41,385 nucleotides of DNA from a candidate division WOR-3 bacterium (GTDB taxonomy: Bacteria; Hydrothermota; Tepidihabitantia; Tepidihabitantales; Tepidihabitantaceae). Positions within the stretch are counted from its first letter, which is position 1. Every line of letters starts with the position of its first letter. This document shows, piece by piece, positions 1 through 41,385 of the stretch. The stretch lies in the NCBI GenBank assembly GCA_965648905.1, contig CBFGIT010000023.1, positions 1 through 41,385 on the forward strand, given 5' to 3'. A program made the translations under genes and the position numbers. The notes under the pieces are model-generated. The model searched no databases, had not been told where the DNA came from, and worked only from the letters and a program-made list of their open reading frames with translations.

Positions 1-149
1 GCAGCTACCACGGGCGCTTCTCCTTTCGGTAACGAAGATAGTATATGAATCGCCTGGGTAGCTGCTATTGTTGGCGCGACCGTGACGAACTAGGGACCTG
101 AGGCAACGGGGCGGTCTCGGGTAGATTATTTCTGAGGCAACGCGTCCGC

Positions 150-177
150 TTGACTTCTCCGGTCCGACGCGTAACCT
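150..177 (+). promoter_or_regulatory. sigma70-type promoter TTGACT-N16-TAACCT, probably leaderless into ATG 185
   Basis: Near-consensus hexamers at 150-155 and 172-177; in-frame ATG at 185 lies 7 nt after the -10; no SD seen. Confidence 0.55.
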
Positions 178-184
178 TATGCCA

Positions 185-1057
185 ATGTCGGACAGGCATC
201 TGAACCTCTTCTACTCCTACAACCAGAGCAGAGAAGCTGAGCTCATCGAGAACAACCTCACCCGCGCGTTCATACAGACGTTGCGGGCGTTGTCAGGCCC
301 GGTTCGGAACCGGTTGCTTCGCTCGCTCTTCGCCCGGCACGATGCTTCTGCCAAGCTGGCTTCTTACGACTACGAAGAAGCAGATACCGCCCTCCAAGAC
401 CGCATAGACAAGTCCATCAGCCTGAATTGCATCGGCAAGCACATCATCACAATCGCCACTCACGAACCTGAAGAGGAGCTGGACAGCGGTGCGGCGGAAC
501 AAGACAACGACGGCGGTTCAGTCCCTGATGCTTGGATATACAACAAGGACAGGGAAAGATGCGATTATTGCTTGCTGATTGAGTGCAAACGTGGCGGCAA
601 CCGGGTTGCAGAGGACCAGATACGCAGACACGTGAAGATATGGTTCGGAATGGTCGCAGCAGATGTGCACAGGATTGACTTAACCTGGCAGGACGTGCTC
701 AAGGTGGTGGAACAGGAACACCTAGTTGCGCAGGTAGACAACCAGCACGAGCGCCAGTATGTCTTGTCCGGCCTCATCGGCTTCCTTAACCAGTACGGCT
801 ACCGGCTGTTCAAGGGGTTCGATTTCAGAGGGCTGGGCGAAGTGCCCGGCTTCGGGCTGGCAAGCGCAATAACCGCATCGTCTGAACGCGGCGGACTACT
901 CCAGTTCTTGAAGCTGGGGCCGCCTCCGAACTTCAGGCTGCGGACTGACGCGTCAGGTCCGTCAACAGAGAAGGTCCAACTATTCCGCTTTGAGGCACTC
1001 GGCGCTGTGCCAGCGTTCAGGCTATGCACCAACCAAGGAGACAGATATGGACACTAA
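185..1057 (+). CDS. PD-(D/E)XK-superfamily nuclease-like hypothetical protein
   Basis: ORF 179..1057 (start 179 or 185); motif VPDAWI...LLIECK fits PD-(D/E)XK; N-terminal ENNLTRAF helix; C-terminus has three FxFxxLGxxPxFxL repeats. Confidence 0.6.
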   Translation: MSDRHLNLFYSYNQSREAELIENNLTRAFIQTLRALSGPVRNRLLRSLFARHDASAKLASYDYEEADTALQDRIDKSISLNCIGKHIITIATHEPEEELDSGAAEQDNDGGSVPDAWIYNKDRERCDYCLLIECKRGGNRVAEDQIRRHVKIWFGMVAADVHRIDLTWQDVLKVVEQEHLVAQVDNQHERQYVLSGLIGFLNQYGYRLFKGFDFRGLGEVPGFGLASAITASSERGGLLQFLKLGPPPNFRLRTDASGPSTEKVQLFRFEALGAVPAFRLCTNQGDRYGH

Positions 1058-1631
1058 GGCGGCAAAGAACTTCTACGACAACTTCGAGTGGTTCAACGAG
1101 TTCTTCGATGACCTGTACAGCCTCTTCGACAGGGTTGCCGATGGGCTCTTACGGGAAGGCTTCGAGGAGTCGTCAGGGCGTCAATACTACAGACAGCTCC
1201 GCAAGCCGTCACTCCCCAATATCTACACCGCGCTTTTCTCCCGCAGAACCGGTCCCCGCGTTATTCTCGCAGCCCTCCTGCAACGGGACTGGAAGAACAA
1301 GAAGGTCCCTTCATCAGAGCCGATGCTCTTCGTTCTTGCTTACGACTTGAGCAGCGACAATCAGTGGGTTGCGACAGCCATCCTCGACAACAACAAGTGG
1401 CTCCATATGTCACCCTCTGACGATACGATGGCGCTTGGTGGGTACTTGGACTGGGAGGAACACATTAGCTTCCGCGGTTTCTTTGTGCCGCTTGATGCCT
1501 TCAGCGACAAGAACTGCCCAGACGAGGCAGCCACGGATACGGCGATTCAGGAGAAGATAGTCGCGCCCTTGCGGGACATCCTAGACAAGCATTTCCCGGC
1601 GGCCAAAGCGAAAGCCAAGACGCGGAAGTGA
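1047..1631 (+). CDS. hypothetical protein
   Basis: ATG 1047 preceded by SD AAGGAG (1035-1040); overlaps the previous ORF end, and its stop overlaps the next start (GTGA); globular-looking 194 aa. Confidence 0.7.
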   Translation: MDTKAAKNFYDNFEWFNEFFDDLYSLFDRVADGLLREGFEESSGRQYYRQLRKPSLPNIYTALFSRRTGPRVILAALLQRDWKNKKVPSSEPMLFVLAYDLSSDNQWVATAILDNNKWLHMSPSDDTMALGGYLDWEEHISFRGFFVPLDAFSDKNCPDEAATDTAIQEKIVAPLRDILDKHFPAAKAKAKTRK

Positions 1632-2125
1632 GGCCTCCCCTCCGCGCGTACGTTGACATCGAAACGACCGGGCTGAATCGGTATCAGTACGACCTGACGG
1701 TCGTGGGTATCTGCATCGAACAGGGACGCAGCCGCGAGGTGATTCAACTCTATGAATCAACACTGAGTCGCAAGAACCTCCTCGACGCTGTGAAGGGAGC
1801 CGACGCGCTCTATACGTTCAACGGCGAGCGGTTCGACCTGCCGTTCATCGGGCATCATCTCGGGCTGAATCTGGCACAACATCTGGCGCACTGCGACCTG
1901 ATGTACCATTGTTGGAACCGTGGCCTCTGGGGCGGACAGAAGGCAGTCGAGTACCAGCTCGGCATCAGCCGCAAGACCGCGGGACTCGATGGTGCGGACG
2001 CCGTAGACCTTTGGTTCGACTACAAGGAGAACGGCAGCAGGCGCGCGCTCAAGACTCTGCTCCGCTACAACGCCGAGGACGTGAAGAACCTCGCGCACAT
2101 CCGCCGCAAGCTCGGCGTCGAGTAG
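1628..2125 (+). CDS. RNase_H_2/YprB-like DEDDy 3'-5' exonuclease, copy 1
   Basis: ExoI YVDIETTG, ExoII TFNGERFD, ExoIII YNAED motifs. Confidence 0.85.
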   Translation: MRPPLRAYVDIETTGLNRYQYDLTVVGICIEQGRSREVIQLYESTLSRKNLLDAVKGADALYTFNGERFDLPFIGHHLGLNLAQHLAHCDLMYHCWNRGLWGGQKAVEYQLGISRKTAGLDGADAVDLWFDYKENGSRRALKTLLRYNAEDVKNLAHIRRKLGVE

Positions 2126-2244
2126 CTCCACACCGGCCTCGTCCGCATCTGCCTCAAGACCCGCAACTGGTTCCCCGCGCGGGCCTGACGGCACTCGGCC
2201 GTCCGCTCACCGCCAAACGCCCTCTGCCCGCGGGCAGGGCATCG

Positions 2245-2273
2245 TTGACAATGGTATCATTCATGATACCATT
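2245..2273 (+). promoter_or_regulatory. promoter TTGACA-N16-TACCAT with an overlapping 11-bp operator-like inverted repeat
   Basis: TTGACA 2245-2250; AATGGTATCAT-TC-ATGATACCATT at 2250-2273. Confidence 0.65.
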
Positions 2274-2294
2274 TTGTGCCAGTAATGGTGCTAT

Positions 2295-3626
2295 ATGAAT
2301 AGAGAAGTAGCCAAGCAGGTCATGGCCGAATTCCAGGAGATGGAGTTCCCAAAGGCCATAGCCCGTGACCTTTCCGTACCGCTTGACACGGGTCGGGTCG
2401 CGTCGGTCACCGGCGTACGCCGGAGCGGCAAGACCTACTTGTTGCTCGCGCTGGCCGAGTCGCTGGTCCGCGCGGGAGTACCCAAGCACCGCCTGACGTA
2501 CATCAGCTTCGACGACCCGCGTCTGCTTCCGGCCACGGCCCGTGACCTTGCCGAGCTGCCCGGGGTCTGCCGTGAACTCCTCCCGGATGACAGCGGGCCC
2601 CGATACATGTTTCTCGATGAGGTCCAGCAGGTTGAGAACTGGGAGCTGGGTGTACGCCGGATTCACGACACGCGCCGGTTCAACCTGGTCGTAACCGGCT
2701 CCTCGTCTCGGATGCTCGCCGGCGACATCGCCACCAGCCTGCGCGGCCGCAGCCTGACCCATGAGCTGCTGCCTTTCTCCGCCCGGGAGTGTCTGCGGGC
2801 GCACGGCGTCGCGACCGACCGCCTGACGGCCTACGCAGCCCGAAGTGCCGACGTGAGGCGGGTGCTGTCCCGGTACTTCACTTTCGGCGGCTTTCCTGAG
2901 ATTGTTCTGGCGGGTGAAGACAGCTTGAGGCTTCGCATACTGAGCGAGTACGTCGAGACGATGTTCATGCGGGACCTGGTCGAACGGAACCGTGTTCGCA
3001 ACCCGGCAGCGATGCGCGAGCTTTTCCGGTTCATCGTTACCAACGTCGCCAACCCGTTCTCGGTTAACGCGTTCTGGAAATGGCTGCGCTCGGCTCACCC
3101 GCTTACCAAACGGACGCTTCTGCAGTACGTCTCGCACCTCGAAGACTCCGGGCTGGTGTTCCTGGTTCGCAAGTTCTCGCACTCACTCAAGGAACAGAAC
3201 CTCAGGCCGCGCAAGGCCTATCTTGTTGACAACGGGCTGCGGACGGTCTACGGTCATAGCCCGAGCCACGACCGTGGTCGGGTACTGGAGAACTCGGTCT
3301 ACCTCGCGCTCAGACATTACCTCGGAGGCTCGCCGCTCAGCAGGTTGTACTACTGGCAGGAACGCAAAGGACGCGAGGTCGACTTCGTCGTAACCGATGG
3401 CGGTCGGGTGCGCGCGCTCATCCAGGTTGCATCCGACCCGACCGCATTCGGGGTCAGGGAACGGGAGACGTCGGCCTTGGTTGCCGCGCTCGGTGAGTTC
3501 CGCCTGAGACACGGCCTCGTGATAACATCTGACCATTCAGGCGAAGAACGTGTGGACGGCCGCACGATTCGCTACATCCCATTCTGGAAATGGGTCCTGG
3601 CCGAGGACCTGCTCAAGCCGGTGTAA
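2295..3626 (+). CDS. AAA_14 ATPase with DUF4143/PD-(D/E)XK C-terminal domain
   Basis: Walker A GVRRSGKT, Walker B YMFLDEVQ, TGSSS, GGFPE, KAYLVDNGL, LENSV, EVDFV...LIQV. Confidence 0.92.
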   Translation: MNREVAKQVMAEFQEMEFPKAIARDLSVPLDTGRVASVTGVRRSGKTYLLLALAESLVRAGVPKHRLTYISFDDPRLLPATARDLAELPGVCRELLPDDSGPRYMFLDEVQQVENWELGVRRIHDTRRFNLVVTGSSSRMLAGDIATSLRGRSLTHELLPFSARECLRAHGVATDRLTAYAARSADVRRVLSRYFTFGGFPEIVLAGEDSLRLRILSEYVETMFMRDLVERNRVRNPAAMRELFRFIVTNVANPFSVNAFWKWLRSAHPLTKRTLLQYVSHLEDSGLVFLVRKFSHSLKEQNLRPRKAYLVDNGLRTVYGHSPSHDRGRVLENSVYLALRHYLGGSPLSRLYYWQERKGREVDFVVTDGGRVRALIQVASDPTAFGVRERETSALVAALGEFRLRHGLVITSDHSGEERVDGRTIRYIPFWKWVLAEDLLKPV

Positions 3627-3741
3627 CCCGGTCCGGACCGGCCCCCAGCGCCCGCTGACCGCCCTCCGCCGCCAGCGCATACGGCTGCCTGCAGGGGCAA
3701 CCGTACACATGTTCCAATGGCGCAAGACGCAGTAGCCCCGC

Positions 3742-3770
3742 TTGACTTCGTTCACTCGCATTCCTATGCT
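3742..3770 (+). promoter_or_regulatory. sigma70-type promoter TTGACT-N17-TATGCT
   Basis: Hexamers at 3742-3747 and 3765-3770 upstream of the resolvase-like pair. Confidence 0.55.
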
Positions 3771-3838
3771 TCCGGCGTGGTAGACAGACCAGTGTTCTTG
3801 TTCTGCTCGGACGACATTGGCAGAGATTGGAGAGAAGG

Positions 3839-4336
3839 ATGAAGCACGATACTATTGCCGAACTACAGGCAGACCGGCGAATACTGGCGGAGTGCCCGGA
3901 CAGCGGAGAGACATTTCCTCTCGCGGACGCCGTGATGTTCTACATTGGCGACCCGGTCCCGGCGAAAGCCAGGAAGGTGCTGGACGAATGGGAGGCCGGA
4001 CTGGAACAGAGGCGCAAAGGCCTGCGCGAAGCACGGCGTAAGCTCAAGGAACGTTCTGAAACGGCTACGGTCTCGGTCAACGTCGGCAAGATACTTGAGA
4101 AGGTAGCCCCGGCGATGAGAGGGTTCGACATGGACTGCCGCGACCTCAGGCCGCTCTTTGAGCCGATTGACTACGTCGCGTTCAACGGCCTTGCCTCCGG
4201 CAATGGCCGAGTTGACTCAATTCTACTCTTCGACGTGAAAACGGGCGGCGCGCAGCTTACCTTGACCCAGAAGCAGATACGAGACGCGGTGGAACGCGGC
4301 AAGGTCCATTGGGCCACCTATAAGGGGAAGCTGTGA
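3839..4336 (+). CDS. Holliday junction resolvase-like endonuclease (Endonuc_Holl-type), paralog A
   Basis: GKILEKVAP, PIDYVAFNG, FDVKTG, Q..IRDAVERGKV; ATG 3839 after purine-rich GGAGAGAAGG. Confidence 0.8.
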   Translation: MKHDTIAELQADRRILAECPDSGETFPLADAVMFYIGDPVPAKARKVLDEWEAGLEQRRKGLREARRKLKERSETATVSVNVGKILEKVAPAMRGFDMDCRDLRPLFEPIDYVAFNGLASGNGRVDSILLFDVKTGGAQLTLTQKQIRDAVERGKVHWATYKGKL

Positions 4337-4836
4337 GAACCCCGGTGCTGGCTGCATTCCAGGACTTCCAGCGCATACTGGTCGTCTGCCCGCGCTGTGG
4401 CGGCATTCATCGGCTGAGCGAGCTGAAGCTCTCCTATCGCGCCAAACCCAAACGCACGTGGCTCGATGAACTCAGAGACAAAGAGAGGCGCATGGACCTT
4501 GCCGAAGAGCGGTTTGAGGAGCAGAAGGCAGAACTACGCCGGCGCGCGCAGGAGAAGGGCCGACGGCAACTACCCTCGATGCTGAAGAAGTGCGTTCCTA
4601 TCATCAGCCGACTCGGGTACTATCCGCAGGACTTGAAACCGATGTTCGACCTGATTGACTTCGTGGTATTCGACGGCATGACCCTGCGCGACTCGGTCAG
4701 ACGGCTCGTGCTGCTTGATGGCCCAGCCCGCGACAAGCGGCGCGAACGTATTCAGGAGTCGGTTCGCCGCGTCCTCAAACGCGGAAACTACGAATGGAGA
4801 ACTGTTCGCTTGCGTGCAGACGGCACGGTCGCATAG
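4333..4836 (+). CDS. Holliday junction resolvase-like protein, paralog B (N-terminal CPRC; catalytic motif degenerate)
   Basis: LIDFVVFDG and IQESVRRVLKRGNYEW align with paralog A; LLDGP in place of FDVKTG; GTGA overlap with paralog A. Confidence 0.72.
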   Translation: MRTPVLAAFQDFQRILVVCPRCGGIHRLSELKLSYRAKPKRTWLDELRDKERRMDLAEERFEEQKAELRRRAQEKGRRQLPSMLKKCVPIISRLGYYPQDLKPMFDLIDFVVFDGMTLRDSVRRLVLLDGPARDKRRERIQESVRRVLKRGNYEWRTVRLRADGTVA

Positions 4837-4931
4837 TGAAAGCAGTGACCTGTGCGGGAGAAAGCGAACAATTCGTTTCTGGCGTAACTTGGCTAGGGGC
4901 CCGGCTATGTACGCGATCAAAGAGGTTGTAG

Positions 4932-6122
4932 ATGATCATCACGACAGGAAGAGAGCTTGTCTATCGTCTCAGACAAATGTGCGACCGCACTAAACGCAGG
5001 ATGTGGATCACCACTCCCTATCTCGGACACGTCGACGCAGTCCTGAGGATACTCGGCTCCAGATGGCGAGATTCTAAGAACCTAGACGTCAGATTGCTCA
5101 TAGATGCAGACAACGCTGCCGTTGACCCAGAGACACTGGAGCTCTTTTGCGAACACGCACGAGTGAAGACTCTGCCTGCACTACATGCCAAGATATACAT
5201 CTGTGACGACGTGGCTCTCGTGACGTCGGCCAATCTGACGAAGACCGCTTTCTCCAAACGTCACGAGTTGGGTGTTTTCTCTGGCGGACGAAATGCACAA
5301 GAAGTCGCAGCCGTGTTTGATCAATGGTGGTCTGTATCCTCAGAACCCACAGACCAGCAGATCAGAAGGCTGGAGAGAGGCGCCGTCAACCGCCAAGAGG
5401 AACCTGTGTCACGGAGCAGCACCTCTTGGCCGGTACATACGACGCTGCCGAAGCCTCCGCCCACGGCGACCGATGTAATTCCGGAATTCAGGACCTACAA
5501 CCAGTTCGTTCGCTATTATCAAGACCTAGCGACCAAGTATGCTTCCTGTCAGAGACTGGCTCCGCGTGTTCCGCTGTTTCTCGAAGTTGACACCTTCCTT
5601 GAGTACCTGAGAAGGCACGAAAGCCAAGCGGCGCGGCGATTTCGCAGAGACGCTCCTAGGCGACTCACTGAGGAGAAGAGACTGCACGAAATCCGAAAGT
5701 ACGCCCGACGGTTCAAGAAGTGGCTCAGCAAGAACGAAGAAGCACGAACTTGGCTACTGGGTCGTGGCCGCGACTGTGCCCGGATCCGCCGCAGGCTGCT
5801 GAGCAAGAGCCCGGCGGCGTTCACGCAGCGTGACGCTGAGTTCATAGTCGACAGGCTCTTCGCCTACCCTGACGCACGAATTAGACAGGCAATACTAAAC
5901 TACAACCGACCTGCAACACTGGCACGCGCATGGCGCGGGTTGCTGGAACCCGCCGACTCTCTGCCCGTGAGCATGTCGAAGTGCAAAGCCAAGCTTGTCT
6001 ACTTCGGCCGGTCGGGCATACAAGAACTGGCAGGTGTCTTGTGGCCGGACCGGTACCCAATCAGGAACAGGACCTCCAATGCCGGACTTCGCTTCTTCGG
6101 CTACCGAGTTGCGGCCTACTGA
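4932..6122 (+). CDS. phospholipase D (HKD) family nuclease-domain protein
   Basis: ITTPY, LHAKIYICD (HxKxxxxD), TSANLT, HELG in the N-terminal ~135 aa; SD GAGG at 4922-4925; uncharacterised C-terminal domain. Confidence 0.85.
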   Translation: MIITTGRELVYRLRQMCDRTKRRMWITTPYLGHVDAVLRILGSRWRDSKNLDVRLLIDADNAAVDPETLELFCEHARVKTLPALHAKIYICDDVALVTSANLTKTAFSKRHELGVFSGGRNAQEVAAVFDQWWSVSSEPTDQQIRRLERGAVNRQEEPVSRSSTSWPVHTTLPKPPPTATDVIPEFRTYNQFVRYYQDLATKYASCQRLAPRVPLFLEVDTFLEYLRRHESQAARRFRRDAPRRLTEEKRLHEIRKYARRFKKWLSKNEEARTWLLGRGRDCARIRRRLLSKSPAAFTQRDAEFIVDRLFAYPDARIRQAILNYNRPATLARAWRGLLEPADSLPVSMSKCKAKLVYFGRSGIQELAGVLWPDRYPIRNRTSNAGLRFFGYRVAAY

Positions 6123-6151
6123 CAAACGGGTACATTTGCCACAGACGAGCC

Positions 6152-6643
6152 TTGGAGTTTCCCCTCCGCGTCTACATCGACATCGAGACGACCGGGCTGA
6201 ATCGGTTTCAGTACGAACTGACGGTCGTCGGCATCTGCCTTGAGCAGGGCCGCAAGGTGATTCAGCTCTATGACTCAATGCTGAGCCGCAGGAACCTGCT
6301 CGACGCCGTGAAAGGAGCTGACGCGCTCTACACCTACAACGGCGAGCGGTTCGACCTGCCGTTCATCGAGCATCATCTCGGGCTGAATCTGGCCCAACAT
6401 CTGGCGCACTGCGACCTGATGTACCATTGTTGGAACCGTGGCCTCTGGGGCGGACAGAAGGCAGTCGAGTGCCAGCTCGGCATCAGCCGCAAGACCGCGG
6501 GACTCGATGGTGCGGACGCCGTAGACCTTTGGTTCGACTACAAGGAGAACGGCAGCAGGCACGCGCTCAAGACTCTGCTCCGCTACAACGCCGAGGACGT
6601 GAAGAACCTCGCGCACATCCGGCACAAGCTCGGCGTTCAGTAG
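6152..6643 (+). CDS. RNase_H_2/YprB-like DEDDy exonuclease, copy 2
   Basis: Same motifs as copy 1 (YIDIETTG, TYNGERFD, YNAED); start uncertain, in-frame TTG at 6152 chosen by alignment to copy 1. Confidence 0.78.
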   Translation: MEFPLRVYIDIETTGLNRFQYELTVVGICLEQGRKVIQLYDSMLSRRNLLDAVKGADALYTYNGERFDLPFIEHHLGLNLAQHLAHCDLMYHCWNRGLWGGQKAVECQLGISRKTAGLDGADAVDLWFDYKENGSRHALKTLLRYNAEDVKNLAHIRHKLGVQ

Positions 6644-6671
6644 CCGAACCCTGGCATCTTTCGGCTCCCGC

Positions 6672-7241
6672 CTAGCGCCGCAGTTCGTCCAGCCTGAGTT
6701 GCACCCGCTCCAGCCGCCCGTCCAGGAACTGCTCAACGTCGCTGACCGCCTCCGAGTCGGAGATGGCCGGAAGTACCGAGGCTATCCGCCGCGTCGCCTC
6801 GAGTTGCGCCTCGGCCCAGTCCAGCACTCCGGCCAATGAGTCCGCGCGGCCCGGCTCTGCGCTGTGCCGGCGAAGACGAGTTATTGCACGCAGCACCATA
6901 TTCACCCGGTGTTCGTATTCGAACTGCAACCGGTCATTGCCGGCAAGACCGGTAGTCTGACTGGTCTTGTCCGGGCCGCCGCGCGTCACGTCGGCATCGG
7001 AACGGCCGGTTCCGCTGAGCAGGGCGCGCCAGGACCTGCCCGAGATGACGGGTACTACGACTACGGTCAAGGTCAGTAACCAGATGAAGGCCAGTCCCAG
7101 CAACACGGCCCAACCGACCCGCACACCAGGATGTGGTGCGTGCTCGCTCGGCCGGGCGCCGCAGGCAAAGCAGAATATCTGACCAGCCGCCATCTTCTCT
7201 CCACATGACGGACAACGCACCTGTTCCCGGGGTGTACTCAT
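6672..7241 (-). CDS. zinc-ribbon single-pass membrane protein
   Basis: ATG 7241 overlaps the upstream stop (ATGA); CPSC...CFAC zinc ribbon, one TM helix, helical C-terminus. Confidence 0.75.
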   Translation of the reverse strand: MSTPREQVRCPSCGEKMAAGQIFCFACGARPSEHAPHPGVRVGWAVLLGLAFIWLLTLTVVVVPVISGRSWRALLSGTGRSDADVTRGGPDKTSQTTGLAGNDRLQFEYEHRVNMVLRAITRLRRHSAEPGRADSLAGVLDWAEAQLEATRRIASVLPAISDSEAVSDVEQFLDGRLERVQLRLDELRR

Positions 7242-7447
7242 CTTGCCAGACGGCTGACCAAGAGCGAGCCGAAGATGCTCAAGGCAAAGAGCACGAGAAA
7301 GGCCACCAAGGCCGCCTTGAGCGCCTCGCCGACAAGCCGGTGTCGAGCCAGTTGATGCCGCTGGTACTCCGTGTAGATGATGGCGAACGCCGCCCCGGAC
7401 CCGAGCAGACTGAACACCGCACTCACCACGAGCAGCGTAACCAGCAC
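7238..7447 (-). CDS. small two-TM membrane protein
   Basis: 69 aa with two hydrophobic segments; tightly packed between the antiporter and the zinc-ribbon gene. Confidence 0.7.
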   Translation of the reverse strand: MLVTLLVVSAVFSLLGSGAAFAIIYTEYQRHQLARHRLVGEALKAALVAFLVLFALSIFGSLLVSRLAR

Positions 7448-7456
7448 AACACCGTC

Positions 7457-8704
7457 CTACCGCAGCGGCGCGCCATTCTCCGGCTCTTCTTCCTCGGCAT
7501 CGGGTATCAGGCGCACGTCGCCACGCGTTCCCTCGGGCTGCCCCAACGCGTCGACATCGGGCAGCAGGTGCCGCGGCAGAAAGGCCAGTGTGGCAATTGC
7601 GGTCGGTACAACCGCGCTGGCAATGACCGCTGCGACCAGGAAGGAATACTGCGCCGCGCTGACGATGCCGTGCGAGAAGCCGTAGAGCGCTGCTATTGTC
7701 CCGAACGTCAGGCCGGTGGACATCATCAGCGTGTAGTACCACCGTTCACTCCGTTCCTTGCGGAACCGGGCAATAACCGGGAACAGGCCCAGTATCTTCG
7801 TCACCACCTTGCCCCCGAGCAGAGCAAGGAACGCGAGTGGCGCGGACAGCAGCGCCGAAACCGACACGAGTGAGCCGGCCCGGATGAAGTAAAACGGCGT
7901 CAGGAACCCGACCGTCAGGGTGCGCAGGCGCCGCACAAAATCGTGGTCCATCGCCGAGGTCCCGGCCAGCACCATGCCGATGAGGTATGCGGGCAGCACT
8001 GCTTCGCTGCCCGACCAGAGCGCCAGCGCCCCGAGCCCGAACACGACGAGCACCGCCCACTTGGTCCTGATGGCTGCGGTCCGGTACGCGTAGCGCCGGG
8101 CCAGGCGCCGTGTGAGGTACGGCAGCGCGGCAAGGACCCCGGCGGTCACAACCGCGAAGGCGGCAGTCTTGAGAGTGAACGGCGCAAAGATGAACCCGAG
8201 TGCAAGCACGGTCCCCAGGTCGTTGACAAAGCACGCGCCAAGTATCCCCTTGCCGAACTCGGTCTTGTTGAATCCGGTTTCAAGCATCACCGCATAGACC
8301 ACGGCCATCGAGGTGGTGGAAAGTGCGACTCCAGTGAGGAGGCTCGCCTTCACGCTCCAATGAAGGAGAAAATGCGCGATAGCTGCGCACCCCAGAAATG
8401 GTGCGAAGAAGCCGACCAGTCCGATGACCGTCACCTCGCCCAGCTTGCGGCGCAGTACCGACGGTTCGAGTTCAGCACCGGCCAGGAACGTGAGCATCAC
8501 CGAGCCGGCCCCGGCCAAAAATCGGAGCCATTCGGCGTCGGCGCCCAGTGAACCGGGGCCGAAGAACCGGCTGGCAACCGCGCCCGCGCCAACGCCGACG
8601 CATATCTCAACCAGGGCAGTCGAGACTCTTAGATGATTGGCAATGACCGTGGCGACAACCGCCAGGCCAAGCCAGACTGCGGCCAGAGTGAACGCTTCCT
8701 GCAC
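7457..8704 (-). CDS. cation:proton antiporter (CPA2/Kef-type Na+/H+ exchanger family)
   Basis: Many TM helices; FLAGAELE, ALSTTSMAVV, ACFVNDL, FLTPFYFIRAG motifs; SD GGAGG before GTG. Confidence 0.9.
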   Translation of the reverse strand: MQEAFTLAAVWLGLAVVATVIANHLRVSTALVEICVGVGAGAVASRFFGPGSLGADAEWLRFLAGAGSVMLTFLAGAELEPSVLRRKLGEVTVIGLVGFFAPFLGCAAIAHFLLHWSVKASLLTGVALSTTSMAVVYAVMLETGFNKTEFGKGILGACFVNDLGTVLALGFIFAPFTLKTAAFAVVTAGVLAALPYLTRRLARRYAYRTAAIRTKWAVLVVFGLGALALWSGSEAVLPAYLIGMVLAGTSAMDHDFVRRLRTLTVGFLTPFYFIRAGSLVSVSALLSAPLAFLALLGGKVVTKILGLFPVIARFRKERSERWYYTLMMSTGLTFGTIAALYGFSHGIVSAAQYSFLVAAVIASAVVPTAIATLAFLPRHLLPDVDALGQPEGTRGDVRLIPDAEEEEPENGAPLR

Positions 8705-8765
8705 GGAGTCCTCCGTAGTTAATTACTTCTGCAGCCATGCCGGGCAGGCCGACTTCCCGGCCATT

Positions 8766-8811
8766 GCAGGAGTCATCAGCCCGAGGGGCGGTTCTGGGGG
8801 ACTCCATCCCC
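8766..8811 (-). ncRNA. fluoride (crcB) riboswitch
   Basis: Minus strand GGGGATGGAGTCCCCCAGAACCGCCCCTCGGGCTGATGACTCCTGC matches the crcB pattern (GATGGAGT...AACCGC...GCTGATGACTCCT), with the GGAGTC/GACTCC pairing; lies in the antiporter 5' UTR. Confidence 0.93.
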
Positions 8812-8824
8812 AAGAGCGCACTTG

Positions 8825-8852
8825 ATTCTAGCCGGAAGCTGCATCTTCGCAA
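8825..8852 (-). promoter_or_regulatory. promoter TTGCGA-N16-TAGAAT for the riboswitch/antiporter operon
   Basis: -10 at 8830-8825 lies just upstream of the aptamer. Confidence 0.55.
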
Positions 8853-9021
8853 GCCCGGCCGTTATTCCTCAGTCCGAAATGAGCCGCCAAGCCCACCATC
8901 CGAAGCCGGGGTCCAACCTGCTGATAGAACTGCCGACTCGCCTGCTCGCCAGCCCGCAATTCGACACGCTCTCTGAGGTAGCTTCTTGCCCGGCGCGTCG
9001 CCTGCTCCAGCGTGCAGTCCA

Positions 9022-9181
9022 ATGGTTTGCGTGCTCGCTGACTGGCTAATGTCTGCTGGTGTACATACCCTGAGCTGGGATGGCCGTGACTGGTTCGGCC
9101 AAGAGGCGGCCCCCGGGGGTATACGTTCTTAACGCGAATCTGGGCAGCAGGGCCACAAGAAAGCTGCTGTTGAGCTACTAG
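9022..9181 (+). pseudogene. frameshifted remnant of an FlgD-Ig/T9SS-like C-terminal domain
   Basis: MVCVLADWLMSAGVHTLSWDGRDWFGQEAAPG, then a frame change in the G5 run 9115-9119 to VYVLNANLGSRATRKLLLSY*; resembles the CTDs encoded at 20656 and 28198. Confidence 0.7.
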
Positions 9182-9264
9182 TCGCTCTTTCCCAGGACTT
9201 GGGCTGGCGACGCTGCCAGCCCACACCGGTTATGCCCGGCCCCAGAAGCACAGGTCTGGGGCAG

Positions 9265-9309
9265 AAAAAACCGGGCTTGGCTAGACGTTCTTCACGTCTA
9301 GCCAAGCCC
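9265..9309 (-). terminator. intrinsic terminator
   Basis: Perfect 15-bp stem (9273-9287/9295-9309), 7-nt loop, followed on the minus strand by GG and T6 (9265-9270). Confidence 0.85.
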
Positions 9310-9364
9310 AGGCTCAGTCTGGCTAAGCTACTTCGCCTTTACTCGTGAGCCTTGACGCAACGCG

Positions 9365-9415
9365 TCATGGAGGCCCGAGCGGACCAGGCCGCGGGGGAAT
9401 CGGAATTCCGTCCAT
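9365..9415 (-). CDS. 16-aa proline-rich peptide MDGIPIPPRPGPLGPP (below ORF-track cutoff)
   Basis: SD GGAGGT (9426-9421) 5 nt before ATG; sigma54 promoter upstream; terminator downstream. Confidence 0.6.
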   Translation of the reverse strand: MDGIPIPPRPGPLGPP

Positions 9416-9454
9416 TGGTTACCTCCGTTTGGCGTTTGCCTTCGGTACCAACAT

Positions 9455-9470
9455 AGCAACTACAATGCCG
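9455..9470 (-). promoter_or_regulatory. sigma54 (-24/-12) promoter
   Basis: CGGCATTGTAGTTGCT: GG-N10-GC with GGCA and TTGC boxes; ~165 bp downstream of a sigma54 activator gene. Confidence 0.75.
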
Positions 9471-9634
9471 CAGCGACAATTCTGTAAGTGTCGAGTTGAA
9501 GAGACTTACAGAACCGGTCGCACCACCTGTCACAGTCCGGGTCGACGATATTCTGTCGCACTAACTAGGCCTGGTGCTGTAAGTCATTGCAGATTGGCCC
9601 GTTACGATTTGGCTGTCGCGTGGTGCGACGACTG

Positions 9635-12600
9635 TCAGGAAAGCGATGTGCGGTCAATTCGATAGCGACGAATAAGTCTCTGAAGTTGACGACGATGGGT
9701 TGCCAGCAGTTCGGCAGCCTTGGAGACATTACCGTTGGTCTCGCGCAGCGCAGAGACGACCTGTTCACGTTGCAGTATCCGGCGCTTGGGCGAAACGGGC
9801 ATGGCTGTGCTCTCAGTTCCGTGAGCTGAGAGGCGGGCGCCAAGGTCCTCAAGGGATATCCTGCGCTTCTGGGTCATGATGACCGCACGTTCGATAACAT
9901 TGGCCAGTTCCCGAACATTGCCTGGCCATTGGTAGCTGTTGAGCGCGGTGAGAACCGGCTCCTCAAAGCCGGTGACCGGCTTATTGAGCTGGTTGGCGAA
10001 GCGCCGGAGCAGGTAGTTGGCGAGCAGCGGGATGTCCGGGCCGCGTTCGCGCAGGGCCGGGACGTGGATGTTGACGACATTGAGGCGGTAATAGAGGTCT
10101 TCGCGGAATCTGCCTTCAGCGATGTCCTGCTCCAGGCTCCGATTGGTCGCACAGACAAGACGGACATCGACCTGGCGGGTTGCGGTCTCGCCGACGCGGC
10201 GGATTATCTTCTCCTCAAGCACTTGGAGTAGTTTGGCCTGAATCCCAAGCGTCGTATTGGATATCTCGTCCAGGAATATCGTGCCGCCTTCGGCTGTCTC
10301 AAACAGGCCTTCTTTGTCGCGGACCGCGCCGGTGAAGGAACCGCGGGCATGACCGAAGAGCTCAGACTCAAACAGGGTCTCAGGCAGGGTGCCGCAGTTG
10401 ACCGGCACGAACTTCGCGCCCCGGCGTTCACTCTTCGAGTGAATCAGACGGGCCAGTACACCTTTGCCGGTACCGGTCTCGCCGGTGAGGAGCACGGTGC
10501 AGTCGGTCGGCGCAATTCGGTCAATCACCTTGTACACCTCGCGAATCGCTTTGGAGCGACCGATGAAAGCGCCGGTAACCGCATCGACCAGAATGTCGTC
10601 TCGGCTGGCGGATATGTCGTCCTGGAGCCGGCGGAAGGCCACCGACTTGTCAATGGTCGCGGCAAGGAGATTGGCGACCGAGGTCAGAAGGTTCTTGTCT
10701 TCCTCGAGGAACAGGTGAGCGGTAATCCGGCTGTCGAGATAGATGGTTCCGATTACCCGGTTGTCAACCCGGAGCGGAACGCAGAGCAGGGAACGGATCT
10801 TGTTGAGCACGACTGAGTTGGCCGCGTTGAAGCGCGGGTCTGAGACCGCATCCGAACTGAAGACAAGCTCTCCCCGACGCCTGACCTTGCGGATTACTGA
10901 ATGGGAGACCGTTTCCGCATCCTGAAGTGTGGCGTGATCCACGTTGCGCGCCGCAGCCGGAATCAGCTTGTCACCGTGGATGAGAAAGAGCAATCCTCGT
11001 TCTGCCTTGGTCAGGTCGATAACAAGATCAAGCACCCGCTCGGCAAAATCGTCTTTGTCGAGGTCAAGCGCGATCAGCTCGCTCAGATGATAGTAGGCTT
11101 TGAGGTATTCGCTGCGCTCTCGGGCCTTGAGCTGCATCGCGGCCGAAATCTGGGTCAGGGTCTGCATCAGGTCCTCGGCGCGGCCGAGGTCCGGTTTTGC
11201 CCCGAGGTGCGACAGTATCGCCTTTGCCTCTTTCAGGTTCTCAAGGGCCTCGTCGAGCTGCGCCTGAGGCACGGGTCTGACCGCAAGCGGCATCACCTGG
11301 CCGAGCGGGACGGTATCGTTCTGGCGGGTAATGGTCTGCACTGCGGCAAGCAGTGACAGAGCAAGCTCGTGCTTCGCACCCATTGACCTGAGCAGCTCGA
11401 TGCTCCGTTTCACGAGCTGGCCTGCCTTCTCGGTGTGGTCAAGCTGGGCCTGAGCAAGCCCGGCATAGCGCAGGGCAATCGCGTACTCCTTTGACGACGG
11501 ATAGTCCGAAAGCGCCTCAAGCGCCTTGTTCGCATGGACCTCGGCCCGCTGCGGGTCGCGCGTGGCCAGCCTCAAGCGGGCGGACAACGTCTGTAATTCG
11601 CCGCGCTGACGCCAGTTTGCCGGGTCCCGGGCATACCGCCAGGCCTGAACCAGGGCGGCTTTCGCCTGGTCGTACCGCTCAGCAGTAAGGGCGTAGTTGG
11701 CCTGTAGAACCAGATGGTGAAATGTCAGGTCCGGGTCGCCGGTCTGGGCAATGAGTGCCCAGGATTGATTGAGCAGTTCCTGTGCCGCGTCCAGCTCACC
11801 CTGATGCGTCTTGAGCGCAGCCAGGTTGGCGATTGCCGCGGGCCGGCCATAGGTGGCGCTGCTGTCGTAGAGCGCAATCGCCCGCTCAAGATGCTGCTGC
11901 TCTTCGGTCCATTCGCCGCGCTGGTCAGCCGCCATCGCGATGTTGGAGTGCAGGTCAGCCTGAGCCTGAACGTCGTTTATCCGCTGGGCCAACGCCAAGG
12001 CCTCGATGAAATGGTCATAGGCCCGGTCCCATTCGGCCTCGTCCAGAGCAATCAGACCCAGCCCCTGGAGCGCACGTAGCAGGTAGTACACGTCGCCGGT
12101 CTTACGGTGATGGGGCAGATAGCGCTGGTAGTAGTCGCGGGCCTTGTCCAGTTCGCCTCTTCGCCACCAGAGCGTGGCGATGAACTGACTGGTCTTGGCG
12201 GTATTATGGTCATCCCGGATCGTCTCGTACACGCCCAGACTCCGTTCGGCGAGCTGGAGCGCAAGGATGAAGTCGTATCGGCTCCAGGCAAGGACCGAAT
12301 AGTAGTAAAGCGTGCGGGCGGTAAGCTGATTGTGCTGCACCGGGTCAGTGTTGCGCAGCTTGTCGGTCAGTTGGATCGCCTGAGTCAGTAACTGCTCGGC
12401 TCGTTCGAAGTTGTGCACCGATGTGTAGGACCAGCCAAGGTCGGTAAGGATGTGAATGTGGGCCGGTGAGTTCTTGTCCGGCTGCATCAGCATCGCCTGA
12501 TTGAAGTAGTTGAGCGCCTCTTCGTTCTGCCCCTGTTTCTGGTGAACCAGGCCGAGCTTGCGCAGGAAACGGGCGAGAATGCTCTTCTCCCGGCTCAGGT

Positions 12601-14866
12601 CAGCGTCGGCCACGATAATCGACATTCCCTGGGTGTAGATGTCGATCGCCTCAAGGTAGCGACCTGTGGCCTCGCGCAACTGCCCCACGGTCTCAATCAA
12701 CTGGATGCGCTGACGGGGACTCGCAATCTGGGCCGAAAGGCCGAGTGCGGTCTCGTAGAAACTGAGCGCCTGCTCAATCAGACCCAGTTCGTGCGCCCGG
12801 GCTCCGGCTCTGACCGAATAGTCGTAGGCACGGTCCGGAATCGCCGCCTGGGTGTAGTGGTGGGCAAGGTCGAAGATCAGCCGGTCGATCCGGTCCGGAT
12901 AGAGCAGTTCCAGAGCCAAGGCAACCCGGCGATGATAGTCGCGCCGGGCTTCGGCCGACAGCCGCTCGGTAACGGTCGCCTCCAGAATCTTGCTCGACAG
13001 GATGTACGCCGGGTTGGTCTCGCGCGAGAACGTCTTCAAGAGCCCCAGCGCCATCAGCCGCGCGACGGCATTGAACAGGGTCTTGTCGTCGTAGCCCAGC
13101 ACCGCCCGCAGCAGCTCCAGCTCAAACGGCGCAGCGGCCGCGGCCCCGGTCTGCAGCACGGCCAGCTCCTCACCCTGGAGCTTGTCCAGTCGCCGCTTCA
13201 CAACATCGGTCACCGTATCCGGCGGCCGGTACGCGGCCAGCGCGTCCTCAAGCAGCAGCCAGCGCGTACCGCGCAGCTCCAGAATCCTGGCTTCAATCAG
13301 TGAGTGGACCGTCTCGATGACAAAGAGCGGATTGCCGCCGGTGATGTTCATGCACCAGTCCACGAGCAGCGGCATCTTGGGCAGCTCGCCGAGCAGCGAG
13401 CCAAGCAGTGCTTCGCACTCGGTCGCATCCAGCGGCGGCAGGCTCACCAGAAATGAGCACGGCCTGCGCTCGAACTCCGCAATCAGGTCAAGGAAACGCT
13501 TCTCCTTCAGCCCGGCAACGACAACCAGCAGTCGCTCGTTACTGAGACTGAACACCAGGTAGCGGAGAAACTCAAGCGAGGTCGGGTCAAACAGTTCGAA
13601 ATCGTCCACCAGCAGGATCAGCGAGTGGTTGACCCGGTGCGACGAGGACAACTCCCTGAGGCGCTGGGTCACGATGTCGAACAGCCGGAACTTCGATTCC
13701 TCGGTCAGCCCGGCTGAACCGTCATCAAGCGTGGGAACCGATGCACCGGTGTAGACCTGAAGATACCCGAGCACCCCTTCGATAAGCGATTGCGGCCGCG
13801 CGCCCAGGGATGCCGGCTCCACCCGCAGGATAGTTGCCCCGTCAAGCTGGGCAAGGAACTTGAATTCCGACAGCAGCCGAGTCTTGCCCACACCACGCTC
13901 ACCGGTGATGCAGACGACTCCGGCTTTGCCCGAAGTCGCACCGGCCAGCATCTCGCGCAACTGGGAAACGAACTGGGAACGGCCGACAAACCCCGGTGCC
14001 ATGAGGTACTTGCGCGCGCCGGCCGCAACTGCTGCGCCTGCTGCCTTGGGCCCAGCCAAGGTCTCAATCACTGCCGCGGCCGAACGCGGTCGGCGCTCCG
14101 GTTCCTTGCGTACCAGCGACATGACCAAAGCGGCAAAATCCTCAGGTATCCGGGTGTCAAACTTGGTTGGTGGGTCGAAGTCGGCGTAGTACTGCTGTCT
14201 AAGCCAGGCGCGCAGGTCCTTCTGACTCCGCGGTCCTTGGCCAGTGATTGTCTCATAAACTACAACGCCCAAGGAGTACAGGTCGGCCCGGGCATCAACG
14301 TCCCCGCCCTTGAACACCTCGGGCGCGATATAGCCCAGTGTACCGCGTGGCGTGCTTGCATCGGTCAGTGCGACCTTCTCGGCAAACCCGAAGTCAAGCA
14401 GCTTGGCGATTGGCTTGTCGCCGTCTGCGACAATCACGATATTCTCCGGCTTTAGGTCGCAGTGAATCAAACCCTGAGCATGGATGCTGTCCAGCGCCGA
14501 AAGGACCTGAATTGTAACGTCCACGATTTCAGGGGTATATCCGCTGACAAAGTGCTTGTTGATTGGAACACCGCTACAGAACTCCATGGTGAAATACGGC
14601 CGGCGTTCCGCGGTCGAGCCGAAATCAAGCGCGGCAACTATCCCCTTATGGGAGAAGCGCGACAGGTAGTAGAACTCGCGGTTGAGTCGCAGTTCGGCTT
14701 CCTTGGGTGCGTCCTCGCGCAACATCTTGACCGCAAGGGTGCGTCCGCCGATGATATCCCTAACTTTGTATACCTCGGTATGTTCTCCCCCTCCCAGGAA
14801 AGAAAGAACCTGGTATCGTTCGGATATTACCTGCGACGGCTGATACGTTCCGGCAGGTTGCTGCAC
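9635..14866 (-). CDS. Ser/Thr kinase - AAA_16 ATPase - TPR - GAF - sigma54 AAA+ - Fis HTH transcriptional activator
   Basis: Kinase AVKML, HCDLKPEN, DFG, GTLGYIAPE; Walker A GERGVGKT; TPR array; GAF SLLCVPL..IGTIYLD; GETGTGK, ESELFGHARGSFTGA, FREDLYYRL, WPGNVREL; HTH GNVSKAAELL. Start moved from ATG 14887 to GTG 14866 because a consensus promoter overlaps the ATG. Confidence 0.93.
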   Translation of the reverse strand: MQQPAGTYQPSQVISERYQVLSFLGGGEHTEVYKVRDIIGGRTLAVKMLREDAPKEAELRLNREFYYLSRFSHKGIVAALDFGSTAERRPYFTMEFCSGVPINKHFVSGYTPEIVDVTIQVLSALDSIHAQGLIHCDLKPENIVIVADGDKPIAKLLDFGFAEKVALTDASTPRGTLGYIAPEVFKGGDVDARADLYSLGVVVYETITGQGPRSQKDLRAWLRQQYYADFDPPTKFDTRIPEDFAALVMSLVRKEPERRPRSAAAVIETLAGPKAAGAAVAAGARKYLMAPGFVGRSQFVSQLREMLAGATSGKAGVVCITGERGVGKTRLLSEFKFLAQLDGATILRVEPASLGARPQSLIEGVLGYLQVYTGASVPTLDDGSAGLTEESKFRLFDIVTQRLRELSSSHRVNHSLILLVDDFELFDPTSLEFLRYLVFSLSNERLLVVVAGLKEKRFLDLIAEFERRPCSFLVSLPPLDATECEALLGSLLGELPKMPLLVDWCMNITGGNPLFVIETVHSLIEARILELRGTRWLLLEDALAAYRPPDTVTDVVKRRLDKLQGEELAVLQTGAAAAAPFELELLRAVLGYDDKTLFNAVARLMALGLLKTFSRETNPAYILSSKILEATVTERLSAEARRDYHRRVALALELLYPDRIDRLIFDLAHHYTQAAIPDRAYDYSVRAGARAHELGLIEQALSFYETALGLSAQIASPRQRIQLIETVGQLREATGRYLEAIDIYTQGMSIIVADADLSREKSILARFLRKLGLVHQKQGQNEEALNYFNQAMLMQPDKNSPAHIHILTDLGWSYTSVHNFERAEQLLTQAIQLTDKLRNTDPVQHNQLTARTLYYYSVLAWSRYDFILALQLAERSLGVYETIRDDHNTAKTSQFIATLWWRRGELDKARDYYQRYLPHHRKTGDVYYLLRALQGLGLIALDEAEWDRAYDHFIEALALAQRINDVQAQADLHSNIAMAADQRGEWTEEQQHLERAIALYDSSATYGRPAAIANLAALKTHQGELDAAQELLNQSWALIAQTGDPDLTFHHLVLQANYALTAERYDQAKAALVQAWRYARDPANWRQRGELQTLSARLRLATRDPQRAEVHANKALEALSDYPSSKEYAIALRYAGLAQAQLDHTEKAGQLVKRSIELLRSMGAKHELALSLLAAVQTITRQNDTVPLGQVMPLAVRPVPQAQLDEALENLKEAKAILSHLGAKPDLGRAEDLMQTLTQISAAMQLKARERSEYLKAYYHLSELIALDLDKDDFAERVLDLVIDLTKAERGLLFLIHGDKLIPAAARNVDHATLQDAETVSHSVIRKVRRRGELVFSSDAVSDPRFNAANSVVLNKIRSLLCVPLRVDNRVIGTIYLDSRITAHLFLEEDKNLLTSVANLLAATIDKSVAFRRLQDDISASRDDILVDAVTGAFIGRSKAIREVYKVIDRIAPTDCTVLLTGETGTGKGVLARLIHSKSERRGAKFVPVNCGTLPETLFESELFGHARGSFTGAVRDKEGLFETAEGGTIFLDEISNTTLGIQAKLLQVLEEKIIRRVGETATRQVDVRLVCATNRSLEQDIAEGRFREDLYYRLNVVNIHVPALRERGPDIPLLANYLLRRFANQLNKPVTGFEEPVLTALNSYQWPGNVRELANVIERAVIMTQKRRISLEDLGARLSAHGTESTAMPVSPKRRILQREQVVSALRETNGNVSKAAELLATHRRQLQRLIRRYRIDRTSLS

Positions 14867-14873
14867 GGCAGAT

Positions 14874-14901
14874 ATTATAGGCCGCATTGTGCAGTTGTCA
14901 A
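14874..14901 (-). promoter_or_regulatory. consensus sigma70 promoter TTGACA-N16-TATAAT (leaderless into GTG 14866)
   Basis: Exact hexamers; GTG 7 nt after the -10; 9-bp inverted repeat GCAGTTGTC/GACAACTGC (14891-14920) overlaps the -35. Confidence 0.75.
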
Positions 14902-14985
14902 GCTAGGCTGCGACAACTGCCGGCGGTGCGACATCGCTATAGTCCATTACCCCAGGCTGACTTATGATGTGACAACCCTGGCATG

Positions 14986-15013
14986 TTGACTTGCGGCCGG
15001 TTGCGACTAGACT
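14986..15013 (+). promoter_or_regulatory. promoter TTGACT-N16-TAGACT (leaderless into GTG 15022)
   Basis: Hexamers at 14986-14991 and 15008-15013; no SD before the start. Confidence 0.6.
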
Positions 15014-15021
15014 ACTGACGC

Positions 15022-15879
15022 GTGACACGTCGCCCGCGACAGCCGCTTGTTAACTTCGGCTACGTCTTGGCCGGCTCAGCAGTGATGGCGCTGGCCTACA
15101 ACCTGTTTTTAATCCCCCATCGTATTGTCCCTGGTGGCCTTGGCGGGTTGGCAATGGTTCTCAACTACTACGCGAGGTTGCCGGTCGGAGCGACAATCCT
15201 CGTACTCAACATCCCGCTGCTCATCATTGGCACCCGTCTGCTCGGCAGCGGATATGGCATCAAGACTCTGGTAGGGATAGCAGTCTCGTCAGCCATGATT
15301 GACGGCCTCACCTATCTGGTGCATCTTGAACCGGCAACCGACAGCCTGATTCTTGCCTGCATATTCGGCGGGGTCCTGCTTGGTGCCGGTCTTGGGCTGG
15401 TGTTCCGGGGCGGCGGCTCAACCGGCGGCTCGGACATCATCGGCCAGGTCATCCATCGCTACTCCAACCTCTCTACCGGCACTGCGATTCTGGTGGTTGA
15501 CTTCGTCGTCATCACCTTGGCCGGCCTTTCCTTTGCCAGCTTTGAGCTGGCCCTGTACGGCTACGTCAACCTCTACCTTCAGAGCCGGACCATCGACCTG
15601 GTCCTTGAGGGGCTCAGCTACACCCGGGCAATGTTCATTATCTCTGATTCTGCCGGTGCTGTTGCCCGCGCCATCACCGACAAGATGAAACGTGGCGCCA
15701 CCCTGATACAGGCGATCGGCGCCTACACCGGCGAAGGCCGAGACATGGTCTTTTCGGTCATGTCCAAACGTGAGGTCGCCCGGGCGCGGGAGATTGTCCG
15801 CGAAGTCGACCCTGGAGCCTTCGTCATCATCACCGACGTCTACGAAGTGCTGGGCGAGGGCTTCCGACCCAGGACCTAG
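15022..15879 (+). CDS. YitT family membrane protein (DUF161 + DUF2179)
   Basis: IVPGGLGG, LNIPL, GGSTGGSDII, C-terminal RGATL..AIGAYTG...VDPGAF...EVLGEGF. Confidence 0.92.
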   Translation: MTRRPRQPLVNFGYVLAGSAVMALAYNLFLIPHRIVPGGLGGLAMVLNYYARLPVGATILVLNIPLLIIGTRLLGSGYGIKTLVGIAVSSAMIDGLTYLVHLEPATDSLILACIFGGVLLGAGLGLVFRGGGSTGGSDIIGQVIHRYSNLSTGTAILVVDFVVITLAGLSFASFELALYGYVNLYLQSRTIDLVLEGLSYTRAMFIISDSAGAVARAITDKMKRGATLIQAIGAYTGEGRDMVFSVMSKREVARAREIVREVDPGAFVIITDVYEVLGEGFRPRT

Positions 15880-15882
15880 CAG

Positions 15883-16698
15883 GTGAGAATCGGCTTTCTC
15901 CAGTTTGAGCCGACGCGGCAGAACAAGGAAGCCAACCTTGCCCGGACAAACGCTGCCCTGACCCAAGCTGAGGTTGACCTCCTGGTCCTGCCCGAGCTCT
16001 GCACGACCGGATACCTCTTCTCAAGCCGGGCTGAGCTTGCGGCACTGGCTGAGCCGGTCCCAAACGGCCCGACCTGTCAGAACATGGTCCGGCTTGCGCG
16101 CAAGCGACAGCTCACCATTATCTGGGGCATGCCCGAGTCAGATAACGGGCTGGTCTACAACGCAGCAGTGATGGCCACACCCAACGGCGACGTGCACCAC
16201 TACCGCAAGGCCCACCTCTTCCTCGACGAAAAAGACCTGTTCGAACCCGGCAACCTCGGGTTCCCGGTCTTCCCGGTCAAAGACGTCCTGGTCGGCATGC
16301 TGGTCTGCTTCGACCACTTCTACCCTGAAGCAGCGCGGCTCCTGGCCCTGGCCGGCGCGCTTGTCGTCTGCCATCCTTCGAACCTGGTTCTTGATTCGGC
16401 CCAGAAAACGACGGTCGCCCGTGCCATTGAGAACCGGGTCTTCTGGGTTCTGGCCAATCGCGTCGGCGCTGAAGAACAGGGCAACAGACGACTTGTCTTC
16501 ACGGGCCGAAGTCAGATCGTCGCGCCGGACGGAACCGTGCTCGCTCAGGCCGGGCCGGACCGCGAGCAACTGCTTTTCGTTGAAGTTGACCCGGCCCTTG
16601 CCCGGAACAAGCACGCCACCCCGCGCAACGACCTGCTCGCTGACCGCCGCACCGACCTGTACCAGCTCCTTCCCGCTGACCAAGACCCGGGCCGCTGA
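15883..16698 (+). CDS. carbon-nitrogen hydrolase (nitrilase family)
   Basis: E-K-C triad in LPELCTTGY, YRKAHL, VCFD; RAIEN, ANRVG, FTGRSQIVAPDG. Confidence 0.93.
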   Translation: MRIGFLQFEPTRQNKEANLARTNAALTQAEVDLLVLPELCTTGYLFSSRAELAALAEPVPNGPTCQNMVRLARKRQLTIIWGMPESDNGLVYNAAVMATPNGDVHHYRKAHLFLDEKDLFEPGNLGFPVFPVKDVLVGMLVCFDHFYPEAARLLALAGALVVCHPSNLVLDSAQKTTVARAIENRVFWVLANRVGAEEQGNRRLVFTGRSQIVAPDGTVLAQAGPDREQLLFVEVDPALARNKHATPRNDLLADRRTDLYQLLPADQDPGR

Positions 16699-16733
16699 CC
16701 GAAAATCGGCCCGACCCTGTCACACGATTCTAC

Positions 16734-16778
16734 TTGACTTGGGCCAGCTTCGTGTTACGATTCCGGAATGCGTAACAC
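16734..16778 (+). promoter_or_regulatory. leaderless promoter (TTGACT-N16-TACGAT) overlapped by a NikR-type operator GTGTTAC-N13-GTAACAC
   Basis: Half-sites 16752-16758 and 16772-16778 straddle the -10 and the nikR ATG. Confidence 0.75.
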
Positions 16779-17220
16779 TCAGGCCGATGACGATGCTGGC
16801 GCGGTCCGGTTCAGCGTCTCGATGGAACCGGACCTGCTTGCGCGGCTGGACGAGCTGGCCGCAGCCGGCCGCACGCGCTCCAAGGTCGTCCGCGACCTGG
16901 TCCGTGACCGTCTCGCCCGTATCGAACTGGAAAAGGGCAGAGGCCCGGCCGTCGGCGTGCTGACCTACGTCTACGACCACGGCCAGCCTGACCTTGCCCG
17001 TCGGCTCATGGACGTTCAGCACGCAAGCCACGCCGCGGTCGTCTCGTCAACCCATGTCCACCTCGACCGCCATGACTGCCTCGAGGTTCTGATTCTGCGC
17101 GGCCCGGCCAGCCAACTGCGCGCGCTCGCCGACAGCATCCTCGCGCTCAAAGGCGTGCGTCAGGGAAATCTCTCCCTCACACCGGCCCGCTGCCCGCTTG
17201 CCCGACAGCACCATCACTAG
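16768..17220 (+). CDS. nikR: nickel-responsive regulator NikR
   Basis: Ribbon-helix-helix VRFSVSM..LL..LD..RSK.VRDL; YVYDH; STHVHLDRHDCLEV nickel site. Confidence 0.93.
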   Translation: MRNTQADDDAGAVRFSVSMEPDLLARLDELAAAGRTRSKVVRDLVRDRLARIELEKGRGPAVGVLTYVYDHGQPDLARRLMDVQHASHAAVVSSTHVHLDRHDCLEVLILRGPASQLRALADSILALKGVRQGNLSLTPARCPLARQHHH

Positions 17221-17232
17221 AAAGGACTCGAC

Positions 17233-19038
17233 TTGAACCTGCTCTTGCTGTCTCTCCTGCTCGCTATGCCTGCTGACTCATCGGTACTTACCGTTGATGA
17301 GATAGTTGTCACGGCCGAGCGCATTCGCCACCCGGTGCGCGATGTCGCTGCCTCGGTGAGCATCCTCACTGCTGCCGACCTCAGCCGCACGACTGCCCGC
17401 ACCGCGACCGGTGCGCTTGCCGCGCTGCCCGGGGTGTTTGTGCAGAAGACCGGTCAGTTCGGCCGCACCGACATCGACATCCGTGGAGTCGGCGACCGTG
17501 GCTGCCGCATCCAGGTTCTGGTTGACGGCCGGCCGGAGAAGATGCCGGTCTATGGCTGCGTTGTTACGCACACCCTGCCCTTGAACAACGTCGAGCGCAT
17601 TGAAGTCGTGCGCGGCCCATTGTCCGTGCTCTACGGCTCAGATGCGATGGCCGGCGTAGTCAACATCGTCACCCGCCGGGCCGAGCAGCCGCTCGACTTC
17701 GCGACCCGGCTCGACTACGGCTCATTCAACACCCGGCACGGTACGCTCACCGCCGGCACACGCCAGGACCGGTTCCACCTCCTCTTCTCCGCAGACAAGG
17801 CAATGTCCGACGGCCACCTGCCGAACTCCCAGTACAACGGCAACGACCTCTCTTTGCGTGCCGGGTACGACTTCACCCCGGCCGTGCAGCTTGACTTCAC
17901 CGGCAAGTACTTCTCCGGAGTTAAGCACGAACCAAAGCGCACAACCGACCCGGAAACGCTTGTTGCCGCCGGCTGGAACCAGTACGACCGCGGCGGTCTG
18001 GACCTGACCGCGACTGGGGGCACTGAGTCATTCGGTGGCTTTGCCAAGCTGTTCCGCACCTTTGGCGAGCACCAGTTCGACCCCAGGGACGGCTGGCACT
18101 CGACCGACTTCACCAACGGTGCGACCGTACACGGCCATCGTCGGTTCACGTTCGGCAACCTGGTTCAGGCTGGAATCGAAGCAAGCCAGCTCTCGGGCAC
18201 CCGTATCATCTCGGACACGAACAAACCGTCATGGACCCGGCTCCAGGCTGCCGGCTTTGTTCAGGACGAGCAGACCTTGGGACCGGTCACGGCCAATGCC
18301 GGACTGCGCCTCAACTGGGACGACATTGCCGGAACAGGATTCTGCCCCAAGGCCGGCCTTGTCGGCCGCATCGGCTCAGCCACCGCGCTCCGCGCCAGCA
18401 TCAATCGCGGGTTCCGCTATGCGCCGTTCAACTACACGTCGGTCTTCCCGCCCAGGAATGAAAGCCTGAGACCCGAGGTCACCTGGAACTACGAACTCGG
18501 ACTCAACCAGCGGCTCCTCACCGGTCTGGGCCTTGACATCGCTGCCTTCATTCTGAACGGCGAGAACCTGATACAAGCCGTGCCCGTGCCAGGGCGAACT
18601 CCGCCGCTGCAGTTCCAGAACGTCGGCCGCTTCTCGTTCAAAGGCATCGAGGCTGCGCTCGAACTGAAGAAAACTCCCTGGCGTGGTAGCCTGAGCTACA
18701 CCTTCACCGACTTCGGCGCGAACACCCGCGCCCGGGCCGGTTCCAAGCTCAGCCTGTCAGCCGGTATCTCCCTCTCACGCCTTGACCTTGATTTGGGCTT
18801 CAACCACGTCGCCCGCTACTTTGCGCAGGACAGCTCCAGGTCCCCGATTCCTGCCTACTACACCACAGACATGCGCGCCGGCTACCGCCTCCTGAGCTGG
18901 CTTAGCGCTTTCGCATCAGTCGAGAACCTGCTCGACCGCCAGTACGACGCCTTTGCCGACCTGCCCGGAACCCAGGCCGGCCTGTACCGCATGCCCGGCC
19001 GCTCGCTCACCCTCGGCCTCGACTTCAAAGGACGGTAG
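17233..19038 (+). CDS. TonB-dependent receptor (probable Ni/metal uptake)
   Basis: Signal peptide, TonB box EIVVTA, plug IERIEVVRGP-like (VERIEVVRGPLSVLYGSDAMAGVVNI), C-terminal NLLD..Y...PGRSLTLGLDF. Confidence 0.92.
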   Translation: MNLLLLSLLLAMPADSSVLTVDEIVVTAERIRHPVRDVAASVSILTAADLSRTTARTATGALAALPGVFVQKTGQFGRTDIDIRGVGDRGCRIQVLVDGRPEKMPVYGCVVTHTLPLNNVERIEVVRGPLSVLYGSDAMAGVVNIVTRRAEQPLDFATRLDYGSFNTRHGTLTAGTRQDRFHLLFSADKAMSDGHLPNSQYNGNDLSLRAGYDFTPAVQLDFTGKYFSGVKHEPKRTTDPETLVAAGWNQYDRGGLDLTATGGTESFGGFAKLFRTFGEHQFDPRDGWHSTDFTNGATVHGHRRFTFGNLVQAGIEASQLSGTRIISDTNKPSWTRLQAAGFVQDEQTLGPVTANAGLRLNWDDIAGTGFCPKAGLVGRIGSATALRASINRGFRYAPFNYTSVFPPRNESLRPEVTWNYELGLNQRLLTGLGLDIAAFILNGENLIQAVPVPGRTPPLQFQNVGRFSFKGIEAALELKKTPWRGSLSYTFTDFGANTRARAGSKLSLSAGISLSRLDLDLGFNHVARYFAQDSSRSPIPAYYTTDMRAGYRLLSWLSAFASVENLLDRQYDAFADLPGTQAGLYRMPGRSLTLGLDFKGR

Positions 19039-19041
19039 AGA

Positions 19042-20082
19042 ATGCTCACCACCAAGACCACCAAGGGCACGGACGTTGGCAGACTTCGCGTACTTCGTGA
19101 GCTTCGTGGTCAGGAGGCTGGCGATTTCGGGTCCGGCCGACTTTGTGCGCTTGGTGTCCTTGGTGGTGTCGCTGTCCGGGTAATCCAGTCCTGCGGACTT
19201 CGTGCGCTTGGTGTCCTTGGTGGTGAATCTGCCCGGCCAGTCCGGCCCCAAGCGCCTGGTGCTGGAGCAAGAAACACCATTCTGCTCCTGCTGCTCCTCG
19301 CACTCCTTGTCGCGTGTCAATCAAAGCCGGCTGCAAGGCCCGGCGTCGTCACCTCAACCTCGCTCCTCACGGTCATTGTCAAGTCGGTCGGCGGCGATGC
19401 GTTCTCGGTCCAGACCGTTGCGCCGGCCATCGCCTGCCCCGGTCACTTCGACGTCAAGCCGGTCGATGTCATTGCTGCCAGCCGCGCGCGGCTCGTGCTC
19501 AACCACGGCTGGGAACCGTGGTTTTCGAACTTCTCAGCCGCGGTCGCGAATGCAACCCGCGACCAGCAGGTCAAACCCCGGTTCGTGACCGCGGCCACTC
19601 CGGGCAACTGGATGATACCCGAAGTCCACAAGGCCGCGGCGAAGGAGGTCACTGACCTGCTCATCGAAGTAATGCCGGAAAGCGCTGCGGCATTCCGCCG
19701 TAACCTGACCCGCTACGCAGTCGTGGTTGACTCAGCCGCAGCCGAAGCACAAGCGCTCTTTGCCGGCCGCAGAATGCCTGCCGTCCTAGCCGCGGACAAG
19801 CAGGCGCCTTTTCTGCGCTGGCTTGGATTCCGCGTTGTTGCCGAGTACGGCCGGGCTGAAGACTGCACTGCCCACGACCTGGCTGAGCTGGCCCGGGTCG
19901 CCCGCGACAGCGCAGTCACGCTGATTGTTGACAACCTTCAATCTGGGCCAGATGCCGGCCTGCCCCTGGCCGAAGCGCTCGGGGTCCGCCACGTCACTCT
20001 AACCAGCTTCCCGCTCGACACCGACTACCGAACGACCCTGCTCGACAACGCGCGCAAGCTGAGGACTGCAATCGAAGAATAG
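19042..20082 (+). CDS. ZnuA/TroA-family metal-binding lipoprotein with a repeat-expanded N-terminus
   Basis: Lipobox LLVAC; ACPGHFD, NHGWEPW, GNWMIP, AFRRN, LIVDNLQSG; first ~75 codons derive from repeats, so the true start is uncertain. Confidence 0.8.
   Translation: MLTTKTTKGTDVGRLRVLRELRGQEAGDFGSGRLCALGVLGGVAVRVIQSCGLRALGVLGGESARPVRPQAPGAGARNTILLLLLLALLVACQSKPAARPGVVTSTSLLTVIVKSVGGDAFSVQTVAPAIACPGHFDVKPVDVIAASRARLVLNHGWEPWFSNFSAAVANATRDQQVKPRFVTAATPGNWMIPEVHKAAAKEVTDLLIEVMPESAAAFRRNLTRYAVVVDSAAAEAQALFAGRRMPAVLAADKQAPFLRWLGFRVVAEYGRAEDCTAHDLAELARVARDSAVTLIVDNLQSGPDAGLPLAEALGVRHVTLTSFPLDTDYRTTLLDNARKLRTAIEE
19046..19227. repeat. REP-like palindromic element: one left arm and three right arms at 57-bp period
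   Basis: Left arm CACCACCAAGACCACCAAGGGCACGG (from 19047); complementary arms CTTyGyG..CTT.GTG..CTT.GTGGT at 19084, 19141 and 19198. Confidence 0.8.
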
Positions 20083-20248
20083 CACCACCCGGCTCGAACG
20101 CCAAATCCCCTCCCTCGGCAACTGCCGGTGACTCAAGAGTCGCTAAGCGAAACAGCATAACGGCGATTGGGCTGGTCTTCAGGTTCAACTCTCTGAGTAT
20201 CATGGAGTTAGCTGAAAATGGGCCGGTATTCAGAACCCCAGGGGGAAC

Positions 20249-20524
20249 GGTTCCCTATACGGCTCAGGGAGCCGCTACCCGGAGCGAACCCTGAAGCGCT
20301 CTCGTCGCGGCTTTCCCTGCGGCTTGGGCTGCGGCTCAGGCCGGCGCGGCCCGAGCCCCGGTGACTGCCGCGACCCGAGGCGCAGTCCTTTCGGCTCTCC
20401 TTGTGGCTCGGCACTGCGCTCTCGGGTGCGCAGTCGGAATCGCTTCGGGCGTCGCTTACCAATCCGCTTCAGGAGCCGCTCTGCAAGCCGCTCTCCAATC
20501 CGCGCCGCAAACCGCAGGAGGAAC
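20249..20524. repeat. degenerate tandem array of ~23 x 12-bp units (mostly SGC-N9)
   Basis: Units in register, e.g. 20441 cgcttcgggcgt, cgcttaccaatc, cgcttcaggagc, cgctctgcaagc, cgctctccaatc, cgcgccgcaaac. Confidence 0.8.
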
Positions 20525-20613
20525 TCTCTGGTCAGAAGCCAGCCGTTTCCGGCGCAGATGCGGGCCCCATTCGAAGAAGGGCAGGACGGCAAGATTTCGC
20601 TCGCCGCCCTGCC

Positions 20614-20651
20614 CTGTATCCTGTCTGCTGTCTACTGTCTGCTGTCTACTG
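20614..20651. repeat. heptamer tandem repeat (CTGTCTR) x5
   Basis: ctgtatc ctgtctg ctgtcta ctgtctg ctgtcta ctg directly beyond the stop of the 1259-aa gene. Confidence 0.85.
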
Positions 20652-20655
20652 CCGG

Positions 20656-23600
20656 TTATCTCATCAACACCGCTTTCTTGACATTGCGGTAGTCAGGAGT
20701 GTCGAGCCCGTAGAAGTAGATGCCGTTGGCGACCCTGCGGCCTCTTGTGTCGGTTCCGTCCCAGACCGCAGTGTACCGGCCCGGCTTGCGGGTGCTGTTG
20801 TCGAGGGTCCTGACCACCCGACCCGACGCATCAAACACCCGCAAGAGCACTCTGCCTGCGCTCCCGGTCTGATACCTGATGGTCGTGGCCCGGTTGAACG
20901 GATTGGGCTGAGCCGGGAACAGCTCAGGCTGAATCCTTGCCGGCGTGGTGCTCGCGCTCTGCTGGCCGCCGAGGATGTCGGCCAGGTCGAGCTTGGAGTA
21001 GCTCACCTCGTAGTACTCGGTCTTGGGGTTCTCCGAGGCGATAAGGTGCAGGATAACCGTAGGCTCGGGCGAGCTGGTCGGCTGAAGCAGGACATGCGGG
21101 AAGCTGGTCCTGGTCGAGTTGTCGGCCAGGTTCACGGTGTCGCCGTAGTTGACGCAGGCGAGGATGTCGTAGTCCTCTTCGTTCCGGTGCTCTTCCCAGG
21201 CAACCAGTACCGAGTCGCCAAGGAACACGACCGGATACTCTGAGCCGTTGTTCAGGGTGTTGGAGAGGTTCACGGCTTCTTCCCAGTCGTCATAGTCGTC
21301 GATGGTGGCCCGCTCGCGCACGTAGATGTCCGGTGTGCTGCCTTCGGCACAGGCCAGGACCAGCTTGTCTGAGTTCCCGACCAGACAGGGATGGCGCGCG
21401 GCCTGCTGGCCAGACTCGAACAAGATCACCGGCTCCTCCCAGCTTGGGAAGGTCTGCCAGTCGTCCGTGGCCCAGTCGCTTGCGGTCATCGAGTATCTCA
21501 CGTTGCCGTTGTCTTCCCAGGCAGCGTGCAGCCGGTCGCCTGAGCCGCCTGAGTTCTCGGCCGCGATGCAGGGGTTATCGACCTCACCCTCGGCCAGCGT
21601 ATCGGCCTTCAGATTGTCGGCATTGAACTTGGCCACCACGAGATACGTGGAGTTACCGGAGTTGGTGTACCGGAACGCAACGTAGGCGCAGGAGTTAGCG
21701 TTGTCCGGCGAGCCGGAAAGCGAGATGCCGCTGAGTCTATCCTTGCCCGGCTCGACTGAGTAGAGCGCCTTGGCAGTTGACCAGGTGTCACCGGCCCGGA
21801 AACGGGCCATGACCTTGTGCGCGCCTGCGTCGTGGTAGACCACCCAGAGTCTGCCTGTGCCGTCATACGACAGGGCCGGGTACTCGCCATTCTCGCACAG
21901 ACTCAAGCGCCTCCACGAGTCGCCCGAAGCAGACCACGCAAAGTAGACCCCGCCCGCCGCATCTGCGTAGACCGCAAACAGCGAGTCAGAGTCCGGCTTG
22001 CGCACCAGCTTGGTGCCGTTGTTGGCCCTGGTCGCACCTGGCCCGGCATTGGATACGTTGAAGCTGTCCACCTGGAATCTGACTTCGCCGGTGTCGTAGA
22101 CGCCCGAGTCCACTTCGAATACCTGCGCGCTCGTGTAGAGCAGGTTGACCCGTATCTGGTCAATGGACGGGCTTACCGCTGATGAGCAGGCGACCGCGTG
22201 CGGATGGTAGGCATCGGTGTCATTGGCCACCAGCGTCACGACGCTGTCCCGCACCCGGGCATAGATGTTCCAGACTCCTGCAACCTGCTCCTGCCACACG
22301 GTCACGCCGCAACCGGCATAGACCGAATTGGCCTTCACAGTCGTTCCCGTGGCTCCGTTGCTCGGATTGGCTCCCGAAATCCAGTCCTGGAACATTGCTG
22401 TCGGGCTCAGGTCGCAGGTCGCACGGCAGACGTTGAACGTATCTGCTGCGCCCTGGGTCACAACCCTCTGAGAGAACGCGCAGTGCAGCACGTTCCCTTC
22501 GAGCCGCGAGGCAGGGTGATACCCGTTCGCAGTCACAAGCTCCAGGGCTGACCATGCCGTCGGCCGGTTCCAGTTGCCGGGCCCGTAGTCGAGGAGCTTG
22601 GCGGAAACCACCGAGTCGCCGCGCTGCCAGACCACACAGACCGAGTCCCCGTAGGCGATGTTGATGCTCGGACAACTGTCGCCCAGATTGTCCACGGACG
22701 CGATGGTGTCGAGCAGCAGGTTCTCGGCGTCAAACTTGGCCCAGAGAATCATGCTCGTTTCTCCGACCGAGTCGTAGACCGGGAATGCCACGGCACCGAC
22801 GTACTGCCCGCTCACATCATCCGGGTAGACATGGATCGAGGGCATCTCCGGCCTAGCTGCGCTTGAGCCGCAGAAGATCGCCACCGGCTGGCTGTCGCCG
22901 ACGACACACCAGAGCGTGTCGTCGCAGACGTACACAATCCAGCTGACCCCGTTGCCGTCAATGGCAAGCGCCGGATCTCCACCCGGTGCAACCATCACCG
23001 GGATAGGTCTGCCCAGAACCGGCCCCGAGGCAACGTGCTTCCCGACGGTCCCGGCCCAGTACAGTTGGCCGCCGAGTCCGGGTTCCAGGCCCCAGTGCGC
23101 GCGACCCGGAATCACGCTTGGCGACACAGCCACCCGCCTCCAGTAGCCGATTCGGCGGTACAGACCGACAGCGGTGCCACCGGCGGCTCTTGGGTCGGCC
23201 CACACGCAGGTTCCGTGAGGTAGTCCGTTGCGATGCCCCACGGACAGGTTGATCGTCGCCACCGACGGGTTATACCCATCAAAGGGACCGCTTGGGCACA
23301 ACCAACCGAAGCGCTTCCAGTAGAATCGCGACTCTCCCGAGTAGAAGCGGCCGAAGGAACTGGCAACCGCGCGCTCAGCCTCGCGGGCTTTGACCTCGCA
23401 GACCACGGCCACAGAGAACCTGCCCTCAGTGAGAACCGCGGAGACGTTGGGCGCGGCGTAGTCGTATGCCGGGTTCAGCTCCACGATCTGCTCTGAACTC
23501 CAGTTGGCGCCAGCGTCAGTAGACCACTTGTAGGCGATTCGATCGTCTGCGTCAACCCAGCAGGCAAACACAGTGTCACTGATGGCGGCGATACAGGGGT

Positions 23601-24435
23601 AGCTGCCGTAGTATGACAGGACTCTCGCCCCGTCCCAAGTGAACCCGGCGTCGGTTGATTTCTTGAAGATCACCTCATCGTTGCCTTCGTCCGGGCTGAC
23701 ACAAAAGAGCGCGTACACGTCGTAGCTGCCGTCGTCAACTGCGAGGGACGGGCACTCGTACGCCGCCACAGAGGTGTACGCTGACACAATCTGCGGCTCC
23801 GACCACGTCCTTCCGTTGTTACCCGAGACCTTTGCCACCAGACCGACTTCGTCCGCCGGGTTCACGTCCGGGTACACAGCGCAGACAAGACCGCTCGAGA
23901 ACTGTGTCACCGCCGAGTGGAGATTCGGATTCTCTCTGTTGGCCGCTGTCAGCCACTGGTTGGTCGCCCAGGTATCAGCGTGGGTGACCGCAGTCAGCGT
24001 GGTACAGGCAGCCCTGGTTCTGTCTTGCTCAAATGACGCCCAGATCGCGTTCTTGAACGAGCTGTTCAGCGCGACGCAGACATTCTCCGGCGAGGGCGCG
24101 TTGCCGATGAGAGACGTCTCCGCTACGACGGCCGGGTCGATGTCGGTCAGTTCGCACGCGAATGGCCTCTCGCGGTCTTCGTGGTTGATGACCACGCAGG
24201 TCCAGATGCTGTATGTCTCGTTGGCCTGGTATTCCCGCATGGCCACGGCGTGGGCGCCGTTGTTTTCCGTGAGGCACTTGGTGGTGGGCGTCGTCCACAG
24301 CGGATGCTCCTTTGGCCAGCGCCACTCGTAACCAGGCTGGGCGACAGCCAGTTGCGAAGCGACGGCCAGGACGACCACTGCAGCAGCCGTTCCTGTTCTC
24401 ACTCTGCTTCCTGTTTTTTCTTTTTGCTTCCTCAC
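20656..24435 (-). CDS. large secreted Asp-box (BNR/sialidase-like) beta-propeller protein with FlgD-Ig/T9SS-like CTD
   Basis: SD GGAGG; signal peptide ending AVA; Asp boxes SGNNGRTW, STDAGFTW, STDAGANW; CTD PNPFN.ATTIRY..VFDASGR.VRTL..WDGTD..G..VANGIYF..KKAV. Confidence 0.88.
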   Translation of the reverse strand: MRKQKEKTGSRVRTGTAAAVVVLAVASQLAVAQPGYEWRWPKEHPLWTTPTTKCLTENNGAHAVAMREYQANETYSIWTCVVINHEDRERPFACELTDIDPAVVAETSLIGNAPSPENVCVALNSSFKNAIWASFEQDRTRAACTTLTAVTHADTWATNQWLTAANRENPNLHSAVTQFSSGLVCAVYPDVNPADEVGLVAKVSGNNGRTWSEPQIVSAYTSVAAYECPSLAVDDGSYDVYALFCVSPDEGNDEVIFKKSTDAGFTWDGARVLSYYGSYPCIAAISDTVFACWVDADDRIAYKWSTDAGANWSSEQIVELNPAYDYAAPNVSAVLTEGRFSVAVVCEVKAREAERAVASSFGRFYSGESRFYWKRFGWLCPSGPFDGYNPSVATINLSVGHRNGLPHGTCVWADPRAAGGTAVGLYRRIGYWRRVAVSPSVIPGRAHWGLEPGLGGQLYWAGTVGKHVASGPVLGRPIPVMVAPGGDPALAIDGNGVSWIVYVCDDTLWCVVGDSQPVAIFCGSSAARPEMPSIHVYPDDVSGQYVGAVAFPVYDSVGETSMILWAKFDAENLLLDTIASVDNLGDSCPSINIAYGDSVCVVWQRGDSVVSAKLLDYGPGNWNRPTAWSALELVTANGYHPASRLEGNVLHCAFSQRVVTQGAADTFNVCRATCDLSPTAMFQDWISGANPSNGATGTTVKANSVYAGCGVTVWQEQVAGVWNIYARVRDSVVTLVANDTDAYHPHAVACSSAVSPSIDQIRVNLLYTSAQVFEVDSGVYDTGEVRFQVDSFNVSNAGPGATRANNGTKLVRKPDSDSLFAVYADAAGGVYFAWSASGDSWRRLSLCENGEYPALSYDGTGRLWVVYHDAGAHKVMARFRAGDTWSTAKALYSVEPGKDRLSGISLSGSPDNANSCAYVAFRYTNSGNSTYLVVAKFNADNLKADTLAEGEVDNPCIAAENSGGSGDRLHAAWEDNGNVRYSMTASDWATDDWQTFPSWEEPVILFESGQQAARHPCLVGNSDKLVLACAEGSTPDIYVRERATIDDYDDWEEAVNLSNTLNNGSEYPVVFLGDSVLVAWEEHRNEEDYDILACVNYGDTVNLADNSTRTSFPHVLLQPTSSPEPTVILHLIASENPKTEYYEVSYSKLDLADILGGQQSASTTPARIQPELFPAQPNPFNRATTIRYQTGSAGRVLLRVFDASGRVVRTLDNSTRKPGRYTAVWDGTDTRGRRVANGIYFYGLDTPDYRNVKKAVLMR

Positions 24436-24581
24436 TTGACCGATCCTCCATATGCGGCATAATTCCTTGGGCAGCGAATCCCGATTCGTCGGAACCTGTC
24501 TCGTCTCGCCAGACGCAGGCGCTGCCCTTTCTTTCGAACCTGGAGCGGACGCGACTCAGCCCATGGGCGCCTCCCAGCAGC

Positions 24582-27143
24582 TCACCTTACAGCCAACACC
24601 TTCTGCGCCGGTCCTTTGGAGTCTGAGACTACGAAGAAAACGCCCACCCCCGGTAGGGCCATCTCCCTCACGCCGGCGCGTCCCCCGGCCACCCTGCGAC
24701 CGGCGGCATCGAAGACCTCCGCACGCTCTCCTGCTGGCAATCGCAGGACACCGTTGGCGATTGTCGTGCGAGGAACCATCGGCTCCGGGCCTTCGCTAAC
24801 CCCGCTGGCCGTATCCTTCAAGACGTAGACCCGGGACTGAGAGCTGCTGATGAAGACCCGGTGCTCCACCGGTCCCAGCGCAAAGCACCAGGGGCCGGTC
24901 ACACGGATACCGGCGGTGACACGGTCGACCGCGCAGTCGATGACCGAAACCGAGTCATCGGCCCGTATGCAGTAGGCCTTGTTCACGAGCGAGTCCACGT
25001 AGACGCTGATGGCGTTTGGCACGCGGATCCTGCGCATGACCGTGTCGGCGGCGCAATCGAGCACCTTCACGCCCGCGTCCCATGGTCGTTCAATCGCGCA
25101 GTACAGCCGGTCGTTTACCGAGTTGTAGGCCGCGCAGTTGGGGGAGAACGCCGCCCCGCTGTCTATGAGGACGCGGGTGACGAGTGTCTCCGCCCGCGCA
25201 TCGATTATCGCCGCCCACATCCCGCCGTCCCCCGTCATGCAGTAGACCTTGGGCAGGCGCGGGTGGACCAGCAGCTCGACCGGGTGCCCGCCTACCCGTA
25301 TTGAGGTCACGATGGTATCCCGGTCGCAGTCGATGATATGTACGCTGGCGACACCAGGATCGCAGACATACACCCTGTTGCGCAGCGGGACAAAGCAGAT
25401 ATCCCCAGCCGGTACGCTCATTGGGCCGATGAGTCTGAGCAGGCTGTCGCCGTGCGCATCTATCGCCGCGACAGTCCCCGGGTTGGCACCGGAGCAGTTG
25501 ACGTAGACTTTGTTCACCGTGGGCGCGTAGCAAATCTCGCAGGGCGCATTGTCCACTGGCACGTTGGCGAGCAACTGGTGGTCGTCCGTCCCGATGATGC
25601 TGACGCTGTCACTCTTGTTGTTCGTGACGAAGAGCTTGTTCTCCAAACTGCTCAGCACCATCTGGAACGGCTGCTTCAGCGTCCGCACGACCGGCCCGGG
25701 CATGTTGGTTGCCGCGTCGAGGGCCACGACCGCGCCGAGGTTGTCGGGGTTCAGGCCGTAGACCCGGTCGTGCGCTGAATCATAGCAGAGCTGCCGCATG
25801 GCCCAGCCAACGTGTCCGACCCCTGCAAGAGAACCCGTGGTGCCGTCAACTGACGCGACCGTGCCGTAGACGCCGACGCACACAAAGCGCCGCTGTATTG
25901 AATCATAGGCTCCATACAACGTTCTCAAGGGGGCCTGGGCCCGCGCCCGCTCGACCATAGCCGCACCGTCGATGGTGGCAACCTCGTGAATCGCCATCGA
26001 TGAGCGATAGCCGGTGCAGTACACGTTCTCGTCTACTGAACTCGCGGTCATGCAGTTCGCGCTGTACTGCAGATGGTCGAGCTCCACATGGCCGACGATT
26101 CGGTCGGTGACACCGTCGATTGCATGTACGCTCCAGGTCGATGGACCGCTCTCGGCGGCATAGACGCGGTTGGTGACGCGGCTGTAGCACAAAGGGCTGA
26201 TACCCTGCAGTGTTAGGGAGTGACGTGTTCGCAGCGCGTCGCGGGCACCGTCGATGACTAGCAGGCTGAACGTCGTGTTGCAGTACACCTTGTTGTTGAG
26301 GTCGTTGCAGACCAGCGTCGCCGGGCGGCCGCCGGCATCCAGAACCCGGATCAGGGTATCGGCGCCGGCATCGAAGATCGAGACCGTTCCGCTCAAGTGG
26401 TCGGCAGTGTAGAACTTGTTGCTGGCGGGATTGTAGCAGACTGCGGTGGGGCCATCGCCTGTGCCTATCATCCCGCTCAGCTCTTCCGTCGTCAGGTCAA
26501 TCACCGCCACGCTGTCCAAGTCGTAACACGCACCGTAGAGCCTACCCGCCTGTGGGTTGTGGCTGAAGCCCAGGACGCCACCACCGAGTCGTATCCGCTT
26601 GACGACAGTATCGGACGGTACGTCAACCACAGCAACGTCCCCGCCATCAAGACCGCAGAACACACGGCTGCCTTCCGGGCTGCACCATATGGCACGGACT
26701 GCGTCGCCGACCGGAATGCGGGCCACGTTGCGCATTGTCGCTGCGTCCAGCACGTAGAGACAGCCGATGGTGTCGCCGACGTACACACGTCCGAGCTGCG
26801 GACTGACCGCAATCGCGCGAATCCAGCACGCCCCGGCCAGCGTGTCGGGCATCGGGAGGACCTTCTCGATGTACTGGGCGAGCGCGGCCTGTGTCGCGCA
26901 CATGAGCACGGCGGCCAGAATGACCGCACTGCGTATCGGCATGCTACTTTCCCTCATCATTGCCGCTGTGCTCGGCAATCTGGCGCCTTCTACCATCGTC
27001 ACCCTCAGCGCCGAGCCCCAGTCCGACTGGACGCCTCGGGTGAAATTGGCCCGGGCCGGCGCAGAGTCTTGATTGTCCTTCTCCGGCGCAGCGGCACGCC
27101 GGGTTTGCCCGAACTCAACAAACCTCGATAAGACCTTCCTCAC
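24582..27143 (-). CDS. YVTN/YncE-type beta-propeller secreted protein with T9SS-like CTD
   Basis: Repeated NKVYV...VSIID...D....I.VG..P blades; signal peptide after MPIRS (alternative start 26942); SD GGAGGT before GTG 27143; CTD VFDAAGRRV...GVFFV...QKV. Confidence 0.85.
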   Translation of the reverse strand: MRKVLSRFVEFGQTRRAAAPEKDNQDSAPARANFTRGVQSDWGSALRVTMVEGARLPSTAAMMRESSMPIRSAVILAAVLMCATQAALAQYIEKVLPMPDTLAGACWIRAIAVSPQLGRVYVGDTIGCLYVLDAATMRNVARIPVGDAVRAIWCSPEGSRVFCGLDGGDVAVVDVPSDTVVKRIRLGGGVLGFSHNPQAGRLYGACYDLDSVAVIDLTTEELSGMIGTGDGPTAVCYNPASNKFYTADHLSGTVSIFDAGADTLIRVLDAGGRPATLVCNDLNNKVYCNTTFSLLVIDGARDALRTRHSLTLQGISPLCYSRVTNRVYAAESGPSTWSVHAIDGVTDRIVGHVELDHLQYSANCMTASSVDENVYCTGYRSSMAIHEVATIDGAAMVERARAQAPLRTLYGAYDSIQRRFVCVGVYGTVASVDGTTGSLAGVGHVGWAMRQLCYDSAHDRVYGLNPDNLGAVVALDAATNMPGPVVRTLKQPFQMVLSSLENKLFVTNNKSDSVSIIGTDDHQLLANVPVDNAPCEICYAPTVNKVYVNCSGANPGTVAAIDAHGDSLLRLIGPMSVPAGDICFVPLRNRVYVCDPGVASVHIIDCDRDTIVTSIRVGGHPVELLVHPRLPKVYCMTGDGGMWAAIIDARAETLVTRVLIDSGAAFSPNCAAYNSVNDRLYCAIERPWDAGVKVLDCAADTVMRRIRVPNAISVYVDSLVNKAYCIRADDSVSVIDCAVDRVTAGIRVTGPWCFALGPVEHRVFISSSQSRVYVLKDTASGVSEGPEPMVPRTTIANGVLRLPAGERAEVFDAAGRRVAGGRAGVREMALPGVGVFFVVSDSKGPAQKVLAVR

Positions 27144-27257
27144 GGTCACCTCCAATGCGGCACCTGACGGTCACGGACTTGCGGATTGCCCGGCTGCCAA
27201 GGGGCAGCCGGCATTGACATCGCCACAGGCCTGCGTCAATCAATCCGCTCTACCATC

Positions 27258-27285
27258 ATTATGAGCCAAAGCCGGCAGATGTCAA
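27258..27285 (-). promoter_or_regulatory. promoter TTGACA-N16-CATAAT
   Basis: Hexamers at 27285-27280 and 27263-27258. Confidence 0.6.
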
Positions 27286-27458
27286 GCACGAGTCGCCCCC
27301 CCCTATCGGGGTAACATCTTGTCAATTCGTCACTTAGCGGACACGCGCTGTCGAACGTACCAGGCAAAGGCGTAGGGGGGCTAGACAATCGCGGCCCGCC
27401 TGCCTCTGCGTGTCGCACGCAGCCAAGCTTGCGCGGACAAACCCGGCCGGGGCGATGT

Positions 27459-27487
27459 TTGACAACTCCTAGCTCGGTCTGCATAAT
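27459..27487 (+). promoter_or_regulatory. promoter TTGACA-N17-CATAAT
   Basis: Hexamers at 27459-27464 and 27482-27487; SD-like GAAAGGT before ATG 27532. Confidence 0.6.
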
Positions 27488-27531
27488 TACCTGTCTAGCC
27501 CCTGCCGGTAGCAACCACTGAAAGGTAAGCG

Positions 27532-28437
27532 ATGAAGAGAGTCCTTGCGCTTGAACTAGTCCTTGCGCTGGCTACCGGTGCCTTCGGCGACCTGCTGGTC
27601 AACGGCAGTTTTGAGCAGCCGCTTGACGTCGGTTGGACCCAACGTTCCGAGGGTTCGGTCGGTGAGTCCCGTTTCGAGTGGACCGATACCATGGGCCAGC
27701 CCGTGCCCGGCCATGCGGCCCGGGTGTGGCGCTACCTGGCCAGCTTTGCCTCGTTGTCCCAGACTGTGGACGTGTCCGGTCCGGACCTGCAGTTCGAGAT
27801 GGACGGCCGCCTGAGCATCGGCGGCGGCTCCTCGACCTGCTGGCCGGTGGCAGCTATCATTCTCCGTTATACTGACGCGGCCGGGGTCTCGCTCGGCAAC
27901 TCGCGCATCTATCTGCACAACCAGTACTCGACCTGGGTCAGCAATGACACTCAGCATCTCATCGACATCACATCACCGGGAGCATGGACCCGGTATTCAC
28001 TCGACGTGCGCAATGAGATAACGCAGAACCTGCCCGGCATCAACCCGGATGCCGTGCGCAAGGTGACGGTCGACCTGTTCGGGTTCGACAACGGAACCTG
28101 AGGGGGAGGCTGGGCGGAAGTTTCCGCCGACAACGTCTCTCTCGTCGCCACCGCGGTCACTGAGCAGCCGGCTGCCGGACTAGAGCCCGCATTCACCGTG
28201 ACCAACCCGGTGGCCCGTGACGTGACCATCAGGTTCAGCCTTACGCAGGCCGGGTCGGTGAGCTGTGTCGTGTACGATGCCGCGGGCAACCGAGTCGCTC
28301 AGCTCGCTGATGGTCAGATGGACGCAGGTGAGCACCGCCTTTGCTGGAACGCAGACGCGGTGCCCGCCGGCATCTACCTCTGCCAGTTTTCAACCAGCGC
28401 CGGAACACAGACGGTGCGCCTGGTGAAGGCGCACTAG
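27532..28437 (+). CDS. secreted jelly-roll (CBM-like) protein with T9SS/FlgD-like CTD; in-frame TGA 28099-28101, probable selenocysteine (301 aa)
   Basis: ORFs 27532..28101 and 28198..28437 share a frame and are joined by ...DNGT-TGA-GGGWAEVSADNVSLVATAVTEQP... with no other stop; SECIS-like hairpin follows the TGA. Confidence 0.75.
28102..28143 (+). promoter_or_regulatory. candidate bacterial SECIS element
   Basis: Upper stem GGCGGA/TCCGCC (28113-28118/28123-28128), apical loop AGTT starting 18 nt after the TGA; lower 9-bp stem 28102-28110/28135-28143 with G-U pairs. Confidence 0.65.
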
Positions 28438-28470
28438 GCGGTTTGGCCCAGGCCAAATAAGGAACAATTC

Positions 28471-30561
28471 ATGCGAACCTTGACTTGTCTCATTGCCGCA
28501 AGCGCCAGCATCGCCACGGCCCAGCCGATGTTCGCCGACTCACTCAACTGTCGGATGGTGGCGAACTGGCCGTTCGGCCCGAGCTGGACCACGGTCGTGG
28601 ACTCGGCCCGTAACCTCGCGTTTGTCGGCGCCGGCGGCGGGGTATACGTCGTCGACTACACCAACCCGTCCGTGCCCCGGAAGCTCTCCGAAGCGATACA
28701 CGTCAACGGCGCGGTCCGCGACATGTGTCTGGTGGGCAGCCGGCTGTACGCAGTCGGTATGGAACTGCAGGTGCTCGACGTCTCTGACCCGTCCGTTCCG
28801 GTCCTGCTCGGCATTCACCCGGCTCAGGGCCTGGCAACCGGCATCGACGTGAGCGGCAGCTACGCCTGTGTCGCGTGCCGGGATTCAGGCCTCTATGTAA
28901 TGAACGTCTCGAATCCGGCTGACATCCGTGTGGTCGGTCGATACGACACCCCGGGCCGGGCCTGGGACGTGGTGCTTTCGGGCCAGTACGCGTTCGTCGC
29001 AGACGGCGACTCGGGCGTGCGGGCCGTGAACGTGGCCGACCCGGCCAACCCGGTCGAGGTCGGGTTCTGTGACACGCCGGGCGGCTGCAAGGTCGTCTCC
29101 GGCTGGAACGACCGGCTGTACGTCGCGGACGAACGCGGCGGCGTGCGCATCATGGACATCTCGAATCCGGGCAGCGTCTGCGAAATCGGGATGTACGACT
29201 CTCTCGACGGCGTGGCCGAGGTCCGGCGTGTCGGCGACTACGCCTATGTCGCGGACTGGTCGTACGGGCTCGTCGTGCTGAACGTCGCCGACCACAGCAA
29301 CGTGCGCCGGCTCGGCCGGTACGGGATGACTCTATTCCCGCACGGCGTCGCGGTGAGCGGCTCGCTGGCGTTCCTTTCTGACTATGACGGCGGCTGCCGT
29401 ATCATCAGCGTCGTCGACTCGCTGAGCCCTTACCAGCTCGGAAGAGTCGAAGTGCCGGCCTGGGCTGCCGAGGTTGCGGTCGTGGGCAACTACGCGCTGC
29501 TGGCGGCCGGCTACTCAGGTGTGAGAATCATCGACTGCGCGAGCGGGCCGATGCCGTTCGAGGCTGCAGTCTATCCGACACCGGACCAGGTCGTCGGCAT
29601 CACGGTCGTGGGTAACACGGCGTTTCTTGGCTGCTGGAGCCAGGGCATCCGGATTGTCGACTTCACCGCCCCGCTTCACCCGGTCGAAATCGGTTTCTTC
29701 GATACCCCAGACTACGCCAACGACGTGTTCGTCCAAGGCAGCCGCATGTACATTGCTGAGCGCGGGGCAGGTCTGCGCATCGTCGATATCACCAACCCGG
29801 TCAGCCCGGTCGAACTCGGCGTATTCGACACGCCCGGCATCGCCTGTCGGGTGGTTGTTCAGGACACGCTTGCGTACGTCGCGGACCGGGAAGCCGGGCT
29901 GCGCATCCTGAGCGTCGCTGACCCGGCCCGGATGCGGGAAGTCGGGTTCCTCGACACACCCGATTATGCCTTCGGCGTCGATGTGGCCGGCACGCTGGCC
30001 TGCGTCGCCGACCGGAATTCAGGCCTCTGTGTCATCGACGTCTCGAACCCGGCCAGCCCGTTCGAGGCCGGCTCCTACGATACACCGGGTCAGGCCATGG
30101 ACGTACACCTTGCCAGCCGGTATGCCTATGTTGCCGATGCCGGCTCAGGCCTGCGCATCGTCGACATCGCCGACCCGGCCCACCCGGTACTGCGCTCGTA
30201 CTACGACACGCCCTACTCGGCTTATGGCGTTGCGCTCGCCGGTTCCCAAGCCTACGTCGCGGACTGGGGCTGTGGCCTCGCGATTGTCGAACCGGTGCTT
30301 GGGGTGGGGGAGGGCCCTGGGCCGCAGGCTTCAGGCTCCAGGCCTCAGGCCGGCATCGTGCGCGGCTGGCTCGTTCTTCCTTCCTCGGTCCTCAGTCCTT
30401 ATTCCTTACTCCTTTCCGCTGACGGCCGGCAGGTGATGTCGCTTCGACCCGGCCCCAATGACCTCGGCCGGCTTGCACCCGGTGTCTACTTTGTGCGAGG
30501 AGAGCCCCAAGCCGCAAGCAGCAAGCAACAGGCTGTCCGGAAGGTAGTGGTCGGGCGCTAG
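28471..30561 (+). CDS. LVIVD-repeat secreted protein with T9SS-like CTD
   Basis: Signal peptide; about 13 repeats of AYVAD..GLRIIDVS.P..P.EVG..DTPG; CTD ADGRQV..L.PGPND..RLAPGVYFV..RKVVV. Confidence 0.92.
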   Translation: MRTLTCLIAASASIATAQPMFADSLNCRMVANWPFGPSWTTVVDSARNLAFVGAGGGVYVVDYTNPSVPRKLSEAIHVNGAVRDMCLVGSRLYAVGMELQVLDVSDPSVPVLLGIHPAQGLATGIDVSGSYACVACRDSGLYVMNVSNPADIRVVGRYDTPGRAWDVVLSGQYAFVADGDSGVRAVNVADPANPVEVGFCDTPGGCKVVSGWNDRLYVADERGGVRIMDISNPGSVCEIGMYDSLDGVAEVRRVGDYAYVADWSYGLVVLNVADHSNVRRLGRYGMTLFPHGVAVSGSLAFLSDYDGGCRIISVVDSLSPYQLGRVEVPAWAAEVAVVGNYALLAAGYSGVRIIDCASGPMPFEAAVYPTPDQVVGITVVGNTAFLGCWSQGIRIVDFTAPLHPVEIGFFDTPDYANDVFVQGSRMYIAERGAGLRIVDITNPVSPVELGVFDTPGIACRVVVQDTLAYVADREAGLRILSVADPARMREVGFLDTPDYAFGVDVAGTLACVADRNSGLCVIDVSNPASPFEAGSYDTPGQAMDVHLASRYAYVADAGSGLRIVDIADPAHPVLRSYYDTPYSAYGVALAGSQAYVADWGCGLAIVEPVLGVGEGPGPQASGSRPQAGIVRGWLVLPSSVLSPYSLLLSADGRQVMSLRPGPNDLGRLAPGVYFVRGEPQAASSKQQAVRKVVVGR

Positions 30562-30581
30562 CTCGGCCGAGGACTACCAGT

Positions 30582-30612
30582 GCCGGGGCAGGTGAACACC
30601 ACCTGCCCCGGC
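30582..30612. terminator. 13-bp GC-rich hairpin, probable terminator
   Basis: GCCGGGGCAGGTG-aacac-CACCTGCCCCGGC 20 nt after the stop; U-tract weak. Confidence 0.55.
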
Positions 30613-30659
30613 CGGGTTTCATTCACTCCGCCGCGCCCGCCGGGCAGCGGTCGGGGTCG

Positions 30660-30856
30660 GCTCGAAAGACCAGCCGGGCAGTGCCGCGGCCTGCTTCACC
30701 CACGACGCCATCTGGGCCTCGTCGAAACCGTCTTCGTAGATATCGACCCAGCGCGTCTCTGCTGCGGGCTGTGCCGCCGGGCGGGACCGGCTGCAGCGAC
30801 GTGCCGCCGAAGAAGGTCACCTTGACGTGGCGGGTGAAGACATGGAACGACTGCCA
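30660..30856 (-). pseudogene. truncated, frameshifted DUF1801 (YdhG-like) gene fragment
   Basis: WQSFHVFTRHVKVTFFGGTSLQPVPPGGTARSRDA / frameshift / WVDIYEDGFDEAQMASWVKQAAALPGW resembles DUF1801 C-terminal halves; N-terminal half absent. Confidence 0.7.
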
Positions 30857-30983
30857 TCGGGCTCAGTACAGGCCGGGGTCGGTGTGCGTTAAGCGGCCCG
30901 GTGGCAGGGTGGTCCGGTGGCAGAGGGCGAACGGCGAACCATGGTCGGGCCGGAGTTGACAGCGGCTTTTTTCCGGCTACAAG

Positions 30984-33407
30984 ATGACTGTGACTCCTGA
31001 CCCACCGAGGCTGACCAGGGCGCTGGTTGTGCTGTTCGTCACGCTGATTCCGCCGGTCCGGGCCGGGACAAGGCATTATGAGTTCACGCGTACGCAGGAG
31101 GCCTCTTTCTGCGCCGTCATGCGGCTCGATGCTGACGGCGACGGGGTTGACGAACTGGTTACGGTCAACCCAGAACACATCTCCCTGAGAAACGCCGACC
31201 TGTACCACTATAACGATCAATGGAGAGTGGGCCACTTTACACTCAACTCGGCGCTGGCGGCCACGGACCTTGACCGCGACAACCGCCCGGAAGTGCTCAT
31301 CGGCAATATTGAGCGTGATACCCTGCGACTGTCAGTCTGGAAACCGGGGACGAACCAGGTGATGATTGCATCTCTTGCTTTGGTGCCGAACTGGTTGCAA
31401 AGCCGAGCCACAGCCCTGAGACCCCACTCACTGACTGTGGTAGACGGTGGCCTGGATGGAGAGTCAGAAGTCTTGGTTGCCGGCGAGCTCTGGACCCAAC
31501 GTCCGGTGCGAAGAGGCGTGTGGGCTTTTGACCTGAACGATGGTCACCAGTTGTGGCATTACGCCACTGGCGTTATACCTTGCGCCGTCGCGACGGCTGA
31601 CTGCGATGGCGACCAGCACGAGGAGATTTTTCTCGGCGGGTATGCGATCAGCAACGGCTGGCAGGCGAACGGCATACGCGATGATTCAAGCTGGGTCATC
31701 TGTCTGGGAAGCAACGGCCAACTGCACTGGAAACTGGCCTTGGGCGGTGCGTTCACCAATGCAGTCTGTCAACTGCTGGACCTCGACCAGGACCGGATGC
31801 CTGAACTGGTCGTGCTCGAACGGGGCGGGACTCCGAACCGGGCCGACCCGGCCAGGCTGCTTGTCCTGGATGCACGCTCCGGTGAGATTGAGGCGTGCGC
31901 TGAGTGCCGGGCCGGATACGAAGGTATGGCCATCATTGGTCTTGAGTCCGGGCAGCCTGAAATCGTGGTCGGCGGGATGGACGATACGGTGCGCGTCTAT
32001 GACCGGCAGGCGCGGCTGATCCGGCAACGCGGTTTTCCGACCCGCATCACGGTACGCGAGGTTCTGGCACTGGACCGAGGTCGCCAGGCCATCTTCGGTA
32101 TGTCGGCCCGCAACTCCATCGTCCTGCTCAGCCCCGGACTGGAGCTTCTGGCCGAAACCCATCTGGCCGAGCCGGGCGACCACTATGCCGCGTTCGTGGT
32201 CCGGACCAGACACGGGCCGCGAGTAATCGTCAGCCACTATCCTGAAACCGGCGCCTCAACCAGACCTTTCTCCGAGTTGGCCATCGTTCCGGTACCGAGG
32301 ACGGTTCCGCTCTGGCTGTTCGTTCTGGTAGTGGTCGGCCTCTTGGTACTGAGCACGGGTACGACCGCGATTGTCAGCCGCGCCTACCGGTTGGAGTTGA
32401 ACTCGACCATCAAGAGCCTGGTCCGAGGCGCAGCCGTGGTGCGATTGACCCCGAATGCCCGGGTCAAGTCACTGAATCGGGCAGCTACGGAGTTGTTCGG
32501 ATTCCGCGGCCGTGCGCGGGGCCTGGCGTTTGCTGACCTCTGTTCGGCTCCAGGTCTCGCCGCCCTTGACCGATTTGTCAAGAGCAGCCTTGACGCAAGC
32601 GAACAGCCGCTGTCGTCTGAACTGACCATCACCACGCCCGGTTCCGAGATGGCGCGGAACGTGCTCTGTCGGCTCGTGCGGGTACGACGCGACCTGCTCT
32701 TGACCCTCGAAGACGTATCCGCGGTCGAGTATCTGCGCCGGGTCGAGACCTGGGTGCCGGTTGCCCGCAACCTTGCTCATCGCATCAAGAGTCCACTGAC
32801 GACGATGAAGCTGCTCATCGGGCAGGTTGAGCGCCGTCACAGCAACGAAAGTCCAGCCACGGCCGAGGATGTGGCGGCAATGAAAGAAGAGGTTGACCGT
32901 CTGTCCCGAATGACCGATGGATTCATGCGCATGGCCCGGTTCGATCCGCCCCAACGCAGACCGGTGCACGTGCTTGACCTGGTCAACCGGGCGCTGGGGC
33001 GGCTGCCCGCGTTACACCAGTCCGGAATCACGGTTGCCCGCGAGCTGCCTGAGAACCTTGCCCAGGTGCTCGTTGACGAAGACCAGATTGTCGTGGCCCT
33101 AGCCAACGTCATCGAAAACGCGGTTGCGGCCATGGCCGGCAAAGGCACGCTGACGATTCGCGCCACAGCTCTACCGGAAAGGGTGGAGCTCATTTTCCAA
33201 GATACGGGCCCTGGCATGAGCGATGAGACTTGCGCCCGGGTCTTTGAGCCTTTCTTCACGACCAAGCGCGGTGGCACCGGCCTGGGTCTGGCTATTACGA
33301 AGAAGATAGTTGAAGAGAACCGCGGCGAGATAATGGTAAGTAGCCGGATCGGTAAAGGGACGACAGTCAGGTTCGTGCTGCCAGCAGCAAATCGAGTCAA
33401 GGCATAG
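30984..33407 (+). CDS. membrane sensor histidine kinase with extracellular FG-GAP-like beta-propeller
   Basis: Signal peptide; DxDxDxxxE repeats; one TM; PAS-like segment; H box LAHRIKSPL, N box NVIENA, DTGPGM, FEPFFTTK, GTGLGL. Confidence 0.92.
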   Translation: MTVTPDPPRLTRALVVLFVTLIPPVRAGTRHYEFTRTQEASFCAVMRLDADGDGVDELVTVNPEHISLRNADLYHYNDQWRVGHFTLNSALAATDLDRDNRPEVLIGNIERDTLRLSVWKPGTNQVMIASLALVPNWLQSRATALRPHSLTVVDGGLDGESEVLVAGELWTQRPVRRGVWAFDLNDGHQLWHYATGVIPCAVATADCDGDQHEEIFLGGYAISNGWQANGIRDDSSWVICLGSNGQLHWKLALGGAFTNAVCQLLDLDQDRMPELVVLERGGTPNRADPARLLVLDARSGEIEACAECRAGYEGMAIIGLESGQPEIVVGGMDDTVRVYDRQARLIRQRGFPTRITVREVLALDRGRQAIFGMSARNSIVLLSPGLELLAETHLAEPGDHYAAFVVRTRHGPRVIVSHYPETGASTRPFSELAIVPVPRTVPLWLFVLVVVGLLVLSTGTTAIVSRAYRLELNSTIKSLVRGAAVVRLTPNARVKSLNRAATELFGFRGRARGLAFADLCSAPGLAALDRFVKSSLDASEQPLSSELTITTPGSEMARNVLCRLVRVRRDLLLTLEDVSAVEYLRRVETWVPVARNLAHRIKSPLTTMKLLIGQVERRHSNESPATAEDVAAMKEEVDRLSRMTDGFMRMARFDPPQRRPVHVLDLVNRALGRLPALHQSGITVARELPENLAQVLVDEDQIVVALANVIENAVAAMAGKGTLTIRATALPERVELIFQDTGPGMSDETCARVFEPFFTTKRGGTGLGLAITKKIVEENRGEIMVSSRIGKGTTVRFVLPAANRVKA

Positions 33408-33428
33408 AAAGTGCAAAGGAGCGGCAAG

Positions 33429-34784
33429 ATGAAGCCCCTGGTTCTTGTTGTCGATGACGACATCGGGCTGGCTGAGCAACTGGGCAGGACGCTGCGGTCT
33501 GAAGGCTATGACGTCGTGCTCTGCCACCAGGGCGCAGACTGCCTGAGCCGCATCGCAGAGCATGACTTCAATCTCGTGCTGCTCGACCTGGTGCTGCCAG
33601 ACATGAATGGGCTCGACGTGCTGAAGAAGGTCAAGGAGCAGAAGCCCGATTTGCCGGTCGTGATGGTGTCGAGCTTTGGTACGATTCCGGTTGCGGTCAA
33701 GGCGGCCCGACTCGGTATCTACGACTTCCTTGAGAAGCCGTTCGAGCCTGACCGACTGTTCCTTGTGGTCAGAAACGCGCTTGAGCAGGACCGATTGGCA
33801 CGCGAGGTTGAAAGTCTGCGCCGCGAGACTCGGGGAAGGTACGAAATGTTCGGTTCCTCAGCCGCGATTCAGAAGGTCTTCCGGCTCATCGAACAGGCCG
33901 CGCCCAGCCAGACCACGATTCTCGTGCTGGGCGAGACTGGAGTCGGCAAGGAGCTTGTCGCCCGGGCTATCCATGAGCAGAGTCCGCGTGCCCGCCACCG
34001 ATTCGTCAAGGTAAACTCCGCCGCGATTCCGCAGGAGCTGATTGAGAGTGAGCTTTTCGGGTACGAGAAAGGCGCATTCAGCGGCGCTGTGGCGCGCAAG
34101 CCGGGCAAGCTCGAACTGGCCCACGAAGGAACCTTGTTCCTCGACGAGGTCGGGGACCTGAGCCTGTATACTCAGGCCAAGCTGCTCAGGTTTTTGCAGG
34201 ATCGCGAGTTCGAACGGGTCGGCGGAACCGAAACCCTGAGAATCGACGTACGCGTGATCGCAGCGACAAACAAGAACCTTGTTGAGGAGATCAAGAACAA
34301 GAACTTCCGCGAGGACCTGTACTACCGGCTGAACGAGATTACCATCCGCGTGCCGCCGCTGCGTGAACGGAAAGAGGACATTCCCCTGCTCTGCCAGCAC
34401 TTCTTGGAACGGTTCTGCGAAGAAGAGGGCGTGCCGATGAAAACACTGACTCCGGATGCCATTGCGTTTCTGTCCAGCCAAGAATGGCCGGGCAACGTGC
34501 GTGAGCTGCGCGGAGTCATGCGTCGGCTCGTGGTTCTCTCGCACGCGCCGGTCGTCTCGGCCCGCGACATCGCCCTGCTCGCCACCGGCAACGGCAACGG
34601 TCAGACCGCGGGAGCGCCCCAGTCCTTCTACGAGGCGCGGGACCGGTTTGAGCGCGACTACATACTCAAGGTTATTGCCGAGGAAAAGGGAAACATGTCC
34701 AGCGTGGCACGCGTACTGGACATGGACCGCAGTACCCTTTACCGGAATATGGAGCGGCTCGGCATCAAGCCGCCCCAGAGTTGA
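33429..34784 (+). CDS. NtrC/NtrX-family sigma54-dependent response regulator
   Basis: Receiver VVDDD, LLDLVLP, FLEKPF; GETGVGKE, ESELFGYEKGAFSGA, WPGNVREL; Fis HTH; SD AAGGAG before ATG 33429. Confidence 0.95.
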   Translation: MKPLVLVVDDDIGLAEQLGRTLRSEGYDVVLCHQGADCLSRIAEHDFNLVLLDLVLPDMNGLDVLKKVKEQKPDLPVVMVSSFGTIPVAVKAARLGIYDFLEKPFEPDRLFLVVRNALEQDRLAREVESLRRETRGRYEMFGSSAAIQKVFRLIEQAAPSQTTILVLGETGVGKELVARAIHEQSPRARHRFVKVNSAAIPQELIESELFGYEKGAFSGAVARKPGKLELAHEGTLFLDEVGDLSLYTQAKLLRFLQDREFERVGGTETLRIDVRVIAATNKNLVEEIKNKNFREDLYYRLNEITIRVPPLRERKEDIPLLCQHFLERFCEEEGVPMKTLTPDAIAFLSSQEWPGNVRELRGVMRRLVVLSHAPVVSARDIALLATGNGNGQTAGAPQSFYEARDRFERDYILKVIAEEKGNMSSVARVLDMDRSTLYRNMERLGIKPPQS

Positions 34785-34823
34785 CAGTAAATCAGCCCGA
34801 CAATCGAGCCTGACCTGTCTTGA

Positions 34824-34866
34824 GTGTTGCGAATCCGCAACACCGCCTGCTGCAAGAATGCAGCAG
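34824..34866. promoter_or_regulatory. tandem enhancer-like dyads (UAS)
   Basis: GTGTTGCG-N4-CGCAACAC (34824-34843) and CTGCTGCA-N4-TGCAGCAG (34847-34866), centres 23 bp apart. Confidence 0.7.
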
Positions 34867-34981
34867 TTTGACCGGCTGAGCCCGGCTTGCACCGGGCCCG
34901 AGTTCGAAATCCACGACCCAGTCTGGCCGCTAATTGCTTCTTAGGACGGCTCCTGCCTGCGGTCGGGCCGTGCTTGACGCG

Positions 34982-34997
34982 TGGCACGTGTTCTGCA
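34982..34997 (+). promoter_or_regulatory. sigma54 promoter
   Basis: TGGCACGTGTTCTGCA: TGGCACG box with GG-N10-GC spacing. Confidence 0.75.
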
Positions 34998-35199
34998 TTT
35001 GCCCAGGCATGATGCGTTGGCAAGAGACGTCTGCGGAGGGGCTGTGCCTAGACCCGCAGTTTCGGCACAGCCTGGTCCGAGGCAAAAAGACTGGTCGGCG
35101 AAGCAGGCCGGCGGTTCGTGTTCAGCAGGTTCAACCACAACCTGCCGGGTCGGCCATGAGTCACGCGTTACTGGCCCTTTGCCGACAATGGGAGGTGAA

Positions 35200-35619
35200 A
35201 TGACATCGGTCCGAATCATGCTGGCTGGACTTGGTCTGGTTGCAGCTCTGCTGTCCGGCTGCGAAATGTTCACAGAGGAGCACCTGCTCGAAATGACCGA
35301 GGCCGGCGAGGTCAAGGTTACGCTGCTCGCGAACGAGGGCACGTCCTCGGCCCTGTATCTGTATCGGCCAATCCAGGTCTTACTGTGCGCCAATTCATCA
35401 GGCAATGTCGGCAAGACCTTCTCGGCCGGGACCTATCCGGCCGGAACCGGACTTGCTTTCATGATCCAGACTAACGGCCAAACCGTGAACAGCGTCGACA
35501 ACCCAGACCACTTCCAAGTCGAGGATATCATTGACAACTGCTGGCGCATCAGTTGCGAAGACGCGGTCTCGAACGACGAGGACTTCGACGACCTGATGTT
35601 CGAAGTCAGGGTAGAATGA
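35200..35619 (+). CDS. lipoprotein with DUF4114-like acidic C-terminus
   Basis: SD GGAGGT; lipobox LSGC; ISCED...DEDFDDLMFEV. Confidence 0.72.
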   Translation: MTSVRIMLAGLGLVAALLSGCEMFTEEHLLEMTEAGEVKVTLLANEGTSSALYLYRPIQVLLCANSSGNVGKTFSAGTYPAGTGLAFMIQTNGQTVNSVDNPDHFQVEDIIDNCWRISCEDAVSNDEDFDDLMFEVRVE

Positions 35620-35697
35620 GGTTGTTTCAAGAGCGGTTCGCCAGACTTGACCAGGCGAGTGGTCGTGTTATGGTAGTCCTGAAAGGAGTCCTACTTG

Positions 35698-36216
35698 ATG
35701 TCTAGCAGAAGTTACGTGGGTTTGGTTGCGCTGCTTGCTGTGGTCGCCGGCAGTGCATTGGGACAGCAGGTACCGGACTTGACAAAGTACGGGTTCACGG
35801 CTGAGCCGGGAGTGGCAGTCGGTACGCCGTGCGGTCTGAATGTGGTGGCGCGGTTCTGGTATGGCTATGTCGGCGTTTCGGCCTCAGGAATCTATCTGCC
35901 GGCGAGTGTCAGCTTCATGAACGGCAGCGGGTTTGAGACCGCCTTGTGCTTAAGGCTGAGCAAGAAAGCCAAGTCGTTGAGTCCGCAGTTTGGAGTCGGC
36001 TACGGCCAGTCGAACATCGTCGGCACAGTCAGCGGTAAGAGCTACGGGCTTTCGACCAAGTACGTCGGTGCGTTCGGCGGGGTCAGTTACCTCGGTGTGT
36101 TCGGCCAAGTCGGACTGGGCATCGGCAGCCTGAAGTTCGGCAGCGGCGCCAAGGTCCCGGTCGTGCCGCTGTTCAAGGTCGGCTGGGCCAAGGCGATTGG
36201 CGGCGGAGCCAAATAG
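35698..36216 (+). CDS. exported Gly/aromatic-rich protein, possible small outer-membrane beta-barrel
   Basis: Own promoter TTGACC-N16-TATGGT (35647-35674), SD AAGGAG, signal peptide, alternating amphipathic strands. Confidence 0.65.
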   Translation: MSSRSYVGLVALLAVVAGSALGQQVPDLTKYGFTAEPGVAVGTPCGLNVVARFWYGYVGVSASGIYLPASVSFMNGSGFETALCLRLSKKAKSLSPQFGVGYGQSNIVGTVSGKSYGLSTKYVGAFGGVSYLGVFGQVGLGIGSLKFGSGAKVPVVPLFKVGWAKAIGGGAK

Positions 36217-36246
36217 GCGCTAGGAGCGGGGATTGTCAGGAGGTGA

Positions 36247-37986
36247 ATGATGAACAGCGGAGTTGGTCGCGTTGCACTGCTCGTGACTCTGTTGGTCGGT
36301 GGCTGCAGCCTGCTCGAAGTGGGCACAAACCCGCCGAACACGCCGACGATTCCAAGCGGGCCGTCTAGCGGCAGGCCGGGAATCGCGATTGACTTTTCGT
36401 CTTCGGCAACTGACCCGGACGCGGATAACGTCTGCATCCGGTTCTCATGGGGTGACGGTGATACCTCGGCCTGGAGCGCGATGGTCGCAAGTGGCGCGAC
36501 CGTCACGTCTTCGCACACCTGGGCTTCAGACGGCAACTACCAGGTCACGGCTCAGGCCAAAGACGCGGAAGGTAAGACCTCAGGCTGGTCCGGCGCGACC
36601 ACCATCTCCATAGCCGCGGGCGGCAATGCGGCCCCGAATGCTCCGTCCACGCCGTCTGGGCCTTCGAGCGGCGGCATCGGCGGTTCGCTCACCTACTCTA
36701 GCTCGGCTACTGACCCGGATGGTGACAATGTCGCATTGCGGTTCTCATGGGGTGATGGCGACACGTCAGGCTGGAGCGCACTGGTCCCGAGCGGAACCCC
36801 AACCAGTTCTTCGCACGCCTGGGCCAGCGCGGGAACGTATCAGGTCAGCGCTCAGGCCAAGGATGCAAACGGCGCAACTTCAGCCTGGTCTGCCAGCCTG
36901 CCGGTCACGATCACACAGGGCGGTGGCGGCGGAACGCCGGGAACACTGAAGTGGCGGTATGTAGTAGGCAAGAAGATGGTGTCATCACCGGCAATTGGGG
37001 CCGACGGAACTATCTACATCGGTTCTGAGGACAGCGCTCTGCATGCAGTGAACCCGGACGGTTCCCGTAAGTGGCGCTATCCGACTTGGAACATCATCTG
37101 GTCTTCGCCGGCTGTTGGCGCTGACGGCGTCATTTACTTCGGGTCGAACGACTTCGCGCTGTACGCGGTCAACCCGGACAGCAGCCCGAGATGGTCGCAC
37201 CGAACCGATGGAGCGGTCAGGTCTTCACCTGCGATTGGGGCTGACGGCACGGTCTTTGTCGGGTCTGACGACGACTACCTCTATGGCTTACGCACGGACG
37301 GCACAAGGTCATGGCGGTATTGTCGGTCAGGATGGGAAGTGTACTCCTCTCCGGCCGTTGCGGCTGACAGGACCGTATACGCAGGTTGGGACGCGGGGTA
37401 CCTCGTTGCGGTTGACCCTGACCTCGGCACACCGATATGGTCAACAGGTGATCTGGGTAATATCTACGCCTCGCCCGCCATTGGTGCAGATAGCACGATT
37501 TACATCGGATCGACCAACGACTACCTCAACGCCTTCTGGCCTGACGGACGGCTGAGATGGACATATCACGCTGGAGGCGATGTTTCTTCCCCTGCGGTCG
37601 GCAATGACTCGACGGTCTACGTGGGGTCGAATGATGGGTATGTTTATGCGCTCAGTGCGGACAGCGGGAAACTCAGGTGGCGCTACAAGACCGGTGGATA
37701 CATATGGACGTGTCCGGCGGTAGCGTCGGATGGCACGATATACGTTACATGCCGTGACAAGTGCATATACGCACTGAAGCCGGACGGGTCGCTGTTGTGG
37801 AAGTATCAGGCGACGGACGCCATCGAGTCATCACCCAACATCGGCACCGACGGCACGGTCTACTTTGGCTGCAATGACGGATGCCTGTACGCCGTCTACG
37901 GTTCCGCGCCGCTCGCTACGAACGCGCCGTGGCCGAAGTTTCATCACGATATACGGAACACCGGCCGCGTGGGCGGAGGAGATTAG
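36247..37986 (+). CDS. lipoprotein with two PKD domains and a PQQ-like beta-propeller
   Basis: SD GGAGGT; lipobox VGGC; two ATDPD.DNV..RFSWGDGDTS..SH.W...G.YQV.AQAKD repeats; SSPAIG.DGTIY.GS blades; WPKFHHD..NTG tail. Confidence 0.92.
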   Translation: MMNSGVGRVALLVTLLVGGCSLLEVGTNPPNTPTIPSGPSSGRPGIAIDFSSSATDPDADNVCIRFSWGDGDTSAWSAMVASGATVTSSHTWASDGNYQVTAQAKDAEGKTSGWSGATTISIAAGGNAAPNAPSTPSGPSSGGIGGSLTYSSSATDPDGDNVALRFSWGDGDTSGWSALVPSGTPTSSSHAWASAGTYQVSAQAKDANGATSAWSASLPVTITQGGGGGTPGTLKWRYVVGKKMVSSPAIGADGTIYIGSEDSALHAVNPDGSRKWRYPTWNIIWSSPAVGADGVIYFGSNDFALYAVNPDSSPRWSHRTDGAVRSSPAIGADGTVFVGSDDDYLYGLRTDGTRSWRYCRSGWEVYSSPAVAADRTVYAGWDAGYLVAVDPDLGTPIWSTGDLGNIYASPAIGADSTIYIGSTNDYLNAFWPDGRLRWTYHAGGDVSSPAVGNDSTVYVGSNDGYVYALSADSGKLRWRYKTGGYIWTCPAVASDGTIYVTCRDKCIYALKPDGSLLWKYQATDAIESSPNIGTDGTVYFGCNDGCLYAVYGSAPLATNAPWPKFHHDIRNTGRVGGGD

Positions 37987-37991
37987 GAGCA

Positions 37992-38588
37992 ATGGGCAAA
38001 GGACGGTGCTTGCTATTGCCGGTTGCCTTGGCCCTCGTGACAGCCTCGTGCCGACCGCAGTGGAGCGACTACCGCTTTGTCGGCAAGTGGCAAAGCAAGC
38101 GCTATGGGAGCATCGTCCAGTTCAAGGCCAATGGAACCGTAATTGTCACTGGGCCGGTCAGGAGCCAGACTGACAGCAGTTCATACAAGGTTGTCGCTCC
38201 TGGGTGCATCGAGATCAGGCATGGCCGCAACCGCAGCACCTGGGTTGAAGCCTGCACTTATGTGTTCGCCGATAGCCTGATGGTTCTGACCTATCCGGGC
38301 CACAGGGTAGACACTCTGCGTCGGCATGACCCAGCTAAGGCCTTCAGGGCCCAGAGTCAGAGCAGGCAGAGTCACGCGTCAAGACCTCAGCGCCAGGAGG
38401 TCAGGCCTGAACAAGAGCCTGAGCAGCTTGGTCAGGAGAGCGTTGTCCAGCCGAAGCCAAGAGAGATTGAAAGAGAGGAGCGCCGGCGCGAGCGGACAGC
38501 AGTCTCCCGTCAGGCTCGCCAGAGGCGCGAGACACCAGCGCGGAGAGCAACTCGGACAAGTCCGCGACCAACCAAGGAGCGCCGTTAG
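37992..38588 (+). CDS. lipoprotein with lipocalin-like N-domain and Arg/Glu/Gln-rich tail
   Basis: SD AGGAG; lipobox TASC; FVGKW..F.ANG motif; low-complexity C-terminus. Confidence 0.7.
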   Translation: MGKGRCLLLPVALALVTASCRPQWSDYRFVGKWQSKRYGSIVQFKANGTVIVTGPVRSQTDSSSYKVVAPGCIEIRHGRNRSTWVEACTYVFADSLMVLTYPGHRVDTLRRHDPAKAFRAQSQSRQSHASRPQRQEVRPEQEPEQLGQESVVQPKPREIEREERRRERTAVSRQARQRRETPARRATRTSPRPTKERR

Positions 38589-38670
38589 CCCATGGTGTCA
38601 GCACCGGCGGGCGCTCAGAAAGCAGTTATCGCGCGAGCCGGAAGCATAGTCAAGTAAGAAAGAGGAGGAG

Positions 38671-39975
38671 ATGATGTTCTGTCAGCGATGTGGAACACAG
38701 AACCCGGCCGGGGTCCCACGGTGCGTGAGATGCAATGACCCGCTGCCGGGAATACCGGTCCAGCAGGTACCGTACTACCAGCCGCGTCGATTGGCCAAAG
38801 GGTTCTACGTTTCTGCCGCGGTCATCGGCGCTGCAGGCACGGTGTTGATGTCGTTTGCCGTTTCGTTTCCACTGGCCGGCTTCATGGGTGGTAGATTGGC
38901 TCCGCTAGTGCTGGTTGGTTTCCTGAGTCCGCTGCTCTATGTTCCCGGTTCTCTGGCGCAACTGTATGGTGCTATTGTAAGCCTAGTGTTCCTGCACAAG
39001 CAGTGGAGCTGCATCCAAGACGGCTATGCGCGAACCACACCGGGTAAGGCGGTCGGGTATCTCTTTATTCCATTCTACGCGTGGTACTGGGCGTTTCAGG
39101 CGTTCTGGGGTTTCGGCGTGGACTTCAACGCATTCGTGGACCGCTACAACCTGTCAGCCCCAAGGATACCAACCGGGCTTTTGCTTGCGAACACAATCTT
39201 GATGTTACTCAATGCCTTGTTTCTCTGGTGTGTACCGATTGTCGGGCCGGTGCATGCACTGGCGTACGGCGTAATCAGCGTCTTTCTGGCCGTTCGCATC
39301 TGCGATGCGCTGAATGCCATTGCCGAGTACTGGACCACGCCGTATTCCGGGCCGCTGGTGGCACCGGTCGTGGTCGCGGGCGGTGGTGGGCCCGCGTCGG
39401 TGGTCGTTGTGCAGGGCGGGGCCGGGAGTACCGGCCCGTCTGCTCCAGCTCAGCCTTTGCCCCAGCCGACGCAACCCGCGCCGCAGCCGGTTCAGCCTGG
39501 CCCGGCTCGGCCCGCGCCTGTGGTCGCTCCGGTTCAGGCAGCAGCGCCAGCCACAGCCGCAGGCACTGACGTTGCTTCTCAGGTCGGCCAGGCGTATCTT
39601 GCCGCAGTGCGTACCCTGAAAGGGCCGTTGCGGTTGTCCGGGGTGCTCTGTCTTTCGGCCGGCATCATCGGTTCAATCACCGTGCTGGCCGCGCCGGTCG
39701 GCATTGTTCTTATTCTGCTCGGGGTAAGTATGCTCGGCGCTGCCGGACGGGTGCAGGATTTCTTCGACACCGGTGACCCGAGGACACTGCCTGATGTCTG
39801 GCGTAGAATGAGGACGTTTGCCTTGACGAGCGGGGTCTTGTTCGTCATCGGGGTACTGCCGGTGGCCATCGCGGTCATTGCTCTCGCCATCACTGCCGGG
39901 ATGGGGCTGCTGCCCTATACGCTGAAGTACTACGCCATCAAGTTCAACGACTGGGCCGCGGCCATGATGCCGTGA
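38671..39975 (+). CDS. zinc-ribbon membrane protein with Pro-rich linker and DUF5362-like C-terminal domain
   Basis: CQRC...CVRC; TPGKAVGYLFIPFY..YW (DUF4328-like); PQP linker; further TM segments; SD GAGGAGG. Confidence 0.8.
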   Translation: MMFCQRCGTQNPAGVPRCVRCNDPLPGIPVQQVPYYQPRRLAKGFYVSAAVIGAAGTVLMSFAVSFPLAGFMGGRLAPLVLVGFLSPLLYVPGSLAQLYGAIVSLVFLHKQWSCIQDGYARTTPGKAVGYLFIPFYAWYWAFQAFWGFGVDFNAFVDRYNLSAPRIPTGLLLANTILMLLNALFLWCVPIVGPVHALAYGVISVFLAVRICDALNAIAEYWTTPYSGPLVAPVVVAGGGGPASVVVVQGGAGSTGPSAPAQPLPQPTQPAPQPVQPGPARPAPVVAPVQAAAPATAAGTDVASQVGQAYLAAVRTLKGPLRLSGVLCLSAGIIGSITVLAAPVGIVLILLGVSMLGAAGRVQDFFDTGDPRTLPDVWRRMRTFALTSGVLFVIGVLPVAIAVIALAITAGMGLLPYTLKYYAIKFNDWAAAMMP

Positions 39976-40165
39976 TGCCGTACGGACGCGCCGTCGTCTA
40001 AGGCGGCCGCGAGCTGCTGCGGCCGTCCTGGAGAGAATGGCCAGGAGATATGCCGCGGGTTTCGTTGACTTGGGGCCGAGTTGTGGTAGAATTATCCATT
40101 GCTGGGTCGGGTTCTTGTACCGGCTCAGGGAAGCGTAATATGGTTGATAGTCAGGAGGGAGCTCA

Positions 40166-40879
40166 GTGAAGCCAGTCAGGCTTATGTTACTGGTCGGCGT
40201 GCTGGTCATCTTGACCGGCTGCGGCACGACCAATCATGCACCGGTCATTTCCTCAATTGCAGTTGCGCCGTCGGACAGCGCCTTGGTGGGCGGCAGTCCG
40301 CTTTGGCTCAAGGTCTCCGCGACCGATGAAGATGACGACGTTCTTGCATTCCTGTGGCGGGCATCGTCGGGCACGATTTCAAGCGCCGCGGGCGAGAGCA
40401 CGGCTTGGACCGCAACGAGCGCGGGAAGTTGTACGGTCTCGGTTACCTGTACTGATGAGGCCGGTCTGGCCGATACGATGTCTCGGGTCGTGCGGGGCTA
40501 TCGGGTCTGGCGCTCGGGCAGCGTACAGGGCGAGACACCGGATTCGACGTTTCTGCCCGCCGGGGCGACGACCTATGTGCCGTTTGAGCTGGATGAACCG
40601 GTGCCTGATGGCGCGGTGATTGACTCGGCGTTTGTCTGCACCGACTTGGAGCCGGACACGGTCGGCGAGTACTTTCGGATATGGATTGTGACGCCCACAG
40701 GGTCAGAAGTGCTTATCTACGACGGGCTGAACGGCGAGCCGGACGTCGACGATTTCCTGATTCAGGGCATCAAGGGCGAGCCGACCAAAGGAATCTGGCG
40801 GCTGAAGGTCGTGCGCGACCAGTCGTCGATCGAGCGCTACGCCGATGTCTGTGACCTGGACATTTACTACCACTACTAG
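40166..40879 (+). CDS. lipoprotein with Ig/PKD-like and P-proprotein-like domains
   Basis: Promoter TTGACT-N16-TAGAAT (40065-40092), SD AGGAGG, lipobox LTGC, ATDED.D.LAFLW, GEPTKGIWRLKV. Confidence 0.75.
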   Translation: MKPVRLMLLVGVLVILTGCGTTNHAPVISSIAVAPSDSALVGGSPLWLKVSATDEDDDVLAFLWRASSGTISSAAGESTAWTATSAGSCTVSVTCTDEAGLADTMSRVVRGYRVWRSGSVQGETPDSTFLPAGATTYVPFELDEPVPDGAVIDSAFVCTDLEPDTVGEYFRIWIVTPTGSEVLIYDGLNGEPDVDDFLIQGIKGEPTKGIWRLKVVRDQSSIERYADVCDLDIYYHY

Positions 40880-40911
40880 GCGTCGGGGAAGAAGCCGGCA
40901 GCGCGAAGTAG

Positions 40912-41385
40912 TGTCAAACCACAGCGATTATGTCATACCCAAACCACAGCGAAAATGTCATGGGTTGACAAGCTGAGTTGCGGTGCGGCGAGAGCGGTTA
41001 GGCAGTCGGATGACGGGGACGTTGCCGGCCCGGTCATGCCGGACATGGATTGAGCCATCAAACCACTCCTGGACGGTGACCTTGGTTCCGGCGATGCAGA
41101 CGGTACGGGTATCGGGCCTGAGTTGGTAGACCTGGCCCTGGTAGCTGATGGTGTTGTCGTTGGCGACCTCGCGGGTGGTCCTGGCACACAGCACGGTGCG
41201 CAGATCCATGCCTTCAGGTATCGGTCGGAAGGCCGACTCCGGGTCACGTGGTTCTACGCCGAAGCGCCGGGCATACTTGGGAATGAACACCCGGTTGAGG
41301 TAGTCAGTGGCCTGGGCCGGGTCGGTGATGTGGTGATGTTCCAGTTCTGCCACCAGCCGGTCCTGGAACGACCCGTTGATACGCT
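40912..41385 (-). mobile_element. right end of an ISNCY/IS1202-like insertion sequence (partial)
   Basis: Terminus TGTCA at 40912 with two 21-bp subterminal repeats AAACCACAGCGAwwATGTCAT (40916-40936, 40941-40961). Confidence 0.75.
40958..41385 (-). CDS. ISNCY/IS1202-family DDE transposase, C-terminal part
   Basis: RINGSFQDRLVAEL..A.DYL...FIPKY.RRF..AFRP..L..VLC....R.V.NDNTISYQGQ.YQL; runs off the window end. Confidence 0.85.
   Translation of the reverse strand, partial: RINGSFQDRLVAELEHHHITDPAQATDYLNRVFIPKYARRFGVEPRDPESAFRPIPEGMDLRTVLCARTTREVANDNTISYQGQVYQLRPDTRTVCIAGTKVTVQEWFDGSIHVRHDRAGNVPVIRLPNRSRRTATQLVNP

Follow-up and report, generated by a model that had tools for sequence, protein, structure and literature searches.

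The window, i.e., the whole stretch of 41,385 nt that was analyzed, contained on its minus strand a gene for a very large regulator and, right behind it, a short predicted transcription unit with a 16-codon proline-rich ORF. The features are given below in the direction of transcription.

9635–14887, minus strand: activator gene P0001, 1750 aa, with its TGA stop codon at 9637–9635 (ORF list and translation, Pfam domains)
14078–14815, minus strand: Ser/Thr protein kinase domain, residues 25–270 (Pfam Pkinase, E=3e-43)
13520–13990, minus strand: AAA_16 STAND-type NTPase, residues 300–456 (Pfam AAA_16, E=4e-20; AAA_22)
10997–12820, minus strand: TPR array, about residues 690–1297 (Pfam TPR_12, five stretches, E=1e-33)
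10652–11053, minus strand: GAF domain, residues 1279–1412 (Pfam GAF, E=1e-16)
9809–10564, minus strand: sigma-54 interaction AAA+ domain and lid, residues 1442–1693 (Pfam Sigma54_activat, E=3e-71; AAA_lid_14)
9662–9781, minus strand: Fis-type HTH_8 DNA-binding domain, residues 1703–1742 (Pfam HTH_8, E=6e-6, 26.3 bits against a cutoff of 22)
9614–9630, minus strand: distal enhancer-like site CGTCGCACCACGCGACA, right behind the activator stop codon (read in sequence)
9554–9560, minus strand: principal enhancer half-site (TGCGACA), located 91 nt ahead of the -24 GG
9517–9523, minus strand: proximal half-site GTGCGAC at -53, conserved in a second species of the genus (G001)
9482–9511, minus strand: inverted repeat CTGTAAGT ... 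ACTTACAG, between enhancer sites and promoter (read in sequence)
9455–9470, minus strand: sigma-54 type -24/-12 promoter CGGCATTGTAGTTGCT, GG at 9469–9468 and GC at 9457–9456 (GG-N10-GC)
9443–9445, minus strand: predicted transcription start, at the usual spacing after the -12 GC
9421–9426, minus strand: Shine-Dalgarno (SD) sequence GGAGGT inside the conserved leader CGCCAAACGGAGGT
9365–9415, minus strand: 16-codon ORF MDGIPIPPRPGPLGPP and stop, ATG at 9415 and stop codon at 9367–9365
9312–9364, minus strand: 3' UTR, 100% identical to G001
9265–9311, minus strand: intrinsic terminator, hairpin at 9311–9271 and T6 at 9270–9265

A preliminary description, made from the letters of the sequence, had placed a promoter, an SD, an ORF and a terminator at these minus-strand coordinates, and all four were found there when the sequence was re-read. 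The multi-domain sigma-54 activator it had reported next to the unit was confirmed by Pfam, and activator and unit were physically linked in orthologs. Matches to Pkinase, AAA_16, TPR_12 (five stretches), GAF, Sigma54_activat, AAA_lid_14 and HTH_8 gave the domain order Hanks kinase, STAND NTPase, TPR array, GAF, sigma-54 AAA+ domain and Fis-type HTH. Across 18 aligned orthologs, the Lys, HxD, DFG and APE positions of the kinase did not vary (K49, D139, K141, D160-F161-G162 and A183-P184-E185 in the numbering of G015), and the N-terminus, with these motifs of Hanks-type Ser/Thr kinases, is a predicted kinase. The Walker A motif G-x-G-x-G-K of the STAND NTPase was also invariant in the aligned orthologs (n = 18), and in the same 18 proteins GETGTGK, the F-T-(G)-A loop and D-E were invariant or almost so; the GAFTGA-type loop reads GSFTGA in our protein and is conserved in the alignment. 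With an AAA+ domain, an HTH, rpoN in its own genome (contig C8) and a candidate target promoter with enhancer sites, the protein has the sequence features of sigma-54 enhancer-binding proteins; this genome encodes about 12 further activators.

Full-length orthologs of the activator were present in 10 loci, with 49–85% identity, and G004 had a C-terminal fragment located at the end of a contig; among 66 genomes of the order, 46 had a single copy of the gene. Some orthologs carry the source name “candidate division WOR-3”. The C-terminal 480 residues (GAF, AAA+ and HTH_8) resembled NifA, NorR and FhlA, with matches to the NifA (E=1e-113) and NorR (E=6e-105) models that were nevertheless below the equivalog cutoffs (380 vs. 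529 and 352 vs. 476 bits, respectively), and, unlike in these proteins, some 1270 residues of kinase, STAND and TPR modules lie ahead of GAF. An AAA_16-type NTPase followed by a TPR repeat sensor is a layout compatible with MalT-like STAND regulators; AAA_16 scored 73 bits, above its cutoff, but TPR_MalT, spanning residues 984–1297, reached 41.5 bits, short of its cutoff (45). The model of the TOMM system kinase/cyclase (TIGR03903) matched over three stretches with 195 bits, far below its cutoff of 706. In contrast to both types, the effector here is a sigma-54 activator and not a LuxR-type or cyclase domain. Orthologs aside, the STAND-TPR part was closest to adenylate-cyclase fusions, with at most 27% identity.

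The window promoter has C, not T, ahead of GG, and as a single match it was not significant: 28 -24/-12 matches with two or fewer mismatches were found in the window and 21 were expected. In a scan of its own genome with a matrix built from ortholog promoters it ranked second of 71 matches, a rank that is partly circular because the matrix includes the window site. Its significance comes instead from conservation across orthologs, in which the promoters read TGGCAC/T-N5-TTGC. A match of at least 8/10 located 20–110 nt before the start was seen for 25 of 37 units, the other 12 missing this threshold, compared with 82 of 5000 random pieces; in families f3 and f4 the -12 element was frequently GT rather than GC. 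Transcription would be expected to start at about 9444. As regards the enhancer-like sites, half-sites occupied fixed positions between the activator stop and the unit in orthologs. The 7-mer TGCGACA/TGTCGCA occurred in 28 of 32 ortholog upstream regions and in most of the listed regions a site of this type lay 90–97 nt from GG, although TGCGACA is not a rare 7-mer genome-wide (318 copies vs. ~368 expected). The distal site was unchanged in G001 despite diverged surroundings, and GTCGCA-type hexamers were found near -160 in many ortholog upstream regions. Distant relatives had a complete palindrome, TGCGACA-N3-TGTCGCA, and among them the enhancer sequence varied with the activator clade. Besides, TAAGTTA/TAACTTA-type words were enriched in 14 of 32 ortholog regions, and the inverted repeat at 9482–9511 is possibly a DNA-bending site or the site of a second regulator.

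Conservation in ortholog flanks bore out the proposal of a complete ~180-nt sigma-54 unit. Of 39 assessable flanks in the order, 37 had an SD and a Pro-rich ORF within 700 nt 3' of the activator ortholog; in the remaining two the ORF was found further on, past an insertion (+719 and +1018). The same combination was seen on the reverse strand of 1 of the 39 flanks and in 24 of 2000 random 700-nt pieces from the window's own genome, so in these genomes the association of regulator and micro-ORF is far above chance. The exact pattern SD-ATGGAYGG-CCNAT occurred once each in 10 of 44 genomes of the family (0 matches for the reversed control), and an activator ortholog ended about 200 nt upstream on the same strand at 10 of these 10 loci as well as in G004. 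Save for the two flanks with an insertion, the unit followed the activator stop on the same strand after about 155–190 nt. The synonymous variation that the preliminary description had called for was also present: differences by codon position numbered 38/23/99, with the excess at third positions, G017 and G024 differed by 5 synonymous and 0 non-synonymous codon changes, and indels comprised whole codons (e.g., MDGIPI vs. MDGIVPI). This pattern supports the view that the micro-ORF evolves like a coding sequence. That the unit is conserved and co-located with the activator is practically certain, and the peptide is very probably translated from it.

The peptide occurred in different forms. In most genera of the family the slot holds a leaderless ORF of 16–21 codons; the window peptide, for example, has one Asp and one Arg, a net charge of 0 and no signal peptide. 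In other genera a Sec-type signal peptide precedes 2–5 tandem copies of the peptide motif (three in G004 and G027, two in G021, four in G005 and G041, five in G037 and at least two in G015). By eye, signal peptides were recognized in 7 genomes (six genera) of the order and in most of the distant relatives; in the distant relatives the peptide is 46–67 aa long, with a conserved C-terminal core. The occurrence of forms with signal peptide and tandem motifs suggests that the product works as a peptide. A single site of action is difficult to square with the existence of both leaderless and signal-peptide forms. The neighborhood of the locus contained no gene for an exporter, importer or protease.

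The transcript was also conserved as RNA. Between the window's genome (G000) and G001, two species of one genus, 138 consecutive nt, reaching from the predicted start to within the terminator, were 100% identical, including synonymous sites and the 3' UTR, and the region upstream had diverged; this block begins at window position 9443 (alignment column 198). As judged from this alignment, the full identity shows an RNA-level constraint that a peptide-only model would not explain, and the product, previously described as a micropeptide or a small RNA, may be both at once. Outside the genus there was no conservation of the 3' UTR, only SD and ORF being kept. The terminator hairpin has 18 pairs (11 G-C) and a 5-nt loop, with compensatory changes on both sides of the stem relative to G001, and terminator-like hairpins followed 21 of 28 micro-ORFs by a crude rule that misses those of the window and G001. 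The best Rfam match in 8800–10000 was a microRNA model covering the terminator hairpin only (21.8 bits vs. 80).

A second sigma-54 promoter, with a TGCGACA half-site 86–90 nt before it, was found in the same genome on contig C28 (at ~22850). It precedes a predicted small RNA of ~115 nt with a hairpin, for which Rfam gave no match at E up to 1 in this region, and half-site, promoter and hairpin RNA were conserved in 14 genomes of 11 genera. In four genera, including that of the window, the loop of this RNA lies antisense to the peptide mRNA at its SD/AUG. The duplex of small RNA and cognate leader was stronger than 1000 of 1000 SD-preserving shuffles in G000, G001, G019 and G007 and than all except 10 of 1000 in G006; cognate pairs were not in every case the best pairs, and the antisense match was absent or not significant in G005, G015, G064, G004, three g9 genomes and G021. 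Both promoters were assigned to the activator by position and conservation alone. The activator seems to have at least one further target, the C28 small RNA, which we read as a translational brake or a mutual sponge; antisense control of the peptide mRNA by this RNA appears reasonably likely. The C28 link (enhancer half-site at a like distance, sigma-54 small RNA and antisense loop) is new here. The unit is tied to the activator as proposed in the preliminary description, but a module dedicated to one target is too narrow a view because of C28. In the LuxO-Qrr system of Vibrio, one Qrr gene adjoins the activator gene. The likeness extends to a sigma-54 enhancer-binding protein driving short terminator-ended RNAs that pair with ribosome-binding sites (bioRxiv 10.1101/2021.07.01.450815). 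The two systems differ in that LuxO is a response regulator; the RNA beside the activator here encodes a conserved peptide, and the antisense RNA, unlike Qrr, targets the activator's other product.

A literature search found no published description of this regulator-peptide pair, in agreement with the preliminary description, although the layout has analogues. In Streptomyces, the kinase AfsK phosphorylates AfsR, a regulator with a STAND ATPase and a TPR domain, and AfsR in turn activates afsS, a small gene immediately downstream; AfsS contains repeats, binds AfsR and is positively autoregulated (PMC10832544). Our locus shares with that system, as described there (PMC10832544), a Ser/Thr kinase, an ATPase-TPR regulator, a small gene immediately downstream and, in the tandem-motif forms, short sequence repeats in the small product; its layout, enhancer and promoter agree with an AfsR-type arrangement, and activation may be presumed. 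Differences are that kinase and regulator here form a single chain of 1750 aa, that the output consists of GAF, sigma-54 AAA+ and Fis HTH domains with no SARP domain (neither Trans_reg_C nor BTAD was among the best 25 of 36 Pfam matches), and that the product is a 16–21-aa Pro-rich peptide or an exported repeat precursor, for which no sequence likeness to AfsS was found. With no SARP domain among these matches and no likeness to AfsS found, the locus is not a member of the AfsK/AfsR/AfsS system, but it may work like it. The PlcR-PapR and other RNPP/RRNPP pairs of Firmicutes likewise combine a cytoplasmic TPR regulator with a small peptide gene right behind it and under its control. The 46–67-aa peptides of the distant relatives, with signal peptide and conserved C-terminal core, resemble the PapR/NprX/Phr layout, but there is no sequence relationship, our regulator has a sigma-54-dependent output and extra kinase, STAND and GAF modules, and the window peptide lacks a signal peptide. 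RNPP families were absent among the best 25 of 36 Pfam matches, where TPR models were generic only.

These observations are best explained, with a probability of about 60% for the explanation as a whole, by a regulatory module of two genes that is conserved in an uncultured lineage. The 1750-aa cytoplasmic protein would act as a sigma-54 enhancer-binding protein whose AAA+ motor is gated by the kinase, STAND NTPase, TPR array and GAF domain. Its Fis-type HTH would bind the TGCGACA/TGTCGCA half-sites in its own 3' intergenic region and the activator would open the promoter at 9470–9455, giving a monocistronic RNA of ~180 nt (about 9444 to 9265). Translation of this RNA would yield the 16-residue MDGIPIPPRPGPLGPP, the end product of the unit. 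The C28 small RNA, made from the second promoter with a half-site, would restrain translation of the peptide or act as a mutual sponge. It is likely that this particular activator switches on the peptide unit. For the peptide itself we favor, tentatively and by analogy, a role as partner or signal of the module acting back on the TPR sensor, either inside the cell like AfsS or after export like PapR. A bolder and rather unlikely version is a peptide circuit in which the activator senses its own Pro-rich peptide via TPR, the co-expressed antisense RNA sets a translation threshold, and lineages changed more than once between a leaderless peptide for private use and an exported, public precursor with several copies; if true, it would be the sigma-54-based equivalent of peptide quorum sensing in Gram-positive bacteria, with an RNA brake built in.

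If the module reading holds, ~5.3 kb of sensory protein is devoted to controlling a 16-residue peptide, and this pair has persisted throughout an order and, in modified form, in much of a phylum. It would add an unannotated micropeptide gene family overlooked by gene callers and a sigma-54 regulator whose target (enhancer, promoter and reporter-sized gene) is defined, compact and portable. E. coli could then serve to take apart the numerous input domains of this regulator; the organisms are uncultured, and heterologous tests are therefore the only present route. The series from leaderless to exported to tandem-repeat forms offers a natural view of how a peptide partner or signal shifts its site of action, and the antisense sigma-54 RNA, if confirmed, would be a rare case of one activator driving both a message and its translational antagonist.

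Alternatively, the peptide might be an output without feedback on the regulator and with its action elsewhere, the activator merely timing its synthesis; it could be an exported Pro-rich effector (antimicrobial, adhesive or matrix-forming) or bind some other target inside the cell. Export is suggested by the signal peptides described above, several with tandem copies, and some variants contain Pro-Arg-Pro runs (e.g., MDGIPILPRPRPITGPPR) that recall, by resemblance only, the proline-rich antimicrobial peptides of insects and mammals. However, most genera of the family have the leaderless form, no immunity, export or modification genes adjoin the locus, the peptides had no match to any family model, and other variants are acidic, making this possibility a doubtful one. 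Assignment of the window peptide to the proline-rich antimicrobial class, which is strongly cationic and exported, was rejected on its neutral charge and lack of a signal peptide.

A transcript that is mainly a regulatory RNA (a dual-function small RNA or sponge), with the C28 pairing central and the ORF secondary or a by-product, would account for the identity of the 138-nt block, for a leader (CCAAACGGAGG) conserved more than SD function requires and for its pairing with a conserved sigma-54 small RNA. SgrS/SgrT and RNAIII/delta-haemolysin are such dual-function RNAs that also encode a small peptide, and our transcript is similarly short and terminator-ended, with a conserved tiny ORF and RNA-level constraint, although its only known pairing partner is the C28 RNA. 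We consider this improbable: beyond the genus the 3' UTR is lost while SD and ORF are kept, substitutions track codon structure, the antisense partner sequence is missing from several genera, and the peptide motif is still present in the repeat forms with signal peptide, where it has been fully recoded and duplicated. Such forms would also be senseless as cis-acting leader peptides, in which proline-slowed ribosomes would set read-through into a downstream gene. Proline runs do slow ribosomes, and smpB was next after the unit in 15 of 44 loci, yet this explanation is highly improbable: Pro-Pro immediately before the stop was not conserved among orthologs, a strong terminator closes the unit, smpB had its own sigma-70-like promoter where read, and in the window's own genome smpB sits on another contig.

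All window coordinates in the preliminary description proved correct when the sequence was re-read. The activator and the unit 3' of it are laid out as follows (domains from Pfam):

14887-9635, minus: activator ORF of 1750 codons, TGA stop at 9637-9635 (ORF list and translation)
Residues 25-270: Pkinase
Residues 300-456: AAA_16
To residue 1297: TPR_12 in five stretches, with a sub-threshold TPR_MalT match
Residues 1279-1412: GAF
Residues 1442-1608: Sigma54_activat, with AAA_lid_14 next
Residues 1703-1742: HTH_8
9630-9614, minus: CGTCGCACCACGCGACA
9560-9554, minus: TGCGACA
9523-9517, minus: GTGCGAC
9511-9482, minus: perfect 8-bp inverted repeat CTGTAAGT...ACTTACAG, between enhancer sites and promoter
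9470-9455, minus: -24/-12 promoter CGGCATTGTAGTTGCT, GG-N10-GC
9426-9421, minus: Shine-Dalgarno sequence (SD) GGAGGT
9415 (ATG) to 9367-9365 (stop), minus: micro-ORF encoding MDGIPIPPRPGPLGPP
9311-9265, minus: terminator, 18-bp hairpin and T6

The sigma-54 contact loop reads GSFTGA in the translation, and this loop, the kinase catalytic residues, both Walker A motifs and the HTH were invariant or nearly so across 18 aligned orthologs. The full architecture is common to about 78 clusters at identities of at least 38%; outside these clusters, the STAND-TPR part is most closely related to adenylate-cyclase fusions, at identities of no more than 27%. Annotation in the sources is generic (sigma 54-interacting regulator, TPR protein or 'Nif-specific regulatory protein'), and some entries of relatives carry the organism label candidate division WOR-3. 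When the STAND-TPR part was used as query, 46 of the 66 genomes from the order yielded a single frame of about 1750 codons, with families f1 to f5 contributing 36/43, 2/2, 2/4, 5/6 and 0/10, respectively. Genes around the unit in the window (Na/H exchanger, YitT, nitrilase-type hydrolase, NikR, TonB receptor and ZnuA) suggest no common function, and an Rfam scan of the unit gave no meaningful match. No public RNA run was listed for 9000-15000, which carries no weight for or against expression. The terminator lies outside the reach of our crude terminator rule, which is blind to long stems. The inverted repeat may serve in IHF-like bending or as the operator of a further regulator; words of the TAAGTTA/TAACTTA type occupy its position in 14 of 32 orthologs.

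We rejected pure chance as the origin of the unit because of its relatives, not because of the window promoter match, which by itself was not above chance (28 matches against 21 expected, allowing up to two mismatches to the -24/-12 consensus). When 60 related genomes were searched at the DNA level, several genera gave matches to the SD/ORF part (window 9434-9378), and each of these loci proved on reading to have a Pro-rich micro-ORF with an SD and a -24/-12 promoter. The pattern GGAGG-N5-7-ATGGAYGG-N3-9-CCNAT occurred in one copy per genome in 10 of 44 family genomes, with zero hits for a reversed-pattern control. In all ten pattern loci, and also in genome G004, the same strand carried an activator ortholog that ended some 200 nt before the unit; these orthologs were full-length (49-85% identity), that of G004 being interrupted by a contig end. 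The preliminary description had pointed to the 3' flanks of activator orthologs as the place to look for the unit, and 37 of 39 assessable flanks (43 ortholog flanks and the window, less five under 300 nt) indeed had an SD ahead of an ORF that spans 12-140 codons and contains 6 or more Pro within 16 residues. The same rule picked out 1 of 39 reverse-complemented flanks and 24 of 2000 random 700-nt pieces of the source genome (G000). One of the excluded short flanks (G046) also had a Pro-rich ORF, and in the two exceptions, G036 and G018, promoter and ORF were located at +719 and +1018, beyond an insertion. In these two (loci L089 and L080), about 500-800 nt of extra DNA lies between the activator stop and the enhancer, promoter and micro-ORF, the unit being intact. 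A promoter scoring at least 8 of 10 at -24/-12, with GG and GC obligatory, was present 20-110 nt 5' of the start in 25 of the 37 units, compared with 82 of 5000 random pieces; the failures were mostly f3 and f4 units with GT at -12 or with the promoter further upstream. The gene 3' of the unit is variable. Of 44 ortholog loci (among them L038-L047 and L078-L110), 15 have smpB there; in G000 smpB is on another contig, at C13:11343-11717. Where smpB follows the peptide unit, it has its own sigma-70-like promoter in the loci read, and genomes of genus g9 have extra TGTCGCAC/GTGCGAC sites between terminator and smpB.

Judging from sequence comparison, the micro-ORF is a coding gene, the most telling point being that its signal-peptide forms hold tandem copies of the same motif. 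In several genera, the position of the micro-ORF after this promoter is occupied by an ORF for a Sec-type signal peptide (recognized by eye) and then two (G021), three (G004 and G027), four (G005 and G041) or five (G037) motif copies, with at least two before the contig end in G015. The micro-ORF varies in length by whole codons only and is duplicated in tandem in two genomes of genus g10. Differences at codon positions 1, 2 and 3 numbered 38, 23 and 99 among the 15 pairs that were equal in length and no less than 70% identical in nucleotides, which are kin to one another; the 18 residues of G017 and G024 are identical despite five synonymous changes. The conserved core is roughly hydrophobic-P-hydrophobic-P-P-x-P-x-P-hydrophobic-x-x-P-P, for which, in any peptide form, Pfam and NCBIfam contain no model. 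A reading of the micro-ORF as a leader peptide or attenuator was considered and rejected.

We strongly infer that this activator drives the promoter at 9470-9455, because of the conservation and spacing of enhancer sites, the presence of rpoN, the rank of the promoter in a position matrix and the comparison with G001, a genome of the same genus. The commonest 7-mer in the 200 nt upstream of 32 ortholog promoters was TGCGACA/TGTCGCA (28 of 32), and a site of the TGCGACA type was 90-97 nt from the GG in most upstream regions listed. Distant relatives have a complete palindrome, TGCGACA-N3-TGTCGCA; the palindromic enhancer varies with clade, as expected if each activator reads the sites adjoining its own gene. 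G000 encodes about a dozen sigma-54 activators. Among 71 matches to the ortholog-promoter matrix in G000, the window promoter ranked second, a rank that is partly circular because this promoter is in the matrix, and it was the sole match with three enhancer-type hexamers upstream. Between G000 and G001, the enhancer blocks and promoter are retained upstream, the remainder having diverged, and identity is 100% over 138 columns from window position 9443, one base off the predicted transcription start (near 9444). This block reaches the terminator, whose stem carries two-sided compensatory changes relative to G001.

Apart from itself, the unit was best matched in G000 by a 21-nt antisense stretch on contig C28 (E=0.155, not significant alone), which belongs to a second predicted sigma-54 transcript, outside the window:

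G000:C28:22696-22857, minus: small RNA (loci L130 and L141)

A sigma-54 promoter, CTGGCACGACCGGTGCT, lies about 90 nt 5' of the 21-nt stretch and has TGTCGCA 85-87 nt before its GG. The predicted transcript of about 115 nt, with expected ends near C28:22826 (5') and C28:22712 (3'), has a G+C-rich stem and a closing T-run, and the loop CUAUUGGUUCCUCCGUUUGGCGUC in this stem has complementarity to the peptide mRNA that begins 5' of the SD and takes in the AUG (14 and 7 pairs and a single bulge). The half-site, the promoter and the hairpin RNA are all conserved in 14 genomes (11 genera), where a fixed sigma-70-type promoter lies downstream of them; by our own count, TGTCGCA precedes the GG by 86-90 nt in 13 of the 14 loci, and one stem pair, by eye, changed on both sides from G-C to A-U. 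A covariance model of the small RNA, R1, found seven true loci in a family search; weak matches in G032 and G002 were coding sequence and were rejected. The C28 region had no Rfam match at E <=1 and no tmRNA or tRNA by ARAGORN. We conclude that the C28-type RNA accompanies the module as a conserved element.

Duplex energies of long RNAs were too permissive to discriminate and were replaced by a test of the RNA core with its cognate leader against 1000 SD-preserving shuffles. No shuffle was as good in G000 (-41.3 kcal/mol), G001 (-41.2 kcal/mol), G019 (-36.0 kcal/mol) and G007 (-40.7 kcal/mol), and 10 of 1000 were in G006 (-29.1 kcal/mol), such that the antisense match was significant in five genomes of four genera. 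G005 had no significant complementarity (601/1000 shuffles as good), nor was any found in G015, G064, G004, three g9 genomes and G021, for which pairing had been predicted. The segments flanking the SD vary by genus and the small RNA varies along with them; cognate RNA and leader pair best only for G000/G001 and G007. We conclude that in at least four genera, that of G000 included, the small RNA is by its predicted pairing antisense to the ribosome-binding site of the peptide mRNA. The simplest reading is that it would act as a translational brake on this mRNA; equally possibly, the two RNAs would be a mutual sponge. Directly 3' of the small RNA, at G000:C28 about 22270-22660 (minus, alignment A4), there are a sigma-70-type promoter, TTGACA-N17-TAGAAT, and then about 380 nt conserved across genera at the nucleotide level, with blocks such as GGGCGCATCAC and GGGTCTCTCTGCCATCT.AGCCTCTCGCC. 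This block, which had no Rfam match at E <=1, no tmRNA by ARAGORN and overlapping ORFs without a Pfam match, is possibly an undescribed structured RNA.

With regard to the role of the peptide, we tentatively favor feedback on the sensor of the activator, with a rough probability of 0.35. In Firmicutes, PlcR and similar TPR regulators switch on a downstream gene whose secreted peptide product comes back and binds the TPR, and the exported peptide forms found here resemble such pairs. In Streptomyces, according to PMC10832544, AfsR (ATPase plus TPR) is phosphorylated by the kinase AfsK and activates afsS, a small gene just downstream, whose repeat-bearing product binds AfsR, raises its DNA binding and is required for its own expression. 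The leaderless peptide form resembles the AfsK/AfsR/AfsS system. Compared with AfsR/AfsS-like or RNPP-like layouts, the module here adds a fused kinase, a sigma-54 output and a predicted RNA antagonist. Complex prediction for residues 660-1425 of the G015 activator (TPR and GAF, 18-row alignment) with a 38-residue repeat fragment from G015 (P0002) as peptide gave 0.01 and 0.10 (mark 0.32), scores that count neither for nor against binding. A peptide that is an effector with action elsewhere is a somewhat less probable reading than feedback, and a function of the transcript mainly at the RNA level is improbable; the computed results do not separate these three readings. For the regulator-peptide pair, no published description was found in full-text searches of the literature outside subscription journals.

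Beyond the order, activator homologs (E <=1e-40) were found in 79 of 272 genomes from the phylum, with STAND-TPR identities of 24-31%. Of 19 distant flanks retrieved, 17 were assessable, and 9 of these passed the strict Pro rule. By eye, an ORF of 46-67 codons follows the activator in G060, G201, G222, G212, G176, G178 and G089, in each of which a canonical -24/-12 match precedes it, and also in G087, G269, G271 and G266; these ORFs encode a signal peptide and a short mature part with a Pro-rich motif. G270 and G268 were flagged by the Pro rule alone, and G101 has a two-repeat leaderless form. No such unit was seen in the activator flanks of G199, G252 and G254, or downstream of the Bacteroidota proteins with GAF-AAA+-HTH in common (L177 and L178) and of L176. 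Behind the exported Pro-rich peptide gene in G222 (L127:2505-2696), G201 (L128:2086-2277) and G176 (L122:1346-1519), there is a second small ORF of 58-64 aa, which has no relative in G000; its only match was faint and Hfq-related (E=0.17), and its predicted model was poor (pLDDT 58.8).

Within window 33411-35620, a second sigma-54 activator of ordinary size (457 aa, 33411-34784, plus strand) has TGGCACGTGTTCTGCA (34982-34997) about 200 nt 3' of it on the same strand, and then an SD and the gene of a putative lipoprotein (start about 35201, lipobox LSGC); thus, the layout of an activator and then its own sigma-54 target recurs in G000. Another promoter, TGGCATGGTGCTTGCA, is present in three G000 copies (C6:62350-63700, minus; C3:137907; C4:94730), the C6 copy being 3' of another activator gene and 5' of a small ORF that includes a Cys-rich stretch, CSTCNHAKNCGY.
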